DNA of 64,000 nucleotides. Source: a virus. The position numbers and the translations under genes were made by a program. Every line of letters starts with the position of its first letter. The stretch's first letter is position 1. The stretch spans positions 1 to 64,000 of the IMG/VR virus record IMGVR_UViG_3300025115_000004, one strand, 5' to 3'. This document shows, in pieces, positions 1 through 64,000 of the stretch. The notes below the pieces were generated by a model. That model was not told the origin of the DNA and ran no database searches. It saw nothing but the letters and a program-made list of their open reading frames with translations.

Positions 1-145
1 GTATTATATCAAAAATGTTAATTCACAGATAATAATAAAATTACCGAGGCAGTAAAAATATTTGCCAAAACATTTGTTTATTAAAAAAACATTACACATT
101 TTCAAAAAAATAGCATTAAAGTATTGCTAATTCAAATAATATTAC

Positions 146-153
146 TATCTTTG
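146..153 (+). promoter_or_regulatory. Bacteroidota-type -7 promoter element (TATCTTTG) upstream of the cassette array; Pc-like position
   Basis: Matches TAnnTTTG, with TTG about 19 nt upstream (124-126). Confidence 0.5.
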
Positions 154-210
154 ATATGCTTACTGAATACACTATGCTAATAAAAGAAATTATAACGGCC
201 CCAAAAGCAG

Positions 211-474
211 ATGCGATTATTCCTTCGGGTGTATTCGGTAAGCCTTCTGTTTGCGGGGCTTATATATTTTGTCATGGAAACAATCTATAAATTTAAGGGA
301 AACATTGAGGGCAAGGAGGCTATCTGTAATGTATCAGAATGTACGTTTCAGTCTAACAAACCTAATGTTATGATTTTACCCGCTGATATGTGTACTGAGG
401 AAAGCGGAATTATTAAGATAACAAAAAGGGATTTTAATTGGTTGGCAAAAAATCATAAAATAGTATATAAGTAA
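211..474 (+). CDS. Hypothetical protein (true start probably ATG 274)
   Basis: ORF track; its 5' part overlaps a hairpin at 191-264; TAATG coupling to the next ORF. Confidence 0.55.
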   Translation: MRLFLRVYSVSLLFAGLIYFVMETIYKFKGNIEGKEAICNVSECTFQSNKPNVMILPADMCTEESGIIKITKRDFNWLAKNHKIVYK

Positions 475-731
475 TGGGACGGGAAAGATGCGCAATGATT
501 GAGCAGCGTTCCGGGAAGCTGTATTGTGGATATTATGATACTGGATGTCGGCAGTGTTCTGAAATTAAAAATTGTCCTGATGGGTTAGATGATGATTCTG
601 ATTATTTTCTTGAATCAGATATTGATGAGGTAGATCCAGTCCGTACTTTGGATTGTGTTAGCGGCGTGTTTCAATGCACGCTAACGGTTCTCGCATATAC
701 GAAGTGCGGGAATTTGAAACACAAAACATGA
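474..731 (+). CDS. Cys-rich/acidic leader protein reading in frame through the first GTT site (657)
   Basis: ORF track; codon 62 is the GTT of GTTAGCG. Confidence 0.55.
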   Translation: MGRERCAMIEQRSGKLYCGYYDTGCRQCSEIKNCPDGLDDDSDYFLESDIDEVDPVRTLDCVSGVFQCTLTVLAYTKCGNLKHKT

Positions 732-810
732 ATTATGCAGAAAAGTTTATTTGAAAATGCAGAGTTTGATTTACCACAGAACCCCGCATTGCGTATATGC
801 GATGTTGTGT
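679..810 (+). repeat. attC-like site 1 (CGCTAAC...GTTGTGT)
   Basis: Arms TCGCATATACGAAGTGCGGG (691-710) and CCCGCATTGCGTATATGCGA (783-802). Confidence 0.75.
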
Positions 811-1466
811 GCAGTTGCGGCTTTTCAGACGAAAGCCCCAAAGCTCTTTTTTTTATTGAGCAAGTAGATTATCAAACAGCAATGAAAATTGTAATTAATA
901 ACCACTATTTACATAGAAAGGCACCTTGCAGTAAAGCGTATGGACTTTTTTGTAACTCCTGCAAAACTATTGTAGGTGTAGTGGTGTATGGAACTCCATC
1001 ATCTTCAACTTTAAGAATGCTTTGCGGTGATGATGAGATAAATAATGTGATTGAATTAACAAGGCTTTGGATAAAAGACGGAACACCAAAGAATACAGAA
1101 AGTTTTTTAATTGGAAACACTGTTCGTAAAGTAGATAAGGAAATTATTGTAAGTTTTGCTGATACATCAGAAAATCACTTAGGGATTGTTTATCAGGCTA
1201 CAAATTGGATTTATACTGGATTAAATGCATCAGGAACTCAGAGATTTTTAGATGGTAAACCAATAACATTTCAGGCATATAAAGACAGACAAGATATTTC
1301 AAAACTGAAAGAAATTTATGGGGATAGACTAACAGTAGGGAAAAGAACACGGAAACACAGATACATTTTCTTTAATGCAAGGGGCAATAGAAAAAAAGAG
1401 CTTTTTGAAAAATTGAAATACAAGGTTGAGCCTTACCCGAAAACTTCAATAGATGCAGGGTCGTAG
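735..1466 (+). CDS. mom: Mom-like (GNAT-fold) DNA adenine modification protein
   Basis: Motifs HYLHRK, ELTRLW..NTESFLI, SFAD...HLGIVYQATNWIYTG typical of the Mu Mom-like family. Confidence 0.75.
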   Translation: MQKSLFENAEFDLPQNPALRICDVVCSCGFSDESPKALFFIEQVDYQTAMKIVINNHYLHRKAPCSKAYGLFCNSCKTIVGVVVYGTPSSSTLRMLCGDDEINNVIELTRLWIKDGTPKNTESFLIGNTVRKVDKEIIVSFADTSENHLGIVYQATNWIYTGLNASGTQRFLDGKPITFQAYKDRQDISKLKEIYGDRLTVGKRTRKHRYIFFNARGNRKKELFEKLKYKVEPYPKTSIDAGS

Positions 1467-1473
1467 CAATTGC

Positions 1474-1538
1474 ACACAACGGATCGGTAATAAAATTGCG
1501 TTGAGGTTACGAAATGAATTTTATTATCCGTGTTAGGC
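1474..1538 (+). repeat. attC-like site 2 (ACACAAC...GTTAGGC)
   Basis: Arms GGA..TAATAAAATT and AATTTTATTATCC; canonical GTTRRRY end. Confidence 0.75.
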
Positions 1539-1576
1539 GTAGAACTTATTAGGATTTAATCACGAAATAAAAATTA

Positions 1577-1834
1577 ATGGCGATGGCAGCAATAGATAAA
1601 ATTTACGGAACCGAGGAGCAATATGCAGAATTAAAATTATGGCTTCAAAATAACAAGCCTTCTGCAATAAAATATCTTTACATGGAAGGCGGATGGATGA
1701 ATAATGAAGAAAGACCGATTAGTAATTTTCCGACAAGAATAGATAAGTGGTTGCTTAAAAACTGTTCTATCAAATGGGTGCAAGAAAGGCTAAGAGAACA
1801 ATACGGATTAAAACGCAATGAGATCACAGGCTAA
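1577..1834 (+). CDS. Hypothetical cassette protein
   Basis: ORF between GTTAGGCG (1532) and CGCCTAAC (1859). Confidence 0.7.
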   Translation: MAMAAIDKIYGTEEQYAELKLWLQNNKPSAIKYLYMEGGWMNNEERPISNFPTRIDKWLLKNCSIKWVQERLREQYGLKRNEITG

Positions 1835-1852
1835 TTTTTATTTCGGTTTTGC

Positions 1853-1984
1853 GCCTAACGGACACAAATAAATACAGAAGCGGTATGAAAAAAGAAATAC
1901 GTAAAATATTAAAGAAACTTCAAGATGGTAAGTTGGCTGTGTTTCAAGCGGAGCAGCAGCTTTTGGATTTATTTGCTGTTATAA
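1853..1984 (+). repeat. attC-like site 3 (GCCTAAC...GTTATAA)
   Basis: Arms CAAATAAATACAGAAGC and GCTTTTGGATTTATTTG. Confidence 0.7.
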
Positions 1985-2157
1985 ACTGGGTGGCGTTCGA
2001 CTTCTACAAACTTGAAACACGACCACCCAAATACGGGAGGTATCTGATATGCAGAAAAGATGGTAAAATTCATTGGGAAACTTGGAACGGGAATGGGTGG
2101 GCTTATAATCACAACGAAATTCGATACTGGGCGGAAATTAAGCCACCTTGTTTATAA
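1885..2157 (+). CDS. DUF551-like small phage protein; N-terminal 31 aa encoded inside the attC loop
   Basis: W...RPPKYGRYL...WNG.W...IRYWAEI.PP pattern; ATG 1885 is in frame with GTT 1978; its stop TAA lies in the next R'' (TTATAAC). Confidence 0.6.
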   Translation: MKKEIRKILKKLQDGKLAVFQAEQQLLDLFAVINWVAFDFYKLETRPPKYGRYLICRKDGKIHWETWNGNGWAYNHNEIRYWAEIKPPCL

Positions 2158-2251
2158 CGAATGGGGCTATGTTTTAGTTTTTGCCTTGCAGAAACTCCAT
2201 TATTTGAATAAAACTTTATAAGGCAAAAATTAAATATAGCCCGTGTTATCG
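2152..2251 (+). repeat. attC-like site 4 (TTATAAC...GTTATCG)
   Basis: Arms GGGCTATGTTTTAGTTTTTGCCTT and AAGGCAAAAATTAAATATAGCCC. Confidence 0.75.
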
Positions 2252-2268
2252 GCTTTTAATCTTTATTT

Positions 2269-3018
2269 ATGAATTTAGAAGAAAAATCAATCGAATTTAT
2301 CCGAAAAGTAGCAGAAAGTTACAAAGGACAACAATTATATGCAGGGAATAGCGGTGGAAAAGATAGTGCGGTACTTGATTACCTATTGCAAAAAAGTGGC
2401 ATAGAATACAAAAGCTACTATACCAATACAACTATTGACCCAATCGGAACTATACGCCACATAAGAGAAAATTACCCGCACACCGAAATATTGCAACCAA
2501 AACTTACCTTTTACCAATTGGTTGAAAAGAAAGGATTGCCGACTCGATTAAATCGTTATTGCTGTGAAAGATTAAAAGAGTATGGAAGTGTTGGTAAAAT
2601 AGTTTTTGAAGGAGTAAGAAGTGCCGAAAGTAGCAAAAGAAGTGGTAGAGACTACATACAATGCGACAACCGCAAATGGCAAAAAGGAAGCCAACACATA
2701 TATCCATTGTACGAATGGACTGATGAAGATATTTTAAACTTTATTGCAGAAAAAAATATACAACTTGCGCCTGCATATAGTTTAGGATTAAAAAGACTTG
2801 GCTGTGTTGGTTGCCCATTGGTAAGCAGAAAAGGACACCGACAACACGAATTTGAACTATACCCAAAATATTACGAAGCTATTAAAAAAGCAATTCAAAA
2901 AGGTATGAATAATAACCCACAATGGAAACTTACTCAATTATCAAATTGTGATAGTCAAAAAGCAATGGATTGGTGGTTAAGTGGCAAAACAATGAATGAG
3001 TGGTTTGGCTCTCTTTAA
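2269..3018 (+). CDS. PAPS reductase / PP-loop family protein (probable DNA-modification enzyme)
   Basis: SGGKDS PP-loop, RYCCERLKE, GVRSAES..R, RLGCVGCP. Confidence 0.85.
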   Translation: MNLEEKSIEFIRKVAESYKGQQLYAGNSGGKDSAVLDYLLQKSGIEYKSYYTNTTIDPIGTIRHIRENYPHTEILQPKLTFYQLVEKKGLPTRLNRYCCERLKEYGSVGKIVFEGVRSAESSKRSGRDYIQCDNRKWQKGSQHIYPLYEWTDEDILNFIAEKNIQLAPAYSLGLKRLGCVGCPLVSRKGHRQHEFELYPKYYEAIKKAIQKGMNNNPQWKLTQLSNCDSQKAMDWWLSGKTMNEWFGSL

Positions 3019-3022
3019 TTGC

Positions 3023-3063
3023 CGATAACTACCGGATAAGTTAACATCTTGTTAATTTATCCG
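3023..3063 (+). repeat. Terminal truncated attC-like site or hairpin
   Basis: CGATAAC followed by hairpin CGGATAAGTTAACA/TGTTAATTTATCCG; no following GTT. Confidence 0.55.
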
Positions 3064-3107
3064 CACAAAACAAGTGTATAGATAGAAAAAGACTTAACAT
3101 ATACAAC

Positions 3108-3245
3108 ATGAAAGACCAGACAAGACTACCAGAAGATTCCGATACAATAGTGGAGCTTATTGCTATTGTATGTGCATTCTTCATGGTTATGGGCGTGATT
3201 GCATTTATTGTGTCTATTGTATTACTTATTAAATATATTTTATGA
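3108..3245 (+). CDS. Small single-TM membrane peptide (45 aa)
   Basis: Manual translation MKDQTRLPEDSDTIVELIAIVCAFFMVMGVIAFIVSIVLLIKYIL. Confidence 0.5.
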   Translation: MKDQTRLPEDSDTIVELIAIVCAFFMVMGVIAFIVSIVLLIKYIL

Positions 3246-3415
3246 AAAAGACAGAAGTAGCAATCAGATTAACATGGAGCAAGGTAATGGCATTTATTAT
3301 CCTTGCTTGTAGTATGTTCCTTGACATAGCTATTGAAGGAAGGGCAAGCACCTTCTTTATGGCTGCGCCTCTTGCTGCCGGGCTTATTGCCGTACCATGC
3401 TTATGGTGTAGGTAA
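3242..3415 (+). CDS. Small two-TM membrane peptide (57 aa)
   Basis: ATGA overlap with previous ORF; two hydrophobic segments. Confidence 0.5.
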   Translation: MKKTEVAIRLTWSKVMAFIILACSMFLDIAIEGRASTFFMAAPLAAGLIAVPCLWCR

Positions 3416-3540
3416 ATATCACAGCCTTGGTAAGGAATACCCTATGCCTGACATCGTCCCGCCCACCAAAGAGCGGATGATAACTATAAAGAAGTTCTTA
3501 GAAGAGACTGTCCCAAACTTGACAGTCCATGTAGGATAAA

Positions 3541-3565
3541 AAAAGGCGGGATCAACCCGCCTTTT
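3541..3565. terminator. Bidirectional intrinsic terminator between convergent units
   Basis: AAAAGGCGGG-ATCAA-CCCGCCTTTT. Confidence 0.7.
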
Positions 3566-3950
3566 CTATAATCTCCTCTTTACGCTGTTTTAACCTCTGG
3601 ATCGTGTAATCAATGATTGCACAGGCCGTGTGATTAGGTAGCGTCATGTGAATAGATACTATATCCTTCAAATCTTTACTAGGATAAAACCTTGTATACC
3701 CGCAGGTAATAGGTCTGGGAAGCTCATCTGAATCCGGATCGAAGTCCATATCAGGAGGGAAGAATAGAGGTTCCATAATAGGCCTCATATTGACATCCTC
3801 AGGAAGATTTTCCATAGATATGTCCACATCTACAGGCGATTTTAACAACCTCTTACCTAGCTCTTCCAGCATAGCTATTTGAGAATCAATATACTTGATC
3901 TCCTCAAACTGCTTGGAGGCCTTCTGTAGTTTAATCAGATTTGGATGCAT
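3552..3950 (-). CDS. Hypothetical protein
   Basis: ORF track; TATATTTG promoter element at 3963-3970. Confidence 0.65.
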   Translation of the reverse strand: MHPNLIKLQKASKQFEEIKYIDSQIAMLEELGKRLLKSPVDVDISMENLPEDVNMRPIMEPLFFPPDMDFDPDSDELPRPITCGYTRFYPSKDLKDIVSIHMTLPNHTACAIIDYTIQRLKQRKEEIIEKAG

Positions 3951-3977
3951 ATGCTATTTTTACAAATATAGTGATTA

Positions 3978-4118
3978 TTAGGACTCCTGCTCATTCATAG
4001 CGCAGGGTACACAAGTCTTCAAACCATCATTGTCAGCATAGTTACATCCCTTAGACACAAGTGTCCCACATAGGGGACACTTGAATCTATAATAGGATAT
4101 CCGGATGATGAACTTCAT
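3978..4118 (-). CDS. Small zinc-ribbon protein (46 aa)
   Basis: Manual translation with CPLC...CVPC; ATGA overlap with upstream gene. Confidence 0.55.
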   Translation of the reverse strand: MKFIIRISYYRFKCPLCGTLVSKGCNYADNDGLKTCVPCAMNEQES

Positions 4119-4777
4119 ATCCTGAAGTTAGATATATGATCATATTCGGCTTTCAATACGGCCAGAGCCTGCTCAGCCTCGTACTCACTTATAGCCCAAG
4201 TCTGACGTTTCTCCCACACTTCAGAAGACTCTTCCTCTATTTTTGCCAACATCTTGTCTCTGATCACAGGAGAAGGGTAGTATCTGGTGATATTACCAGA
4301 AGGATCAATGTGCTTGATGACCATGAAACGATCAGTACCTATCTTCCTCTGATGGAGGTAATAATGGACTCTATCATGAGCCTCAGAACTGGATACACCT
4401 ATATACACCATCTCATTATCCTTGTAGACCCTGTATTTCCGGCCTTTAGGGGTCTGATCCTTACGGTTCAGAAGTTTAATAAAGTCCATAGGTTCCTCCC
4501 TTGCATCGATCTTGGTCTCAATACGCATCAGATACTGATTGTACACTACTACCTCATCAGGTTTCAGGCAGCCTCCTCTATAGATGTCGATAAAATCGAG
4601 TTCTACCAACACCAGCCTGTGCTTCTCTTTGAAGTGGGTGAAGTAACGATTAGTTTTGGGGAGATGCCCCCATTCCTCCTTACCTGACTGGGTAATAACC
4701 TTTACTTTCTCCAATTCTTTCCTCATGGCTACATCAATAACCATCTCAGTGTCGAGCGAATACATAGTCCTATCCAT
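4115..4777 (-). CDS. Hypothetical protein
   Basis: ORF track; TAGCCATG junction with previous gene. Confidence 0.7.
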   Translation of the reverse strand: MDRTMYSLDTEMVIDVAMRKELEKVKVITQSGKEEWGHLPKTNRYFTHFKEKHRLVLVELDFIDIYRGGCLKPDEVVVYNQYLMRIETKIDAREEPMDFIKLLNRKDQTPKGRKYRVYKDNEMVYIGVSSSEAHDRVHYYLHQRKIGTDRFMVIKHIDPSGNITRYYPSPVIRDKMLAKIEEESSEVWEKRQTWAISEYEAEQALAVLKAEYDHISNFRI

Positions 4778-4779
4778 GG

Positions 4780-4980
4780 CTACTCCTCCGATCTTTTTGA
4801 TTCGTTAGGTAGCACCTCTTTGATGTACCCTGAAGCATCCAGTTCACAGAGAGTCTGAAACGGGAAAAGTTTCTTGGCCTCTCTGCGAAGAAGGTTCCAA
4901 TGCTGGACATTAGTAGCCGCAGACATGTGCTTTTTTAGTTCCACAAGACTGTGGTTCACTTTCATAATAGCTTTACTCAT
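4780..4980 (-). CDS. Hypothetical protein
   Basis: ORF track; TATCTTTG promoter element upstream near 5020. Confidence 0.65.
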   Translation of the reverse strand: MSKAIMKVNHSLVELKKHMSAATNVQHWNLLRREAKKLFPFQTLCELDASGYIKEVLPNESKRSEE

Positions 4981-5069
4981 GATAAAATAGTTTAAGTTAA
5001 TACTGTAATCTTATCCCTACAAAGATAGGTAAATAAAAGATACGTACCAAATCTCTAGGTAATAATTGA

Positions 5070-5111
5070 ACCGTATGCCGGAGACGATCCGGCACTAGCT
5101 CCAAGTACGGT
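5070..5111 (-). ncRNA. tRNA-like mini element 1 (no anticodon arm)
   Basis: ACCGTA CTTGGAGC TAG TGCCGG ATCGTCT CCGGCA TACGGT TCAA. Confidence 0.7.
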
Positions 5112-5995
5112 TATTCTTCTCTGCGATCTTCAAGGAAGAATTTTGCATCCCTAAGATCATCCTTTCCGGCCTGCTCCTTAGCCATACAAGCCTGATACTT
5201 TTCCTTATCAATTAAGGCACGAATTGCATCATCCAGTATGTTATGAAGGACTTCAGGACGAAGGGCATCAACCTCCCACGATACCGGACCAAACTTTCTG
5301 ATGTAGTCTTTAGCTCTGGGGTCTGTAACTTTGGCGGGGTTAGGGGGAGGGTTATACTCTCTTATCTGATTCTGTGTCAGAGCTAAAGCATGCAACTCAA
5401 ACACATAATCCCCACGAAACTCTTCGATACGTTCTCTGATATCCCTGATCATATCCTGACCTGAGGGATCGAAGTCTCCTATATACAGGATAGTAGGCCA
5501 TGCATTAGCAGAGGAGAATCTCACATGAGCATCATACATAGCAGTTACGCTAGAGTACCCCCTGTTCACTATGATAGGAATACCATAACTTCTGGTTACC
5601 CTGTTTAATACTCCTGAGAGTGCGTCCTTCTCCACCCACACTTCAATGTACACCGGTTGATCTTCCATCCTATCCACCCTGTATTGCCTGATACAGGAGT
5701 TAATCATGTCCTCAGGAGACTTCCATGAAGAAGGTACATCAGGTTTCCTTAGGCGGTCTTCAATCGCATCCCAGTCTACCACTCCGGCCATTCTTCCCTC
5801 TTTGAGTAGAGTGGATAATTTGCCGTACTCTTTGACATTGTTAGGGATGACATCATGAGAGACCAACTGATAATACAACTGACGAAGAGTCAATCGATAC
5901 CCCTGATCCTGATACGAAACAATGATGTCGTTGATCATGTCAAGTCTTCTCAGATTGTCTTTCGATAATCTAATGTTTCTAAATGCTATTTTCAT
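5111..5995 (-). CDS. TOPRIM-domain protein, Topo VI-A/Spo11/JetD-like
   Basis: TLRQLYYQL, EVWVEKDAL, RGYSS, YIGDFDPSG, WEVDAL. Confidence 0.8.
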   Translation of the reverse strand: MKIAFRNIRLSKDNLRRLDMINDIIVSYQDQGYRLTLRQLYYQLVSHDVIPNNVKEYGKLSTLLKEGRMAGVVDWDAIEDRLRKPDVPSSWKSPEDMINSCIRQYRVDRMEDQPVYIEVWVEKDALSGVLNRVTRSYGIPIIVNRGYSSVTAMYDAHVRFSSANAWPTILYIGDFDPSGQDMIRDIRERIEEFRGDYVFELHALALTQNQIREYNPPPNPAKVTDPRAKDYIRKFGPVSWEVDALRPEVLHNILDDAIRALIDKEKYQACMAKEQAGKDDLRDAKFFLEDRREE

Positions 5996-6030
5996 AACTA
6001 TTGTATTGGTTTCTAGGCATATGCCTATTG

Positions 6031-6075
6031 AACCCGAAGAGGGAAACGATCCCTCTCCTGCTCCATAGTCGGGTT
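6031..6075 (-). ncRNA. tRNA-like mini element 2
   Basis: ACCCGA CTATGGAGC AGG AGAGGG ATCGTTT CCCTCT TCGGGT TCAA. Confidence 0.7.
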
Positions 6076-6306
6076 TTAATACAATATGTTTTCAATGTCC
6101 CTACGAACCACAGGATAACCCGCAATATCATCCGAGAATATCCTTGACTGATGAAAATTTCCATCAGGCATAACCTGATCCGGAGCGACCTCCCTTACCC
6201 TGTCCTCCTCATCATTATCCCAATCAACAAGGATGATCTGAGTGTCTGAATCGGTGATAATATGGGTGATTGAACCACATACCACCTCAATAAGAATTTT
6301 TCTCAT
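6076..6306 (-). CDS. Hypothetical early protein
   Basis: ORF track; TAGTTATG start context. Confidence 0.7.
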   Translation of the reverse strand: MRKILIEVVCGSITHIITDSDTQIILVDWDNDEEDRVREVAPDQVMPDGNFHQSRIFSDDIAGYPVVRRDIENILY

Positions 6307-6327
6307 AACTACTTAATTTATTGGTTA

Positions 6328-6513
6328 TTAATCAATTCTCTCGGGATCGATATCAAACCACCTCCGAGCCGGTAGCCTGTTTTTAAACTTCTGCATAGCC
6401 TTGCGTTTGGCTTCGCCTGATGTCCGTGCCTTAACAAAGTAATCCACCGTCACATTCATGCCGATCTCTACCCTGTAAGACTTGATAGCTGATTTCTTCC
6501 TTTTACCTACCAT
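6328..6513 (-). CDS. Hypothetical basic early protein
   Basis: ORF track; TAGTTATG start context. Confidence 0.7.
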   Translation of the reverse strand: MVGKRKKSAIKSYRVEIGMNVTVDYFVKARTSGEAKRKAMQKFKNRLPARRWFDIDPERID

Positions 6514-6515
6514 AA

Positions 6516-6722
6516 CTATTTGTATTTGTACCTACCTTCATAATCCTCATAAGAGAGGATAATACCTGCTACAAGCATCGTTAAGATACTTATAACTGTG
6601 AGAAGAGTCCACCACCATGTGGGGAGAGCGATCCATACACACACAAGTGTCGAAAGACAGGATATGTGCATTACAACATCCCAATAAGGGAAAGGCTTAC
6701 CACCTTTGTATCGAGTTTTCAT
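6516..6722 (-). CDS. Two-TM membrane protein (start reassigned to ATG 6722)
   Basis: ATGA overlap with upstream gene; hydrophobic segments. Confidence 0.6.
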   Translation of the reverse strand: MKTRYKGGKPFPYWDVVMHISCLSTLVCVWIALPTWWWTLLTVISILTMLVAGIILSYEDYEGRYKYK

Positions 6723-7126
6723 ACGTGTACTGAGTGAATATAGTAATTTACCCACTCCTGACGTACTTTCAGGTACTCTCCGATTGTTCTGGCTACAGCC
6801 TCCATGAACATGGAAATGTAGCACATATCATCTTCAAGGAACCCTTCAACCTCGAAACCAGAGGTCTCCAGAGTCTTACGGAGAGCGTAGTCAATAGCCA
6901 GAAAACTGTTCTGACATATAGCACTCCCGCTAGCGTGTACAGTCTGGTCATCGATCTGTAAAGTGAAAGAGACCACCCCGTTACTTCGATACATCCGGAG
7001 GGTTACAGGATTAAATAACTTCCTGTTTCGTCCGGCAATGATGGCGCATTCAGCTACGAAGGATCGATCCTGACGATGCCTAATGCTGTCCATCCCTTTC
7101 TTAGGTTCAAAAGACGTGATTTTCAT
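6719..7126 (-). CDS. Hypothetical early protein
   Basis: ORF track; TAGTTATG start. Confidence 0.7.
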   Translation of the reverse strand: MKITSFEPKKGMDSIRHRQDRSFVAECAIIAGRNRKLFNPVTLRMYRSNGVVSFTLQIDDQTVHASGSAICQNSFLAIDYALRKTLETSGFEVEGFLEDDMCYISMFMEAVARTIGEYLKVRQEWVNYYIHSVHV

Positions 7127-7128
7127 AA

Positions 7129-7524
7129 CTACTTAGTTTTTAGTGATTTGTACTTACCTTCATAACCAAATTTGACAGCATGCTTTGCTAGCTGTGGCGG
7201 GATGTGCTGGCATTCCTGTAGCTCATCCCCCGTGTACAGTACCCCACCGAGGACTGTGAATAGCTTTCCCCGATAATAGAACTGTTTGTCAGGATACTCA
7301 GGCTCAGGATCATTAACTATCTGTGTACCAAGTTTTTGCTCGATCCACTGAAGAATGATCTTTAGCCTTGTGTAGTTGGGGAACCTTCTTCTGTGTAGCG
7401 GGAACAGGTTGTGATCATAAATGATCACATAAATGTACCGCCTCTTTCCACACTGACGACTGTAACGAGTCACCAGATGCTTACGTTTCCCCACCGAAAC
7501 TGTAAACGTGTTTTTTAACCTCAT
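7129..7524 (-). CDS. Hypothetical early protein
   Basis: ORF track. Confidence 0.65.
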   Translation of the reverse strand: MRLKNTFTVSVGKRKHLVTRYSRQCGKRRYIYVIIYDHNLFPLHRRRFPNYTRLKIILQWIEQKLGTQIVNDPEPEYPDKQFYYRGKLFTVLGGVLYTGDELQECQHIPPQLAKHAVKFGYEGKYKSLKTK

Positions 7525-7542
7525 TTCTACTGTATTAATTTG

Positions 7543-7586
7543 AACCGGATCAGGGAATCGAACCCTGATCTTGCTCCAAGCCGGTT
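7543..7586 (-). ncRNA. tRNA-like mini element 3
   Basis: ACCGG CTTGGAGC AAG ATCAGGG TTCGATT CCCTGAT CCGGT TCAA. Confidence 0.75.
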
Positions 7587-7794
7587 ATTTCACTAAAACG
7601 CATCCTGTCCTATAGGCGTCCAGAAACTCCACGTAGGTGTCGTCATAGTAGATCAGAGCAGAAAAAGCGGTTTCATCAGTGGAAAATCGTATGTCCTTTA
7701 CCCTGATCTGCAGATCGTTACTATCCAACCACTGGTTGATGCTTTCCTCCAGTTCTATTGATCTGGTTGACACAAAAATCTTAACTTTCTTCAT
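7585..7794 (-). CDS. Small protein resembling Cse60/DUF2758-like family
   Basis: KVKIF...LEESINQWL...VKDIRFS...SALIYY pattern. Confidence 0.55.
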   Translation of the reverse strand: MKKVKIFVSTRSIELEESINQWLDSNDLQIRVKDIRFSTDETAFSALIYYDDTYVEFLDAYRTGCVLVK

Positions 7795-7807
7795 AACTAC
7801 TTGGTTT

Positions 7808-8113
7808 TTAGCATTTAACTATTTTACCTCCAAAACTTCTGGCCTTCTTGATAGCCTCCCCCTTGGTGTACATGAGGGCTTTCCCTCCCATAGCCAGATA
7901 ACCCTCTTCAGTCATCCTACCCTCAGAAATATTCTGCTTTGAGGTATTTCTGTCTGTAGGAAGTTGTACCCTATACAGTTGCTTTATCTCTGTAGTCTGC
8001 ATCCTGAAGGTACCATACATTGCAAGATGCCACACATGAATTCCTTCCGATGAGTTTACAGGGAGTTTGTCATCTGCAATGTCATACTCTAAAGTAACAA
8101 TTACTTTTTTCAT
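7808..8113 (-). CDS. Hypothetical early protein
   Basis: ORF track; TAGTTATG start. Confidence 0.7.
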   Translation of the reverse strand: MKKVIVTLEYDIADDKLPVNSSEGIHVWHLAMYGTFRMQTTEIKQLYRVQLPTDRNTSKQNISEGRMTEEGYLAMGGKALMYTKGEAIKKARSFGGKIVKC

Positions 8114-8115
8114 AA

Positions 8116-8352
8116 CTACTCTTGTTTTATGGTTATTAATCCTTTTCTTACCAGTACTTTACAGTACTGAATCCCAAACTGAACCAAGAAAGAGGCTCTG
8201 GTAGGATGTACTTCCATGTCACCGTCTTCCTTTACGATCATGGAATCATTAGATAATCTGGTCAGTCTCTGAGTCTCTCGCAGAGCCTCTTTAAGCAGTG
8301 GAATATCCTCCTTAGAGAAGGATAAAATTTCCGGTTCTTCTTTCTTACTCAT
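8116..8352 (-). CDS. Hypothetical early protein
   Basis: ORF track. Confidence 0.65.
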   Translation of the reverse strand: MSKKEEPEILSFSKEDIPLLKEALRETQRLTRLSNDSMIVKEDGDMEVHPTRASFLVQFGIQYCKVLVRKGLITIKQE

Positions 8353-8369
8353 ACATAACTATTTGGTTT

Positions 8370-8588
8370 TTAATTGACTAAAGAATTAACATCGATCATC
8401 ATTACCGGTTTATCACCGATATATGCCCATAGCTGTACACCACTAACGCCTTGATATTTAGCCTCATAGTGGAAATAACTTCGAAGTGCATGGCCTATGT
8501 GATAATAGACCTTCCTGCGATCCCATGCAGCCCCCATATGGGTGACCCTGAGACGATAGGTTACTGGAGTGTAAATCTCGTAAGACAT
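8370..8588 (-). CDS. Hypothetical early protein
   Basis: ORF track; TAGTTATG start. Confidence 0.7.
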   Translation of the reverse strand: MSYEIYTPVTYRLRVTHMGAAWDRRKVYYHIGHALRSYFHYEAKYQGVSGVQLWAYIGDKPVMMIDVNSLVN

Positions 8589-8613
8589 AACTAATTGATT
8601 TTAATTGATTTGT

Positions 8614-8654
8614 GCCTATCAGGGGAATCGAACCCCTGATGCAACCATTTAGGC
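8614..8654 (-). ncRNA. tRNA-like mini element 4
   Basis: GCCTA AATGGTTGC A TCAGGGG TTCGATT CCCCTGA TAGGC ACAA. Confidence 0.7.
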
Positions 8655-8992
8655 TACGATCTTTCACCTATCCAGATACTGATCTCATTGTGGTAAGAGA
8701 CCTCAACAATAAACTCGGCTGAGTAGAGACCAAGAATCCCCTCAGCCTCAGCCTCCATGCGGAAAGCAGCATGGTAATCATTAGCCCTCTTACACCCCTC
8801 AAGGAGTTTATAGGCTACAATATCACCAGACGTGAGGATATTACCCTCAGCGTCAAGTATTTCGATGACTTTCCAGTCACCTAATTCCTGATCCCATATC
8901 CGGCCAGTATTTCTGATCTTGATATGATCAGCCACGTGAAATGAGATACCCCACTTCTCGCTCGCTCTTGCAAGTACTTGATCTTTAGTCAC
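8654..8992 (-). CDS. Hypothetical early protein
   Basis: ORF track (GTG start). Confidence 0.6.
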   Translation of the reverse strand: MTKDQVLARASEKWGISFHVADHIKIRNTGRIWDQELGDWKVIEILDAEGNILTSGDIVAYKLLEGCKRANDYHAAFRMEAEAEGILGLYSAEFIVEVSYHNEISIWIGERS

Positions 8993-9030
8993 TGTACTAA
9001 CAGATTAATCTCTCGCACTATTGCGATTGT

Positions 9031-9072
9031 ACCGGAGGCTGGAGACGATCCAGCCCTAGCACCATGTCCGGT
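9031..9072 (-). ncRNA. tRNA-like mini element 5
   Basis: ACCGGA CATGGTGC TAG GGCTGG ATCGTCT CCAGCC TCCGGT ACAA. Confidence 0.7.
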
Positions 9073-9317
9073 CATTGTAAATACTCTTCCTGCTCTTTAA
9101 TGCGCTCAATCTCTGTTATTATGGCCTTGAAAGCCGTAGCAGGGATATTAATAGCCTTACCGCCCTGAGGATAGATTGTTACATCCATCACCGAGCCTTT
9201 GTTCAGGAAGCCGCCTGTATGGTTCTTTACAGGGGGTTTTACCTCTCTGAAGTACCATCTGATGACAACATCCTGTGCATCACCACTGTCGGTTGTAAAC
9301 TCTACTGCATTCTTCAT
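9072..9317 (-). CDS. Hypothetical early protein
   Basis: ORF track; TAGTTATG start. Confidence 0.7.
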   Translation of the reverse strand: MKNAVEFTTDSGDAQDVVIRWYFREVKPPVKNHTGGFLNKGSVMDVTIYPQGGKAINIPATAFKAIITEIERIKEQEEYLQ

Positions 9318-9358
9318 AACTACTTGAATTTAAGGTTTATACTTATTCATCATAGTAT

Positions 9359-9577
9359 TCATAACCATGTTTTTCTAACAATTTTAGGCTTCTTGTTAAC
9401 TAGTTGCCATTCTTCAAACCATTCTCCCCATTGACCTCTACGTGAACGGGTTACATACACTACACCATTTTTGCTCTCATTTAAGAGATTGCGCATAACT
9501 CTTTTTACATCTCTGTAAGTAGGATAGAAACAAGAGTTTTGTCCTACTTGTACCCAAGGTCTAAGCATTTTTGCCAT
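9359..9577 (-). CDS. Hypothetical early protein
   Basis: ORF track; TAGTTATG start. Confidence 0.7.
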   Translation of the reverse strand: MAKMLRPWVQVGQNSCFYPTYRDVKRVMRNLLNESKNGVVYVTRSRRGQWGEWFEEWQLVNKKPKIVRKTWL

Positions 9578-9602
9578 AACTATCTGATTTTAATTGGTTT
9601 GA

Positions 9603-9644
9603 ACCGGAAGAGGGAGTCGAACCCTCTTCATGCTCCTAGCCGGT
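9603..9644 (-). ncRNA. tRNA-like mini element 6
   Basis: ACCGG CTAGGAGC ATG AAGAGGG TTCGACT CCCTCTT CCGGT TCAA. Confidence 0.75.
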
Positions 9645-9654
9645 AAGTTGTTGA

Positions 9655-9972
9655 TTAATAAGCACTTTCTGACATCATTTGATTCTGTTCATAGGTAACA
9701 GATTCCCAGCTACCTTCCTCAGGATTAGTAAGATAGAAGAAATACTTCCTGAGTTGTTCTGCGATCTCATTTAACCGGTCATTATTTTCCCAGTCTGAGA
9801 TTGTACAATCATTGCACACCCTGCCCAGCATGCCACCGCCAAGGTAGTTCTGATAGGCTGTCATCTTTTCACCCTGAAAACCAAGGGTATCCAAAGTGAT
9901 CTCAATTCCACCGCCTCTGGACGATACTTTTTGCCTGAGGGTGATTTCTTCAAAATTAATGTTCTCGTTCAT
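9655..9972 (-). CDS. Hypothetical early protein
   Basis: ORF track; TAGTTATG start. Confidence 0.7.
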   Translation of the reverse strand: MNENINFEEITLRQKVSSRGGGIEITLDTLGFQGEKMTAYQNYLGGGMLGRVCNDCTISDWENNDRLNEIAEQLRKYFFYLTNPEEGSWESVTYEQNQMMSESAY

Positions 9973-9997
9973 AACTATCTGATTTAGTGTTGGTTTG

Positions 9998-10041
9998 AAC
10001 CCTGTCTGGGAAACGATCCCAGACTAGCTCCAAGCAGGGTT
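9998..10041 (-). ncRNA. tRNA-like mini element 7
   Basis: ACCCTG CTTGGAGC TAG TCTGGG ATCGTTT CCCAGA CAGGGT TCAA. Confidence 0.7.
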
Positions 10042-10321
10042 AAGTTGTAAGGTCTTCAAAATCAGTCTGTTGGGGGTCATAATACCCGCCATTGTGGTTA
10101 CACGCATTATGTATGGTAACTTCCTCACCTACATTTAGATGCGCTGTCCTGACTGTTCTTTTGTGTGCCACGGCTAATGCTCTGGCCAATGTACGGACGG
10201 TTGTCAGATGGCTCAGGTTGTTTTGATCGATTATCAGCGAATAAACAACGGGAACTTCATTCCAACCGTTCACCGGTGAGCCACTCAAATTTACCTGAAA
10301 TGTAACGACTTTCTTATTCAT
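10040..10321 (-). CDS. Hypothetical early protein
   Basis: ORF track; TAGTTATG start. Confidence 0.7.
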   Translation of the reverse strand: MNKKVVTFQVNLSGSPVNGWNEVPVVYSLIIDQNNLSHLTTVRTLARALAVAHKRTVRTAHLNVGEEVTIHNACNHNGGYYDPQQTDFEDLTT

Positions 10322-10351
10322 AACTACTTGAATTTAAGGTTAATAATTTGC

Positions 10352-10393
10352 GCTGAGGAAGGGACTCGAACCCTTCCTTGCACCATGCTCAGC
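10352..10393 (-). ncRNA. tRNA-like mini element 8
   Basis: GCTGA GCATGGTGC AA GGAAGGG TTCGAGT CCCTTCC TCAGC GCAA. Confidence 0.75.
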
Positions 10394-10667
10394 CTAGAAT
10401 CCTGATAGCCTCCATAACATCCTGTGTATCAGGCAGGGTGCCGTTGTTCAATCTGTCGATAACCACAATCAGGTTATCGGCATCTAGTTTGAATTGCACT
10501 ACCATGCCTTTGTTCCATACCTGTCCGTGACGGCCTTGGCAATGGCCTCTCCATGTGTAAGTTCCGGCCTTCCGATCGATACTGAGTTTACCGATATGAT
10601 TATGACCGATACCCCAGCCCCTGTGCCAGTCACTGCATCCCACTGTTGTTAACTTCTTTGCGCTCAT
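10389..10667 (-). CDS. Hypothetical early protein
   Basis: ORF track; TAGTTATG start. Confidence 0.7.
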   Translation of the reverse strand: MSAKKLTTVGCSDWHRGWGIGHNHIGKLSIDRKAGTYTWRGHCQGRHGQVWNKGMVVQFKLDADNLIVVIDRLNNGTLPDTQDVMEAIRILG

Positions 10668-10669
10668 AA

Positions 10670-10816
10670 CTACTTGGTTTTAAATTGGTTATACAATCTA
10701 TTACATTCATCACGATAATTCTGTTCCCTGATACGTTTAACAGCCTCATAGTGAGCTATTTCCGATGCTGTAGGTTTAACCTTAGCTTTGATCAGGATAT
10801 TTAGCAATTTCTTCAT
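10670..10816 (-). CDS. Hypothetical 48-aa early protein (below ORF-track cutoff)
   Basis: Manual translation MKKLLNILIKAKVKP...FKTK; TAG-TT-ATG junctions at both ends. Confidence 0.6.
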   Translation of the reverse strand: MKKLLNILIKAKVKPTASEIAHYEAVKRIREQNYRDECNRLYNQFKTK

Positions 10817-10818
10817 AA

Positions 10819-11199
10819 CTATCTGATTTTAATGGTTTTACCTTCTTTTACGTCCCATATGGCCTGCTGGTTATATTTTCGGCCTGCTTCAATCGCCTCA
10901 TTTAAGTCTAAAATATTGGCAGACAGATCAATATAAACCTCACCATCATTTACCCATGCCCCTAAATATACCCCTGTTTGGAGAATACCCGCATTTGATT
11001 TGCACACTGTCAGGATATCTCCCTGAGTCAGTTCGTTAACCGGTTTGTTCATACAACCGTGAAAACCTACCATGTAACCAGCCTGTGGCCTCCTTCCGGC
11101 TATATTCAGGCTGCATCCATTATCCCTTTGGATTGTGTTAAACACATTTATAGCCAAGGAGTTAACGGCCAGTTGATTCATAAATGAATAACGTCTCAT
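10819..11199 (-). CDS. Conserved phage protein (start reassigned to ATG 11199)
   Basis: Motif GAW..G.VYID.S...EA...G..YNQ.AIWD; TAGTTATG start; the longer track ORF runs into RNA element 9. Confidence 0.65.
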   Translation of the reverse strand: MRRYSFMNQLAVNSLAINVFNTIQRDNGCSLNIAGRRPQAGYMVGFHGCMNKPVNELTQGDILTVCKSNAGILQTGVYLGAWVNDGEVYIDLSANILDLNEAIEAGRKYNQQAIWDVKEGKTIKIR

Positions 11200-11224
11200 A
11201 ACTAATTGATTTTTAATGATTTGC

Positions 11225-11266
11225 ACCCTGCACCGGACTCGAACCGGTGCCAGCACCATGCAGGGT
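11225..11266 (-). ncRNA. tRNA-like mini element 9
   Basis: ACCCT GCATGGTGC TG GCACCGG TTCGAGT CCGGTGC AGGGT GCAA. Confidence 0.75.
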
Positions 11267-11269
11267 TAA

Positions 11270-11452
11270 CTATTTGAATATCAGTGTGGTACCAACCACA
11301 TACGCCTCGCTGTAGGCATTTTCAACCAGTATTGACCGGCCGTTACTCAAAAGTACTTCATGATCACCATTGTGACCTGTAACTGTCACTGTTTCAGTGT
11401 GTTTGCAGGCTACTATAGCAACCAGCAAACAGATAAGGATCAATTGCTTCAT
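11270..11452 (-). CDS. Putative small lipoprotein
   Basis: Signal peptide ending ...AIVAC (lipobox-like). Confidence 0.55.
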   Translation of the reverse strand: MKQLILICLLVAIVACKHTETVTVTGHNGDHEVLLSNGRSILVENAYSEAYVVGTTLIFK

Positions 11453-11454
11453 AA

Positions 11455-12066
11455 CTAACTGATTTCTAGGATTAACTGAAAATTAGTCTTCTTAATTCTA
11501 CGCCATATCACCCATGTTGCTGACTGCATTATCAGCGGGTTTACGTTAACTTTTGCTGCAGCATGCCGGTAACAGTCACTGAAGAATTTATACTGCTTTG
11601 CAGTCATTGCATACTCCCTGTCTCCTATATTGCGGCCTAAAGCTATCGCCAGTGCATGCCGGTCAATTGTCAGGCTAATGGCCTTGTCAGGGTACCTGAT
11701 ATTGAGGTAAAAGCTAGATATTTTTGCACCCTTTAGAATCTTAAGTATTTCTTTTTCAGTACCTTGCGAGGCCAGTATCTGCCTGCCTTTGCTTTTAAAT
11801 GACTCCATATGACCGCAATTACCTGTATACCAGAAGTCTGCAGCCAGTTTCTTATTCTGCTCCCATGTTTTTAAGGGACTGAAGCATGCAATTAACCCGC
11901 AAAACTTATTTACTTCTAACTCATTGGCAGTAAAGGTTTTAGCAAAGGTTAACGCCTCATTGTACCAGTCATACCTGTCGGCATCGCTGGTTAAGTTCCA
12001 GATTTTCAGGATGTTATTAACAGCCTTTGTTCTGGTTAACTGTTTGGTTTTGAATACCTGTTTCAT
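11455..12066 (-). CDS. HhH DNA-glycosylase-like phage protein (start reassigned to ATG 12066)
   Basis: WY..A, IACFSP..TW..N, GAKISSFY.NI, TIDRHA, QSATW motifs of a widespread phage HhH-like family. Confidence 0.55.
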   Translation of the reverse strand: MKQVFKTKQLTRTKAVNNILKIWNLTSDADRYDWYNEALTFAKTFTANELEVNKFCGLIACFSPLKTWEQNKKLAADFWYTGNCGHMESFKSKGRQILASQGTEKEILKILKGAKISSFYLNIRYPDKAISLTIDRHALAIALGRNIGDREYAMTAKQYKFFSDCYRHAAAKVNVNPLIMQSATWVIWRRIKKTNFQLILEIS

Positions 12067-12088
12067 TTTTGCTGGTTTTAAAGTTTGT

Positions 12089-12130
12089 AGCATGGGCAGG
12101 AATCGAACCTGCCCCAGTACCATACATGCT
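12089..12130 (-). ncRNA. tRNA-like mini element 10
   Basis: AGCAT GTATGGTAC TG GGGCAGG TTCGATT CCTGCCC ATGCT ACAA. Confidence 0.75.
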
Positions 12131-12139
12131 GATAATCAA

Positions 12140-12286
12140 TTACTTCCTGTGGCCTTTCAGGTTTGCATAAACAGGCTTATTTTCACCAGTTTTAACCGAT
12201 TTTTTAACCTGTTTCTTGGCATATCCATGAAAACCTTTGTCAATCAGGTTGTTCACCTGTACCGGATTGTTAACTTTCCTTGTCAT
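12140..12286 (-). CDS. First small basic early protein (48 aa; start reassigned to 12286)
   Basis: TAGTTATG start context; MTRKVNN... Confidence 0.55.
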   Translation of the reverse strand: MTRKVNNPVQVNNLIDKGFHGYAKKQVKKSVKTGENKPVYANLKGHRK

Positions 12287-12314
12287 AACTATCTGAGTTT
12301 TAGTGAATAATTGT

Positions 12315-12357
12315 GGCCAGTCCTCAATCGAATGAGCACAGCTAAACTGCACTGGCC
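12315..12357 (-). ncRNA. Divergent tRNA-like element 11
   Basis: GGCCAGT...CTCA TTCGATT GAG G ACTGGCC ACAA. Confidence 0.45.
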
Positions 12358-12562
12358 TGTAGTTATGCGGCTAACACGTTGAAACCAAACGGTTTGCAAG
12401 TCTCAAAGCTACTTTTTTTATCTCCGGAACCTTGTAACCTCAGCTAGTTTGCCTTGGAGTTGACTGTCAGACAATTAAGCCTTTTTAGAACCGCTTCACA
12501 GCGGGATAACAGCCAGTTTTAAACCAGATCGCACCTATTTAATCGCGTGTCCGCCTGTCAGC

Positions 12563-12612
12563 ATGTCAAAGAACTGACACAAATATACGGCACCGAAAAT
12601 GGCAATGTCAAA
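12563..12612 (-). promoter_or_regulatory. Early promoter (TTTG-21 nt-TATATTTG) followed by boxA-like GTTCTTTGACAT
   Basis: -33 TTTG at 12609-12612, -7 TATATTTG at 12580-12587, boxA-like element at 12563-12574. Confidence 0.65.
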
Positions 12613-12618
12613 CCTGAT

Positions 12619-13550
12619 TATCAGCGAGTTACAAAGGTTTTGAGCTCAATTTGAGCCGAATTCTGCGCGGTTAATCGAGTGACAGTCAGCGAGTTAGACG
12701 CAATTTCACGCCTAAACAACTAGGTTTGCAAAAATGTAAATGTTAAAAAATGTTAAAAATAATGTGGGTGCTGCGAAACTGGCTGCAAATCAATGAGTTG
12801 TCAGGTCAAAAATTTTTCAAAATATTTCGATGCAGGTTAACAAACTAGGTGCGAAATAGGCCGAAATTAGCCTGCAGATATGTTAACGAAAACCCTAGTT
12901 ATATAACTAAAAAGTTCGTTGATAGCAACTACCTGAGTGACTGTATGTTATGTGCGAATTTGTGCGCTATTTATATGTATTTCAATATAATATTTTCCTA
13001 TCTGCATGCATCAGTGCTGATGAGCTAATATATTAAATATCAATCAGTTAACAATATTGACCGATAACACACATTATGTTAAATAGAATTGTATCGAATT
13101 GAATATCAATGAATTAAGTGGCGGGAGCGGGTGAAGCAAGCCGAGCGAAATCAAATCGAGTTTCCTTTCCCAGACCCCCACCCCCTCACACACCCCAATA
13201 GTCCACCGCGTATGGAAACTTCGTTTCCCGGGCGGTACCCCTTATTTCCTCTCCTATACACCCCCATGAGGAAAATATACCTCATACCCCACCCCCTTTC
13301 ATATGAAGAGACTAGTATCATAGAGAAATATTCTATAAACCTTATACAGGTCTATAAAGTACCTGTACACCCCACAGATAGAAATATCAAATTTACCTCA
13401 TCACGCTTCGCGTGATACCGGCCATTTAAAAGATCACACCTCCCGGGAGAGTACCATACCAGAAATGTGAGAAAGTGTCTTAAATCGCCTTATTTTAAGT
13501 CGTCTTAACGAATGTCTTAGTTATATAACTAAAGTCTTAGTTATAGTAAC
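12619..13550. other. Non-coding control region with IHF-like sites and TAGTTATATAACTA palindromes; candidate genome terminus or origin
   Basis: WATCAANNNNTTR matches at 12788, 13038, 13104; near-matches at 12619, 12684; palindromes at 12896 and 13517. Confidence 0.45.
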
Positions 13551-14277
13551 CTGCTGATAACCAGATATATACAAAGGAAAAGGGGGCCGGGAAGCCCCCA
13601 AAATACCCCGGCCATACCAATTAACCTGAAAAGAGACGAAAAAGATTCCGAAAACCGGGGATGATTAACCTAAACCTCCCCAAAGATAACTAAAAAGACC
13701 CAACCTGCAACAAATCCCGGGAAAATTTTGCATATTTGCAACAAATCCCCACATAATTTTGCACATGAAGAAGATCCAGTACATCATAATCCACAAAAAT
13801 ACAACCCCCAAAACAGCCGAAATCACCAAATCAATACAGGAAACCACCCGGCATACCCCCAAAACCAGCCCGTGGACCCTGTATAGAACCCTGCAACGTG
13901 ATAAGTTCTTCCAAAATGAATATGTAGAGATATATAGAGTGGAGAGATAGAAAAACATCTTTTACATACTGTCATAAAAGGGAAACCCCCGGGTTTGTTT
14001 TCCGGAGGTCTCTGGCAATGAAAGAAAGGAGGGCTGGGAAAAATCAAAGTTTTAAAACATACTTCATCAATAGATGACCCGCGTAAGCAACTGTCGCGAT
14101 ACCGGCTACCCAAAGCTCACCCACTACATTGATCTGCTCAGCAGCTGTAGCGAATAGTAAAAGCAGAAGAACCAGAACTGCAAAATCTACTATGACCTGA
14201 CGTTTTTTCATCGTATGAGTTGTTAAACGTTACAAAGGTAATAATAAAAATGATTCCACCAAACAAATCAGAGAAAA

Positions 14278-14722
14278 TTATTCATCAAAAGGATACAAAA
14301 TATAACAATAAACCCAGAAGGGGATCGTAGTAGTCTGTACGGTATGATAAACCGTGCCCGGGTTAGGAATAGGAGTAGCATACCACGAACCATTAGAGCC
14401 AATCGTTATTTGATCAATCCATGATGAAGCAGCTGCGCAGTAAGGACAGGGGTAAGAATCCACCAAAAACATATCCACGATCTGATCAGAAAGATCATAA
14501 TACTTGAAATAACCGCAGGAAGAACAACTAGTCATATGTACTTCCACCTGTTCTCCCTCGCAGAATTCAGTCCCCGAAGTCCCCGGAGGTAGAGTTCTAC
14601 ATGCCCAACAATCACTTCCCACAGGAGGATCATCAGGAGCCGATACATAATTCGATGAAGAAGCACCCATCAGGGCTATCATCACCAACATTCCGAAAAA
14701 ATAAAATCATTCTGTTTTTCAT
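14278..14722 (-). pseudogene. Secreted Cys-rich protein with a 1-nt frameshift in a T6 tract (or sequencing error)
   Basis: TAGTTATG start at 14722 (MKNRMILFF) is 31 nt from the ORF-track start at 14691; removing one base of A6 at 14696-14701 gives a complete signal peptide. Confidence 0.5.
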
Positions 14723-14773
14723 AACTAATTGAATTTGAAGTTAATAATAAAATAGAGAAATAGTATTATGTTG

Positions 14774-14956
14774 TTATCTCTTTCCTTTTTTAGGTTTTAT
14801 GCAGGTCAACCAAGATGTTCCTGTAAAAATCATGAACGATTTTTTATCTGCATGATGTTCAACGATTCCTGTCATGCCGAAATATGGACTTGTTCTGTCA
14901 TCGTGGGTATAGATGCTTCCTTCAGGTGGTAACTCTATTTTTCTTTTAAAACACAT
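14774..14956 (-). CDS. Hypothetical protein
   Basis: ORF track. Confidence 0.55.
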   Translation of the reverse strand: MCFKRKIELPPEGSIYTHDDRTSPYFGMTGIVEHHADKKSFMIFTGTSWLTCIKPKKGKR

Positions 14957-14967
14957 ATCTCTTTCCT

Positions 14968-15879
14968 TTAAGGGTTATTAAAGCCTCCATTGGGATACCA
15001 CTTGTTCGTGTCTGATGTATCTTCTTTCTCCTCTTCCTGCAAGGCAGGGTTAAGTTTCATCTGTTCACGCATCCACATTGCGCCCATAGTGAAATACTCG
15101 GGAGCAACATTCCCAAGAAATCGCTTGTCGCACTCTTTTTTTATCTCCTCATCTGTCGGGAGGGATGGGGAGGCAATCTCCCTGTATTTCTTCAATGCCT
15201 GACAGAATGCCCAGTGTTCACGTTGTAAGTCCTTGTCATTAAGACAGGTTTCTATCATTCTTTCAAGATAATTTACGTAATCTCCTGTCATCTCCCCGCC
15301 TTTGTCTGGGAACAATGACGTTCCTGCAAATTTTGAAAATCTGTCTTCTGGCTCCTCCCATTTGTCTCTGGAGGAGAAGGAAGGGTAGTTGTTACCACAG
15401 CACCTACAATGTAATTCTTTTTTGCCTGTGTCTCCACACTGAGGGCATTCGAGTTTCATCTCCCCCCCTTGCGGCTTCTGGGAGGCGATTTGAGCATCAT
15501 CTCCTAAGTAATGCAAGCACGCTGCTCTTACCATCTCTTTATCGGGATGCCGAAGCATATACGGATGCAAGTCTTTAATTGAGTTAAAAGAATGGATATT
15601 ATCGCCAAACTGCTCTTTGATCTTCTGGGAGGCGTGTTCTTCCATTGCTGCGAGTGCCTCTGATGCTCTTACAATAGCTTTTGGGTTGCCGATATCTGAA
15701 CCGTAATTCTTGGAGTGTTTACCCAAGATTTCTTTCGCGGTCATCGGCTTCTCAACCTCGGATGAGGGGGAGAGGGATGACATTAATTCTTTTGCTCTCC
15801 TTTTAACCCATGTCGGTTCTCCGTTGATATCATCCATTCTTGAGCAATCACTTAAAAATGCCATTAACTTGTTTTTCAT
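14968..15879 (-). CDS. Mosaic hypothetical protein with internal Zn-ribbon and repeated junction motifs
   Basis: ORF track; CPQC...CRCC; repeated ASQK and GGEM motifs. Confidence 0.65.
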   Translation of the reverse strand: MKNKLMAFLSDCSRMDDINGEPTWVKRRAKELMSSLSPSSEVEKPMTAKEILGKHSKNYGSDIGNPKAIVRASEALAAMEEHASQKIKEQFGDNIHSFNSIKDLHPYMLRHPDKEMVRAACLHYLGDDAQIASQKPQGGEMKLECPQCGDTGKKELHCRCCGNNYPSFSSRDKWEEPEDRFSKFAGTSLFPDKGGEMTGDYVNYLERMIETCLNDKDLQREHWAFCQALKKYREIASPSLPTDEEIKKECDKRFLGNVAPEYFTMGAMWMREQMKLNPALQEEEKEDTSDTNKWYPNGGFNNP

Positions 15880-16058
15880 GTCTCTGTTTTTAGAAGTTCA
15901 AAATGACAATCATGTGTCACACAATGAGGAAATCCGTACTCCTCGTGGTTGTCACACATGTACTTATATCTGTGAAACTCACACTGCTCACATCCCGGTT
16001 CAGTCACAGGATCAATCACTACTTTATACGTCTCTTTTCCCAGCCTAACATTTTCCAT
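15876..16058 (-). CDS. Small Cys-rich protein
   Basis: GCEQCEF...C...C pattern; ATGA overlap. Confidence 0.6.
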   Translation of the reverse strand: MENVRLGKETYKVVIDPVTEPGCEQCEFHRYKYMCDNHEEYGFPHCVTHDCHFELLKTET

Positions 16059-16159
16059 ACTTAAACAATTAATAACGCAAATTTACTATTCATATCTGAC
16101 AATACCAAATAAAAATGCCGGAAATTTCTCTCTGGCATAACAATTTCAGAAAAATATAA

Positions 16160-16561
16160 TTACTCCAGCTTAGGTGGATTATAAGGTGAGGCATTCTTGA
16201 ACCCGTCTCTAATCTCTGGTATCCAGTGCTGATACATTGAAGAGCCTGTCAAGGTAGTAGTAAAATCATCAACGCAATATATCAGAGCGTCTGTGTGAGG
16301 GGATATATCATCCGCGGCCGCCTGTGTGAAGGCAAGCACAATTAAACCCTCAGATACCGGGTATACAACCTCAGCATCATAACTCTGAACGCCAGTGAGT
16401 ATTACCTCGAACTGGATGGCCGTTGCGTCAGCCTGAACGAATGACGGTGCCTGAATGCAGGTAGTAAAAGACTCCTGATCAGGCGGTGAAACCCCCCTAG
16501 CCAATGGCGTAGCCAAAGTCACAAGGAGCATGATCGAAAACAGAACTGTGATTTTTTTCAT
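16160..16561 (-). CDS. Secreted or exported protein
   Basis: Signal peptide MKKITVLFSIMLLVTLA. Confidence 0.6.
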   Translation of the reverse strand: MKKITVLFSIMLLVTLATPLARGVSPPDQESFTTCIQAPSFVQADATAIQFEVILTGVQSYDAEVVYPVSEGLIVLAFTQAAADDISPHTDALIYCVDDFTTTLTGSSMYQHWIPEIRDGFKNASPYNPPKLE

Positions 16562-16633
16562 GTCTCTGTGTGTTTAAATGGTTAAAAATCTCGACTGCAA
16601 TATAGTAAATAATTAATTTCCAAACAAATTTTT

Positions 16634-16800
16634 GGGCCGGGGAGTGGGAAGGATCTCAACCCTTCCCACGCCAGCCACTGGTGAACTCCGAACAGCTACG
16701 GACGGAATGTTTTCCCCCCGGAACTCCCAAGGGCTCTACAGGGGGACATCTTTCAGGTCGGTGAAAGATGGAGGTATTTTAAAGAACTTATATCAAATTA
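16634..16800 (-). ncRNA. Candidate structured small RNA
   Basis: GC-rich multi-hairpin intergenic block downstream of TATATTTG (16808-16815). Confidence 0.4.
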
Positions 16801-16846
16801 GACACTACAAATATAGTGATTATTTGATTCACCAAATAAAAATAAA

Positions 16847-17398
16847 TTATTTTTCAAGTTTACCCATTACTCCGCGATCAATCCTCTCCTTCACCCGGGC
16901 ATTAAGCCATAGCAAGGCCTCTTCCATCTTGGTAATAGCAAGTGCACCTTCTCTTGATGGAAACGCATTATTGAGCTTCTTGTGCCTGTCAATAAGGGCA
17001 ATAAGCAACTGCTCACTCTGAAGACCCGGTGTCATCGATCCGTCACTTTCCTTCTTCACAAATTGAATCCTCTGGAAAGAATTGTGATAACCGGTCTCGC
17101 CATTGTTGAACCCGGTACAGTTCTGAAAGTGATACTCATGAGCACCGCCATACTCATCACCGCCCCTTGCTGCAATAGTGATCTTATTGCTGGGAAACAC
17201 AGGGGACTGAAGTTTTGCGTCAAGAGGAAACGGCTCTCCCTCTGTCAGCAACAGCTCATGATAAGCCTCTTCGAATACCTCTTTCGGGCTCCACGACTCA
17301 TACCCATCAGGGTAAATAACACGATAACCTTCGCGGCCATCTTTAACAGCAGGCTCTGCCTGAATTGTTTTTGTTCCAATGTACTTTTTCATAATCAC
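16847..17398 (-). CDS. Acb2/Tad1-like nucleotide-sponge domain fused to an N-terminal KYIGTK...SWSPK domain
   Basis: C-terminal SREGALAITKMEEALLW hairpin motif; N-terminal YIGTKTIQAEP...GYRVIYPDGYESWSPKEVFEEAY. Confidence 0.6.
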   Translation of the reverse strand: MIMKKYIGTKTIQAEPAVKDGREGYRVIYPDGYESWSPKEVFEEAYHELLLTEGEPFPLDAKLQSPVFPSNKITIAARGGDEYGGAHEYHFQNCTGFNNGETGYHNSFQRIQFVKKESDGSMTPGLQSEQLLIALIDRHKKLNNAFPSREGALAITKMEEALLWLNARVKERIDRGVMGKLEK

Positions 17399-17413
17399 TT
17401 AATTTTTAAATAG

Positions 17414-17854
17414 TTAAAACGGACAATCGTTATCTTGCTTTGAAGAATTGACACTATAGTTCATAATCTGGATATTATCGTAAGAATAGCCCCTAGAGGA
17501 GTCTATCCTGTCTATAGACATCCCGGTCTTATGACGAGCTTTAAGCTCCATGTAACCGGTCTCCTGACAAAACTGGGTAAACTCCTCTATAGTCAAGGTA
17601 AACTCTTTCCTACGCCTCCTAGCATTATTCCTGAGAGCATTGAATGTATATGTGATAGGAATTCGTTCCTTGTCAATCCTAGAACGACACTTATAACAGT
17701 ATTTACCTTTACTAGGAGCTCGATCATTACGACACCATTTGGTAATACATTTCTGCTTATTCTTTTTGGTCATGTCAGAAATTATCCTTACATTTGCCAC
17801 GGTTAGGTTCATCAAATCCATCTGTTCGCGCTGGTAACGAGGAGGGGGCTTCAA
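17414..17854 (-). CDS. HNH-type endonuclease
   Basis: Zn-binding Cys pairs, SIDRIDSSRGYSYDNIQ...NSSK; true start probably downstream of the track start. Confidence 0.75.
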   Translation of the reverse strand: MKPPPRYQREQMDLMNLTVANVRIISDMTKKNKQKCITKWCRNDRAPSKGKYCYKCRSRIDKERIPITYTFNALRNNARRRRKEFTLTIEEFTQFCQETGYMELKARHKTGMSIDRIDSSRGYSYDNIQIMNYSVNSSKQDNDCPF

Positions 17855-17874
17855 AGCCCCCTCTGAGTTTTTAC

Positions 17875-18561
17875 TTACTTCTTCTTACTCTTTTTCGGAG
17901 TTTTCTCTACCGGAGGTACTTCATCTACCAGAGGAGCCTGACTAGCGGACGCATCAGCTATAGGGTCTTCAGCAGGGGCCATTCCTACCTGAGGAGCCTC
18001 AGAGCCCTCTGTTGCAGGAGCTCCCTGAGCAGCACCCTCAATTACTGTACCATTGGGAGGTACAGGTTCCCCACCATTAAGAGCTTCAGCAACCCTGACA
18101 GCTTCATCCAGATCGGTTTCAGGAGACTCACCAAGTTCTGATGCTGCAGGCTCTTTCGAAGCTATTAACCCCCATACTGCATTATCTGTATCCAGAGTAA
18201 CTCCCACACAACCCGTGAACCACACCGCAAACCTTTTACGACCCTCTTCAGAGAGCTGGATAGCTGAGGTTATGAAAGGAGAAGTCTTGTGCTTCCAGCT
18301 GAACTGCTGATCATATTTCCATCCCTGTTCAAGATGTGTGGGAAGATAGATCGCATCGTATAGATGACCCAAGCTATTACTAATCGTATCTGAAAATATT
18401 AGCTTGTCAGTTAATTCCAAAAGAGCTTTTTGCTCATCGAATGAGAGGTCCTCCCATACAGGGAGTTTGAAGTTGTTACCCATGATGTCGTCATACTTAC
18501 ATAGAGTCTCATGAGCCATGATGGTAGCTATCTGTACCATTGAAATCAGATCCTTTTTCAT
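17875..18561 (-). CDS. Degenerate RyR-domain-like phage protein with acidic Pro/Ala tail
   Basis: AHE...G...PVWE...GWKY...KTSP...LSEE pattern. Confidence 0.45.
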   Translation of the reverse strand: MKKDLISMVQIATIMAHETLCKYDDIMGNNFKLPVWEDLSFDEQKALLELTDKLIFSDTISNSLGHLYDAIYLPTHLEQGWKYDQQFSWKHKTSPFITSAIQLSEEGRKRFAVWFTGCVGVTLDTDNAVWGLIASKEPAASELGESPETDLDEAVRVAEALNGGEPVPPNGTVIEGAAQGAPATEGSEAPQVGMAPAEDPIADASASQAPLVDEVPPVEKTPKKSKKK

Positions 18562-18590
18562 TTTTACAGTTTTTATGATGAGTGAATAGA

Positions 18591-19283
18591 TTACTCTACA
18601 GGGGTTTCTGTAGGCATCTCAGGAGTTGTCTCTACAGGTACTTTGATATCCTTTATTCCGGGAAGCTCCTCTCTCTTAAGCCTGTCATCTTCCTTCTCCA
18701 GCCATTTCATGGCTAGTAGTACATGAGTCATGGCAGAGTGATTAAGAGCATCGAACACATCTTTCTCCGAATAAACAGGATCACCTGCAGCAGAATTGAA
18801 GTAGTCATGTACAAATGACTCTAACTCGTAGTAAAGCTGAAGGATCTGATCTTTGTATCCATTCTGATGAAAATACTTGGCCTTGATAACCTTAAACTTG
18901 GGAACAGTTTTATCCGGCATAGCTGAAGACAGGTCATCTATATACTCCATAATCAGTAGAGCCTTCTCAAGCTCTCCTATGGATGAAGAGATATACAGAC
19001 TATGTTTGGTAACATCCAAATAGTCTAATTCTCTTTGGAGTGTTAAGAAAGTCTCATGAAAGGTTTGTGCATTTCTGTACAGATTTCCTTTCTCCGGATT
19101 ACTGAGAGTAGCCATGAAAGCTTTATCATGATACTGTTTATTGTAGTCACCCAGTTTACTGGAGACAATCTTCAGATTGGAGGTATGTACCTCAATAGCT
19201 TCCGAGTTAATGTTCACTGATTTCAAGAATGGAAGAATCATTCCTACAGTGCTCTTTCTGATTAAGAAGTTTTTTACGTTCAT
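18591..19283 (-). CDS. Hypothetical protein
   Basis: ORF track; TACATTTG promoter element near 19304-19311. Confidence 0.7.
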   Translation of the reverse strand: MNVKNFLIRKSTVGMILPFLKSVNINSEAIEVHTSNLKIVSSKLGDYNKQYHDKAFMATLSNPEKGNLYRNAQTFHETFLTLQRELDYLDVTKHSLYISSSIGELEKALLIMEYIDDLSSAMPDKTVPKFKVIKAKYFHQNGYKDQILQLYYELESFVHDYFNSAAGDPVYSEKDVFDALNHSAMTHVLLAMKWLEKEDDRLKREELPGIKDIKVPVETTPEMPTETPVE

Positions 19284-19533
19284 ATATTCATTATATTTTT
19301 ATGCAAATGTAAATTGAATATTTTGATATTCCAAATGTTTTTTCTTTTCTCTTTCACTAATTCTATAGGATGAGTTATATTATAGTTTACATATATAAGT
19401 TATAAAATACTTTAGTATTTTATTCCTTATAGGCGCGCGCGTAAGCGCGTACACGCGCGCGATTATATATTGTATATTGGGTAGTAGCGTCCCTTGGGCC
19501 ATTGGTCGTCAGGGTTGGAATTTTCCCGAAACA

Positions 19534-19791
19534 TAAGCGGAACGCTTACATAACATAAGCGAAACGCTTATGTTACATTTATACTGATAATCAATTACTT
19601 ACTATTTTCATTATGTCGATGTAAGCTAAACGCTTACATAATGTAAGCGAAACGCTTATGTACATAAGCTAAACGCTTACATTGACATAAGCGAAACGCT
19701 TATGTTCCATATGTATTGATAATCAATCAATTATATGTAACAAAATAAAAATGTAAGCGAATCGCTTACATTTACATAAGCGAATCGCTTA
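19534..19791. repeat. Eight copies of the palindrome TAAGCG-NNN-CGCTTA, phased at ~22 bp
   Basis: Copies at 19534, 19556, 19622, 19644, 19665, 19688, 19754, 19777. Confidence 0.9.
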
Positions 19792-19834
19792 TGTAATGAA
19801 ATTTGTATTATATTTGTCCCGTAAAACTTATGTT

Positions 19835-20170
19835 ATGAAGAAGAGTGTTACTTTTTATCTGGAGCAGGAGATCTTAGACGAACTCCTTATTATCGCCATC
19901 CAAAGAGGTACTACTCCCTCACAGGTTATCAGGGAGGCTGTAAGAACTATGGTGAAGTCTCAGACCAAACCTGATCCGATTGTATCCCTCAAATCTGATC
20001 CTATCTCCATACCGGGATCGGTGTTGACCGAGGGGGATATGTACAAACATCGCCAATTCTTCAAGGAGAAGGGTATCAACATAGCTGATGTCCTCAGGGC
20101 TCACAGAAGTAAATCTCGTGGTAGGCCTTACGACACTTCTATGGAACCTTACTTCATTTATCTGACATGA
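19835..20170 (+). CDS. Ribbon-helix-helix (CopG-like) DNA-binding protein
   Basis: MKKSVTFYLEQEILDEL...RGTTPSQVIREAV; TATATTTG promoter near 19809. Confidence 0.7.
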   Translation: MKKSVTFYLEQEILDELLIIAIQRGTTPSQVIREAVRTMVKSQTKPDPIVSLKSDPISIPGSVLTEGDMYKHRQFFKEKGINIADVLRAHRSKSRGRPYDTSMEPYFIYLT

Positions 20171-20457
20171 GTAAAAATAGTCAGGGGCGTAAGACCGGTC
20201 TAGATGCCGAGAAAGGCATGCTTGATGATTTGAACGTTATAGTCGATTTTGTTGTGGGTAATCAAAAATCAGAAGCTGTTGACATCAACAGTGAGACTCT
20301 AGCAGAGGCCTTAGCTTTTCTGGAGATTTACCCAAAGAACTGGGAGGCTCAGGCCGCTGCTATGAGGCAATTAAGGGTGTTAGATAAGATGGTAAAGGAT
20401 CTGATTGAGAAGGTTAGAATACTGCAGAAACGACAAGAATTGCGTATAAAGAAATAA
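20167..20457 (+). CDS. Hypothetical protein
   Basis: ORF track; ATGA overlap. Confidence 0.65.
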   Translation: MSKNSQGRKTGLDAEKGMLDDLNVIVDFVVGNQKSEAVDINSETLAEALAFLEIYPKNWEAQAAAMRQLRVLDKMVKDLIEKVRILQKRQELRIKK

Positions 20458-20473
20458 TGATTACCTTTGCGTT

Positions 20474-21112
20474 ATGGATAAGGATTGTGTTATAGTACAA
20501 ATCAATAAGGACCTTCTTACAATAGGTCCGGGTCCTGTGGCTTTTCCTCCTGAGGTCTTTGTTGAGGATACAACTGTAAGCGAATTTGGTGATCTGCCTA
20601 AGGGTGTGTATAAGTATAATGTCACCTCAGTGGGTGTTAATGGAGAGAGCTCTTCTTGTCAAGATATTATTGTTTACGCGCGATACGAGGATAATGCTAT
20701 TGTCCTCCGATGGAAACCTATCCCATTTATTAATGAGTACAGAGTTTACAGATCAAGTCAGGAAGGTCCTGATGGTTATTTTACTGTCTTCTCTATGGAT
20801 GGTTATTTCTGTGATGATGGAAGAGGGGTGCTGAATCAGGCCTCTATGTTGCCTCCTGCGCGAACCAAGGAGGTAAATTATCCCAGAAGTATCCACCGAG
20901 CAGCAGTTAAAGGGATTACCTCAGAGTATTTAGGGGGTATGGATATGGGACCTAATATGGCCTATGTCTATATCGAATTACATTCTGGGGAGATTATCTC
21001 TATTAACATAGGTAAGGTAGTGAATCAACCATGGATATCTACTTACCAAGGTCTGTTGAGAGCTGTCAGAACTTTAGAAAAGTGGGTTGATGGCAACTAC
21101 GAAGGCGCGTGA
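20474..21112 (+). CDS. FN3/Ig-like virion-associated protein
   Basis: YKYNVTSV...GES...LRW...YRVYRS pattern. Confidence 0.5.
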   Translation: MDKDCVIVQINKDLLTIGPGPVAFPPEVFVEDTTVSEFGDLPKGVYKYNVTSVGVNGESSSCQDIIVYARYEDNAIVLRWKPIPFINEYRVYRSSQEGPDGYFTVFSMDGYFCDDGRGVLNQASMLPPARTKEVNYPRSIHRAAVKGITSEYLGGMDMGPNMAYVYIELHSGEIISINIGKVVNQPWISTYQGLLRAVRTLEKWVDGNYEGA

Positions 21113-23381
21113 GAAGTATTTAAACTATCTCTACAAACAATATCAGAAAGGCCTGATAGGGCAGGATAAGCTTGAAGAGCTTAGACGGGAGGGTTATATC
21201 AAAGATGATGAACCTAAGGATGATCCAATCTCTCCAGAATTAAAACGAAGGGTACGTGAATTATCTTGGGACCAGTCCATGGACCCATTCTTGTCTTATG
21301 ATACTACACATTTCAAGTATAAACAGGAGATACGTAAAGATGATTGGTTGCCTGTAAGTGTTACCAGTCATGAGCAAGATTTTATAGACTGGATCAATTC
21401 TATGACTTATGGCTTCTTTCCTCACAGGATAGACTATAAGAAGTTCATTATGTATAAGGTTCAGGCTTATAGATGGTTACTGGATGATGACAACATAACA
21501 AGTTATCATACTGACGAGAGCCGCAGGGACTTTGTAAAGAGAGAGTATGACCGGTGTGCAGAGAATAGTCTTTATTTTGTGGATCGTTATGGGGAACTGA
21601 AAGAAGGTGATATCTCTTCAGGGTATGTGAAATATACGGCCAGAGAGCATCATGCTGTTATCTGTTATCTGTTTGATTGTGGTTACAATGTGATAGGTGG
21701 TAAAGGGAGGCAGATAGGATTTACTTCTATTATGGGGTTGTTGGCTGTTAAAAAGTTGATATTCCAATCCAATTACTATATAAAGTTTGTGACAGAGGAT
21801 AAAGAGACTGGTATAGAGATATTTACAGATAAGATTAAGTACCCATTCGGAGCTCTCCCCAGATGGATGCGCCCCAAGGTTAAGAGTGATAGTGGTACCC
21901 GGTTCTGGCTTTCTGACAAGATTCGTAAGGGGGAGAAAGGTTACCCCAATTCAAGGATTGATGTTATAGCCCCTAAGAATACTGCAATAAACGGAGGATC
22001 TCCTCAGCTGGTTCTTATAGACGAGATTGGTAACATAGGTATTCTTGGAGCTATGCTAAATGAAGGCCGTCCTACCATGTTTTGGAATAACCCTAAGACA
22101 GGTAAATTTGAGTTGAAGCGTCAGGTATGGATGTGGGGAACTGGAGGTAAGATGGAGAAAGGTGGGGGAGAGTATGAGAAAGAGTGGTACAGGATCTTAG
22201 GTTTGTGGGAAGCTAAGTCTAACCATAGTGGTTTTGTTCCTCTGTTCTTTAGTTGGCATTGTCGATTTGATGTTACAGAGTATGAGAAGGAGAAATCATG
22301 GTATTATGGAGCACGAGCTCAGAAAGAAGATATAGATCTAGAGACATCCAAGACACAATTTCACCAGCACTACCCATCTACATTTAATGATATGTTCCTT
22401 AAGACTGCCAGTACTTTGGTATCTCGGGAAATCATTGAAAGCGGTATAGACAGGTGTAGGAAGGTACCTGCCGATCTTCGTCCTGTATATGGCTACTTTG
22501 AGCCTGTATTTGATGAGAGTGATCCAATGCCTCCGGAGAGCGATGTACCTTACAGGATAATAGGTGCTAGGTTTGTGCCTGTATCTGATGAGGATATTAA
22601 GAAAGCCTCTGTTATCATATTTCAGCGTCCGGAACCCGGATGGCGACACAGATATTGGAAAGGTAGTGACCCAATAGCTACAGAGACAGGGCATTCTAAG
22701 TTTGCTTCAGTAATCTGGGATGATCTATACAAGACTATATCGGCTCTAGTCTTTTACCGCGTACAGCATGATCATAAGTATACTTTTCTACAGGTACTAT
22801 TGTTGGGGCTGTATTATGGTATGTCTTCTGACGGATCTGTGGATATAAAGGAGTTGGTAGAGGCAAACATCGGTACCAACTATATAGACTACACGGAGAC
22901 CAAAGGATATTTTCATACTCTCGTTTTCAACTCTCAACTTCCTACTAAGGTTGCGGGAGGTACCCGGCTTATAGGTATTGACAACAAGGGTACGAGGGCT
23001 GATGCTATTATCGATTACATGACGGAGGTGATAAGAGCTTACCATGATAGGTTTTATATATCTCTGATATTCGAACAGTTACATACTTTTGTACAGAAGA
23101 AGACAACTTCTGGTAAGGAGGTATGGGGGGTGGTCAATAAGACCATGCACTATGATGACGTGTTGTACGCCTTGGTTTATGCATACATATGCCGGTTATC
23201 TCACATGCATCTTTCTCCAACAAGGGAGGTGGCTTCTACCACGAGGTTTAAGGTTAGATATAAATTAGTTAGGAACGCTGCCAATGAGGTAGTAAGAGTT
23301 CCTGTCAAAGTACCTATATATGAGACTGTTACAGGTGCATCGCCATTAAATATTGATATATATGAAAATACGTCTGTTTGA
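21087..23381 (+). CDS. terL: Terminase large subunit
   Basis: Walker A GKGRQIGFTS, Walker B LVLIDEIG, coupling WGTGG, nuclease GSDPI and DDVLYA. Confidence 0.9.
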   Translation: MMATTKAREKYLNYLYKQYQKGLIGQDKLEELRREGYIKDDEPKDDPISPELKRRVRELSWDQSMDPFLSYDTTHFKYKQEIRKDDWLPVSVTSHEQDFIDWINSMTYGFFPHRIDYKKFIMYKVQAYRWLLDDDNITSYHTDESRRDFVKREYDRCAENSLYFVDRYGELKEGDISSGYVKYTAREHHAVICYLFDCGYNVIGGKGRQIGFTSIMGLLAVKKLIFQSNYYIKFVTEDKETGIEIFTDKIKYPFGALPRWMRPKVKSDSGTRFWLSDKIRKGEKGYPNSRIDVIAPKNTAINGGSPQLVLIDEIGNIGILGAMLNEGRPTMFWNNPKTGKFELKRQVWMWGTGGKMEKGGGEYEKEWYRILGLWEAKSNHSGFVPLFFSWHCRFDVTEYEKEKSWYYGARAQKEDIDLETSKTQFHQHYPSTFNDMFLKTASTLVSREIIESGIDRCRKVPADLRPVYGYFEPVFDESDPMPPESDVPYRIIGARFVPVSDEDIKKASVIIFQRPEPGWRHRYWKGSDPIATETGHSKFASVIWDDLYKTISALVFYRVQHDHKYTFLQVLLLGLYYGMSSDGSVDIKELVEANIGTNYIDYTETKGYFHTLVFNSQLPTKVAGGTRLIGIDNKGTRADAIIDYMTEVIRAYHDRFYISLIFEQLHTFVQKKTTSGKEVWGVVNKTMHYDDVLYALVYAYICRLSHMHLSPTREVASTTRFKVRYKLVRNAANEVVRVPVKVPIYETVTGASPLNIDIYENTSV

Positions 23382-23958
23382 TCCTACCGTGGTTGCTCCT
23401 GAGGAGTATCGTCATAAGTATCCGGAGATAGATAGAATTCCGGAATTCAATGATTTGTCTGCTAGGGCTCTAGTTTTTATATGGTGGTATGCTAACCCTA
23501 CTTCTCCTCTTGTGTTATCGATCATAGATGATTATGAGCGGGTTGAGGCTGCTATGAAGATATCAAAATTTAATCCCGGTAAGGGGGAAAAGGAAAAAAT
23601 ATTATCTTTGCAATTTGAGAACAATATGGCAATAGCCATAGATAAGATGTCTCAATTTGACCCCGGTATCCGCTACAAGGGATATAAAATGATAAAAACA
23701 TTATTTGAGCAGTACGAGGGGATCATTGCAAAGGGTACTGACGCTTTCAAGGTTGTTGAGGGTAAAGGAGATAATCAGGTATCTTATATTGACTATAAGA
23801 AATTTGTAGATACAAGCTCTAAGGTAGTTGAGGTTATGCCAGATCTTATTCAGAAGTTAGAGGAAGGTTTTGGGGTAATTGAAGCTAAGGATGAGGATGA
23901 GGATGATGGTTCTGGCGGTGTTCTTAGGGATTGGCACCGTAGTCGTAGTGATGAATAA
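23353..23958 (+). CDS. Hypothetical protein between terminase and portal
   Basis: ORF track. Confidence 0.75.
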   Translation: MIYMKIRLFDPTVVAPEEYRHKYPEIDRIPEFNDLSARALVFIWWYANPTSPLVLSIIDDYERVEAAMKISKFNPGKGEKEKILSLQFENNMAIAIDKMSQFDPGIRYKGYKMIKTLFEQYEGIIAKGTDAFKVVEGKGDNQVSYIDYKKFVDTSSKVVEVMPDLIQKLEEGFGVIEAKDEDEDDGSGGVLRDWHRSRSDE

Positions 23959-23972
23959 TAAAATACTTTGAT

Positions 23973-26162
23973 ATGATACAGTTACTTACAAGCCCGGCAG
24001 AGAGACCTAATAGGATCGAGACTCCGGAAGTGTTAAAGGGTGAAGAATATCACCTGAGGTATGCTAGGTGGGCCGTATGGACTGGTTCCTCCACGAAACA
24101 TTCTAAATATGTTAATGATTATGACACTAACTTGAAGTTTTATAAAGACGATCAGTGGTGTATGGATGAGGATCTGGATGCTTTCTTCAAGGATGAGGCG
24201 GGTAATGATCGTAACCGATTAAAGGTTACCCGTAATTACGTTCAACCTATGGTGGAGCAGTATAGAGGTAACGCAGAGCGTATGACTTTTGATATGAAGG
24301 CTATCAATATATCCCCATTAGCCAAAAGCCGAAGAGATAAGGCCTTAGCCAGAGCTTTGTCTTATAATCATATAGCTAGGACTTTACCGGGTTACGAGTC
24401 TCATCTTCAGGAGAGCAATGTCCCAATAGGTAATGACACTCAGGTTACTGATGTTTTTAATAATCTATATGTCGATAATTACACCATAGCACTTAACAGA
24501 ATCCTTAAGCATGGTAAGGACGTTAATAGGTTTGATGAAGCTAAATCATTATACGCTAGGGACTTAGCCTTAGCTGGTGTAGCTATAGCTAAACCTTATC
24601 CTCATGGTGGTGAGTGGATGTTTAAGAGGGTCTCTCCAGATCGATTCGGGTGGGATCGTAATGCTCAGGACCCCACTTTGAGGGATGCTGAATATTTCTT
24701 TGAACAGGACATTATTCCTACTCCTTCTATATTCGAACTTTATCAACATATACCTCACAATGTAAGGAAGGCTATTGAACAGCAGGCTACTTCTGTTGTA
24801 GGATCTACGGCTTCTATAGGTAATAAGTTTTTCTCTTTAGGTAGGACCCCGGTTTATACATCTGTATGGAAAGATATCATATACGAGAAGTATGGGTATG
24901 TGATGGATGAGTACGGCCAGAGGATATTGGTAAGAATCGATTATATTGAACCTAATCAGACTGAGCCCAAGTATAAAGAGAAGGATCTTATACCTCTAGA
25001 GAAGCTTACTGAATATCAGAAGAAAGTATTGAAAGGAGGTAATACGGCTTATCTTTATGTAGATCATTGGAGGTATTGTACATTCATCCCGGGAGAAGTT
25101 ATACCGGTTAAAGACGCTAGGGGGCGTATCATGGATGTGGCTTTGGACTATGGCGTTATTCCTTATCAGGAGCCTGATCTTTATAAGCCTACTAATATGG
25201 TGCCACCGTATAAAGTGGGGATATGGTCGTATATTGACGGAGAGGTTTTGTCTCCTGTGTCTGTGGTCATTAACCCTCAAAGGATGATAAACCGGTTTCT
25301 CTCTGTTATGGAGAATCATATAAACAATTCGGGGGGTTCTGGTGTGGTTTATGATAAGGACCTGACAGGAACCTCGCAGGAGGACGATATAAAAGCTGCT
25401 GTAAGTAGGGGCGAGGCTATAGGAGTGCATGCTAAGGGTAGGGGGGTAAACAATGTATTTGGTAGGTACGACAGTACTGTGAAGGAATCTATAGTGGCTT
25501 TTTCATCTTTGATTGAGAATTTTAAGTTAGGGATAGAACAGGTCACTGGGGTGAATGAGGGGGTTAAAGGGGAAACCAATAATCCTGATCAGTTGGTTGG
25601 GGTTATGCAGCTTATGATTCAACGCGGATTAATCATACAGGAACCATTCTATAAAGCTTTATCTGATCTTTATCAGGGATGTTATCAGAGCATAGCCTCT
25701 TCGGGTAGGAGGTATTATATCGATAATGAGGTAGAACTTATGGATATAGTGGGAGAGGATATGTCTTCAGTTATAAAGTTGTCTAAGGATATGCGTAATG
25801 AATCTATGCGCGTTACGGTTGTTCGTAATATGGATAGAGACAATGAGCGTGTGATGGTTGACAGTAATGTGATGACATGGCTTCAGTTTGGTCTTGTGGA
25901 TCAGGAGCTTGCTAGTAAACTTGTTGGTCGGGCTACCATGGAAGAAGCTTTATTCCATATGAGAGACTTCCAGAAGCAACTGGCAGTACTTAAGCGTAAA
26001 CAGCAGCAGGCTGCTGGGCAGGTCGCTCAACAGCAGGCTAACGCTACTGAGCAGGCTGGAAGGGTTGCCTACGGAGAAAAATTACGAGAGGAAATGAGGG
26101 AAGACTTTAATAGAGCCGCTGATAGGGGGGTACAATTAGCCTCTACTACTTCAGCGCAATAA
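23973..26162 (+). CDS. Portal protein
   Basis: Position after TerL, 729 aa, DDQW...N.VQPMVEQY.G, PQRMINRF, IEQVTGVNE and Q-rich C-terminus typical of podoviral portals. Confidence 0.85.
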   Translation: MIQLLTSPAERPNRIETPEVLKGEEYHLRYARWAVWTGSSTKHSKYVNDYDTNLKFYKDDQWCMDEDLDAFFKDEAGNDRNRLKVTRNYVQPMVEQYRGNAERMTFDMKAINISPLAKSRRDKALARALSYNHIARTLPGYESHLQESNVPIGNDTQVTDVFNNLYVDNYTIALNRILKHGKDVNRFDEAKSLYARDLALAGVAIAKPYPHGGEWMFKRVSPDRFGWDRNAQDPTLRDAEYFFEQDIIPTPSIFELYQHIPHNVRKAIEQQATSVVGSTASIGNKFFSLGRTPVYTSVWKDIIYEKYGYVMDEYGQRILVRIDYIEPNQTEPKYKEKDLIPLEKLTEYQKKVLKGGNTAYLYVDHWRYCTFIPGEVIPVKDARGRIMDVALDYGVIPYQEPDLYKPTNMVPPYKVGIWSYIDGEVLSPVSVVINPQRMINRFLSVMENHINNSGGSGVVYDKDLTGTSQEDDIKAAVSRGEAIGVHAKGRGVNNVFGRYDSTVKESIVAFSSLIENFKLGIEQVTGVNEGVKGETNNPDQLVGVMQLMIQRGLIIQEPFYKALSDLYQGCYQSIASSGRRYYIDNEVELMDIVGEDMSSVIKLSKDMRNESMRVTVVRNMDRDNERVMVDSNVMTWLQFGLVDQELASKLVGRATMEEALFHMRDFQKQLAVLKRKQQQAAGQVAQQQANATEQAGRVAYGEKLREEMREDFNRAADRGVQLASTTSAQ

Positions 26163-26291
26163 ACTTTTTTGTAAAAAGCAACAATATTTTGCTTGTATAA
26201 TGCAGAATAATAAGTATTTTTGTCATTGATAATAAGTAGGTTATATAAAAAATTACCTAAAAAATTAAGTAACCAATTAAAGTAATTAGCT

Positions 26292-27416
26292 ATGCAAAAT
26301 CAAGCACCAAGGACTGCAAGTCCATCAGACATGATTAATGCTACGCAGGGGATAGTACCTGCGAGTAAGGCTCCGGCTGCTCCGGCTGCTCCGGCTGCTC
26401 CGGCTGCTCCGGCCAATCCACCTAATCCTCCGGCTAATCCTCCGGCTAATCCTCCGACCCCTCCGGCTAATCCAGCTAATCCAACTCCCGTGGTGGTTAC
26501 AACTCCTTTTGGTTCAGATACTTTTGGTGTTCCCGGTGGTCCAACGGCTCCTGTGAAGTTAGCTTCATTTGCTGATGTTCAGGCTTATGCCAAAGATGTT
26601 GCGGGAGTTGAGTTGAAGGATGTAACTGATCTTGCTCCGGTATTACAGGAGTGGGTATCATTGAAGAGAACCAGTCAGGAGATACCTGTTATACAACAGA
26701 AGCTACAAGGGTATGAGAATGTATTCAAGAATCTTCCTGATGACGTATCCCTTATAGTTACAGCGGCTATTCAGGGACAGGACTACATGCCTATAGTCAA
26801 CAAACTCAGCCAGAAGGCTTCTTTAGATCTGGATAAGACTTTTGAGTCACACGATCCTATCCGTTTGGTAAATCACTATACAGGAAACAGTTATACAAGA
26901 GAGTCTTTCGAGGCTCTGGAGGGTAATGTTAAAAATGCTCTTATAGATTCTGCTAAGATCAAATACTCTGCAGATAAGGACGACTATGTCAGGACAATAA
27001 ATAATGCTAAGGCTACCAGCCAAGCTAAGAGTGCTGCCTTTACATCGTCAATTGAAACGTCCATCGCTAATATGGTTACAGCTAATCCTAATATGGATAA
27101 GGCTGTCGTAGACAGGGTGAGACAGATCATGACCATGGGTTTCGCGGATGCTCTGTTTAGTTCGGACAAGTCAGGTTATCTGCCTGAGGCTGCTGAAAAG
27201 ATCGCTATGATGGAGTTCGGTAAGCAGGCTATTCAGGTCCAGAGGAAGACCATAGGAGAACTCGTAGCTAAGGCTCAGAATGCTGGAGCTACAGCTGCTA
27301 CAGAGCAGATATTCTTTAGAAGTGATAAACCCGGAATGCCTTCTGGGGGACCTGTAGATCCTAACATGGTTGCTACGGTCGTTAAGCAGGCTACTGGATT
27401 TTTGAATGCACGATAG
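26292..27416 (+). CDS. Putative scaffold / head assembly protein
   Basis: Between portal and capsid; Pro/Ala low-complexity N-terminus. Confidence 0.6.
   Translation: MQNQAPRTASPSDMINATQGIVPASKAPAAPAAPAAPAAPANPPNPPANPPANPPTPPANPANPTPVVVTTPFGSDTFGVPGGPTAPVKLASFADVQAYAKDVAGVELKDVTDLAPVLQEWVSLKRTSQEIPVIQQKLQGYENVFKNLPDDVSLIVTAAIQGQDYMPIVNKLSQKASLDLDKTFESHDPIRLVNHYTGNSYTRESFEALEGNVKNALIDSAKIKYSADKDDYVRTINNAKATSQAKSAAFTSSIETSIANMVTANPNMDKAVVDRVRQIMTMGFADALFSSDKSGYLPEAAEKIAMMEFGKQAIQVQRKTIGELVAKAQNAGATAATEQIFFRSDKPGMPSGGPVDPNMVATVVKQATGFLNAR
26369..26485 (+). repeat. Coding microsatellite (GCTCCGGCT)n / (CCTCCGGCTAAT)n
   Basis: Encodes APAAPAAPA...PPANPPAN. Confidence 0.85.
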
Positions 27417-27443
27417 TTATTAACTTTTTTAATTTTTTAGGTA

Positions 27444-28760
27444 ATGCCCGATCCTTTTAACACACAGAATGCATACGTAGCAGTGCCGTCACCGGTACAG
27501 CCTACGAATGTACAGAGCCCCGCGCCTTGGAATCTTAATGCCGATGGCTCTGAGTATGCTGCAGCGTATGGTTATGATACTACTTCGCTGATTAAGAGGG
27601 CTATTGCAGAAGCCATCTATGATGCTGTTCCTGCAAAATATAAAGCCCTTAGACTTCTCTTCGACAGGCCTATAGACTATGAGGCCAGTGATGTATTCAC
27701 CTACATGGAAAAGACCTTTGGTCGTACCGCTCTTCGTGACTCTGGTGGAGGTGTTGCGGGTGGAGCAACTCAGACTATAACCCTGACTACGGGGGGAGGT
27801 AAGAACGTAACCATGAACAAAATCATTGTTTACCCAAACAACCGTAAGGGTATCGTTACCGGTGTTACAGGTGATCAGATAACAGTGAAGAGGTTTAATG
27901 GTGAGTCTAACCTTCCTACAGTTAACGCGGGAGACTATTTCTCTATTCAGGGATCGGTTATAGCTGACGGTATGAACTTCCTTACTCACTATGACAGGAT
28001 GTCTAAAATTGAGCGTTTCAATTACGTTCAGCTTATGCATCGTGATAAGAGGTGGACGAGGAAAGAAATGCAGAAGTTTGCCAACCTTGGTACCACCAAT
28101 TACTTTGAACTGGATAAGAAAGAACAGATGGATCTCCTGCTCGGGGATATGTTTGCCTCTTTCTGGAACGGTCAGAGGGGTGAGGTTGATGTAACTGTTC
28201 CGGGTACAGCTAACGTGTATAAGGCCATGACTATGGGTGGGCTATTCCCTCTTATGGTTGCTGCTGGTTGCGCTAATGCTACCGGAGTTACAGAGGCTAC
28301 CTTGCAGGCTGCTTTTGAGAATCTGGCTTTCCAGACTGACTACAAGTCAGAGGGTGGTGTACGGTTCATATTTGCCCAGAACTCCTTGCTTTATGCTCTG
28401 TCAAAGGCATGGAAAGAGACAGGTATCCGTTATACTCCTAATGATAAGATAGGTGATCTCAACCTTATGGAGTACCGTATTGGTGATATGAGGTTTGTTC
28501 CGGTTGCTACAGAACTCTTCAAGGAGCTCTCTATGTTCCCGGCCGATTTCAAGAACAGGATACTTGTTCTGGACCTCGACACTATCAAACCGGTCTGTAT
28601 GAGGGGTTATGAGCCTATCGAAATGGGTCAGACTAGTCCTAAGGGTGTGAATGGTAGCATCAATGACTACACCGAGTGGTGGATTCAGGGTATGCTGTCC
28701 CTTAAATTCAACAACCCTCTCAGTTCATTCTACATTGATACCGTAGGTATTGCCGCTTAA
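27444..28760 (+). CDS. Major capsid protein
   Basis: 438 aa after scaffold; NYVQ, FWNG.R, TMGGL HK97-fold-like motifs; strong terminator follows. Confidence 0.8.
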   Translation: MPDPFNTQNAYVAVPSPVQPTNVQSPAPWNLNADGSEYAAAYGYDTTSLIKRAIAEAIYDAVPAKYKALRLLFDRPIDYEASDVFTYMEKTFGRTALRDSGGGVAGGATQTITLTTGGGKNVTMNKIIVYPNNRKGIVTGVTGDQITVKRFNGESNLPTVNAGDYFSIQGSVIADGMNFLTHYDRMSKIERFNYVQLMHRDKRWTRKEMQKFANLGTTNYFELDKKEQMDLLLGDMFASFWNGQRGEVDVTVPGTANVYKAMTMGGLFPLMVAAGCANATGVTEATLQAAFENLAFQTDYKSEGGVRFIFAQNSLLYALSKAWKETGIRYTPNDKIGDLNLMEYRIGDMRFVPVATELFKELSMFPADFKNRILVLDLDTIKPVCMRGYEPIEMGQTSPKGVNGSINDYTEWWIQGMLSLKFNNPLSSFYIDTVGIAA

Positions 28761-28767
28761 GCATAAC

Positions 28768-28798
28768 GGGGCCGGTAGGTACCGGCCCCATTTTTTTT
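28768..28798 (+). terminator. Intrinsic terminator after capsid gene
   Basis: GGGGCCGGTA-GG-TACCGGCCCC followed by T8. Confidence 0.85.
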
Positions 28799-28828
28799 AT
28801 TTTACTAATTTTTCTAAAAACTTTTATC

Positions 28829-29701
28829 ATGCCACCAAAAGGTAACAGACTATCAGACGAGCCTCAAAATGGGGTGCCCGGATCAGAAAATGAGAAAGAA
28901 AAATCAAATGAGATCGAGGGTAATGAAGTTGTTGCTTCTTTGCAGGAAGAGTTGAAGAATAAAGAAAAGGCTATTGAGGATCTTCAGGGCCTTATCTTTA
29001 AACTTCAGGAAGCCTCTCAGCAGCAAGCATCGGACAAACCTAAGAAGAGTGATATAGACATTGCTACTCTTCGTCAGCAGGTTGAGTCTTTAACAACACA
29101 ACTAACAGCTTTATCACAACAGAGGGCTGTAACGACTCCGCAAGGTGCTCGTGTTCTCTTTCGCGAACCTGTAGCTTCTGATCTTCAGGAGGACAGTGTA
29201 ACCTTTACCGCTAGGAGTGTTCTATATGTAGTAGGATCATATCGTGATCACAGGGGTTTGGAGGTTATACCTCCACACAGATTGATAACTTTCAGTTACG
29301 CGGCCAGTGATGTTAGGAAAGACGGTCGTGAGGAGGAGATACGTAACTACTCTCAGTACACTACCAAGCTGAAGACTGAAATTGACTTTTTGAGGAATCA
29401 CCCTCATTACGGTATAACTTTCTCTGAGAATCTTCATAACATGATGCAGGAGGATGTATTGGATATACGGTTCAAGGCTAATGCTGCTAGTCAGTTAGCT
29501 GCTCTTCCTCCGGAGGCTATCTTTGAGAGAGCTATGGAATATAAGATTCCTAATGCTAATCAGAAGTCCGCGGATCAACTTCGTCAGCTTCTTGTGGAGA
29601 TTATGTCTTCCGAGTTTAAGCAGGCTGAGAAGGATATGCAGGCTGAGGCTACCAAGAGAAGGGTGATGGCTCTTGCGTCTATAACAGCTAAAGAAGAATA
29701 A
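28829..29701 (+). CDS. Coiled-coil hypothetical head-region protein
   Basis: ORF track. Confidence 0.7.
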   Translation: MPPKGNRLSDEPQNGVPGSENEKEKSNEIEGNEVVASLQEELKNKEKAIEDLQGLIFKLQEASQQQASDKPKKSDIDIATLRQQVESLTTQLTALSQQRAVTTPQGARVLFREPVASDLQEDSVTFTARSVLYVVGSYRDHRGLEVIPPHRLITFSYAASDVRKDGREEEIRNYSQYTTKLKTEIDFLRNHPHYGITFSENLHNMMQEDVLDIRFKANAASQLAALPPEAIFERAMEYKIPNANQKSADQLRQLLVEIMSSEFKQAEKDMQAEATKRRVMALASITAKEE

Positions 29702-29705
29702 TGCT

Positions 29706-30419
29706 ATGATAACAGCCTCTGAGATATTAAATAGGGTTAAGGCCCACTTGGATGATCATGATTCTGGGAGATATAATGAGGCTGACGATCTTATACCTGC
29801 TCTGAATTCAGCGGTAGAATACTTAACCACAGTATTCTCCGCTGGTTTCGAGAGGAAGAAAATTTATCCTGAAGTTCTTACCGAGTTGGTGAGGACTCTC
29901 ATATTACCTGTTGTGGGGAATGGTCAGACTCGGAAGGTAGATATTACTTCTGTTTATGCTAGTCTTTGGACTATCATAGGCGTAGATCCTAACCCGCTGG
30001 TGACCGGTTCTCCTACTCTTGATGAATCAAGGAACAGATGGGCTACCAGACTTACCTTAGAGGAGTGGAACGATAAGGCCGAAGATCCTTTTGCAGCAGG
30101 TTCTTTGGTCTCCATACCTGATATGTTTGCTAGAGCTGCTTATACTGGTCCCGGGAATTATTTCGGGGCTTATCAGCATATTATGATAAGGCCGGGAGCG
30201 ATGTTTGATGTAGCTTCTCCGGTAATTGCTTTGTGGTATCTAAGTAAACCTAGTAAGGTTACTACTAATGCTTCAACTATTGAATTTTCGGTGTCTATGA
30301 CCAACTGGTTGGTTATGAAGACATTAAATTATATATCTCTCCAACATGGTCCTGAGAGTAAATTTGGGCCGGTTACGGAGAAAGAACTTATGTCTTTGAT
30401 ATCTCTGATAAACGCGTAG
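29706..30419 (+). CDS. Head-tail adaptor / ring protein
   Basis: ILNRV...D...RY....LI.ALNSA N-terminus and WYLSKP motif; position. Confidence 0.6.
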   Translation: MITASEILNRVKAHLDDHDSGRYNEADDLIPALNSAVEYLTTVFSAGFERKKIYPEVLTELVRTLILPVVGNGQTRKVDITSVYASLWTIIGVDPNPLVTGSPTLDESRNRWATRLTLEEWNDKAEDPFAAGSLVSIPDMFARAAYTGPGNYFGAYQHIMIRPGAMFDVASPVIALWYLSKPSKVTTNASTIEFSVSMTNWLVMKTLNYISLQHGPESKFGPVTEKELMSLISLINA

Positions 30420-30420
30420 T

Positions 30421-31131
30421 ATGAACAATAATGCTACTCTCAGGTTTGTGGTGTATGATCTCTTAGGAGATTTTAAACAGCTTTATGACGATGCTGATAT
30501 CAGTCCCTTTAAGATGACCTATTGGGTGCTGGTGCATGCGGATAGGTTGCGTAAACAGCATATAGAGAAGCACGATGCTAGTGCCTATCTTCAGAGGTTC
30601 GATGTACCTGTTAGAGTTAATCCTACTACCGGTCGTAATTATTTTGAACTGCCCGTGGGTATATATGATATGCCTAACGATGCTGCTATTAAATATATCA
30701 CCTACGCTCCTGAAATAGACTTACATGTTCCTGTATTGGGTAGTGTGGTATTTACCCGAACTACCCCCACTAAGGCTAGGCGACTGTATTTCAGAGAAGA
30801 TGAAAGACCATCTCCTAGTAATCCTTATTTCTATAGGGAGAATAAGTATGTCATTCTGTTAGGTATAGAACAACTCAACATAACTACCTTAGAGACCGGT
30901 CTGATAGGTAACTTGAATCCAGCCGATGTTGATATGGACATAGACCAGCCATTTGACTTTCCTCAGGATCTTATACCTGTTCTTAAGAGGCAGGTACTTG
31001 ATATGGGTAGATTTGTATTAATGCTGCCTAAGGATCTTACAAATGATGGTACTGCGTCAGGTATTAAGGATGTACCATCTAACAAATTAATTAGTGTTAA
31101 CGATATAAGCTCAGAACAAGATGCACGTTAA
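30421..31131 (+). CDS. Ring (tail tube-like) protein, crAss-like
   Basis: Size, position, DIDQPFDFP...ND C-terminal motif. Confidence 0.55.
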   Translation: MNNNATLRFVVYDLLGDFKQLYDDADISPFKMTYWVLVHADRLRKQHIEKHDASAYLQRFDVPVRVNPTTGRNYFELPVGIYDMPNDAAIKYITYAPEIDLHVPVLGSVVFTRTTPTKARRLYFREDERPSPSNPYFYRENKYVILLGIEQLNITTLETGLIGNLNPADVDMDIDQPFDFPQDLIPVLKRQVLDMGRFVLMLPKDLTNDGTASGIKDVPSNKLISVNDISSEQDAR

Positions 31132-31867
31132 TCCACATAATTTATTAAGTATCAGTGAGATACTTGCTGATGTACTGGTAGCTATGAATGATGAGGATCA
31201 GGTCATACTGACTCCCGGGTTCTATCGTGCGCAGGTTAAATATGCGATGGATGAGTTAGGTTTCGATGTGGCGTTCTTACCTCAGGTTGTGGATGAGACT
31301 ATGCCCATAGACCTGAAGGTAGATATACCTAAAGGTTGTTATAATCTGACTGATATTCAAATATATACCGGGACACCTGATGATGTGGGGTATGTGGAGA
31401 ATGTTTACTGGAAGAAAGGTAGAATGACTCGTGGTGCCGGTACAGGATATACTTCCTCCGTACATCATCACAACATTAGTGATCCTTTCTTCAGGGTGTC
31501 TGTGAGAGAATTTAGTAAGTACTATTTTACTATACAGAATGGTATTATACACTTATCAGATTCTTGTGCTGGTTACCCCTATATAAGGATGAAATTTAAT
31601 GGGTTGGCCTCTCAGCATCTTGATGAGGTTAAAATGGTTCCCCCCGAGGTCCGTAAGGCTGTTGTGTTGTGGGTTATAGAGAAGTGTGCAAGCTTTCTAA
31701 AATCTCGCGATAATAGGTATATGGGGGTACAGAGGGATGCAGCTATGCAGTTGGATGAGTATGGTTTTAACGGTGCGTGGCACGAGGCTAAGAGCAGGTT
31801 AAGAACGATGGATAAGAAGATATTCAGGGATATGATTTTGTATAATTCAAGTTTATTAAGTACATAA
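31121..31867 (+). CDS. Ring (tail tube-like) protein, crAss-like
   Basis: YFTIQNGIIH...MKFNGL...VP pattern; position. Confidence 0.55.
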   Translation: MHVNPHNLLSISEILADVLVAMNDEDQVILTPGFYRAQVKYAMDELGFDVAFLPQVVDETMPIDLKVDIPKGCYNLTDIQIYTGTPDDVGYVENVYWKKGRMTRGAGTGYTSSVHHHNISDPFFRVSVREFSKYYFTIQNGIIHLSDSCAGYPYIRMKFNGLASQHLDEVKMVPPEVRKAVVLWVIEKCASFLKSRDNRYMGVQRDAAMQLDEYGFNGAWHEAKSRLRTMDKKIFRDMILYNSSLLST

Positions 31868-31868
31868 T

Positions 31869-32429
31869 ATGGAACCGATTTACAGTAAAACTGGATCAAG
31901 GCGTATAACGGTCGTAGATCGTTTCGCTGAAATAGATGCTGAATGTATCGAAGTGCAGACAGCTGCAACCTTTACTTCTCTTTCTGAGGATGGATTTAAT
32001 ACAGGAGGTACTGGTACGCCTGTAGCACAGGTAGATACTATAGTGCTGTCAGGAACTAGTGGCACAGCTAATATTACTTATAGAGGTATTACCCGGCTGG
32101 CTACTTGGAATACTTCTCTTACTCAGACAGCTACAGATTTTGTGACCGCTCATGCAGCTGCTTATAGGGCAGTAGGGGTTACTGTTACTTCGTCAGGAGG
32201 TAGTATACTATTTACTGCAGCTTTCCCGGGATTTCCTTTAATAGGTGCTCCTGAGATAGTGAACGTCACAACCAACTTGGCTGGGACGGTTTCTACCACT
32301 ACAGCTAACGTTACCACTCCCTTAGGCATCCACGGTTTAAGTGGCTCGATACCTGTAGGTACTAGGATATTTGCAAAGACTCGTTTTAAGGGTGTGCAAA
32401 TAAGTGCGGGTGTTCTGTTAGTATATTGA
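31869..32429 (+). CDS. Virion structural / decoration protein
   Basis: Thr/Gly-rich beta protein; paralogous segment with next gene. Confidence 0.55.
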   Translation: MEPIYSKTGSRRITVVDRFAEIDAECIEVQTAATFTSLSEDGFNTGGTGTPVAQVDTIVLSGTSGTANITYRGITRLATWNTSLTQTATDFVTAHAAAYRAVGVTVTSSGGSILFTAAFPGFPLIGAPEIVNVTTNLAGTVSTTTANVTTPLGIHGLSGSIPVGTRIFAKTRFKGVQISAGVLLVY

Positions 32430-32466
32430 TTTTTTGTATATTTGTAACAATTTAATATTTAAGGAA

Positions 32467-33084
32467 ATGAAATTCTTCGATCTCATTAATGTGCCTAAAA
32501 AAGCCGTCCATAAGATGACTTTAGGGGCTAATCAGGTTACCCTGACTGGAACTGGTGGTACAGCCAATATCACTGTAAACGGTGTTACCCGGCTGGCTAC
32601 TTGGAATACTTCTCTTACTCAGACAGCCACAGATTTTGTGGCAGCTCATTTTGCTACTTTTCTTAATGCTGGATTGAGGGTCTCATCTGCGGCTGCTGTT
32701 CTTACTTTTACCCCGGTAGCTGGGTGGAAAACATCTAATGATGTTACAGCGACTATAGCTAACGTTACGACTAACCTTAACGGTACCCTTGCGGCTACTC
32801 TTGTGGTTGACTTCAACAAGGCTAGGATATGGCAGGTTACAGTTGGTTGTCCTTATACGATAGCTAAACCGGTGAATATGAGGGATGGAGATGTTATATC
32901 TCTCGAATTAAAGGTTACTGGTTCTTTTGCTCGTACATGGGATACCTCGTGGCAGTTTGCGGGTGGTACAGAGATGGTTCAGACAGCTAGTGGTCTGGAC
33001 ATCTGTAATGGTCGTTACAATGCTACAGCTGATAAGGTTTATATCTTTAATACAGCTGCTGACGTTAAAGCGAAGATCACGTAA
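32467..33084 (+). CDS. Virion structural / decoration protein
   Basis: Shares the TRLATWNTSLTQTATDFV segment with the previous gene; ATG 32467 follows a TATATTTG element. Confidence 0.55.
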   Translation: MKFFDLINVPKKAVHKMTLGANQVTLTGTGGTANITVNGVTRLATWNTSLTQTATDFVAAHFATFLNAGLRVSSAAAVLTFTPVAGWKTSNDVTATIANVTTNLNGTLAATLVVDFNKARIWQVTVGCPYTIAKPVNMRDGDVISLELKVTGSFARTWDTSWQFAGGTEMVQTASGLDICNGRYNATADKVYIFNTAADVKAKIT

Positions 33085-33086
33085 TC

Positions 33087-33272
33087 ATGAGACGTAAAGA
33101 GAGGCCAATATACGAGGTAGAAATCGAGAAAGTTCTCAAGGATACCGGGGCACCCAATAAACCATTCTACGCTAAAGTAGCTGAGTATAAGAGGTACAGA
33201 TTATTCGGTATCTTACTCAAGAAAGTGTCGGTTAAAGGTGATTTTCCGGACCCTGAGGATAGGGATAAGTGA
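33087..33272 (+). CDS. Hypothetical protein
   Basis: ORF track. Confidence 0.55.
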   Translation: MRRKERPIYEVEIEKVLKDTGAPNKPFYAKVAEYKRYRLFGILLKKVSVKGDFPDPEDRDK

Positions 33273-33298
33273 TAAACCCCGTTACTCTATAACATATC

Positions 33299-33338
33299 GA
33301 TGAAATCCTATTTTGGCTAGACCGGATAGGATTTCATC
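33299..33338 (+). terminator. Long hairpin, probable terminator or processing site
   Basis: GATGAAATCCTAT...ATAGGATTTCATC. Confidence 0.5.
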
Positions 33339-33355
33339 ACTTTATCTTCGAACTA

Positions 33356-36300
33356 ATGCGTAGTACTGAAGGACAGAAATATACAGCCTCCTTATTCTTT
33401 GGTGGTTTGGCTAGGGATATAGATCCCGAAATGTTAGATCCTAAAACAGGAGCCTTTCTTGAGGCTCATGGTATGAGGATCTCTAATATGGTTAAGAATA
33501 TATTGACCAAGTTACCCGGAGATAAGGAGTTTATCACTGCTACGGCTGTAGAGGCTAACATACTCACAGGATTGGTGTGGTTAAATGGTTATGTGGTAGA
33601 GTTTTGGCATGACACCTTAACAGGTTACGGTACTATAAGGGCTAATGGGGTTGTTGTAGCCTCTTCCTTAGATATCCCCGGGGACGACTCCCACTGGTTG
33701 GATATAGATACTAATAGTGATACCGGGGAGTTATTCATCACGGATAACAAGCAGTGTCCTGTGGTATATGAGTTGCCGGATTTATTAGCTAATGTTGCTA
33801 CCCAAAAATACTTCACTAACTACGACAGGACGTTATACGAGATTAATAAACCGGTTCAGTTGAATCAACCTATGTTCGTGTCTCTGGAGGATCTTGGAGC
33901 TGCTGGAGGTTTAAGAACAGGCAGCTATGCTTACTCCATGTGTTACTCTACTCTTAGTGGTGAGGATACCGCGTGGAGTCCTGTGTCGCCTTATATACCT
34001 GTACCTGTGGAGAATGTTACTCAGAGGAGTCTCCCTATTAGCGGTTATTACTCAGGTCTTGAAACCTATGGCTCTGAGCCATCTTTATCTCCTACTAGGT
34101 ATGGAATTAGGTTGCGTTTGCGTGTGGTCAACAAGGCTGGGTTTGATTACATTAAGCTTAGGAGGGTTGAAAACGTTACTGGACAACCTCCAAGTTATAC
34201 TCCTGCAGCTCAGTTTTTGATTCTTACAGTAGATGCTGGAGGTACACCTATTGACATTAAACAGAACCCTTTCACTATAATAGATTTTGTGGATAGCAGT
34301 GCTCAGCAGTGGGCTGCTTTAGATACTTCTATAATAAATACTTTGAGTACCGTTAAGAGGGCTAGGACAATTAGATATTACGATAGAAGGATTATTCTAG
34401 GGGGTGTGGAGTATATGCCTAAGACCTTGTCATCCGAGGATATATTTATACAACATTCTGGTGTGGCTAAGGTACTATTTCCGGTTGTTGAGAGGTTAAA
34501 TGCTGATGGTTTTGCAGATATCCAGAATCAGGTATTTAAGAAATCACACAGGCTAGGTGAGAGGTATGGTTTTGGTCTAAAGCTTAGGGACGAACAGGGG
34601 AATGATCTATACACAATACCTTTAAAGAAGGGGGCAGAGGATTACACAAACTATTTATTTCCTCAACGAAGAGACGCTATTCCAGCAAGTGAATTATCCT
34701 TTTCTTCGAATCCTTTGATTGATTCTACAGTAGAAAGTAACTCCGCGGGGACTAAGACACAATATTCTTATCCTATCCTTATTCATAATAGTAACTGTGT
34801 GATGACTCCTTTGAGTCAGAATTCGGTATCTTTCAGTATACCGAATTTCAAATCTATTATGAACATACCTTCTAACGCCTCTATAAGTAGCACATTTGTA
34901 GGTAAATGTAACACATTATCAGGTATTTATGAGGCTATAGATAATGATTACCCGTTCAGTATTGAAGGTAGTTTATTGGATAACGGTTCTTCCGTGGTAT
35001 ATACCTCCGGGACAGATACTTTGACTTTTACTATTATATACTCCAGCGGGGATATCTTTGACGAGAGTCCTATCCAGATTTTGTCAGGGACAGCTACTTT
35101 TCTACAGTTAATGTGCCAATATACTGTACAGTCGTCATATGACTATGTATATGACCCAGTTACTGCTATTAGGACTGCGAAGACAGGGACTCCGTCTAGT
35201 GATGTCAACATTATCGAAGACAGTAATAACTATCCTTATAATCCTCTAACTCCCACCGGTGTCGGTGGTGGTTCTGGGGGTAGAGGCAACAATTATGAGG
35301 GGCATAGGATTGAGGTGATGGATACCATTGAGTCTACTAATAATGTGGTAGGTAAGTATGGGGTACATAAATCTACTGTGGGGGTAAGTATAGGGGGTTT
35401 AGATCTATCTAAACTACCTGACTATGTTAAGTCTTTCAGCGTGGTAAGGACTCCTCCTGCTGGGCGTGTGGTGTGTCAGGGTATAGGTATGTACGCTTTG
35501 GTCCCTCAGAATTATGGGGATACTTCTCCCGGGCTTGTTAAACATTTAAACAGGTTGTGGTTTTATTCTCCTGAGCTTGATCAGGTAATAGGGGATAAGG
35601 CTCATCTATTCGATGATATTGCTAATAATCCGAGTAACTATCAAATTCAATTAGTGTCCCCTTGCGGCTTTTTCACTGATGTCTATTCTTCGGAATATAT
35701 ACTACCACCAATACCATCACCTCCTATAGATAGATACACCCACATGGATATGGTTTCTATGCCTATATCTGGGGCTGACACTAATGTGGCTGATATGAGT
35801 CCTATGGATAGCTCTGATCAGATAGGGGTAGCTGGTAGGATCACTTTCGGTAAATGGAGGAATCAATCAAATCAAGGTAGCGGGATTACTTCTAGTACAG
35901 ATAAATACATATACGATATAACAAGTGCATCTACTGCTATACATGGTAAGTTCAGGTTACCTTACTTAGAACTAGCTCTTGGGGCTAATATCTATTATAC
36001 CGCTAACGTTGGTACGGTGGCAGGTACTAATTCTGGGGCGAGAGACTTTCATGAGCCTTGGTATATTGTGAACATCATACAGACAGGTAAGAATATTATT
36101 TCCGGGAATATAGACACTTACAATGAGATAGGTCATAATATACATATAAGCAGTGTGTTGGGAGTAAGTAACGGACTGTTTTCACAATCCTTTGAACTGC
36201 TCGAGGAACGTCCTGAAGATGTGACAGGTCTAGGTACCTCTGCTTCACAATATAGGTACATCTATGTGGACGGGGAGCCTTGGCTTAGCGGTAATAATAT

Positions 36301-38113
36301 ACCTGTAGGGAACATCAACACATATAGAGCTGATCTTTTGAATAATGGATCGTTCACTCCTTCAGGTGGTTTGACCTGTTATGGTTTATATCAAGTTACG
36401 GGTCGAACTATAACTTTTCCTTACCTAATGCCCGGATCAGGTACGCCTATTGTACCGGTAATCGGTACAGAGATTGTTGTCAGATATAATCCTAATTCTC
36501 CTATTAAGGTTTTCTTAGGGGATACTGTGGTGGGGGAGGCTTCTTTCCTTGCTGTTGATGGTGAAGGTGGAGGTAAGGGAGTGTCTAATTATACTACACA
36601 CTTTAGGATGGCCGCTCCTATGCCTCAATTAAACTTTACCTTGCATGCCAATTATCGTCAGCCTTATGATCCGGCTAATACTCTGGGAGGTACTTTAAAG
36701 GCTATAGAGACAGTTACTTCCTTCCAGTTGGGGTGGATAAGACAATGGTTGGTTATGTTCACCTGCGAAAGTACAGTGAACTTACCTATGGTGTATAAGG
36801 ATATGTTCCCCAGACGTAATTATGTTATGCGTCCTAAGTTCTTTGCCGCTAAATTAGACTCTGAATCGATCAATGATTACCTTGAAAGACATCTCACTTA
36901 CCTTGATTATAATGTAGACTATCCTGATGAGATATATAATTGGGCCTACGGAGGGTTTCATACCCCTTCTGGATCTAATTTTGATTACCAGAAGAATCTT
37001 CCTTATAAAGGGTTCACAAAGCCTAAGATAGGTTCTATAGATCTGTTGAGTATGATGAAGAGGCTCCATTGGTCTACTGAGACGAGAGTGGGTTTCAGAT
37101 TTAGCAGGGTATTTATTCCTTTGAATGTCTATGACCTCCGTAATGATAAAGCCTCTCAGATAAGTATTTTATATGACGAATTCTCGGAGAAGGGGTCGAA
37201 TCTTTATGTGATTACTGATAGGGGTGTTGGTATGCTTCTAGTGGGTAAGAAGATGCTATCTGATGCTGGTGGTAACGCTTTAACTATCAGAGCTTCTGAT
37301 GCTACCTTTATCGGTGGAGAGGTATGGTTAAGTAATGGTATTAGTTGCCCGGACGATTATTGGAGAGGTAAGTCAGAGGGGATTATCAAAGCCCCTAATA
37401 ATATTAAGATGCCTGTACTGATCTTCCCCACAACTAGGGAGATTATCATGTTGACTAACAATACCTTCATGGATATCTCAACAAATAATCGACAGGTTAT
37501 CTCGGACGCTCTGAAGGGTATAGGTAGCAACAACATGTTTAGTGTTATTGACGAAGAGTTAAATGCTATGCATATACACCTAAATGGTTATATGTATAGT
37601 TTTAATATGGATATCAATAATTGGGATTTCTCTTTACATAATCCTTTATATGTGAAATCTGTATACACCCCTTATCTGAATGGTGTCAACGATAAGTCTG
37701 TGGTTGCTTCTGTGGTTGTAGATGATTTAGTGGAGGAGAGATCTGTAGTGATTTCCAGCTCATTACCTGCGAGGGTCACGTTATCTGACTCTATACCTTA
37801 TGTTTCTTTCTCGGTAACTCCGGGATTAGCCTCCTCTTATGAGTTTGTTGATATATTTATAGGGGCTAGTTATAAACCGGCTAAAATTGTTCTATCCTTG
37901 GAGAGTGATTTTTCAGTGGTATCAGAAGTATTACAGGCAAAAATTAATCAGTATGCTCCCGGGTTATGGGAGGCTAAGTTACCTAGGTTAAGTAATAGTA
38001 AGAGATTGGTTGGCAAGACTTTATATGTCTCGGTTGTTTTACCGGACGATCATGCTTTTGTCTATGATCTTAAATGGGTAAAAATAGGTTATAAAGATAT
38101 CATTGGGGGTTAG
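33356..38113 (+). CDS. Tail muzzle / nozzle (stabilisation) protein
   Basis: 1585 aa; FFGGL..D N-terminus, YAYSMCY...TAWSP, KSHRLGERYGFG motifs like crAss-type muzzle proteins. Confidence 0.65.
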   Translation: MRSTEGQKYTASLFFGGLARDIDPEMLDPKTGAFLEAHGMRISNMVKNILTKLPGDKEFITATAVEANILTGLVWLNGYVVEFWHDTLTGYGTIRANGVVVASSLDIPGDDSHWLDIDTNSDTGELFITDNKQCPVVYELPDLLANVATQKYFTNYDRTLYEINKPVQLNQPMFVSLEDLGAAGGLRTGSYAYSMCYSTLSGEDTAWSPVSPYIPVPVENVTQRSLPISGYYSGLETYGSEPSLSPTRYGIRLRLRVVNKAGFDYIKLRRVENVTGQPPSYTPAAQFLILTVDAGGTPIDIKQNPFTIIDFVDSSAQQWAALDTSIINTLSTVKRARTIRYYDRRIILGGVEYMPKTLSSEDIFIQHSGVAKVLFPVVERLNADGFADIQNQVFKKSHRLGERYGFGLKLRDEQGNDLYTIPLKKGAEDYTNYLFPQRRDAIPASELSFSSNPLIDSTVESNSAGTKTQYSYPILIHNSNCVMTPLSQNSVSFSIPNFKSIMNIPSNASISSTFVGKCNTLSGIYEAIDNDYPFSIEGSLLDNGSSVVYTSGTDTLTFTIIYSSGDIFDESPIQILSGTATFLQLMCQYTVQSSYDYVYDPVTAIRTAKTGTPSSDVNIIEDSNNYPYNPLTPTGVGGGSGGRGNNYEGHRIEVMDTIESTNNVVGKYGVHKSTVGVSIGGLDLSKLPDYVKSFSVVRTPPAGRVVCQGIGMYALVPQNYGDTSPGLVKHLNRLWFYSPELDQVIGDKAHLFDDIANNPSNYQIQLVSPCGFFTDVYSSEYILPPIPSPPIDRYTHMDMVSMPISGADTNVADMSPMDSSDQIGVAGRITFGKWRNQSNQGSGITSSTDKYIYDITSASTAIHGKFRLPYLELALGANIYYTANVGTVAGTNSGARDFHEPWYIVNIIQTGKNIISGNIDTYNEIGHNIHISSVLGVSNGLFSQSFELLEERPEDVTGLGTSASQYRYIYVDGEPWLSGNNIPVGNINTYRADLLNNGSFTPSGGLTCYGLYQVTGRTITFPYLMPGSGTPIVPVIGTEIVVRYNPNSPIKVFLGDTVVGEASFLAVDGEGGGKGVSNYTTHFRMAAPMPQLNFTLHANYRQPYDPANTLGGTLKAIETVTSFQLGWIRQWLVMFTCESTVNLPMVYKDMFPRRNYVMRPKFFAAKLDSESINDYLERHLTYLDYNVDYPDEIYNWAYGGFHTPSGSNFDYQKNLPYKGFTKPKIGSIDLLSMMKRLHWSTETRVGFRFSRVFIPLNVYDLRNDKASQISILYDEFSEKGSNLYVITDRGVGMLLVGKKMLSDAGGNALTIRASDATFIGGEVWLSNGISCPDDYWRGKSEGIIKAPNNIKMPVLIFPTTREIIMLTNNTFMDISTNNRQVISDALKGIGSNNMFSVIDEELNAMHIHLNGYMYSFNMDINNWDFSLHNPLYVKSVYTPYLNGVNDKSVVASVVVDDLVEERSVVISSSLPARVTLSDSIPYVSFSVTPGLASSYEFVDIFIGASYKPAKIVLSLESDFSVVSEVLQAKINQYAPGLWEAKLPRLSNSKRLVGKTLYVSVVLPDDHAFVYDLKWVKIGYKDIIGG

Positions 38114-38176
38114 GAAATTAGCATTATAATATGTAAATTTGTGCGTCAAAAACTAATTAATAAAAACTAAAAAGTT

Positions 38177-38515
38177 ATGCCACGAAAATGTAAAGTGTCA
38201 AAAATCATGGGTAAGGTCGGTAAGAAAGCAGTAGTTAAGTATGTAGCAAAGGATACAGGAATTTCTCAGGAGACTGTCTCTTTTGTTTATGACAGCATTA
38301 TGGATTGCATACTGAAGAGTGTGTTGGACATTAAGGCTGTTACTCTTCCGGGGATCGGCATCATATATCATAATCCTGTTAAAAGCAGGTTGTCGAATAT
38401 GACCAATAGTATCGTACCTCCCCATAAGCATTTGTCCTTTAAGCCTCAGGAGGTTCTGGCTAGGACTATTCGGGTTAAGACCCGGGAATATCCGATAACA
38501 TCGAAAACGAAGTAA
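38177..38515 (+). CDS. HU/IHF-like DNA-bending protein
   Basis: VA..TGISQ..V..V...I......VTLPGIG...R...T...VPPHK.LSFKP. Confidence 0.8.
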   Translation: MPRKCKVSKIMGKVGKKAVVKYVAKDTGISQETVSFVYDSIMDCILKSVLDIKAVTLPGIGIIYHNPVKSRLSNMTNSIVPPHKHLSFKPQEVLARTIRVKTREYPITSKTK

Positions 38516-38516
38516 T

Positions 38517-39284
38517 ATGAGTAATGTAGGATTATCAACAGCACAAGGAGCTCTAGGTGGTGCCGGTACAGGTGCAGCCATTGGTACAGCTCTATTACCC
38601 GGTGTGGGTACAGTATTAGGCACTATAGGTGGAGGTATAATAGGGGCCTTATCTGGGAGTGACAAAGCTTCAGAGCTGGAGAAGGTCCTCAAGAATATTA
38701 ATAGTATCCCCTTAGTAGATCCTAAGATGGTGGAGCTACGCGATTCTTTGTCCGCTGAAAAGAAAGCGATAGAGTCGGGTTTCTCCACAGATTTTCAGGT
38801 TGCTAGGGACATGATTGCCGAGTCCGAGGCGGGTGGTATGTCGGTAGCAGCAGAGATAGCTGCTACCAACCCGGCCTTAGGGCTTATGGCTATGAATCAG
38901 GTATCTAGTCAGGCAGATGCCTCTGTCAACAAGGCTTTAGGTACCATAGGTACTAGATCTACCGCTTTCACACAGATGTTGGCAGATTTGATGGGGAAGA
39001 TGAGTCAAAGAGAGTTGGATATAACGATGTTTAAAAACTCACAGAACTTGGCTATCGCTTTCAAGAATATGAAGGACTTTAATGAGAATTCTATGGCAGG
39101 TATGATGCAGCTTTTAGATCCGGAAGTTATTTCTGGTTTTAAAAGTGTTATAGGTTCTGGGGGTGTTGACGGTGGTAAGGTAGCTGGATTATTACCTTTC
39201 GGTTGGGGCACTAATCCAGCTGATTTTAGGGGTTCTTCTATGGGAGATTATTTTAGTAATATGGGGATAGGTATACCTCAATAA
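38517..39284 (+). CDS. Ejection / internal virion protein 1
   Basis: Glycine-zipper N-terminus (GAGTGAAIG..PGVGT..GGIIG); position. Confidence 0.6.
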   Translation: MSNVGLSTAQGALGGAGTGAAIGTALLPGVGTVLGTIGGGIIGALSGSDKASELEKVLKNINSIPLVDPKMVELRDSLSAEKKAIESGFSTDFQVARDMIAESEAGGMSVAAEIAATNPALGLMAMNQVSSQADASVNKALGTIGTRSTAFTQMLADLMGKMSQRELDITMFKNSQNLAIAFKNMKDFNENSMAGMMQLLDPEVISGFKSVIGSGGVDGGKVAGLLPFGWGTNPADFRGSSMGDYFSNMGIGIPQ

Positions 39285-39298
39285 ATTTTGATAAAGTC

Positions 39299-41023
39299 AT
39301 GGCAGATAATCCCAGTGTTGTAAGTGATGCCTCAGGAGGTAACTACAGCGGTATATTAGACCAAACTAATTTAGCTAGTGCAGCTAATATGTCTTATCTG
39401 GAGAATCTGTGGGAACTTGCTCAGAAGGCTGCTCCAAACACTCCTGCCAGTAACCCTTATAGACCATCTGCTGGTGAGGGGGTTAAAGTGGGGGGTATAT
39501 CGAACCAAACTTTAGGTAGTGTGGATTTGTTTGCTTCCGGTTTGGCTAAGATTCCTTTTGAGGTTCTGGATCAGATGGAGAAGGCCAAACAGGATGCTGA
39601 AGCTAAATATTATAAAGAGGTAAAGACCTATCTGGATAAGCCTATTGCTGATATTACAGCCAAGTTGAATAATCCGTTTGCTCAGAAAGATTTTGTTGAG
39701 AAGATACAGGGGACCATGGATGCTTATCTGGATTCCTATGCGAATAGATTTGGGGGTGATTACATGAAGGCCTATGCAGCTGCTGTTAGTGACCCTAACT
39801 TGAAGAGGACCATGGCTCTTTACCAGAATTATGCGGATGCTTATAACATGGTATTTACGGATGTGGTAGACCTATTAAAAAAGTCTGCTAATCCTACTGA
39901 GTACTATGTACCTGACGAGATGAAACAAAGAGCTAATAGGTTCTTACAGAACCACGGGGATATGAAGAATCTTTCCATCGATAAACTGGCTCAGAACATT
40001 GATCAATTCAAAGAGGATTTATCAATATATAAGATTGTTCAGACCGCGATGAAGGACTTTAAAGATTCTGTGTATGAGAGTTATCCATATAAAGACACTA
40101 ACATCTCTACAGATGAGGAGGATGTTTATATTCAAAAGACAGTAACAGGTAAAGAAGGTGGGGCTCAATCATTTATCAATTCTATAGTAGAGGCTCATCC
40201 GTGGATTAAGAGTGATCCGATTCAAATGTCTTTATTAACCTCCTTGGTTACCAACTCTATGAAGCATGATGTTAAATATGCTATTAGTAAGGTCAAAAAG
40301 GATAGTGCTGAGCGTACATTGGATCTGAAGAAGTATGGGATTATGAACGATAAGGGAGAGATTCAGTTCAATACCAAACCAGCCGCGTTGGTTAATACTT
40401 TAGCTTATGATGCTGTGAATTATCCGAAACAGGATAAACCTATACCAACTACTGTAGGGGCCTATGCTTACTTCATTAACAACGGGAAGTTGTGTTACGG
40501 TAAGTTACCTGAATCGTACCAGATGATCCCTGTATCTGAATATGATATAAGGCAGGATGATAAGATTGTGAGGGGTAGGTATGTAGAGGGTAAGATAGCT
40601 TTTCAGAGTTCTCAACCATTCAAACCAGAACAGATTAGAACGGCTTCTTCACAAGGGGTGTTAACTGATGCTAGGAAGATTGGAGAGGGTAGAGGTACTA
40701 CTGAAGTGGTGCCTACTAAGATATTTGATGAATTAAGCGGGTCTGAGATATCAGTGTTTGGTGAAACTACTGTTCTTATGCCTTTTGAACAGATGAAGGG
40801 ACAGATAGCTGGTGCCATACCTCATATGAGTTATGTGCATGAGAAACTGGATGAAAAGAGGGGTGGTGTACATATGAAAGCAGGAACACCTGAAGTGCCT
40901 ATAGGTGTGACAGAGGACACTGACCTATCAGATATAAATAACAGTCCGTTGGTTTATTATAGGCTATGGAATGGTAACGTAATGACTGGGCAGGCTATTC
41001 ATAATATGTATACGAAGAAATGA
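39299..41023 (+). CDS. Ejection / internal virion protein 2
   Basis: Position between ejection proteins; helical. Confidence 0.55.
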   Translation: MADNPSVVSDASGGNYSGILDQTNLASAANMSYLENLWELAQKAAPNTPASNPYRPSAGEGVKVGGISNQTLGSVDLFASGLAKIPFEVLDQMEKAKQDAEAKYYKEVKTYLDKPIADITAKLNNPFAQKDFVEKIQGTMDAYLDSYANRFGGDYMKAYAAAVSDPNLKRTMALYQNYADAYNMVFTDVVDLLKKSANPTEYYVPDEMKQRANRFLQNHGDMKNLSIDKLAQNIDQFKEDLSIYKIVQTAMKDFKDSVYESYPYKDTNISTDEEDVYIQKTVTGKEGGAQSFINSIVEAHPWIKSDPIQMSLLTSLVTNSMKHDVKYAISKVKKDSAERTLDLKKYGIMNDKGEIQFNTKPAALVNTLAYDAVNYPKQDKPIPTTVGAYAYFINNGKLCYGKLPESYQMIPVSEYDIRQDDKIVRGRYVEGKIAFQSSQPFKPEQIRTASSQGVLTDARKIGEGRGTTEVVPTKIFDELSGSEISVFGETTVLMPFEQMKGQIAGAIPHMSYVHEKLDEKRGGVHMKAGTPEVPIGVTEDTDLSDINNSPLVYYRLWNGNVMTGQAIHNMYTKK

Positions 41024-44000
41024 AATTAAAGGATATTTTCACCGAAGATCCCAAGAACCCGGGAGTAAAAGATTATTGGAAGGTTCCTCAGGAATCTGTC
41101 ACTATTCCTATGGCTCCAGCTACCACAACTCCGGCTGCTACTCCATCACCTAAGTTGAAGGATTTCCTCTCCGAGGATTTGAATGCTCCTAAGGTTCAAC
41201 CTACTGATAGATTTGTATCTAATCATATAACAAGTCCTGTTGTGGATGAGATGTTTAGATTGGTGGATGCTGGGGTAGAACCTATGCAAGCTATCAAACA
41301 GCTACAGGATGCTCCGGATACTCGTGTGGCTTATATCGAACAGGTTGCTTCTGAGATGGTGGGGAGGGATATGATAAAGTTACTAACCTTACCTGATGAT
41401 TATCGTAGTTTTCGGGGACCATCATGGAAGAAGGTTAAGGACAATATAACTGAATCGGGGGGTATATACAGGGATGATGAGAAAGATTTATATAAGGAAG
41501 CTGTACGTAAGCACGCTAGGAATAGCCTTTCGGTAGGGTGGATAAATAGGGCTTTTGATACATCTTATCATAGGGTGGGGGAAGCTTTCGATCCTGAGGA
41601 TAGTACATTTGATAAGATGACAGATAGTGCTTATGAATATGTGACTCCGATGCTTTCGCCTGAGATGCAGAAGAGGTTCCAGATTCAGGATCAGATAGAT
41701 GCAGAAAATGCAAAGTCTGTTGAGGACGGTAAGGATTATAATAAGATAAAGGCCTTGACTCAGCAGTTAAACTCTACAGGTAAGACGTATACCGATATGG
41801 ACGGGAACGTCATAGAGACTGCCGATATGTCCAAGGTCTCCGCGGAGGATAAGGACTTCCTCAAGATGATTCAGGATAAAGAGTCTGAACTAGAGCCTAT
41901 AAGGACTGATAGGGAGAGGTTACGGGATGTGTTTATGGAGCATTATGCTTATACCCGAGCTCTAGAGGAGATATATCAGGTGGAGGTTGCCCCAAAATTA
42001 GGGGCTGCTACAACCTTTATGCATGCTGGTATGAGTCCGGCCGAGCTTCCTAGAGATCAGATAATGACCAAAGAGAATTGGGATTTGATGGATAAGTACA
42101 GGGAGGCTAGAGCTCATCTACAGGCTATTGGATCTATGTATATGGCTAATCGGTCTCCTTTGGATGTTAAGAGAGATTTTGGCTTCTTCTTAGGTGATGC
42201 TGTGGAAAGTGCTGGTAGAGGATTGTTTGGGGACCGTATTATGAATTCCATATACGATTCTCTGGAGAAGGATGGTGATACTAGGTCGACAACAGAGTTA
42301 AGGGCCCTCTCTGCGGTGATAAGTTCTAACGAACTTCCTACTTCTGAGGAGATGTCTAAGCATCTTGAACCTACGTTCTTTGAGATGGCTAATCAGACAG
42401 TCTTTGGGGTTTTAGGTATTCTTCCAAAGTTATATATAGCTAATGTGGCCGGAGCAGGCCTTGCAGGTCAAATAGGTCTTATGAGGTATATTGACCCGGT
42501 TAAAGGTTTGTGGACTACGGGTACCAGATTTCAGCAGGCTAATGCTGCAATCGCGCGTATAATGTTTGAGGAGGCAAAAATGAGGATGGTAGGTCTTCAT
42601 GCTGGTTCGGGGGCTGGTTTTGGTCTTGCACACGAAGCTCAGATGCGTATTAATATGCCCGGAGTTCCGGCTTATCTCAACACTTTCATGAATTTTATGA
42701 AGAAACCTTTTCTCATGACCTCGTCTATGTATGTAGCTAAAATGACAGAGGCTACCTTTGAGTATATTATGTCTGATGAGGAGATGAGTACTATTCTTGA
42801 TAGGTACTATGGAGGAGGTTTCAAGGAGTTAGGGGCAACATTCGCGGCCAATATGGTATTGGGTATAGGTAGTTATGGTACTCCTAAGAACAGATATCCG
42901 GAACTTCTTAAGATGGCTGAACAGTTGGAGAAGGACGGTAACAAGGCAGAGTCTATGCAGATAAGGTCTACTATCCAACTTATGCAGAAGATGGATAAGG
43001 CAGAGGAAGCTGTAAAATCAGAAGCTAAGTGGAGGGGGTGGAACGAGAAAGAGACTCAGGCTAAGCTTGTTGAAACTCAGCGTAAGGTGACTAGTGAACA
43101 TAGTGCTTCTACCACGGCCATGATGGAAAGACATAATATTTTGGAGAGGACTATTCCTGAAGCTGATTTAGCTAAAGCATTGAGTAAGACTAAGATGGTT
43201 GATACTGAAGGTAAACCTCAGGTATGGATATATGATACTGATGCAGTATTTAATCTATTCGATACGCGGGTGGCTCAGAAGAACAGTAAGACAAAGAAGA
43301 GTGCTCCCGGACGTGCGCAGGGTATGGTATGGTTTACTTTGGAGCCTGAGTTTAGGATGGGGGCTAATAGACATTACAGGTATCTTAACTTTGAGAAACC
43401 TAAGGATGTGGGTAATGTTAGATCTTTCAAATTTTCTGCGGACAATATTGAGGCCCTTAAGAGACAGGGTTATGACGGTATAACCGGTTATGAATGGTAC
43501 ACTAACTCTAAGGGTGAGAGGGTTAAAGCTAAAGTAGCTGCATCTTTTGGTACTCAGGGGATAGTAAAGACGAGAGAAGGGTCTGCATCCGCGGGGGCTC
43601 CTGAGGTTCTGCGTGAGTGGGCCACGAAGATCAGGGAACATAAAGGATTTAACGATCCTAAACCGGGTGAAATTTATCTGAGATTGCCGTATCAGGAGAA
43701 GGTAATTAACGGGGCTATGGAGGCTGCTGCCAAGACTCTAGAGGCTACTGCTAGTATTGTGGAGGCGGTTAATAAGGCTATTGAGCATGTTAAGTCGACA
43801 GACTGGTATAAGTCTATGGCACCGGAGGTACAGGCTAAGTATGATGCAGAGATGGCGGTTAGATTTAAGCAACTACTAGAGCAACAGAAACCAGCAGAGA
43901 TTGCTAAGTCTGAGATGGCTAAGGCTGAGGCTATGGTTAAGCAAGCTGAGTCTGAGGTAATGCCTGCTTTTAAGAGTACAGGGGAGGAAGTCGCGTCTAA

Positions 44001-47000
44001 ACATAGGGGGGAGTTTGTTACTGATATTAAGAAACCGGAGAGTATCGTAGAGAAGAGATCGAGAACAGGTGCTTGGGATGTATTAGACATCGAAGATGTT
44101 GTACGCGGAGCTCTGATTCTTAGGGACATGAAGGATTTTAAGGAGGCTTCTAAAGATCTTAAGAAAATGGGTTATACTATTCATAATAAGAGGGTAGGGA
44201 ATAGTGAAACCGGATTTAAGGGTGTATGGGCTACGAAACGTGAAGGTGAGTTAGGCACTGAGATACAGATCCATACAAAAGAGACTTGGGAGGCACATCA
44301 GAAGGCTAATGCCCTTACCAAGGAGTTTAGAGGTAAACAAAAAGGGGCTGATATCAAAGCCGAAGAGTCTACTGTCAAGATTCAAGAGAAGAAAGAAGTA
44401 GAGAAAGAATTCGAGGCGGCTACTCCTGAGAGTTTTATTAATATGGATACCACCCCTTTAAAGGGTACCCAATATGCTGTTCTTACCGCGGAGAATCCGG
44501 GTAATCAACAGGCTTCGGCAAAAGAGAATGCCAAGAAGAACAAGGAGCTCATGGAGGAGTTGAAGAAAGCTGGTTATAAACCTATACCTGTGAAAGGTAA
44601 CTACAATGGTAAATCAGAGAGTTCTTTCATTATACCCGGGATGACTGAAGCTGAGGCGTTAGCTATAGGTAAGAAGTACGGACAGGAGAGTGTGATCACT
44701 ACGAAGGGTATGATCTTTCAGGACGGCACTATGCATAAGGCTGAGCCTACCATTAATTTTGATCCTAATAAGGAGGCTGACTATAGCATTATCAATCTGG
44801 GGGGTAAAGAGGTAAAATTCTCTTTAGAGTTTGATTGGATTAACAAGATACCTACAGAGTCATATTCTTCTAGGTATACGGCTGCTATGTCGGAATCTAG
44901 ATCTCTGTACGATAAAGCTTATGAAGGGTTAGAGTTGATTAATCTGGAGGGTAGTCCGGCTAAGACAGCTCTAGAGCGTAAGATGAAGGAGTTAGAGCTT
45001 CCGGTATCTACTCAGAGGGAGATAAAGACTTCTTGGAATGAGACCAAGAAGAAGCTTCTTACAGATCTGAGGGAAGATAATGCAGCTATAAAAGGTGCTT
45101 TTAACGAGTTCATTAAGACTCTTCCATTAACCGAGGTTCATGGGTTGAACATCAAGCTTAAACCGACTATGCTTCGTAGGGTTAATGCTATAGATCCTAT
45201 GAAGCCTAAATCACTGGAACGCGCTATAGAGTATTTTGATAATATAGTCAACAATGCTGCTGCCCGTCTTAATGAAATAGAGATACAGAAGTCATGGGAT
45301 TATCTTGATAAGAAGACCAGTGATATGGCTATTAAGCAAGATAATCTGATTAGAGGTAAGTTTAGTTCGGAGGGGGCACCTCTGATAGATGTTTTGACAG
45401 GTATAAGGAAGAGTATGATAGAGGGTAACTATTATGACGCACAACAGAAGATTGGTGAGATACTTCTCTCAGCTGATAGAGAAGGGAGACCCTTATCTAT
45501 AGGTGAGTATAATCAGATATCAGAGTTAAAGTTTCACGGTCTTCTTAACGAGACAGGAGGTCTAACCGCTACTGCAGAGTACTATAAGGCAGCTGTAGCT
45601 GATCTGAAGTCTATAAGGACTAAGGGACAACATATGATTGCTGCTAAGAGGATGGTTAAACAGGCTCAAATGAATGAACTGTTCTCAGAGGTTAAAAATA
45701 TTCTGGATGGTAAACCCGGGAAGCCCGTTTCGTATGATCAGAGGGTAGCTTCTAATAGGACTCTCTCTGTAGGGGAGAAGATGAGTCGTATGACAGATAT
45801 TACATATTTTGACAGTTGGTTTACTATATTAGATAAGTTATCTAAGTTTGACAAATCTAGTCAACCCTATCAATCTACTTTAAACAAGGTTTATGGAGGG
45901 GCCGTGGTTGAATCGAATATGGGTTATCACATTGATTCTAAAGCTTTCCATAATGAAACTATTACTACGGCTAAGAATATATTTAACACAAAGAGTACAA
46001 CGGCACTTAATCGTAAGCTTAAGGAACACTCTATCAAACTATATGATATATCTAAGGAGTTTCAGGAGGTTACAGGAAGTAAGGAGAATCTATCTATTAC
46101 TATGAATCAGGCTTATAAAGTTTGGATGGATATGCAGGACCGTACAAATATGAGAGCTTTGGAGAATAGTGGTTATTTCAAGAACGGGGAAATGACTTCA
46201 TTAGGACATAAGATAGAATCTATATTAACTCCTGAAGTTAAACAATGGGCTGAGTGGCAGTTAAATGTCTTCTATCCTAAGATGTATGAATACCTTAATC
46301 CTTCTTATAGGGAGTTTTACGGTATTGATATGCCGTTCAATGAGAAATACTCACCCAGATTTGTACAGAATCCTGCTACAAAAGGTATTCCGGAGCATGA
46401 GTTATTAGCTTCCCAGACTCTGATGACCTCGATTAAGAATAATCATCTTCTTACTAGGACTAATCATGGTCATAAACTGAGCTTCATGGACGGGGATAAA
46501 GTTCTTACACAATATATTGATAAGATGTCTTACTGGAAGAACTGGACCCCTACTATACAGTTGTTAAATGAGTCTTTTATCAGGAATGGTGAGATTAGGA
46601 TGGCTATTGAGCAGAATTTTGGTCCCAGATATTTAAAGAATATTGAAGGTTTTATGTATGATTACAGTAAGAAACCTAAACAGGATTATACTAAATTCTT
46701 AGCCCCTTTTGTAAATAATATGGCGGTAGCTACCTTATCTTTAAAGATACCTGTAATGTTAAAACAGTTAACGTCAGCCCCAGCGTATCTAGAAAATATG
46801 CCTGTGCTTGAGTATGGTAGGTATTTCTCCGAGATATTCTCTCACCCTGTAGAGACTGTAAAGACTATGAAGAGATTATTAGATAGCGATTATATGCAGC
46901 AGAGGTATAAGACAGGGTGGGATCAGACTGTTACGGCTGTCATGGCGAGAGATTTAAATAGTCTCTCGGGGCAGAGTAATTGGCGTAATTGGCAGAATAC

Positions 47001-48063
47001 TATGATGTTCACTGTTAAGTATGGTGATGCTGGTGCTATATTACTTGGGGGTTTCCCTTTATATCGTTATGAGTATGAACAGGCTATGAAGAGGTTAGGA
47101 CCCGGGAGTGAGCGAATGGCCGAGATGATCGCTATTAATAAGTTTGCAGACGCTACTAGGAATGCTCAACAGGCTGGGGAGGTTTATGACTTATCTAACT
47201 TTCAAAGAGATAACACCCTTACAAGGGCTTTGAGTATGTATCGGACAGCTCCTATGCAGTACCACAGGAAAGTTATTGGTGCTTATAGGAATTCTCTTCA
47301 TGGTAGGATGTCTTGGCAAGATGCAACTAAAACAATAGCTTTGTACCATGTAGTCCTCCCTTCTTTATTCCAATTAGCTTCTAACGGGTTTAGGTGGGAT
47401 AATGATGATCAGCTGTGGGCAGCTGTCTTAGGTAACTTTAATAACGTCTTGGTATATGGTGATATAGTCGCAGGCGTAACAAATGCTATTAGAGGGCTTC
47501 CATGGAATTATCAGATGACTCCTATGCAAGAGATAGGACTTACTGCTCAGGATGCTACTAGATATTTTAAAAAGTTGAATAGTCCTAGCGGTATAGATAA
47601 TTATCAGATGACTCCTATGCAAGAGATAGGACTTACTGCTCAGGATGCTACTAGATATTTTAAAAAGTTGAATAGTCCTAGCGGTATAGATGATTTATCT
47701 AAAGATGTCTTTGAGGAGGCAAAAAACATAGATCAAGTTAATCTTACAAAGGGGTTAATTGAAGTAAGTAAGTTGTTTGGTTATCTTACTGGTACACCTG
47801 TTCCGGCTATAATGTCTACAGGAAAAGGAATAAACGATTGGTTAGACAATAATACAGAATATCCTCTTCTCCGTATAATGGGTTGGTCAGAGAGTGCTTT
47901 GAAGGGAGATCCCTCAAAATTTGATACTACGGAGGATCTTGAGGTGGTGAGGAATTTACTAGATCCATCTAAACCTTCGATGGATCAGCTACAAAAGATA
48001 GCTCCGGTTACTCCAGCTTTATCTCCTCAACAGAGTGTGAAACTGAAGGATATAATCAAATAA
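41020..48063 (+). CDS. Large ejection / polyvalent protein with ART-like, RelA/SpoT-like and SAM-lyase/DUF3293-like inserts
   Basis: 2347 aa; G.P...F..F...GYDGI; KKPESIVEK..D..R..EIQIHT; LTAENP..N..L..G.Y..ESSF..KYGQESV. Confidence 0.7.
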   Translation: MKLKDIFTEDPKNPGVKDYWKVPQESVTIPMAPATTTPAATPSPKLKDFLSEDLNAPKVQPTDRFVSNHITSPVVDEMFRLVDAGVEPMQAIKQLQDAPDTRVAYIEQVASEMVGRDMIKLLTLPDDYRSFRGPSWKKVKDNITESGGIYRDDEKDLYKEAVRKHARNSLSVGWINRAFDTSYHRVGEAFDPEDSTFDKMTDSAYEYVTPMLSPEMQKRFQIQDQIDAENAKSVEDGKDYNKIKALTQQLNSTGKTYTDMDGNVIETADMSKVSAEDKDFLKMIQDKESELEPIRTDRERLRDVFMEHYAYTRALEEIYQVEVAPKLGAATTFMHAGMSPAELPRDQIMTKENWDLMDKYREARAHLQAIGSMYMANRSPLDVKRDFGFFLGDAVESAGRGLFGDRIMNSIYDSLEKDGDTRSTTELRALSAVISSNELPTSEEMSKHLEPTFFEMANQTVFGVLGILPKLYIANVAGAGLAGQIGLMRYIDPVKGLWTTGTRFQQANAAIARIMFEEAKMRMVGLHAGSGAGFGLAHEAQMRINMPGVPAYLNTFMNFMKKPFLMTSSMYVAKMTEATFEYIMSDEEMSTILDRYYGGGFKELGATFAANMVLGIGSYGTPKNRYPELLKMAEQLEKDGNKAESMQIRSTIQLMQKMDKAEEAVKSEAKWRGWNEKETQAKLVETQRKVTSEHSASTTAMMERHNILERTIPEADLAKALSKTKMVDTEGKPQVWIYDTDAVFNLFDTRVAQKNSKTKKSAPGRAQGMVWFTLEPEFRMGANRHYRYLNFEKPKDVGNVRSFKFSADNIEALKRQGYDGITGYEWYTNSKGERVKAKVAASFGTQGIVKTREGSASAGAPEVLREWATKIREHKGFNDPKPGEIYLRLPYQEKVINGAMEAAAKTLEATASIVEAVNKAIEHVKSTDWYKSMAPEVQAKYDAEMAVRFKQLLEQQKPAEIAKSEMAKAEAMVKQAESEVMPAFKSTGEEVASKHRGEFVTDIKKPESIVEKRSRTGAWDVLDIEDVVRGALILRDMKDFKEASKDLKKMGYTIHNKRVGNSETGFKGVWATKREGELGTEIQIHTKETWEAHQKANALTKEFRGKQKGADIKAEESTVKIQEKKEVEKEFEAATPESFINMDTTPLKGTQYAVLTAENPGNQQASAKENAKKNKELMEELKKAGYKPIPVKGNYNGKSESSFIIPGMTEAEALAIGKKYGQESVITTKGMIFQDGTMHKAEPTINFDPNKEADYSIINLGGKEVKFSLEFDWINKIPTESYSSRYTAAMSESRSLYDKAYEGLELINLEGSPAKTALERKMKELELPVSTQREIKTSWNETKKKLLTDLREDNAAIKGAFNEFIKTLPLTEVHGLNIKLKPTMLRRVNAIDPMKPKSLERAIEYFDNIVNNAAARLNEIEIQKSWDYLDKKTSDMAIKQDNLIRGKFSSEGAPLIDVLTGIRKSMIEGNYYDAQQKIGEILLSADREGRPLSIGEYNQISELKFHGLLNETGGLTATAEYYKAAVADLKSIRTKGQHMIAAKRMVKQAQMNELFSEVKNILDGKPGKPVSYDQRVASNRTLSVGEKMSRMTDITYFDSWFTILDKLSKFDKSSQPYQSTLNKVYGGAVVESNMGYHIDSKAFHNETITTAKNIFNTKSTTALNRKLKEHSIKLYDISKEFQEVTGSKENLSITMNQAYKVWMDMQDRTNMRALENSGYFKNGEMTSLGHKIESILTPEVKQWAEWQLNVFYPKMYEYLNPSYREFYGIDMPFNEKYSPRFVQNPATKGIPEHELLASQTLMTSIKNNHLLTRTNHGHKLSFMDGDKVLTQYIDKMSYWKNWTPTIQLLNESFIRNGEIRMAIEQNFGPRYLKNIEGFMYDYSKKPKQDYTKFLAPFVNNMAVATLSLKIPVMLKQLTSAPAYLENMPVLEYGRYFSEIFSHPVETVKTMKRLLDSDYMQQRYKTGWDQTVTAVMARDLNSLSGQSNWRNWQNTMMFTVKYGDAGAILLGGFPLYRYEYEQAMKRLGPGSERMAEMIAINKFADATRNAQQAGEVYDLSNFQRDNTLTRALSMYRTAPMQYHRKVIGAYRNSLHGRMSWQDATKTIALYHVVLPSLFQLASNGFRWDNDDQLWAAVLGNFNNVLVYGDIVAGVTNAIRGLPWNYQMTPMQEIGLTAQDATRYFKKLNSPSGIDNYQMTPMQEIGLTAQDATRYFKKLNSPSGIDDLSKDVFEEAKNIDQVNLTKGLIEVSKLFGYLTGTPVPAIMSTGKGINDWLDNNTEYPLLRIMGWSESALKGDPSKFDTTEDLEVVRNLLDPSKPSMDQLQKIAPVTPALSPQQSVKLKDIIK
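47506..47691 (+). repeat. Perfect 93-bp in-frame tandem duplication
   Basis: NYQMTPMQEIGLTAQDATRYFKKLNSPSGID twice, identical DNA. Confidence 0.9.
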
Positions 48064-48090
48064 TTGTTAACTTTGTAAAAATGAAATGAT

Positions 48091-48813
48091 ATGGCTAATT
48101 TTCAGATATCGCTAGTAGATCCTAACACAGGGCAACCTGATATTACTGTTGCTAATGACATATTGGCGATACAGGATCATTCTAATTATGATGAATCTGT
48201 TCCGGAAGCCGGTCATGCGCGAGCTGATTTTAAAGACTTCTATAAGCTGATTATAGGTTTACCTAACGGGGACGAACACAGATTCTCTTCTCTTGGTGAC
48301 GGTGATGAGATAATAGATACCCCGGATGCCGGAGATCCTCAGGTAGATTACTCATATCCTTCTGGTGATGGTATCTACTGGGTGTATGTATATTCGGTGC
48401 CTACCTATAACCCTGCGGCTTCGTATGACATCGCCACTAATCCTTATATTTACTATGGGGGTAAGCTATGGCGTGTTTTGATCAATTCTACCGGGGTTAC
48501 ACCTGTTGAAGGGGCTAACTATACTGAGGTAACTCTCAATCAGTTATCATCAAAGTACAGGATAGCTCAGAGATTGGTTATATACAATGACGGGAAGCGC
48601 ACATGGGCTCGCAGGTTATATAATGCCAATGCTGTTAACAATCGGGTAGGAGATAACTGGGAGAAGCTGTTGGCAGATCCCGAGTTCAGAGATTCTGTAA
48701 GGCTCTTCATCTCTATCACTTCTATCCCTGTTTTGATGGCTGCGGATGACTGGGCCGGAGTAGATAAAAATATCAATCAATTGAAACAGATATCCTCTAA
48801 ATACGAAGTCTAA
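48091..48813 (+). CDS. Tail hub / structural protein with a CBM5/12-like segment
   Basis: YNPAASY...YYGGKLWRV...TP.EGANY. Confidence 0.5.
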   Translation: MANFQISLVDPNTGQPDITVANDILAIQDHSNYDESVPEAGHARADFKDFYKLIIGLPNGDEHRFSSLGDGDEIIDTPDAGDPQVDYSYPSGDGIYWVYVYSVPTYNPAASYDIATNPYIYYGGKLWRVLINSTGVTPVEGANYTEVTLNQLSSKYRIAQRLVIYNDGKRTWARRLYNANAVNNRVGDNWEKLLADPEFRDSVRLFISITSIPVLMAADDWAGVDKNINQLKQISSKYEV

Positions 48814-49025
48814 TGTCAGTCGATTTAAGATTTGCTCAGGAGGTTACCAAGTATGCTGCAAGGCATACTTATGGGATACGCAGGCCGGAAACGGATCAGG
48901 AGGAGTTACTGAAGCTTTTAAATAAGCAGATGATGCTTGTAGTACTGAGTGATCCGACATGTTTGGAGGAATTATCTGTAGATGAGGTCTCTACCTTAGA
49001 AGGTGTTTTAATACTCAAGTCATGA
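48813..49025 (+). CDS. Hypothetical tail-region protein
   Basis: ORF track; overlapping junctions. Confidence 0.6.
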   Translation: MSVDLRFAQEVTKYAARHTYGIRRPETDQEELLKLLNKQMMLVVLSDPTCLEELSVDEVSTLEGVLILKS

Positions 49026-50416
49026 ACGATATATTAGGTAGTGGTGGTATATATTTTGATCCGGCTCCTTCACTACCTCCTTCACAGAATTTAGATCTTG
49101 GGGAGGAGTTCAGGAGAGATTTTCTCTCCCAGAATTTCTGGAGCAGATACAATGGTTATATTTATCCTACCTTACCGGGGGATAAAGTTGTTATTGGGGG
49201 GACAACACCTGAAGCTGATGAGCATCTTACCATTTATGGTAAGCTTTACGCTTCGGGTGGTTATACTTTTGGTAATGGTGTATCGGTTACTAAGGATGGT
49301 TCGAATAACTTAGTATTTACTGATCCGGTTACAGGTACTAGGACTCTGGCTCAGTTGGCGGGACTATCTGGAGGTAATGTAATGAATTCAGGAACACCTA
49401 CTGTAGGTCAGTTAGCTAGGTGGGTTAATGCTACTACTATTGAGGGGTTCAGTATATCTTCTCTAACTTTGGCTCAATCTCAGATTACGAATCTTGTAGG
49501 TGATCTTGCAGGTAAAGCTAGTACCATCCATAATCTGGTGGACACTACTAACCATCCGGTTTCTGGATTGACTACAGGTCATTTTTTGAAGGCTTTATCC
49601 GCGACTACTTATGGGTTTGCTGTGCACGGGTTAACCAAAACAGATATAGGTCTATCTAACGTCACTAACGATGCTCAGATTAAAAAGATAACATCATCTA
49701 CTGATAATCAAATAGTTAGGTGGGATGGAATAACAGGTGATCAGGTTCAGGGGTCTGTGGTTACTATCTCCGATGGGGGTACCGTTAATTTACCTTCAGG
49801 GCAGACGTATAACATAAACGGCTCTCCTCATAACCATGCGGGTGTATATCAGCCAGCTGATGGAACCCTTACTGCTTTGGCTGGGTTAGATGGTACAACC
49901 GGTTTTCTGTATCAGACAGGTGTTGACACATTTGTGAAATACGGTTTTGCGGGGACCGGGTCAGCTAATACAGTGGCTCGTAGTGATCACAATCATACAG
50001 GTACTTATCTCACAGCTAATCAAACTATAGTGTTGTCGGGGGATATTACCGGAACAGGTACCACTGCTATTACAACCACTTTAAGAACTTTAATTGAAGC
50101 AGATATACCTACACTATCTCAATCTAAGATAACTAATCTAACCACAGATTTAGGTAATAAGCAACCATTAGATGCTGATCTTACCTCTATTGCTGGGCTA
50201 GGTTTTACTGCTTTAGCTTATCTTAAGAAGACAGCCGCTAATACGTGGGCTTTAGATACTGAGGTTATTGTATCGGTAGGAGCTAAAGCTACCGGGGTGG
50301 ATGCTGGTACTCTAGGGCAGATTTGTATTGACGATGATTATATTTATGTCTGCACCACAGGTGGTGGTGTTGGTGTAGCGGTGTGGAAGAGGGTAGCTAT
50401 TACAACAGTTTGGTAG
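49022..50416 (+). CDS. Tail fibre protein
   Basis: G/T/S-rich, HNH.G.Y and QPLDADLTSIAGL fibre motifs. Confidence 0.75.
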   Translation: MNDILGSGGIYFDPAPSLPPSQNLDLGEEFRRDFLSQNFWSRYNGYIYPTLPGDKVVIGGTTPEADEHLTIYGKLYASGGYTFGNGVSVTKDGSNNLVFTDPVTGTRTLAQLAGLSGGNVMNSGTPTVGQLARWVNATTIEGFSISSLTLAQSQITNLVGDLAGKASTIHNLVDTTNHPVSGLTTGHFLKALSATTYGFAVHGLTKTDIGLSNVTNDAQIKKITSSTDNQIVRWDGITGDQVQGSVVTISDGGTVNLPSGQTYNINGSPHNHAGVYQPADGTLTALAGLDGTTGFLYQTGVDTFVKYGFAGTGSANTVARSDHNHTGTYLTANQTIVLSGDITGTGTTAITTTLRTLIEADIPTLSQSKITNLTTDLGNKQPLDADLTSIAGLGFTALAYLKKTAANTWALDTEVIVSVGAKATGVDAGTLGQICIDDDYIYVCTTGGGVGVAVWKRVAITTVW

Positions 50417-50419
50417 TTC

Positions 50420-52639
50420 ATGGCTCAGTACGATATTATATTGATTCAGAATGTTGCCGGTTCCGGGATAGAGTTCACGGATAGGATCGTTAATCTTGCT
50501 AAAGGTTCTTTAATATCCGCGAATGGTTCACAGGTACCTACGGTGCTTGCTGCCGGGACTAATGGTTATGTTCTTACATTAGACAGTGCAGAGACTACAG
50601 GATTAAAGTGGGCTCCTGCAGGTGCTTCAGACACTTTTAAGACTTTGACTTTTCCTGCGGATTCCGGGTATACTTGGGGATCTTCTAATGTAGTGGCTTC
50701 CGGAACTGATACTCTTGATTTTGTGGCTGGTTATGGTATAGCCATAGATTCAGATTCTACCAATAAGGCTATTAGGATCAGAGCTACAGGATCTGGAGGG
50801 TTGTCTAATGCCTACGGTACCATGACAGATGGTACTAATAATGCCACTGCTTCCGGGGCTGACACTTTCAAATTCAGATCCACGGATAATAAGTTATCGG
50901 TTCTAGTTACTAACAATGACGGTACTCACGGGGACAACTTGTTGCTTACAATTAATCAGGGTAATATTGATCATAACTCTCTCAGTAATTACGCGGCTAA
51001 TAGACATTTTCTTCAAACAGATATAGCTAACATCTCCACTGCCTTATCAACCGGTCTGGTTAAGGTTACTACAGGTACAGGGGCTCTGTCGGTGGTGACA
51101 GACAACTCAGGTAACTGGGATACCGCCTATGGTTGGGGTAACCATGCTTCTGCGGGTTATCTTACGGTATATCCCGGAACGGGTATTGCGGTATCCACTG
51201 GTTCTGCTTGGGGAACTTCATTGGCCATAAACAATAATACAGACAATTATGTTGTCACTATGACTGGTACCGGTTTTAATGGTGAGGCTAATTTAATTTT
51301 TAATGGTACCCAACTTACTGTTACTGGTAATGTTAAGCTTTCCACTATCGGCAACAGACTTGTATTTGGCGATGATGATTCATATTTCTATGAGAGCTCT
51401 GATGATCAGATAATGGTTTATCTTGCAGCTGCTGACAGATGGAGATTCACGACCGGACAATTCAGGATGAATTCAAACGGAGGTCCTTCGCTTCAGGCAG
51501 AAAACTCTTCAGCGACAAACCCGGTATTCTGTCCTATAAATTCGGATGCTAATACTGGATTAGGTGGTGCAGCTTCTCAATTATCTTTAATAATATCGAG
51601 TACTGAGATGATGAGGGTTACTTCGTCTCTTATTACTATCAATACAAGTGTTACAGGACCGGGAGGTGAATCAACCCTCAATAATTTTAAGAATATCACA
51701 GGAAGAACTTCGGATTCATTACTTCATGTAGCTGGGAATACATCCTTAACAGGTAATCTCCATTTGAATTATAACGGTGGTGCTGTTACTATGTTCTCTG
51801 GGACGGCAGGTAGTCTTCATGTTACTGGTTATCAAGAAATTATGGATACAAGGAGTGGAACTGCTATTTACGCCGGACTTCAGGCAAGGGGTTATAATGG
51901 TAATGCTGCCGGAGGCTTTATTGGATTAAGAGCCACACAACATAATGGTGAACTTGGGGTTTATGCAGGAGCAGCAATCGCAGTCCAAGCAGATGCTGGA
52001 GCTTCTGCACAACCTGATAATTATGCCTTTTATGCTCGAGCCTATGGAGCATCTGGGACAGCAAACTATTATGGGCTATACGTTAATGTCAATACGGGAG
52101 GTTCCGGGAATGCCTATGCTATTTATGTTAATGCCGGAAAGGTTAGACTCGGACTATCATCTGGTACATCAGTAAGTTCCGTTGGGGTGGATTCTTCTGG
52201 CAACCTTATAACCTTTACAGCCGGAGGTAGTGATAGTATAACCCTAACCCCATCCCCCTCAACCGACCACTCAGCTACCGGTATAAAAGTATCACTTACC
52301 GCAGGAGAGACTCTTGTAATTGGTGATGTGGTGTATATGAAGTCTGATGGTAAGGTATGGAAAGCTGATGCTGATGCTACTGGTCTTTATCCGGCTATAG
52401 CTATTGCACTTGCTGGAGCTTCTGCTGATGCTTCTGTTGAAGTTCTCATGAAAGGTATAATGAGGGATGATACATGGAACTGGACAGTAGGAGGGGTTAT
52501 TTATCTTAGTACTACAGCTGGTGCGTTAACTCAGACAGCTCCAACAGGTTCAGGGCATGTTGTGCAGGTCATAGGAGTAGCTACCCATGCAGATAGGATG
52601 TTATTTGATCCTTCACTTGACTTAATAACTTTAGTGTGA
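50420..52639 (+). CDS. Tail fibre / spike protein
   Basis: NWDTAYGWGNHA, beta-rich, TAGE.L..GDVVY...WKADA C-terminal domain. Confidence 0.75.
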   Translation: MAQYDIILIQNVAGSGIEFTDRIVNLAKGSLISANGSQVPTVLAAGTNGYVLTLDSAETTGLKWAPAGASDTFKTLTFPADSGYTWGSSNVVASGTDTLDFVAGYGIAIDSDSTNKAIRIRATGSGGLSNAYGTMTDGTNNATASGADTFKFRSTDNKLSVLVTNNDGTHGDNLLLTINQGNIDHNSLSNYAANRHFLQTDIANISTALSTGLVKVTTGTGALSVVTDNSGNWDTAYGWGNHASAGYLTVYPGTGIAVSTGSAWGTSLAINNNTDNYVVTMTGTGFNGEANLIFNGTQLTVTGNVKLSTIGNRLVFGDDDSYFYESSDDQIMVYLAAADRWRFTTGQFRMNSNGGPSLQAENSSATNPVFCPINSDANTGLGGAASQLSLIISSTEMMRVTSSLITINTSVTGPGGESTLNNFKNITGRTSDSLLHVAGNTSLTGNLHLNYNGGAVTMFSGTAGSLHVTGYQEIMDTRSGTAIYAGLQARGYNGNAAGGFIGLRATQHNGELGVYAGAAIAVQADAGASAQPDNYAFYARAYGASGTANYYGLYVNVNTGGSGNAYAIYVNAGKVRLGLSSGTSVSSVGVDSSGNLITFTAGGSDSITLTPSPSTDHSATGIKVSLTAGETLVIGDVVYMKSDGKVWKADADATGLYPAIAIALAGASADASVEVLMKGIMRDDTWNWTVGGVIYLSTTAGALTQTAPTGSGHVVQVIGVATHADRMLFDPSLDLITLV

Positions 52640-52640
52640 T

Positions 52641-53054
52641 ATGGCATATTTAAGTAAATTAAACAGTGTAACACGAGCCGATATTGCTTCTCTTAATGAG
52701 ATTAGTGATATTGATATTGATACTCTTAATGAAGTTACCTTTACCGAACCAGTTCCTCCAACGGTATCCTGTGTGGTTGCTTCTGGTGCTGGGTTTACAA
52801 TTAACGATCTTGGTGGATCAATTGATATTGATGACGATCAATTAAATTTCCAATTTGATGATATTAATGGATTTGCTGATCCTGACGCCGCTGATGAAGA
52901 AATGCCGATTGTAATTGAAGATGATGATTCTAATGTTGTATATTCTGGATCAATATGGACCAGAGATGGGCAAACTGAAAATGAAATAGTAACAATAAAT
53001 AGAACCGCTGTGTCAGGAGATGTATTTACTGTAATATGTGGAGGAGGAGTATAA
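52641..53054 (+). CDS. Acidic tail-associated protein
   Basis: ORF track. Confidence 0.6.
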   Translation: MAYLSKLNSVTRADIASLNEISDIDIDTLNEVTFTEPVPPTVSCVVASGAGFTINDLGGSIDIDDDQLNFQFDDINGFADPDAADEEMPIVIEDDDSNVVYSGSIWTRDGQTENEIVTINRTAVSGDVFTVICGGGV

Positions 53055-53072
53055 ATCTTAAATAAATATATT

Positions 53073-53336
53073 ATGGAAATACTAAGGACAATTCTGGCAA
53101 AAGAAGATCATCCTCACAGGGTGAATTTCATTACATTTAACATAGACGAGAAAAAGGCCTATGTTATTATCGAACCGAGTTCTGAAAGTTCAAAGACTGT
53201 AGTTGTAGATGTTATGTCTTTGCTTAGCATGGCAACTACCACACAGAAAAATACTATTAAAGGCTTTTTAAAGTCGGTGATAGGTGCTGCAATTGAAATA
53301 GATTCAGTAAATTTGCCTGATATATTTAATGAGTAA
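53073..53336 (+). CDS. Hypothetical protein (fibre chaperone-like position)
   Basis: ORF track. Confidence 0.6.
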   Translation: MEILRTILAKEDHPHRVNFITFNIDEKKAYVIIEPSSESSKTVVVDVMSLLSMATTTQKNTIKGFLKSVIGAAIEIDSVNLPDIFNE

Positions 53337-53339
53337 GCC

Positions 53340-55580
53340 ATGCCTGATCTAATGTCAAAAGGAGGAGTAGTATTGGACACACCCCAGAACAGGGATGTGA
53401 TACCTGTTTTCTCTGTTCCTACCAATGATTTAGATCTAGGTGAGGATAGACCTACCAGATACTATGAGGATTATTGGTTTCGTGAGCATATAAATGGGGT
53501 ATTGTCCCCAACTAAGCCTCAGGATAAGGTAGCTATAGGAGCTCTTAACACTGTATATGATGAGCTCTTGTATGTTAACGGAAAGATCCATAGTACAGGT
53601 ATAATACTTGGTCCTGCTGTCAGTATATATGTTGACAGTAATGGTAATCTGGTACTTAACGATTCTATATCTGGTCCTCAGAAACTATCGGATTTATTAG
53701 GATCTATTTCTTATCCTTCTGCGGGTATTGTAGTTTCTACAGGATCAGCTTGGGGAACCTCTATAGTAGACAATTCAAGTAACTGGAATACTGCTTATGG
53801 TTGGGGCAATCATGCGGGGTTATATGAACCAGTCATCTCAAAATCAACTGGTTATGCTAGGTGGAATGGATCAGCATGGTCATTCTTGAACGAGACCTAC
53901 TCCCTATCTTCTCACAATCACTCAGGGGTTTACCAACCTAGCAACTCTAATCTTAACTCTTTGGCTGGTTTATCCTATGTATCCACCTCATTTGTTAAGA
54001 TGACGGGAGCTAATACCTTCGCATTGGATACTAACACATACTCTCTATCTACCCATAATCATAGTGGGGTGTACCAACCGGCTGCTACTAACCTGAGCTC
54101 TCTGGCAGGATTAAGTTATACGGCTCTTGCTTTTGTTAAGATGAGTGCGGCAGGTACCTTTACCTTAGATACCACAACCTACTTATCTTCTATCCCAGCT
54201 GATGTGGTTCGTACTGGTCAAGTAAATACTTACGGAGATTTTGCTCAGACATTTAAGGATAACATTATTAGGATAAATAATCCGGCCGATACTTTCTATT
54301 ACACATTAACAGCCGGGGCTATTGCAGCTAACAGGGAATTAAATTTACCGGTTATAACCGGCAGTGATACTATCGCAGTTTTAGGACTGGCGCAGACTTT
54401 TACAACAGCTCAGACGTTTAGGGCTGCTAACTCTGTTAGGGTTGAGGCGGCTACAACTCAAGATGCTATAGTTTTGGCTGGTAGGGCTGGAGGTTCGAGC
54501 AGTTATGCTGTTACTCTAATCCCCTCTACTTTAGGGGGTAACAGAACTATAACACTTCCTGATAACACTACTACCATGTGTGGTACTGATATCACTCAAA
54601 CTCTTACCAACAAAACCATTAATGCTACTAATAATACGATTACTGACACCTCTCAGGCTGCTGGAGATCTCTTAAAGAATAACGGTACCAAGTTCGTTAG
54701 GATGGCTAGGGGCAGTGCTCTACAAGTGTTAAGAGTAAACTCTGGAGGTACGGATCTTGAATGGGCCGCAGCATCTTCGGGCACTACACCTGTCAGTTCT
54801 CCTATACTATTCTGGGATTCTGGAAATACTTATTATAATGCTTATGCTTCTGGAGATAAAGCAGCCGGTAGATTCTATTATGGTACTACAGATCCTACCA
54901 ATAGTACCAGATTGAATTATGATGGATTCATTTATGCCACAGGCTTTAGAGCTGGTGGGACTAGTAATACATATTCAGACCTTACTACGAATTTTATGCA
55001 AATAGTAGTAGGTGGAAATGCGCGTGTTTTGTTTGACCCAACTGTTGCTGATGGGGGGTCTGCTATAGCACACATTCTTAATACTTCAAATACACTTACT
55101 ACCACAGCTAAGTTATTATCTGTTAGAAATAATGGTTTAGAGAGATTCAGTGTTGATCAGGCTGGTAATATAAATATTCCAACAGGCGCAGAATATAGGA
55201 TAAATGGGGTTCCTATTAGTGGTGGATCAGATACTAATAATATTACTTTTGTGTTAGCCGCGGGTGTAGATGCGACTACAGGCACTAACAAGACCAATGT
55301 TATTACCATGCCTAGGGCCGGTACAATAACAAGGTGTACTATATATGCTAAAACTGGACCTACCGGAGCGGCTCTTATCTGCGATATAAATGTCAACGGA
55401 ACAACAATATGGAGCACTCAGGGTAATAGGATTCAGATTGCAGCAGGTTCTCAATCAGGGGTTCAAACTTCTTTTAACACAACTTCTTTGGTTCAGGGTG
55501 ATCTTATCACGATAGATATTGATCAAATAGGATCATCAGTAGCAGGAAAAGATATAACAGTAATTCTAACAATTTCATAA
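53340..55580 (+). CDS. Tail fibre protein
   Basis: N-terminus homologous to 49022; duplicated HNHSGVYQP repeats. Confidence 0.75.
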   Translation: MPDLMSKGGVVLDTPQNRDVIPVFSVPTNDLDLGEDRPTRYYEDYWFREHINGVLSPTKPQDKVAIGALNTVYDELLYVNGKIHSTGIILGPAVSIYVDSNGNLVLNDSISGPQKLSDLLGSISYPSAGIVVSTGSAWGTSIVDNSSNWNTAYGWGNHAGLYEPVISKSTGYARWNGSAWSFLNETYSLSSHNHSGVYQPSNSNLNSLAGLSYVSTSFVKMTGANTFALDTNTYSLSTHNHSGVYQPAATNLSSLAGLSYTALAFVKMSAAGTFTLDTTTYLSSIPADVVRTGQVNTYGDFAQTFKDNIIRINNPADTFYYTLTAGAIAANRELNLPVITGSDTIAVLGLAQTFTTAQTFRAANSVRVEAATTQDAIVLAGRAGGSSSYAVTLIPSTLGGNRTITLPDNTTTMCGTDITQTLTNKTINATNNTITDTSQAAGDLLKNNGTKFVRMARGSALQVLRVNSGGTDLEWAAASSGTTPVSSPILFWDSGNTYYNAYASGDKAAGRFYYGTTDPTNSTRLNYDGFIYATGFRAGGTSNTYSDLTTNFMQIVVGGNARVLFDPTVADGGSAIAHILNTSNTLTTTAKLLSVRNNGLERFSVDQAGNINIPTGAEYRINGVPISGGSDTNNITFVLAAGVDATTGTNKTNVITMPRAGTITRCTIYAKTGPTGAALICDINVNGTTIWSTQGNRIQIAAGSQSGVQTSFNTTSLVQGDLITIDIDQIGSSVAGKDITVILTIS

Positions 55581-55581
55581 T

Positions 55582-57981
55582 ATGGCACAGTTAGCAGTAT
55601 TAGAGAGAGTAAGCTCAAAGGGACGTACCTCTCATGCTCAGTATGATAAAGACAAGTGGGGAACAGGATCTCTTATTAAGAGAGTAACAAATCTCGGAAC
55701 TCCATTCATAGGTCCAATAATTAATGCTGTAGGCAGGCCTGTTGAAACTGTTGCGGCTATTCCCGGGATATACCCCCATGCGATTCCTTGGTGCGATAAG
55801 GACGAGAGATATTCTACAGGAACCGTAGGAGTGTCTAGTACTGCTGTAACTGGTGCAGGTGGTGCCGCATGGATAACAGCCGGTATAGCTATTGGTACAA
55901 GGATAGGATTCGGATCAACCGATGCCGATCAAATAACTACATGGTACAATATTGATAGTGTAAACTCTAATACTTCTATAACACTGTCATCCTCAGCCGG
56001 TACGATATCATCAGGAACTCCTTATGTAATAGAAAATTTTAAGCAGATAGACTGGATATTTCTTGTTGACAATGCTGCTGCTGCTGCAACACGAAGGGTC
56101 CAGTTGTATGAATTTGATCGCAATACCAGTCAGATGTCATGGAAAGGTTTTGTGACTATGACAATGAATGCCGGAGGAAACCAGACAGCAAGAGGATTAA
56201 GGGTTTTGTATCAAAAATATTCAACCGGAACCGTGGCTGTTGCTACTGCTACTGTAACAGGTACAGGTACTCTTTGGCAGACAAATAAGATCTGTGCAGG
56301 GAATTCCCTTATGTCAAGCAGGATAGGATTCGGCTCTACTGATCCTTCTCAAATAAAGACATGGTACTACATCAATACCATTACGGCAGAAGGAACGATG
56401 ACTATTTCCACTTCTGCTTTGACTAACGTAGCTGCCAATATAACCATAAGTGCTGGAACTGCTTATGTTATTGAGGATCTGAAAATCTTAATGGTTACTA
56501 CCTGTGCTACCGTAACCAACGGTGGTATCTTTATGGTAAAAGGTGCCAGTTATGCTCATTTTCTTCCTGCCGGAACAACCTATGCTTATGCTGCTACTAC
56601 TGATAACATAGTTGAAGTAATCTGGTTAAAAGATGCTGCAACACAAACAAATACGAATGCTTGTGGTATAGCTCTTGGACCTTTTACTGATATGAGCAAT
56701 CAGTTTGTCTATGTGCTTGACGTTGCTACTGTCAAGATATTTAAGTATAATGTCAGAGCAGGGCTAACAATAGCTTCCGGTAACTCAGTGAGTGCTTTCG
56801 TTCTCGCGACAGGAAACCAAGCTGTTACAGGAACTATTGCTCAGAACAATAATGGAAGATTTTATACTGCCGGACATGGACCAGCATCTGGGCTACCAGC
56901 ATTATATTTTGTAACCACCACGAGAATCTATGCTTGTCTTGACTCTGCAATACTCTCAGGGGCCACGAACTTCTTAACATATCAGATGACAGAAAACCCC
57001 CCGGGAGGAACAGTCACATTCCCTCTTACTGGACAAATGGCGTGTATCGAGACTTATGATGCAATAGACCGGTTAATAATAATATCAACCGGTGCTAACT
57101 GTGCTAGGTCTTATGTGACTAGTTTCCGCACCGATGGTGGACAAATGGATCATATATTTCTTGTTGATGATAAACAGATAGATCAATCTACTGTTGATGC
57201 TAATACAACTCCGCATCCCTCAATCAGAGTCGTTACTCAATCTCCTTCGTGTGAAAAAGGAGTTCTGTACCTTGCAGGAGTAGGTACTGGGTGGGGAAGC
57301 AACATCATTAACACTGCATGTATAGGAGCTGATTGGACTTACTCGAATATAACAGGGGAGTATGCAACGTCTCCTAAACTTTCAACTCCGAATTGTGTTA
57401 AATTTATTACTCCATTTGCTATCAGAGACACTATAATAGGCGGCAATGATGTGCTTGGTAAGAGAGCTGATGCAATGAGGTTTTCTTATCGCACAACAGG
57501 TATTGATGATAATTCAGGATCGTGGACGGTTTTATCTGAGCCTTATGACATGAGTGGCGTTGCTGGCGCAGAGGCAATACAATTCAAGATAGAGTTTAAG
57601 GGTATATCAGATTTCTGTGTTCCGGGAAGGCTCTATGGAATAGGTATCGTCTATGAGGATGCTTCTACAGATTCTCATTACAGATTCTCAGGTGGTTTGT
57701 CAAGTGCGGCAAATAAACGATTTGCCTTCCGCTTTGCTAATTCGTTTGGTAGTACAGTGCCAAGACTTCGAATCAGGTTATATAACGATGTAACCAATTC
57801 TTTATTGCTTGATGATGATTCGGTTACACAGGCAGCTACATGGGAAAAATCAACTAACGATGGGGGTTCATGGGGTGCATACGATACTACTGACAAAGCC
57901 AACGACACTACTTACATCAGGGTTACGTATGCAACCCTCGGAGATAATATTAAGGTTCGCGCGGTACTAACACTTTATTAA
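55582..57981 (+). CDS. Tail spike / receptor-binding-like structural protein
   Basis: Internal repeat YSTGTV...RIGFGSTD..QI.TWY; beta-rich. Confidence 0.65.
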   Translation: MAQLAVLERVSSKGRTSHAQYDKDKWGTGSLIKRVTNLGTPFIGPIINAVGRPVETVAAIPGIYPHAIPWCDKDERYSTGTVGVSSTAVTGAGGAAWITAGIAIGTRIGFGSTDADQITTWYNIDSVNSNTSITLSSSAGTISSGTPYVIENFKQIDWIFLVDNAAAAATRRVQLYEFDRNTSQMSWKGFVTMTMNAGGNQTARGLRVLYQKYSTGTVAVATATVTGTGTLWQTNKICAGNSLMSSRIGFGSTDPSQIKTWYYINTITAEGTMTISTSALTNVAANITISAGTAYVIEDLKILMVTTCATVTNGGIFMVKGASYAHFLPAGTTYAYAATTDNIVEVIWLKDAATQTNTNACGIALGPFTDMSNQFVYVLDVATVKIFKYNVRAGLTIASGNSVSAFVLATGNQAVTGTIAQNNNGRFYTAGHGPASGLPALYFVTTTRIYACLDSAILSGATNFLTYQMTENPPGGTVTFPLTGQMACIETYDAIDRLIIISTGANCARSYVTSFRTDGGQMDHIFLVDDKQIDQSTVDANTTPHPSIRVVTQSPSCEKGVLYLAGVGTGWGSNIINTACIGADWTYSNITGEYATSPKLSTPNCVKFITPFAIRDTIIGGNDVLGKRADAMRFSYRTTGIDDNSGSWTVLSEPYDMSGVAGAEAIQFKIEFKGISDFCVPGRLYGIGIVYEDASTDSHYRFSGGLSSAANKRFAFRFANSFGSTVPRLRIRLYNDVTNSLLLDDDSVTQAATWEKSTNDGGSWGAYDTTDKANDTTYIRVTYATLGDNIKVRAVLTLY

Positions 57982-57984
57982 CAT

Positions 57985-58158
57985 ATGATAACAATTGAAA
58001 AAGGTCATAAGGTTCATACGACAGATATGATTGTCGTTACCGGTGGAGATTTTAATGAAGAAGATAATGTACTTGTAGTTAACGGAGAGGGAGTCGAGTC
58101 TTATCTTCAGGCTTATTACATTCAGAACGGTGTTGTATATGATCAAAGGAATGAATAA
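57985..58158 (+). CDS. Hypothetical 57-aa protein
   Basis: Manual translation MITIEKGHKV...; TAATG coupling. Confidence 0.5.
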   Translation: MITIEKGHKVHTTDMIVVTGGDFNEEDNVLVVNGEGVESYLQAYYIQNGVVYDQRNE

Positions 58159-58334
58159 TGGCCCTAACAGACATACTCATACCTGAAGCTGATCCACAGT
58201 GTGGCATAATGGAAATACCTTATGATCCAGAAGGAGTTCCTTTTGATGCTCTCAATGACAAGAGTGGGATCGAAGAGTTGGTATTGGCTCCGGGGCCGGG
58301 AGGAGGAGCAACAGATTATGCCTTCATAGGATAG
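58158..58334 (+). CDS. Hypothetical 58-aa protein
   Basis: Manual translation MALTDILIPE...GGATDYAFIG. Confidence 0.5.
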   Translation: MALTDILIPEADPQCGIMEIPYDPEGVPFDALNDKSGIEELVLAPGPGGGATDYAFIG

Positions 58335-58404
58335 ATTTCTCTTGGAAGATTCATTTTTTATATTTAAATTTGCATAAAATTATCAACTAAAAAATTAATG
58401 ATGT

Positions 58405-58725
58405 ATGGCAAAGTTTAATTTCAAAGATCAGGAACTCAAGGATTTAGCTGGTGTTTCCTTCAGGAAGGTAGAAAAAACCGACAATGGTGAGGTTGAGACT
58501 CCGGTAACAGTAGCGGATGCTATTCAGGCTAATTTGTTAGCTGAAAATCAGGAGGCTACCTCCTCAGAGAGGTACCAGTGCTTTCAGCTTGCAGAGAGGT
58601 TGAAGAGAGCTGAAGGGGAAGTGGAATTCAGTGCTGAGGAAATAGTATTGATCAAGAAGATCACAGGGAGAAATCCTAATCCGCTCATTATAGGGCGTAT
58701 ATGGGATGCCCTCGAAGGTAAGTAA
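58405..58725 (+). CDS. Conserved phage tail-region protein
   Basis: L.DL.G...LA.R....VE.SAEEI.LIK...P.I.GR motif. Confidence 0.6.
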   Translation: MAKFNFKDQELKDLAGVSFRKVEKTDNGEVETPVTVADAIQANLLAENQEATSSERYQCFQLAERLKRAEGEVEFSAEEIVLIKKITGRNPNPLIIGRIWDALEGK

Positions 58726-58742
58726 TATTTTTAATTAGGTGT

Positions 58743-59090
58743 GTGGTTATGTCTGATGTTAAAAACGAATTTTGTCTCCCCAATAGTTCTGAGGATTGTT
58801 ATCATCTTTTCGGTACTATACTGAAGAATCAGAAAGAGATGTTGGACAGTCAACGTATTCAGGGCGAGGATATAAAAATGATCCGTGAATCTTTGCTCGG
58901 CAATGAGTTTCATAAGGGGCATCTTGACGAATTTAAAGATCTACAGGAAGAAGTAGACACCTTAAGAGAGGATACGGATAGGAGACTTAAGATCATCGAG
59001 ACAGCTTATATTCGTGTTGGAGCCATTATAGCCGTAGCCGCATTCCTAATTATGAACCTACCTAAGATAATCACAGCCCTCAAGACTTAA
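58743..59090 (+). CDS. Coiled-coil protein with C-terminal TM (holin/antiholin-like)
   Basis: Coiled coil then hydrophobic C-terminus. Confidence 0.5.
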   Translation: MVMSDVKNEFCLPNSSEDCYHLFGTILKNQKEMLDSQRIQGEDIKMIRESLLGNEFHKGHLDEFKDLQEEVDTLREDTDRRLKIIETAYIRVGAIIAVAAFLIMNLPKIITALKT

Positions 59091-59092
59091 TT

Positions 59093-59347
59093 ATGTCACA
59101 GGATATAAAGAATCTATTTTCAGAGAATCAGGGAAGGTTATCCTTTATGAGGGTGGCTTCCGGTCTTATGTGGATCGTATCTACGATCTATTTATTTATG
59201 AAGGTAGATATTAATCAGTTGACATGGCCGGGATTTGCTCTTATTGCTTTACTTTATGGGTTAGCCTTCTTCCCTAAGGTTATCCAAAAGAAGTATGAGC
59301 AGTTTAATTTACATACGCGTAAGGATTCACAGGAACCTGTAGGCTAA
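59093..59347 (+). CDS. Holin-like two-TM protein
   Basis: GRLSFMR..two TM segments..PKVIQKKYE. Confidence 0.55.
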   Translation: MSQDIKNLFSENQGRLSFMRVASGLMWIVSTIYLFMKVDINQLTWPGFALIALLYGLAFFPKVIQKKYEQFNLHTRKDSQEPVG

Positions 59348-59369
59348 CCATTTAATTTCCTTTTCTTTT

Positions 59370-60701
59370 ATGACGACCGACTACCAACTTGGTTTGTTGT
59401 GTTATCTCGTCCAATCTCCGGAAGGATCTACCTACATTGATCATATAGAGGATGATCTATTCGATTTGGTTGAGTATCAACTTACTTTACAAGTACTCAA
59501 GAAATATCATAAGAAATACAATACATTACCCGGTAGAGTTGCCGGTTTACAGTTTTTAGAAGAACAGATATCTTTAACCAAAGGGTTAAACGCAAATATA
59601 GCCAATGATCTTCGGGAGGTTATGGAGGATATATTTGTTCCTTTGTCAAAGTCAGATAGTGTCAAACTTAAGGATACCATTATTGTTGAGGTTCAGTCTA
59701 AGAATCTCGACAAGTTATTTATGGACTTCGCAGCTGGTTCCCTAACCACTGATCAGGTCTTCAGTAAGATGAACAAGATATCGTCTTTTGTGGGACTGAA
59801 TCATGATGATCATAAGAATGCTGGTTTCTTGGTAGAAGATAGAGGAAAGCATTACGATGAACAAGTGGAAGGGAATCCAACATTCCTTCATGATCTGAAT
59901 AAGTTAACAGCTGCCAGAGGTTTCTACTCTCCGCAGCTGATCGTTTTTATGTCTGGTCCAAAGCACTTCAAGACCGGTTTGATTATTAATATCGCGGTGG
60001 AATATGCCCGGGATGGGTACAATGTTTACTACGCTGACGGAGAGAACGGTGCTCGGAGTATTCGGAATAGGGTGAAACAGAAGATCATGGACTGTACCTT
60101 AGAGGATCTATTTGATAGTTCTATTTATGAGGAACTAGATGATACACTCTATCGATTTGGGAAGTATATGGGGGGTGATCTGTATATTGATGAATTCCCA
60201 GCGAACCAAAAGAGTATAAAAGATATCGAGGCTAGACTGGAATTTCTCAGAGAGGAGTATGGGTGGGTGCCTGATATTATTGTCTACGACTCTATAGATC
60301 ACTTCATCCCGTCAAAAATAGAAGATCAGAAGAGGGATGTTAGGATAAAGATTCAGTTGGTTTATCATGAAGCTATATCCTTGAACAAGAGATGGGAAAC
60401 ATTTGCAATAGTACCATCACAGGTTAACAGAGAGGCTATTCTCAGAAAGAAGACATTTGATATCACTGATCTATCAGAGGATTTCGGTAAAGCTATGAAT
60501 GCTCACGCTATTTTTGCTATATGCGCTACACCTGAGGAGGAGGAGAAAGGAGTTCGAAGGATAGTTCCTATCGCCCAGAGAGAAGGGGTAGCTTATAGAG
60601 GTAAATCTTCCAATATGTGTATTATTCAGATAAAGGAGGATACTATGCAGGTTTATGAGGTGGACAAGGATAAATATCTGGAAGGGTTGGTAGATGATTA
60701 A
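59370..60701 (+). CDS. dnaB: Replicative SF4 (DnaB-like) helicase
   Basis: Walker A variant SGPKHFKTG, DGEN, IIVYDSID, SQVNRE, DLSEDFGK. Confidence 0.85.
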   Translation: MTTDYQLGLLCYLVQSPEGSTYIDHIEDDLFDLVEYQLTLQVLKKYHKKYNTLPGRVAGLQFLEEQISLTKGLNANIANDLREVMEDIFVPLSKSDSVKLKDTIIVEVQSKNLDKLFMDFAAGSLTTDQVFSKMNKISSFVGLNHDDHKNAGFLVEDRGKHYDEQVEGNPTFLHDLNKLTAARGFYSPQLIVFMSGPKHFKTGLIINIAVEYARDGYNVYYADGENGARSIRNRVKQKIMDCTLEDLFDSSIYEELDDTLYRFGKYMGGDLYIDEFPANQKSIKDIEARLEFLREEYGWVPDIIVYDSIDHFIPSKIEDQKRDVRIKIQLVYHEAISLNKRWETFAIVPSQVNREAILRKKTFDITDLSEDFGKAMNAHAIFAICATPEEEEKGVRRIVPIAQREGVAYRGKSSNMCIIQIKEDTMQVYEVDKDKYLEGLVDD

Positions 60702-61659
60702 CGCAACAAAATATTACGCTTACTTCGATAAATTCCACGGACCGGTTGAACAGTCCTCTAATGGTTGGTACGTAACCAACTGTCCTTTCTGTGGTAAGAG
60801 GAAGTTTGCTATCAATCTGGATTATGGTACGGGAAAGTGCTGGAGAGGTTGTCAATCGACTACCTTATTGACTGAGATCATTATGAGGTCCCACGGAATT
60901 ACGTACTATGATGCCCGGGAACTGGTAGAGTCTATGCATGATGGCCTTCAGTATATTCCGGAATCTGTATCTAAGTATGTTAAGGTAGATATGCAATTAC
61001 CTGCCGGATATACTCCTATACTGTCTGGTACCGGGGTTATGGGTAATCGTGCTAGAGCTTATTTAGAGGGTCGGGGCTTTGATCTGAACTATATGGATAT
61101 GATAGGAGTTGGGTACTGTCAGGATGAAGGACCAACTCTAGAGACTAATTTCTTCGGGTACATAATAATACCTTTCAAGAAGCAGGGCATGTTAGTGTAT
61201 TATATTGGCCGGGATTACATAGGGAACTATATCCGGTATAAAAACCCTCCTAAGGAGATGTTTGGTATTGGTAAGGCAGAATTAATATTTAACGAAGAAG
61301 CTCTTCAGTTATGTGAGAAGGTATATGTCACAGAGGGATGGGCCGATGCTTCTACTATAAAAAGAGCTGGGACATCAATACAAGGAGCTATCTCCAGTCC
61401 TTATCAGAATAATTTACTTATTAAGAGTCCTGTTAAGCAACTTGTTATCATTCCGGACGCTGGATATTACCTAAATGGTCTTGTTATGGCCAAGGCCTTA
61501 ATTCCTTATAAAGAGGTCAAGGTATTGAATATGGATAGTGTAAAAGAGTTCGGTAAGGATGTAAATGAAGTGGGGGTAGAGAGGGTGTATGCTTTGGAAG
61601 CTGAGACACCATTAGCATCCAGACCTTGGATTTATAAAGAGATGAGAGCGCATGCGTGA
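60694..61659 (+). CDS. dnaG: DNA primase (Zn ribbon + TOPRIM)
   Basis: CPFC..CWRGC, YL..RG, IIIPF, VTEGWADA, KDVNE. Confidence 0.85.
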   Translation: MINATKYYAYFDKFHGPVEQSSNGWYVTNCPFCGKRKFAINLDYGTGKCWRGCQSTTLLTEIIMRSHGITYYDARELVESMHDGLQYIPESVSKYVKVDMQLPAGYTPILSGTGVMGNRARAYLEGRGFDLNYMDMIGVGYCQDEGPTLETNFFGYIIIPFKKQGMLVYYIGRDYIGNYIRYKNPPKEMFGIGKAELIFNEEALQLCEKVYVTEGWADASTIKRAGTSIQGAISSPYQNNLLIKSPVKQLVIIPDAGYYLNGLVMAKALIPYKEVKVLNMDSVKEFGKDVNEVGVERVYALEAETPLASRPWIYKEMRAHA

Positions 61660-62557
61660 TCCTAGTATCCATATCAGAAAGTCAGACCTTACCCGGTTAC
61701 TGGAACCTTATGGCATAGGAGAGCGGGATGTTTATGATATTATGAGGAAGGCCAAAGAACATTCTATAAGGGATAGGGTATTTATCTCTACTAAGGCAAA
61801 GCAGGCTCGTAAGATGAAAAGAACTGTTGAGGCTGAATCTGATACCTTTGAGGTCTTTCACAAGATATATTCAGCTATAATGCTGGAACAGAGTATTATG
61901 TCTACCAGTATTAAGAAGGATTCTCCTATGTATTTGAGTTATAAGGAAGTAGCTGATCAGGCTAGGACTTTCTGTGATTCTATGGGTTTGTCTTATGAAA
62001 CTGGTTTTCGTTTTTATATCGAAAGTGCTATCAAGGTTATAGGTAAGAGAAGATATTCTTTATACAGATTAAAGGCTGCTCATGCTAGACTCCTTGATTA
62101 CTACAAAGCTTATAAAGTGTGGAAAGAGGATAGTAAGCCGATAGAGACCATTAGGATGTATCAGGCATGGCAGAAGACAGTTCTTAAGAACTTTGCAACT
62201 ACCCTAGATGTAATGGATGATGTGACCAAGATGGTTCATTTTATCTATTGTAGGGAAGATGCCGATGCCCTTGGAGCTAATTATGATGACTGGATGGGGG
62301 CACAGTTTGATAAGTGGTCCTATCTGAATATTATCCCGGAATTCAGTGTACTCTATGGGGATAATGCTAAGCTTGTCTATAAAATGTACATGGCGAAACA
62401 ACATAAAACTGATAGTAAAGATGAAAGAAACTACTTCAACAAAGTTCGATCGATCGAAACAGTACCGCTTAAAGCCTTACAGCAGCAAGAGGAAGCTCGC
62501 GCGAGACGCGTACAAAAGGGCTTACGAGAAGCAGGATCGGGAGATAATGGAGTCTGA
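61652..62557 (+). CDS. Hypothetical replication-module protein
   Basis: ORF track. Confidence 0.7.
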   Translation: MRDPSIHIRKSDLTRLLEPYGIGERDVYDIMRKAKEHSIRDRVFISTKAKQARKMKRTVEAESDTFEVFHKIYSAIMLEQSIMSTSIKKDSPMYLSYKEVADQARTFCDSMGLSYETGFRFYIESAIKVIGKRRYSLYRLKAAHARLLDYYKAYKVWKEDSKPIETIRMYQAWQKTVLKNFATTLDVMDDVTKMVHFIYCREDADALGANYDDWMGAQFDKWSYLNIIPEFSVLYGDNAKLVYKMYMAKQHKTDSKDERNYFNKVRSIETVPLKALQQQEEARARRVQKGLREAGSGDNGV

Positions 62558-62897
62558 GGGGCAGATAGTATGTCGTAGCTGTGAAATACTATTGATATCT
62601 CCTTCAGGCAGAGGACTAAGACCTTGGGGTCATAGTCACAATCTTCCGGTTAAACATTTTCCTCTTCTAGAGGCTGATCCTAAGAACTTTGGCCCACGGT
62701 GTCAGAACTGGGGAGGGAGAAAGGGATGTCATGAGAAATTGGATGAACCAGACTTCAGGGAGATAGTTAAGTTCAAGGATTTTGACGATTTGATGCGTTA
62801 TCGCTATGAGAAGAATGAACTAGCTTATAATAAGTGGGTTACACAATTAAACGATTTAGGTATTAATCCGGGATGGCCTTATGCGGATAACTATTGA
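62421..62897 (+). CDS. HNH / Ref-like nuclease
   Basis: Basic N-terminus, CRSCE, HSH..P, N..P.C...CHE; start uncertain. Confidence 0.65.
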   Translation: MKETTSTKFDRSKQYRLKPYSSKRKLARDAYKRAYEKQDREIMESEGQIVCRSCEILLISPSGRGLRPWGHSHNLPVKHFPLLEADPKNFGPRCQNWGGRKGCHEKLDEPDFREIVKFKDFDDLMRYRYEKNELAYNKWVTQLNDLGINPGWPYADNY

Positions 62898-64000
62898 TAA
62901 TATCAAATGTAAGATAGATATCGGTGGGACCGATTATCTTATCGATCCTGATCTGATGAAGAGGTTTAGGGAATATATGTCTGTTGATGTTCCGGGGGCT
63001 CATTTCATCAATCAGAGGCTTCCTTTTCACTATGACGGGAAGAAATATTTCATTACCCCTAAAGGAACAATGGCTACAGGGTTCCTACCAGTATTTCTAC
63101 GTTATATTGATCAGGAGTATCCGGATTTATCTGTAGAGCTTGTAGATGCTAGGGGCTATATCCCAGAGCTGCGGGAAGAGCCTATCACTAAGGTTAGTGA
63201 TGATTGGGATATGATCGAGCAGTATTCTTATCAGAAAGATTTGATAATGAAGTATAGCCATCATATATCCTTTAGGGGACAGGTATTGAAGTTTCCTCGC
63301 GGGGTAATTGATGCTGCCACCAATGCTGGTAAAACAACTATTCTGGCAGGTCTGTATAAGAATCTGAAGAGAGAAGAGAGAATGCTAGTGATCATCCATA
63401 GTACTACCATATTCAAACAGTTAGTTAAGGATTTCAAAAAGGTTTTCCCAGAGGTGGGGGAGATTAATGCTTCTAAGTATTCAGTTAAGCCTTTTACTGT
63501 GGCTATGATTCAGACTCTATATTCTCGTAGGGATGATCTTAATATCAGAAAGGATCTGGCTTCTTTCACGGTATTAGCTGTAGATGAGTGTCATAGAGCT
63601 GGTAGTGCTCAATATGCTAAGGTTCTGGTTCATTGCCCTGCGGCTATGAGAGTGTTTCTATCAGGTACCGCTTTTGACACCTCTGATGTGGTCAACTCAT
63701 TAGTGATTACCGGGTTGTCAGGAGACAAATTAGGAGGGGTTGAAAAGAGGGAGCTAATGGATAAGAGAATAAGTACCCCGGTTAATGTAGAAGTGTTACT
63801 ATGTAATACTTCTTTGAAACAACCGGTTCTGGATTATACAGAGTGTATGGATGAACTTGTCTATTACTCCGAACAAAGAGTGAAGTTGATAGTGGAGGTT
63901 ATTAATAAGAGATTTATATTAGGCCCCGTCCTTATCGCAGTCAATTTTATTCATCACGGTGAGTTCCTTTTGGAAAGGTTGAACAGGTATTTGTGTCCTG
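62881..64000 (+). CDS. SF2 (UvsW/DEAD-like) helicase, truncated by window end
   Basis: Manual translation from ATG 62881: AATNAGKTT, VDECHRA, LSGT. Confidence 0.85.
   Translation, partial: MRITIDNIKCKIDIGGTDYLIDPDLMKRFREYMSVDVPGAHFINQRLPFHYDGKKYFITPKGTMATGFLPVFLRYIDQEYPDLSVELVDARGYIPELREEPITKVSDDWDMIEQYSYQKDLIMKYSHHISFRGQVLKFPRGVIDAATNAGKTTILAGLYKNLKREERMLVIIHSTTIFKQLVKDFKKVFPEVGEINASKYSVKPFTVAMIQTLYSRRDDLNIRKDLASFTVLAVDECHRAGSAQYAKVLVHCPAAMRVFLSGTAFDTSDVVNSLVITGLSGDKLGGVEKRELMDKRISTPVNVEVLLCNTSLKQPVLDYTECMDELVYYSEQRVKLIVEVINKRFILGPVLIAVNFIHHGEFLLERLNRYLCP

Follow-up and report, generated by a model that had tools for sequence, protein, structure and literature searches.

In the usual view of an integron cassette, the recombination site stands behind a complete ORF. 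Clusters of attC sites without an integrase (CALINs) are known from phages with a virulent lifestyle (Qi et al. 2023, PMC9892861), and Polaribacter phage P12002L has sites of the family described here. P12002L_attC1, the one tested site of the family, gave no recombinants with IntI1 and was the only site in that study that IntI1 did not recombine (PMC9892861). Gene starts that span a crossover have also been described. Examples are the ORF-11/ORF-18 leaders in attI1 of class 1 integrons and fused cassettes, among them the aac(6')-Ib N-terminal variants (reviewed in PMC8876359). They resemble the leaders reported below: a short ORF equipped with start signals of its own reaches across the crossover and serves the gene behind it, with occasional in-frame N-terminal fusions. 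Those leaders and fusions lie in attI or arise via loss of attC, are rare and act mostly by translational coupling, whereas here the leader lies in the cassette's own hairpin and in-frame fusion is the rule, in about a third of the cassette families.

A third point of comparison is provided by the promoter-early stem-loops (PeSLs) of T4-type phages, which stand before small accessory genes and have been proposed to mediate their shuffling; they are conserved in sequence and act via homologous recombination and promoters. In contrast to PeSLs, the hairpins described here have only AAC, GTT and their structure conserved, and they show no excess of TAnnTTTG, the −7 promoter motif of Bacteroidota (4 observed vs 3.8 expected); the idea of a promoter in every hairpin loop was dropped because the motif occurs at chance frequency. 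We found no paper on hairpin-embedded gene starts or on an Xer-like platform, the closest being the work on phage CALINs (PMC9892861).

The stretch analyzed here (the window) comprises 64,000 nt, bases 1-64000 of a linear, 78,044-bp IMG/VR viral contig that is estimated to be 94% complete and stems from a freshwater metagenome (lake water). We read its cassette array at 657-3029, with a probability of roughly 0.7, as recombinase-less integron-like cassettes in a Bacteroidota phage, in which the unit is [hairpin - GTT - ORF body - AAC], the hairpin is the site of the gene that follows it, the main crossover lies at AA|C and leaders are, more rarely, re-attached at the coding-strand GTT. The comparison set consisted of about 210 related loci (1.08 Mb), scanned for sites with the geometry AAC, spacer of ≤8 nt, stem, gap of ≤3 nt, GTT. 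Relatives of the cassettes are found in contigs of Bacteroidota MAGs (Aequorivita, Sediminibacterium) and in a Flavobacterium isolate genome; the helicase of the contig has no relatives among viral contigs, and a 729-aa ORF of its late (structural) gene block has no match in GenBank phages.

Layout of the array

The features of the array and its left flank, all on the plus strand, are the following.

474..731, +, ORF 474, an 85-aa orphan that crosses GTT 657 as codon 62
657..685, +, near-empty unit, GTTAGCG (657-663) and CGCTAAC (679-685) as a 7-nt inverted repeat (657/679) with 15 nt between the arms
686..803, +, hairpin 1, spacer GGTTC, arms 691-710/783-802, T803, ATG 735 in the loop, 3' arm encoding NPALRICD
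804..1480, +, Mom-like body, GTTGTGTGCAGTTG (804-817) to CAATTGCACACAAC (1467-1480), ORF 735-1466, inverted repeat 804/1467 of 14 nt with one mismatch
1481..1531, +, hairpin 2, short (51 nt) and AT-rich, containing ATG 1514 of a 12-aa ORF
1532..1859, +, cassette body 2, GTTAGGCG ... CGCCTAAC, own ATG 1577, 85-aa ORF of no family, inverted repeat 1532/1852 of 8 nt
1860..1977, +, hairpin 3 (leader), arms 1865-1881/1959-1975, loop with ATG 1885, encoding a 31-aa leader predicted to form two helices
1978..2158, +, DUF551-fold body (predicted fold), 58 aa from Val32 to a stop within TTATAAC, inverted repeat 1978-1994/2142-2158 of 17 nt with two mismatches
2159..2244, +, hairpin 4, non-coding, of an 86-nt class, folding z −2.5
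2245..3029, +, PAPS-reductase-like body, GTTATCGGC ... GCCGATAAC, own ATG 2269, ORF 2269-3018, inverted repeat 2245/3021 of 9 nt
3030..3116, +, array end, TACCGGATAAG..., short hairpin 3033-3063, no GTT

The array consists of four gene cassettes and the 29-nt near-empty unit, with hairpins between the bodies and each body bracketed by GTTNNNN...NNNNAAC inverted repeats. In all five bodies of the window, the closing NNNNAAC is the reverse complement of the GTTNNNN that opens the same body, over 7 to 17 nt; this layout, in which the opening bases complement the inverse core at the end, is the integron cassette signature. The hairpins are 51 to 118 nt long; in each, AAC is followed by a 5-nt spacer and GTT is preceded by a T. 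As in integrons and CALINs, ...AAC/GTT... inverse cores surround imperfect palindromes whose structure is kept while their sequence varies, and our own scan finds the AAC inverse core, the GTT core and the variable imperfect palindrome of an attC-type site in all four window sites. Together with an incomplete site at 3023-3063, which has the AAC and the hairpin and lacks the GTT core, these four lie within 2.4 kb, and a PF00589 search of the whole 78-kb contig finds no tyrosine recombinase, which is the composition of a CALIN, with sites called by our scan and not by IntegronFinder. No IntI-type integrase adjoins the array.

A contig of the source run terminates at 686, which makes the near-empty unit an assembly branch point. 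At the right end of the array, segment 3030-3116 is conserved, has an approximately 9-fold higher depth in the source sample and resembles the AAC|TACCGTATAAAAG that precedes the recombinase in a related locus (L169); it may be the remnant of a docking site. The fifth GTT, at 2245, is followed by a stop four codons later, with no read-through, and the PAPS-reductase gene uses ATG 2269; Pfam assigns PAPS_reduct to this ORF. Since the cargo includes DNA-modification genes (Mom-like and PAPS-reductase-like), the system probably serves counter-defence against host restriction.

Probable gene starts inside hairpins

The first-pass annotation had noticed four ORFs that cross a GTT in frame, three of them beginning in hairpins. 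For two of them the observation is exact: ATG 735 lies between the arms 691-710 and 783-802 of hairpin 1 (20 nt each, 90% complementary) and reaches GTT 804 as codon 24, and ATG 1885, between the arms 1865-1881 and 1959-1975 of hairpin 3, reaches GTT 1978 as codon 32. The other two crossings are just as exact but come with caveats. ATG 1514 in hairpin 2 does lead to GTT 1532 as codon 7, but its 12-aa ORF is trivial and probably meaningless, since the real ORF of cassette 2 begins at 1577. ORF 474 does cross GTT 657 as codon 62 and continues over the 29-nt near-empty unit and along the hairpin 1 5' arm to a stop 3 nt before ATG 735, but a homologue search with it returned only itself.

Across the related loci, the pattern of a loop ATG with an in-frame GTT exceeds chance. 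Of the 51 bodies whose frame 0 is open from the GTT onward, 48 have an ATG in the hairpin, whereas shuffled hairpins give an expectation of 9.9. Among 104 body clusters, 51 start at an ATG of their own beyond the GTT and 34 start in the hairpin; hence, in about a third of the cassette families, the hairpin loop carries the start codon of the gene. Frame 0, in which all four crossings of the window had been read, is the commonest among the hairpin-starting clusters (22), but it is not exclusive, with frame 2 in 10 and frame 1 in 2 clusters. Frame 1 is disfavored by the R' consensus, in which GTTAG places a TAG stop codon in that frame. The 77 copies of the DUF551-fold cassette, with at least 24 leader clusters, have all kept an in-frame ATG without a stop. 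Judged by these sequence comparisons, the leaders look like real N-termini, which would be translated. Codon changes in this leader family (321 synonymous vs 889 non-synonymous, with position 2 less variable) are close to neutral, which counts against translation.

The product of ORF 735 matches Pfam Mom PF25680 (E 2.8e-39, 135 bits against a cut-off of 27.1, residues 39-236) and also phrog_1384. Contrary to the prediction that homologues of this protein would break off at the Val, its closest homologue, in L003 (64% identity), shares its N-terminus without a break at the Val and has the same hairpin type. The Mom homologues of L004 and L009, which are relatives without the hairpin site, have a shorter, related extension (M..LF...C.C) from which the segment encoded by the 3' arm is absent, and more distant homologues begin about 8 residues ahead of the domain. 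The comparison of these three loci indicates that the N-terminus of the Mom-like protein is the gene's own.

No Pfam or PHROG match was obtained for the 90-aa protein encoded from ATG 1885, the Pfam DUF551 profile gave nothing even at E 10, and GenBank phages hold no match. It is DUF551-like by predicted fold only. Its AlphaFold model (mean pLDDT 87.8) places two helices at the N-terminus, ahead of a small beta domain, the predicted leader helices spanning residues 2-13 and 19-32 with pLDDT values of 86-96, and a fold search returned many DUF551 proteins (probability about 1, target-normalized TM 0.6-0.65, E 0.005-0.03); the PDB fold search gave nothing significant. A relative without a hairpin site (L093) has a homologous N-terminus of this protein. 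In relatives of this kind the homologous N-termini lack the stem arm, which bears on how genes acquire attC sites.

It might be argued that the through-reading ORFs are annotation artefacts, that the genes start downstream of the GTT, at GTG 807 (a possible internal start of the Mom-like gene) and GTG 1990 (DUF551-fold gene), and that the hairpins are untranslated. Indeed, both GTGs are present and conserved, the Pfam Mom domain begins at residue 39, the Mom homologues of cultured phages align only from residues 36-41 onward, and the leader codon changes are near-neutral. However, the conserved GTGs fall within the R' inverted repeat, which gives their conservation a reason at the DNA level; the ATG and the open frame persist in 77/77 copies and in at least 24 unrelated leaders, in line with the 48 of 51 bodies mentioned above; L004 and L093, without a hairpin site, have homologous N-termini and no alternative start; and the leader is predicted as two confident helices. 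We consider late starts improbable, although of the alternatives to our reading this is the one that survives best.

The site family and the recombinase associated with it

In the 1.08 Mb of related loci, the scan found 217 sites in gene orientation and 19 in the opposite one; its background, determined in the window, is about 2 matches per 128 kb. In 125 non-identical sites, R'' is close to TGCNNATAAC and R' is close to GTTAKNNRCWG, the spacer after AAC is 5 nt long in 83, most have a T before GTT, and the modal length is 110-119 nt. The arms of hairpin 1 and of its L003 counterpart differ in sequence, yet the pairing is kept. Hairpin 3 is weak when folded as a single sequence; the consensus stem of its family has 15 pairs, 4 of them with double compensatory changes (19 relatives), even though the 3' arm codes for LLDLFA or LLILYS. 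The evolution of the sites is constrained, with compensatory stem changes made despite the altered amino acids.

The ends of the bodies covary as well. R' of site n and R'' of site n+1 match in at least 6 of 8 nt in 29 of 60 consecutive pairs, a level reached by 4.6% of random R'/R'' pairings and by 2% of the two boxes flanking one hairpin. Across the subtypes of the DUF551-fold cassette, R' and R'' covary (ATAAAC, AGCTGC, AGCCAC, AGTGGC, ATAAGC and AAGAAC, each matched at the opposite end), and the two terminal 9-nt stretches of the body change together, in six types, altering amino acids at both ends of the protein.

Two related loci, L003 and L169, encode a 267-aa Xer-like tyrosine recombinase just downstream of the array. 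Relatives of the L003 enzyme were found at 46 viral loci. The 91 sites of these loci all lie upstream of the recombinase and on its strand, with none on the opposite strand or downstream, whereas 12 loci with distant tyrosine recombinases have no sites upstream. At all of these viral loci, a conserved stretch of about 55 nt (TACTATATGTA...) adjoins the recombinase, beginning right after a variable ...TAAC and extending up to the recombinase ATG; from its sequence, it looks like an attI-type docking site. Its boundary at AAC| places the coding-strand position of the main crossover at AA|C. The adjacency of arrays to a tyrosine recombinase and a conserved, putative docking site is shared with integrons and CALINs. 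Unlike in these, all ORFs point toward the recombinase and the R boxes extend to 9-17 nt. Unlike in integrons, the recombinase is an Xer-like protein of 267 aa that stays below the NCBIfam integron-integrase cut-offs (TIGR02249, 150 bits against 265, matched in two stretches; NF040815, 179 bits against 220), and the window is without a recombinase. A tyrosine recombinase is also absent from two complete relatives, and therefore the enzyme would come from elsewhere or the array is frozen. This absence, like the failure of IntI1 on P12002L_attC1, speaks against our reading.

These data also bear on the possibility that the hairpins are RNA elements (for translational control, processing or termination) and that the shuffling is phage mosaicism, produced as with PeSLs by homologous recombination at conserved intergenic linkers. 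The mom gene of phage Mu is controlled via an RNA stem-loop, the hairpins here enclose start codons, the phage has no recombinase, and some breaks lie at start codons and not at AAC or GTT (L098/L150 and variant B), all of which would suit such a view. However, the covarying complementarity of body ends 300-800 nt apart has no RNA rationale and is needed by a circular cassette; the sequences of the hairpins are too diverse to recombine by homology, and still the breaks fall precisely at AAC or GTT; the association with a single recombinase family is tight and one-sided; and an Rfam scan of positions 1-5000 at E up to 10 returned no family and nothing relevant to the hairpins. Hence, RNA elements and mosaicism appear improbable, somewhat more so than the late starts discussed above.

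Linkage of hairpin and gene

The first-pass annotation had taken each hairpin for the attC of the preceding cassette, from which the Mom-like and DUF551-fold genes would borrow their start codons and N-termini. The linkage in the related loci contradicts this. With hairpins counted as the same at ≥85% identity, 65 pairs with the same hairpin have the same downstream body and a different left context, whereas no real pair has the same hairpin, the same upstream body and a different downstream body. Six apparent upstream-linked pairs turned out to be scan artefacts that span a whole DUF551-fold body. Furthermore, in 461 of 503 pairs of DUF551-fold body copies, similarity ceases directly behind the terminal AAC. 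In independent cassettes (L172/L176/L178, L099/L139 and L185/L194) the hairpin is likewise linked to the downstream ORF, and contigs from two wastewater studies (runs X3 and X5) carry hairpin 4 together with the PAPS gene at about 90% identity, their similarity to the PAPS cassette beginning at 2155/2156 and ending at 3029; from runs X2-X5, only covered parts of the stretch count as evidence. Because the hairpin travels with the downstream ORF and the breaks lie at AAC|, we infer that the start codon and the N-terminus belong to the gene's own cassette; on the same grounds, ordinary reshuffling would move leader and body jointly.

In a classical integron, attC lies 3' of the ORF and the crossover is G|TT on the ORF strand; the pair counts and the breaks at AAC| describe the opposite. 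Compared with a classical integron cassette, the layout is mirrored; seen from the opposite strand, the unit is classical but its gene is inverted. Unlike in integrons and CALINs, the hairpin lies 5' of the ORF, often including the ORF start and 14-31 codons (up to about 77). In one respect the hairpins point the other way: their extra unpaired bases sit on the AAC-side arm, an asymmetry (together with the 5-nt spacer) that presumably resembles the arm with extra bases in the top strand of a classical attC and that, in what we take to be classical attC geometry, would predict the opposite polarity. The mechanism may therefore differ from that of IntI. That polarity is classical after all, with each hairpin the attC of the upstream cassette and N-termini swapped by every reshuffle, would suit this attC-like asymmetry, the look of the array as ORF-then-site, the sharp GTT breaks that exist and a variant junction at 1532|1533, but it is very improbable, the least probable of the alternatives, given 65 pairs against 0, the end of similarity at the body AAC in 461/503 pairs, the conserved recombinase-side site bounded at AAC| and the strand of P12002L_attC1. 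With regard to the latter, the forward primers in Table S3 of the CALIN study (PMC9892861) appear, judged by the aadA7 control row, to carry bottom strands, which would make the bottom strand of P12002L_attC1 the coding strand.

In our model of hairpin-first cassettes, the mobile unit would be [hairpin - GTT - ORF body - AAC], and the main exchange would cross over at coding-strand AA|C, equal to G|TT on the other strand. Each hairpin, presumably folded as a single strand and acted on by an Xer-like recombinase, would be the recombination site of the gene after it. In the Mom-like and DUF551-fold genes of the window, the loop would supply the start codon and the 3' arm would be translated, ending at the Val (GTT). 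Less often, exchange at the opposite hairpin end, the coding-strand GTT, would join leaders to other bodies in frame.

Consistent with such a minor route, the alignment break at the Val that had been predicted for the DUF551-fold protein was found, with unrelated N-termini upstream of it. More than 100 proteins have the leader type of the window (60-81% identity), and many others have a body that is 80-90% identical and N-termini that are unrelated. The 77 cassette copies combine 17 body clusters and 24 leader clusters in a many-to-many fashion; bodies that are 100% identical over 48 nt stand behind unrelated leaders, the break lying 1-5 nt from the GTT, and in L144 and L176 one body stands behind unrelated hairpins. 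By these comparisons, in-frame swapping at the Val does occur, as a rarer route atop the joint movement of leader and body. The earlier claim that reordering swaps N-termini holds for this minor swapping in the DUF551-fold family but not for the default, in which leader and body move together.

The minor route might be a site-specific event on the other strand; leader swaps could also take place through homologous exchange in the conserved 9-17-nt R' box. As a tentative proposal, to which we give somewhat less than even odds, the junctions would be two-sided: a major AAC crossover would move genes with their leaders, and a minor site-specific GTT (Val) crossover would recombine N-terminal modules with unrelated bodies, a frame-preserving form of domain shuffling that may show how genes first become cassettes, the hairpin being built around an existing N-terminus. 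The site precedes the gene, overlaps the coding sequence and is presumably translated, so that the same DNA would be both a folded recombination substrate and a protein N-terminus. Such a system would explain N-terminal peptides common to unrelated phage proteins and would be a frame-preserving way of building new proteins.

A variant arrangement is present in the contig itself. At its right end, the region downstream of the helicase is joined to TTAGGCG... at 1532|1533, and the variant runs from the leader ATG of cassette 2 straight into codon 2 of the Mom-like gene; its depth in the source sample is 19, vs 15 for the arrangement of the window. These junctions indicate that start codons and the coding-strand G|TT are break points, too. 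Separately, the source run contains a joint that "goes back", 687->300.

Exchange at start codons and the right end of the contig

Two of the related loci, L098 (at 4172) and L150 (at 501), share an identical hairpin, an identical R' box (the GTT-side end of the cassette body) and an identical 5' leader as far as the ATG, beyond which their ORFs differ. Therefore, some exchanges take place at the start codon and not at AAC/GTT.

A start codon is also the point of fusion in a second arrangement, found at the right end of the contig that carries the window (contig positions 77,866-78,044, locus L002 13866-14044) by comparison with window positions 742-867 and 1533-1579. In this variant, the sequence runs from the DNA 3' of the helicase across ...CAACAAATA/TTAGGCG (slash at the joint) into a copy of the 5' leader of cassette 2. 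At the ATG of this leader copy, the Mom-like gene is fused on from its codon 2. The depth of the right-end variant in the source run was 19, compared to 15 for the left end of the window.

Hairpin classes and a second DUF551-fold cassette

Related locus L169 carries a further cassette directly after its first DUF551-fold cassette:

L169, 1768-2085: second, diverged DUF551-fold cassette, adjoining the first

The covarying ends of this cassette, GTTAAGAAC ... GTTCTTAAC, are its own, and its hairpin encodes a leader of 38 aa. Start codons often lie in hairpins of the ~115-nt class. Distinct from these is a shorter class of 80-89 nt (window 2159-2244; e.g., in L144, L199, and L192), which has a common conserved loop motif, TTTGCCTTGCAGA..., and is non-coding in the inspected examples. 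The hairpin scan also flagged a cluster of TAAGCG-N3-CGCTTA palindromes upstream of the packaging genes (window 19532-19706), which is unrelated to the cassette sites.

Flanks of the array in the source sample

Directly after the last cassette, at window positions 3025-3116, contig depth in the source sample is ~9-fold higher (228 versus ~26), and in that sample the segment adjoins the end of another cassette (...GCGTATAAC). The segment is either conserved backbone or what remains of a docking site, and a more abundant relative shares it. At the left edge of hairpin 1, one contig of the source run (X1) has a joint that goes back 388 positions, linking 687 to 300, while 686 is the end point of a second contig. 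The segment to the left of this hairpin may thus be repeated, present as a tandem copy or circular.

A cultured phage with the same site family

The hairpin family of the window is also present in a cultured phage:

Polaribacter phage P12002L (L223, NC_028924), 32.2-40.9 kb, minus strand: at least 8 sites of the family, on the early-gene strand

One of these sites separates a DNA methyltransferase (gp54) from a Mom-like gene (gp53). P12002L could serve as an experimental model for this site family.

Follow-up and report, generated by a model that had tools for sequence, protein, structure and literature searches.

Integrons carry genes in attC cassettes and include sedentary chromosomal arrays with homogeneous attC families. 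The prevailing view is that they belong to bacteria, depend on IntI and hardly occur in Bacteroidota, and almost no IntI is known from the host group of the phages considered here. Phage CTXphi uses host XerC/D on a dif-like site, the substrate being folded single-stranded DNA with a bulged centre. The pdif sites of Acinetobacter plasmids, which lack long hairpins, are double-stranded Xer sites of 28 bp; in T4-type phages, shuffling by promoter-stem-loops (PeSLs) probably acts via homologous recombination. Integrase-less phages using host XerC/D at dif-like sites include Bacteroidetes microviruses (PMC3091885) and the Flavobacterium phage CjT23-like prophages (PMC9719478). Clusters of attC sites without an integrase (CALINs) were described in virulent phages, among them Polaribacter phage P12002L, with the sites called by IntegronFinder/HattCI (Qi et al. 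2023, PMC9892861; for IntegronFinder 2.0 see PMC9024848). In the same study, IntI1 recombined P12002L_attC2 on the bottom strand only, and no IntI1 recombinants were obtained for P12002L_attC1 (Qi et al. 2023, PMC9892861). This is the closest description found in the literature, where none was found of the inverted cassette phase or of the Xer-like platform reported below.

The window analysed here is a stretch of 64,000 nt from a 78-kb phage genome (IMG/VR record IMGVR_UViG_3300025115_000004, positions 1 to 64,000). Positions 686-3029 consist of four abutting cassette units, each made of AAC, a hairpin, GTT, one gene and a terminal AAC (Table 1). A detector for AAC-hairpin-GTT plus a GTT...AAC repeat returned four units and no more in the 78-kb genome, each of them on the + strand; unit ends lie at 685, 1480, 1859, 2158 and 3029, the next unit beginning at the following base. 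When it was run on forty dinucleotide-shuffled versions of the genome, one unit was found in total and no two units abutted. The original prediction had read the region as a phage-borne integron-like array on the basis of inverted repeats, all of which were found in place, and of cassettes whose own two ends are complementary. The latter was borne out in all four units, where the first 14-17 bases of each gene pair with the last bases of the same gene. In 88 distinct units from related loci, 10.6 out of 12 positions of R' paired with its own R'', a value inflated by the unit detector selecting for own-end pairing; with the R'' on the far side of the hairpin the figure was 5.4, the random level. 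The block is A/T-richer than the rest, as had been noticed (G+C 0.355 in 657-3029 vs 0.416 in 4001-64000), while the promoter proposed ahead of it proved to be a motif at chance frequency.

Table 1. Coordinates of the cassette units and neighbouring features in the window.
Feature	Position	Strand	Details
TAnnTTTG match (TATCTTTG) claimed as promoter	146..153	+	single match in 1-3300, 1.6 expected
R'/R'' pair without a gene between, GTTAGCG...CGCTAAC	657..685	+	657-663 / 679-685
Hairpin site 1	686..803	+	5-nt spacer, 20-bp stem 691-710 / 783-802, 72-nt loop
Unit 1	686..1480	+	hairpin 1, Mom-like gene ORF 735-1466, inverted repeat 804-818 / 1466-1480
Unit 2	1481..1859	+	short hairpin 1486-1497 / 1517-1528, R' 1532-1545, R'' 1846-1859 (14 nt)
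Unit 2 ORF	1577-1834	+	85 aa, function unassigned
Unit 3	1860..2158	+	hairpin 1865-1881 / 1959-1975, R' 1978-1994, R'' 2142-2158 (17 nt); ORF 1885-2157, 90 aa
Unit 4	2159..3029	+	hairpin 2164-2187 / 2220-2242, R' 2245-2259, R'' 3015-3029 (15 nt); gene 2269-3018
Terminal hairpin past last AAC, array end	3033..3063	+	3033-3046 / 3050-3063, 14 bp, no GTT partner

The cargo is rich in DNA-modification genes, as had been claimed. Unit 1 carries a Mom-like gene (Pfam PF25680 Mom, 2.8e-39; phrog_1384) and unit 4 a PAPS-reductase-like PP-loop gene (PF01507, 2.1e-15; phrog_424); methyltransferases are found in relatives. This content suggests that anti-restriction DNA-modification genes may be swapped. 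The loop of hairpin site 1 contains an A-rich leader and the ATG at 735, and the 15-nt inverted repeat of unit 1 includes one G.T. Sites with 76-79% identity to site 1 occur in 27 records of Flavobacterium phages and in 21 IMG/VR contigs, and their stems covary; the Mom-like cassette is also present at another locus (L005). In unit 2 a second perfect 14-nt inverted repeat (1563-1576 / 1832-1845) surrounds the ORF. The ORF of unit 3 begins at an ATG inside the hairpin loop; neither it nor that of unit 2 had any Pfam or PHROG match. Immediately upstream of the array, the R'/R'' pair at 657..685 is probably the relic of a deleted cassette body; its beginning resembles methyltransferase cassettes at other loci (GTTAGCGGC), and ORF 474-731 runs in frame through its GTT. 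The terminal hairpin (-9.7 kcal/mol, z -6) bears no likeness to the attI-like spacer of the recombinase-bearing relatives described below, and Rfam returned nothing above noise within 1-4000.

The four window sites span 52-119 nt from AAC to GTT and have the form of attC (R''-L''-loop-L'-R', 57-141 nt, imperfect palindrome). RNAalifold on 39 related sites predicted 16 stem pairs, with compensatory changes in 15 of them, and one stem pair is G.T in 37 of the 39 sites. Position 11 of the R stem is G.T in 54/80 units, and a G.T stands 15 nt ahead of GTT in 62/88. At all five window sites the + strand folds better than the - strand. No extrahelical bases are present; instead, the window sites have near-invariant G.T mismatches and a one-sided bulge of 4-5 nt, which could take the role of extrahelical bases as a strand mark. 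The start codon lies inside the hairpin loop in 33/88 units, with A-rich leaders, and loop-word enrichment returned A-rich words alone (AACTT, TTGAA) and no clear promoter.

These properties also fit a role mainly in RNA, in which the hairpins display start codons, insulate translation or process mRNA, and the modules are shuffled between co-infecting phages by ordinary recombination at short conserved junctions. The structure is on the transcribed strand, a near-invariant G.U-type pair is typical of protein-recognised RNA helices, the loop start codons and A-rich leaders are accounted for, and the recombinase is missing from most of these phages. General G.U tolerance was rejected as a sign of RNA, since G.T and A.C are equally frequent in R stems outside the fixed position (33 vs 35). 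The same explanation leaves unaccounted for the stems that join the two ends of each gene over 300-900 nt, and three further observations given below; we consider it unlikely.

Where the units move was read from other genomes. Some 30 other phage contigs share the architecture, as do cultured phages of Flavobacterium and Polaribacter; prevalence figures are biased, because a single hairpin loop and a single cargo gene served as seeds in the search for loci. Among bacterial genomes, the 21-mer of the hairpin-1 loop occurred in only two tiny MAG contigs, which are probably phage. Cassettes in other genomes retain the upstream hairpin, and homology is gone right past the terminal AAC: in seven non-syntenic pairs from five cassette families, the upstream hairpins are 93-97% identical and the 60 nt past the terminal AAC are at background identity, about 0.6. 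Unit 4 alone, whole and without adjoining sequence, is 88% identical to two other loci (L025/L026) and was found again in contigs from two other samples with unlike flanks; in at least four contexts homology breaks at 2155/2156 and 3029. Between the near-identical cultured isolates mumin6-1 and mumin6-3, both Flavobacterium phages, there is an indel of 506 nt that corresponds exactly to one unit, TAAC|GTT...ATAAC|GTT (the bar marks the junction). Among six isolates, 47 of 122 homology ends fell within 6 nt of AAC|G, vs 7% at random. Because cassettes elsewhere keep the upstream hairpin and isolate indels span TAAC|G to TAAC|G, the mobile unit appears to be a hairpin plus the gene downstream of it, and the crossover, in coding-strand terms, appears to lie on the 5' side of the hairpin, at TAAC|G, rather than at G|TT 3' of it. 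With the crossover 5' of the hairpin, ORFs that start in the loop and run through GTT would cross no recombination point.

The original prediction had cassettes reinserted at G|TT, that is, classical cassettes in coding orientation (TT...gene...attC...G) exchanged at the 3' G|TT by an outside or host IntI. The order of an ORF followed by AAC-hairpin-GTT is that of integrons, and the R'/R'' complementarity is equally compatible with such cassettes. However, the downstream hairpin was never kept with its gene in the seven non-syntenic pairs, unit 4 brings its upstream hairpin into at least four contexts, and the indels have the other boundaries; the classical boundary (ORF, then attC, with G|TT 3' of the site) holds on the antisense strand only and not on the ORF strand. 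Single-unit gain and loss between related phages, which had been predicted at GTT, were indeed seen, but at TAAC|G, with one isolate breakpoint on the GTT side. One gene family is 96% identical, yet its hairpins are just 77% identical. These two observations are what favours classical cassettes beyond their layout, and they suggest that some exchange at GTT, or hairpin conversion, occurs as well. The present comparisons largely refute the classical explanation, which we regard as very unlikely.

It is scarcely credible that the genes are small transposons or MITE-like elements, each ending in inverted repeats (GTT...AAC) and moved by a transposase acting in trans. Inverted repeats of 9-17 nt do flank every gene, but the conserved mobile unit exceeds them and includes the hairpin on one side only, units abut without spacers, target-site duplications are absent, and no transposase was found among the cargo or scanned phage genes.

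Several observations weigh against exchange at TAAC|G or against an integron-like site. Isolate indels have the direct repeat TAACGTT (7 nt) on either side and may have arisen through slippage or microhomology recombination there. Population variants upstream of the Mom-like gene are joined at 737, 88, 93 and 640, not at TAAC|G. Site geometry departs from canonical attC, with spacers of 5 nt and 1-2 nt and with mismatches where attC has extra bases, and P12002L_attC1, for which there were no IntI1 recombinants, is the P12002L site of the hairpin family found here. The assembled contigs show no circular cassette junction; they do show a cycle of 624 nt (88-686 plus 25 nt) and a joint 93->640. 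The backbone neighbour gene (4115-4777) had no locus in viral_contigs, so cassette turnover is unreadable in the phage's own lineage, and exchange in this phage itself is a reading drawn from the cassettes of relatives and from isolates.

The integrase had been placed outside the window or in the host. No integron integrase was found in the 78-kb genome, which has no PF00589 match and no match to the related Xer-like recombinase; a host-supplied enzyme is therefore plausible. The IntI type was not supported: no TIGR02249 match above cut-off was found in 301 sampled Flavobacteriales genomes, in a search run without a positive control, and this result also counts against classical cassettes. No recombinase was present among 55 cassette ORFs or, by Pfam scan only, among the 20 largest early- or replication-region proteins, and most array-bearing phages of this type have none. 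A Spo11/TopoVIA-like protein (5111-5995) was rejected as the phage enzyme, as it is not common to five other array-bearing phages.

Related arrays end instead at a Xer-like recombinase. A 169-kb phage has a run of 22 or more abutting units, with about 50 nt between the end of the run and a Xer-like tyrosine recombinase gene (L056:304-1173; best NCBIfam match XerA-like, 206 bits; IntI score 155 vs a cut-off of 265). Three further contigs have the same conserved spacer between differing last cassettes and the recombinase start, which gives four phage contigs with attI-like spacer and recombinase (G003, L058, L059 and L060). Both sit at the 3' end of the coding-strand (G.T-strand) array, an arrangement that again speaks against classical cassettes. 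Of 401 Flavobacteriales genomes sampled, 86 have homologues of the recombinase. Among the 10 best-matching loci, 6 had units or strong AAC-hairpin-GTT sites within 1.5 kb, and clear arrays adjoined the recombinase in both enlarged bacterial loci (L072, L073). In these bacterial arrays the G.T strand is antisense to the genes. The spacer beside the recombinase gene, the antisense bacterial arrays and the recombination by IntI1 of a site that ends a related array are the three observations that a role mainly in RNA leaves unexplained. Judged by adjacency, the Xer-like enzyme is the likely catalyst. The phage of the window shares with these relatives the TAAC-hairpin-GTTA sites with fixed G.T and the abutting one-gene units; its genome lacks the Xer-like recombinase and the conserved spacer that these relatives have 3' of the array on the G.T strand. 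No attI site with a Pc promoter was found to head the array, and the window has no conserved spacer. As the phage has neither recombinase nor attI-like spacer, its array appears to be a store of the CALIN type, which would need an enzyme from the host.

We thus consider it probable that the window holds a four-cassette array whose units are exchanged at TAAC|G, likely by a Xer-like catalyst, and that the array belongs to an integron-like system widespread among phages with Flavobacteriia-type hosts. The integron-like reading stands as regards mobile cassettes joined by attC-like folded sites, and fails as regards phase and enzyme. Each cassette would be a single gene preceded by its folded recombination site. 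In the site, TAAC and a spacer (about 5 nt) lead into a covarying stem (about 12-24 bp) that has a conserved G.T; the loop and the return stem follow, and 1-2 nt separate the latter from GTTA. Gain and loss of cassettes would take place at TAAC|G, which on the coding strand precedes the hairpin, and the circular form of a cassette would bear one long hairpin R''-L''-loop-L'-R', which would explain why the first bases of a gene complement its own last bases. The coding strand would be the counterpart of the recombinogenic 'bottom' strand of integron attC, so that the cassettes would be classical in phase on the other strand, with all genes backwards. A third of the genes begin in the hairpin loop and many stop in the TAA of TAAC. 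The presumed catalyst, a Xer-like tyrosine recombinase, is encoded beside arrays in some phages and Flavobacteriales chromosomes, and exchange in this phage would need a host or co-infecting copy, as it has none of its own.

We give an even chance to the broader proposal that Bacteroidota and their phages run a cassette system parallel to integrons, in which a Xer-like enzyme acts on G.T-marked TAAC...GTTA hairpins, phage cassettes are reversed and the hairpin doubles as a translation-start module, letting even virulent, recombinase-less phages trade anti-restriction genes singly. Integron logic (folded sites, one-gene cassettes, the signature of circular permutation) organises up to at least 22 genes in Bacteroidota phages, and the different recombinase clade and inverted genes bear on the IntI-only view of integrons. 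The proposal would offer a concrete mechanism for the exchange of methyltransferases, Mom and other anti-restriction genes of this sort among virulent phages. It lends itself to direct tests, with cultured Flavobacterium phages differing by single cassettes and their hosts LMO6 and LMO9.

Compared with known systems, pdif modules and PeSLs are alike in being discrete gene modules with short structured or inverted borders, shuffled between replicons; unlike the cassettes here, they have no complementarity between a module's own two ends. The XerC/D-using phages share the reliance of a recombinase-less phage on a Xer-type enzyme, and R'' (..GCATAA|C) may resemble Xer-binding arms; those phages integrate whole genomes at dif, whereas here single genes are exchanged within arrays. 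The CALIN of P12002L has the same site family, methyltransferase and Mom cargo and no integrase. Its attC1 belongs to the hairpin family of this phage, with the TCGTTTTAATG loop found also at L028, L030, L032 and L034. The recombining attC2 is the terminal site after the last cassette; it lies just past R'' of gp35, and the strand that reads in gene sense is its bottom strand. Two sites with divergent directions were called there (PMC9892861), compared with four abutting units here and at least 22 in relatives, and cassette phase, inverted genes, long arrays, the conserved G.T and a cognate recombinase are not part of that description. Integrons are matched in the R''-L''-loop-L'-R' sites with AAC and GTT ends, the mutually complementary cassette ends, the compact one-gene cassettes with stop codons in TAAC, the single site family across unrelated genes and, in relatives only, a platform with a recombinase beside a conserved site. 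They differ in that the recombinase here is Xer-like and under the IntI cut-off, that fixed mismatches and a spacer asymmetry of 5 vs 1-2 nt stand in place of extrahelical bases, and that the genes are inverted relative to the site, with the loop used for translation start.

The phage record is 78 kb long (~94% complete), and the window is its first 64 kb. Positions 686-3029 are occupied by four units adjoining without a spare base, numbered 1 to 4 from 5' to 3', and this base-exact abutment, together with the complementarity of each unit's own ends, bears out the array originally described. Every unit opens with AAC and a ~5-nt spacer, followed by a hairpin of stem, loop and returning stem; 1-3 nt further on comes GTT, then a gene and finally an AAC. 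The 14-17 nt after GTT (R') are complementary to the 14-17 nt before the unit's own terminal AAC (R''). An AAC-hairpin-GTT unit detector run on the 78-kb genome returned no comparable units outside the array, and in 40 dinucleotide-shuffled versions of the full genome sequence a single unit appeared in total, with zero abutting pairs, at thresholds easily met by the four real units. G+C content of the block was below that of the rest of the window, as had been claimed; the claimed promoter was not upheld, its motif being present once only, at a frequency equal to chance. A perfect 14-nt inverted repeat (1563-1576 / 1832-1845) closely brackets the ORF of unit 2 inside the R'/R'' pair and looks like a second, nested stem.

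Features of the window array and of the two bacterial arrays inspected
Feature	Position	Strand	Match or context
GTTAGCG...CGCTAAC pair, 29 nt, gene-less	657-685	+	directly before unit 1
Mom-like protein (DNA modification)	735-1466	+	PF25680, 2.8e-39
85-aa ORF	1577-1834	+	no family match (Pfam, PHROG)
90-aa ORF	1885-2157	+	no family match (Pfam, PHROG)
PAPS-reductase-like PP-loop protein	2269-3018	+	PF01507, phrog_424
14-bp hairpin without GTT partner	3033-3063	+	after unit 4
L072, Flavobacteriales chromosome	G355:C1:1352000-1371900		short array beside Xer-like recombinase homologue
L073, Flavobacteriales chromosome	G371:C1:1826000-1845900		short array beside Xer-like recombinase homologue

The hairpin sites belong to one structured family that is conserved. 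In 27 Flavobacterium phage records, the stretch just 5' of methyltransferase genes shares 76-79% identity with hairpin 1 (682-806), and a 21-mer of the hairpin 1 loop is present in 21 IMG/VR contigs, in all of which homology begins at TAAC and stops at GTT, the stems covary and the downstream genes differ. The detector yielded 88 distinct units, spread over ~30 loci and forming chains that reach 12 units, with frequencies biased by the gathering of loci from two seeds. RNAalifold predicted 16 stem pairs across 39 non-redundant sites, 15 of them with compensatory changes; one pair is G.T in 37 of the 39 sites and G:C in none. A further fixed G.T is found in the gene-flanking stem, at position 11 (54/80 units); elsewhere in this stem G.T and A.C are equally frequent. 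Within the family, the 5' spacer measures ~5 nt and the 3' spacer 1-2 nt. At all five window sites the + strand, which carries the G.T mismatches (the G.T strand), folds more stably than the - strand. GenBank records of the cultured Flavobacterium phages mumin, filifjonk, tooticki, mymlan and snork (L048-L053) label the array genes simply as methyltransferases or hypothetical proteins; hairpins, loop start codons and cassette-wise isolate differences are absent from their annotation.

The crossover had been placed at G|TT, 3' of the hairpin, whereas four lines of evidence put it on the hairpin's other side. In seven same-gene comparisons across unrelated contexts (five cassette families), the upstream hairpin was 93-97% identical, and identity stood at background both in the 60 nt past the terminal AAC and in the 57 nt preceding the hairpin. 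Unit 4 (2154-3029) matches two other phage loci (L025 and L026) at 88% identity, the matching segment being precisely the hairpin and its gene, and in contigs from two further samples it starts at 2155/2156 and stops at 3029 between dissimilar flanks. A 506-nt indel corresponding to one unit (TAAC|GTT...ATAAC|GTT) distinguishes the cultured phages mumin6-1 and mumin6-3, which are otherwise near-identical. Among six Flavobacterium phage isolates sharing segments 97-100% identical, 47 of 122 homology ends fell within 6 nt of AAC|G, versus 7% at random; the remaining ends within arrays mostly fell in neighbouring conserved R'' or L'' (an arm of the hairpin stem). By these four lines, the mobile unit is the hairpin plus the gene 3' of it, joined at TAAC|G(T/G)T.

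Exceptions were one gene family that is 96% identical yet has hairpins just 77% identical, and one breakpoint among the isolates at GTT. Slippage is a possible alternative source of the isolate indels, given the 7-nt direct repeats bordering them. Read on the complementary strand, the hairpin-plus-gene unit is exactly a classical integron cassette (TT...content...AAC-hairpin-G) with its ORF inverted. ORFs starting in the hairpin loop (33/88 units) and running through GTT remain inside a single cassette, and in 26/88 units translation ends at the TAA of TAAC.

An IntI-type integrase, expected outside the window or from the host, did not emerge. No tyrosine recombinase was found in the 78-kb genome or in the complete genomes of filifjonk, mumin, a 120-kb phage and Polaribacter phage P12002L, and 301 sampled Flavobacteriales genomes held no integron integrase above cut-off in a search run without a positive control. 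A 169-kb phage (locus L004) carries at least 22 abutting units (96,871-115,657), which stop ~50 nt before the gene of a 289-aa tyrosine recombinase; its top NCBIfam match is XerA-like (206 bits), and for IntI it scored 155, short of the 265 cut-off. Relatives 76-79% identical are encoded on three more contigs, where the same conserved spacer separates the start codon from last cassettes that differ. The window contains neither this recombinase nor the spacer. By adjacency, the Xer-like recombinase is a candidate enzyme for these sites. Homologues (E <= 1e-50, ~40-46% identical) were detected in 86 of 401 sampled Flavobacteriales genomes, several adjoining arrays. In the two bacterial arrays inspected the genes are antisense to the G.T strand, which is the classical orientation; in the phages this strand is the sense one. 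The recombinase gene and the cassette genes diverge in L073, as in integrons, and share one direction in L072.

Several other genes were recorded. A 294-aa protein (5111-5995, -) matches phrog_6247 'DNA topoisomerase' (2e-91) with no Pfam hit, has Spo11/TopoVI-A-like motifs judged by eye (LRQLYYQL, DFDPSG) and is not common to five other array-bearing phages. The protein at 16847-17398 (-) is possibly a sponge for cyclic-nucleotide defence signals, because it has an Acb2/Tad1 hairpin domain (PF24729, 1.7e-6). In the remainder of the genome (L023), a Mre11/Rad50-like pair (Metallophos plus SMC/AAA_23 protein; L023:5413-8991) lies in a stretch also encoding a family A DNA polymerase, a PDDEXK nuclease, RNase H and a Dda/PIF1-like helicase; in the circular variant, ~75 nt separate the end of the helicase gene from the start of the array.

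Variants in the source sample have joints at positions other than TAAC|G. The record resembles a ~77.2-kb circle with a 736-nt tail attached, because its last 127 nt (within L023:13863-14044, genome 77,863-78,044) exactly repeat window 737-863; a copy of unit 2's leader (1533-1585) precedes this repeat. Contig depths in that sample (15 + 19 = 34) suggest that two variants coexist 5' of the Mom gene, one without the 5' arm of hairpin 1. Two further structures in contigs of the sample, a cycle of 624 nt (88-686 with 25 additional letters, closing through the 31-mer 657-687) and a 93->640 joint, could stem from a tandem copy, a circular form or an artefact of the graph.

CALINs, clusters of attC sites lacking an integrase, were reported in virulent phages including P12002L with its methyltransferase cassettes (Qi et al. 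2023, PMC9892861). Its attC1 and attC2 were located through the primer table of that study. attC1, which gave zero IntI1 recombinants (PMC9892861), is one of these hairpins in gene-sense orientation. attC2, immediately past R'' of the last cassette, was called antisense to the genes and IntI1 recombined its bottom strand only (PMC9892861); that strand is the gene-sense strand, which agrees with the cassette phase proposed here. Use of host Xer enzymes by integrase-less Bacteroidetes and Flavobacterium phages has precedent (PMC3091885, PMC9719478). The host of the present phage is probably a member of the Bacteroidota. The literature search found no paper on the inverted phase, the fixed G.T or the Xer-like platform, and as far as it reached the Xer-like cassette system is undescribed.

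The integron-like interpretation is partly supported: the evidence favours a mobile, attC-like cassette array but does not support the G|TT boundary or the IntI enzyme. From sequence comparison, the block is read as a CALIN-type store of inverted integron-like cassettes belonging to an Xer-like system. In the recombinase-bearing relatives, the constant spacer by the recombinase gene beside varying cassettes resembles attI of integrons, and the platform of recombinase and spacer lies at the 3' end of the G.T strand, the place corresponding to that of attI on the integron bottom strand.
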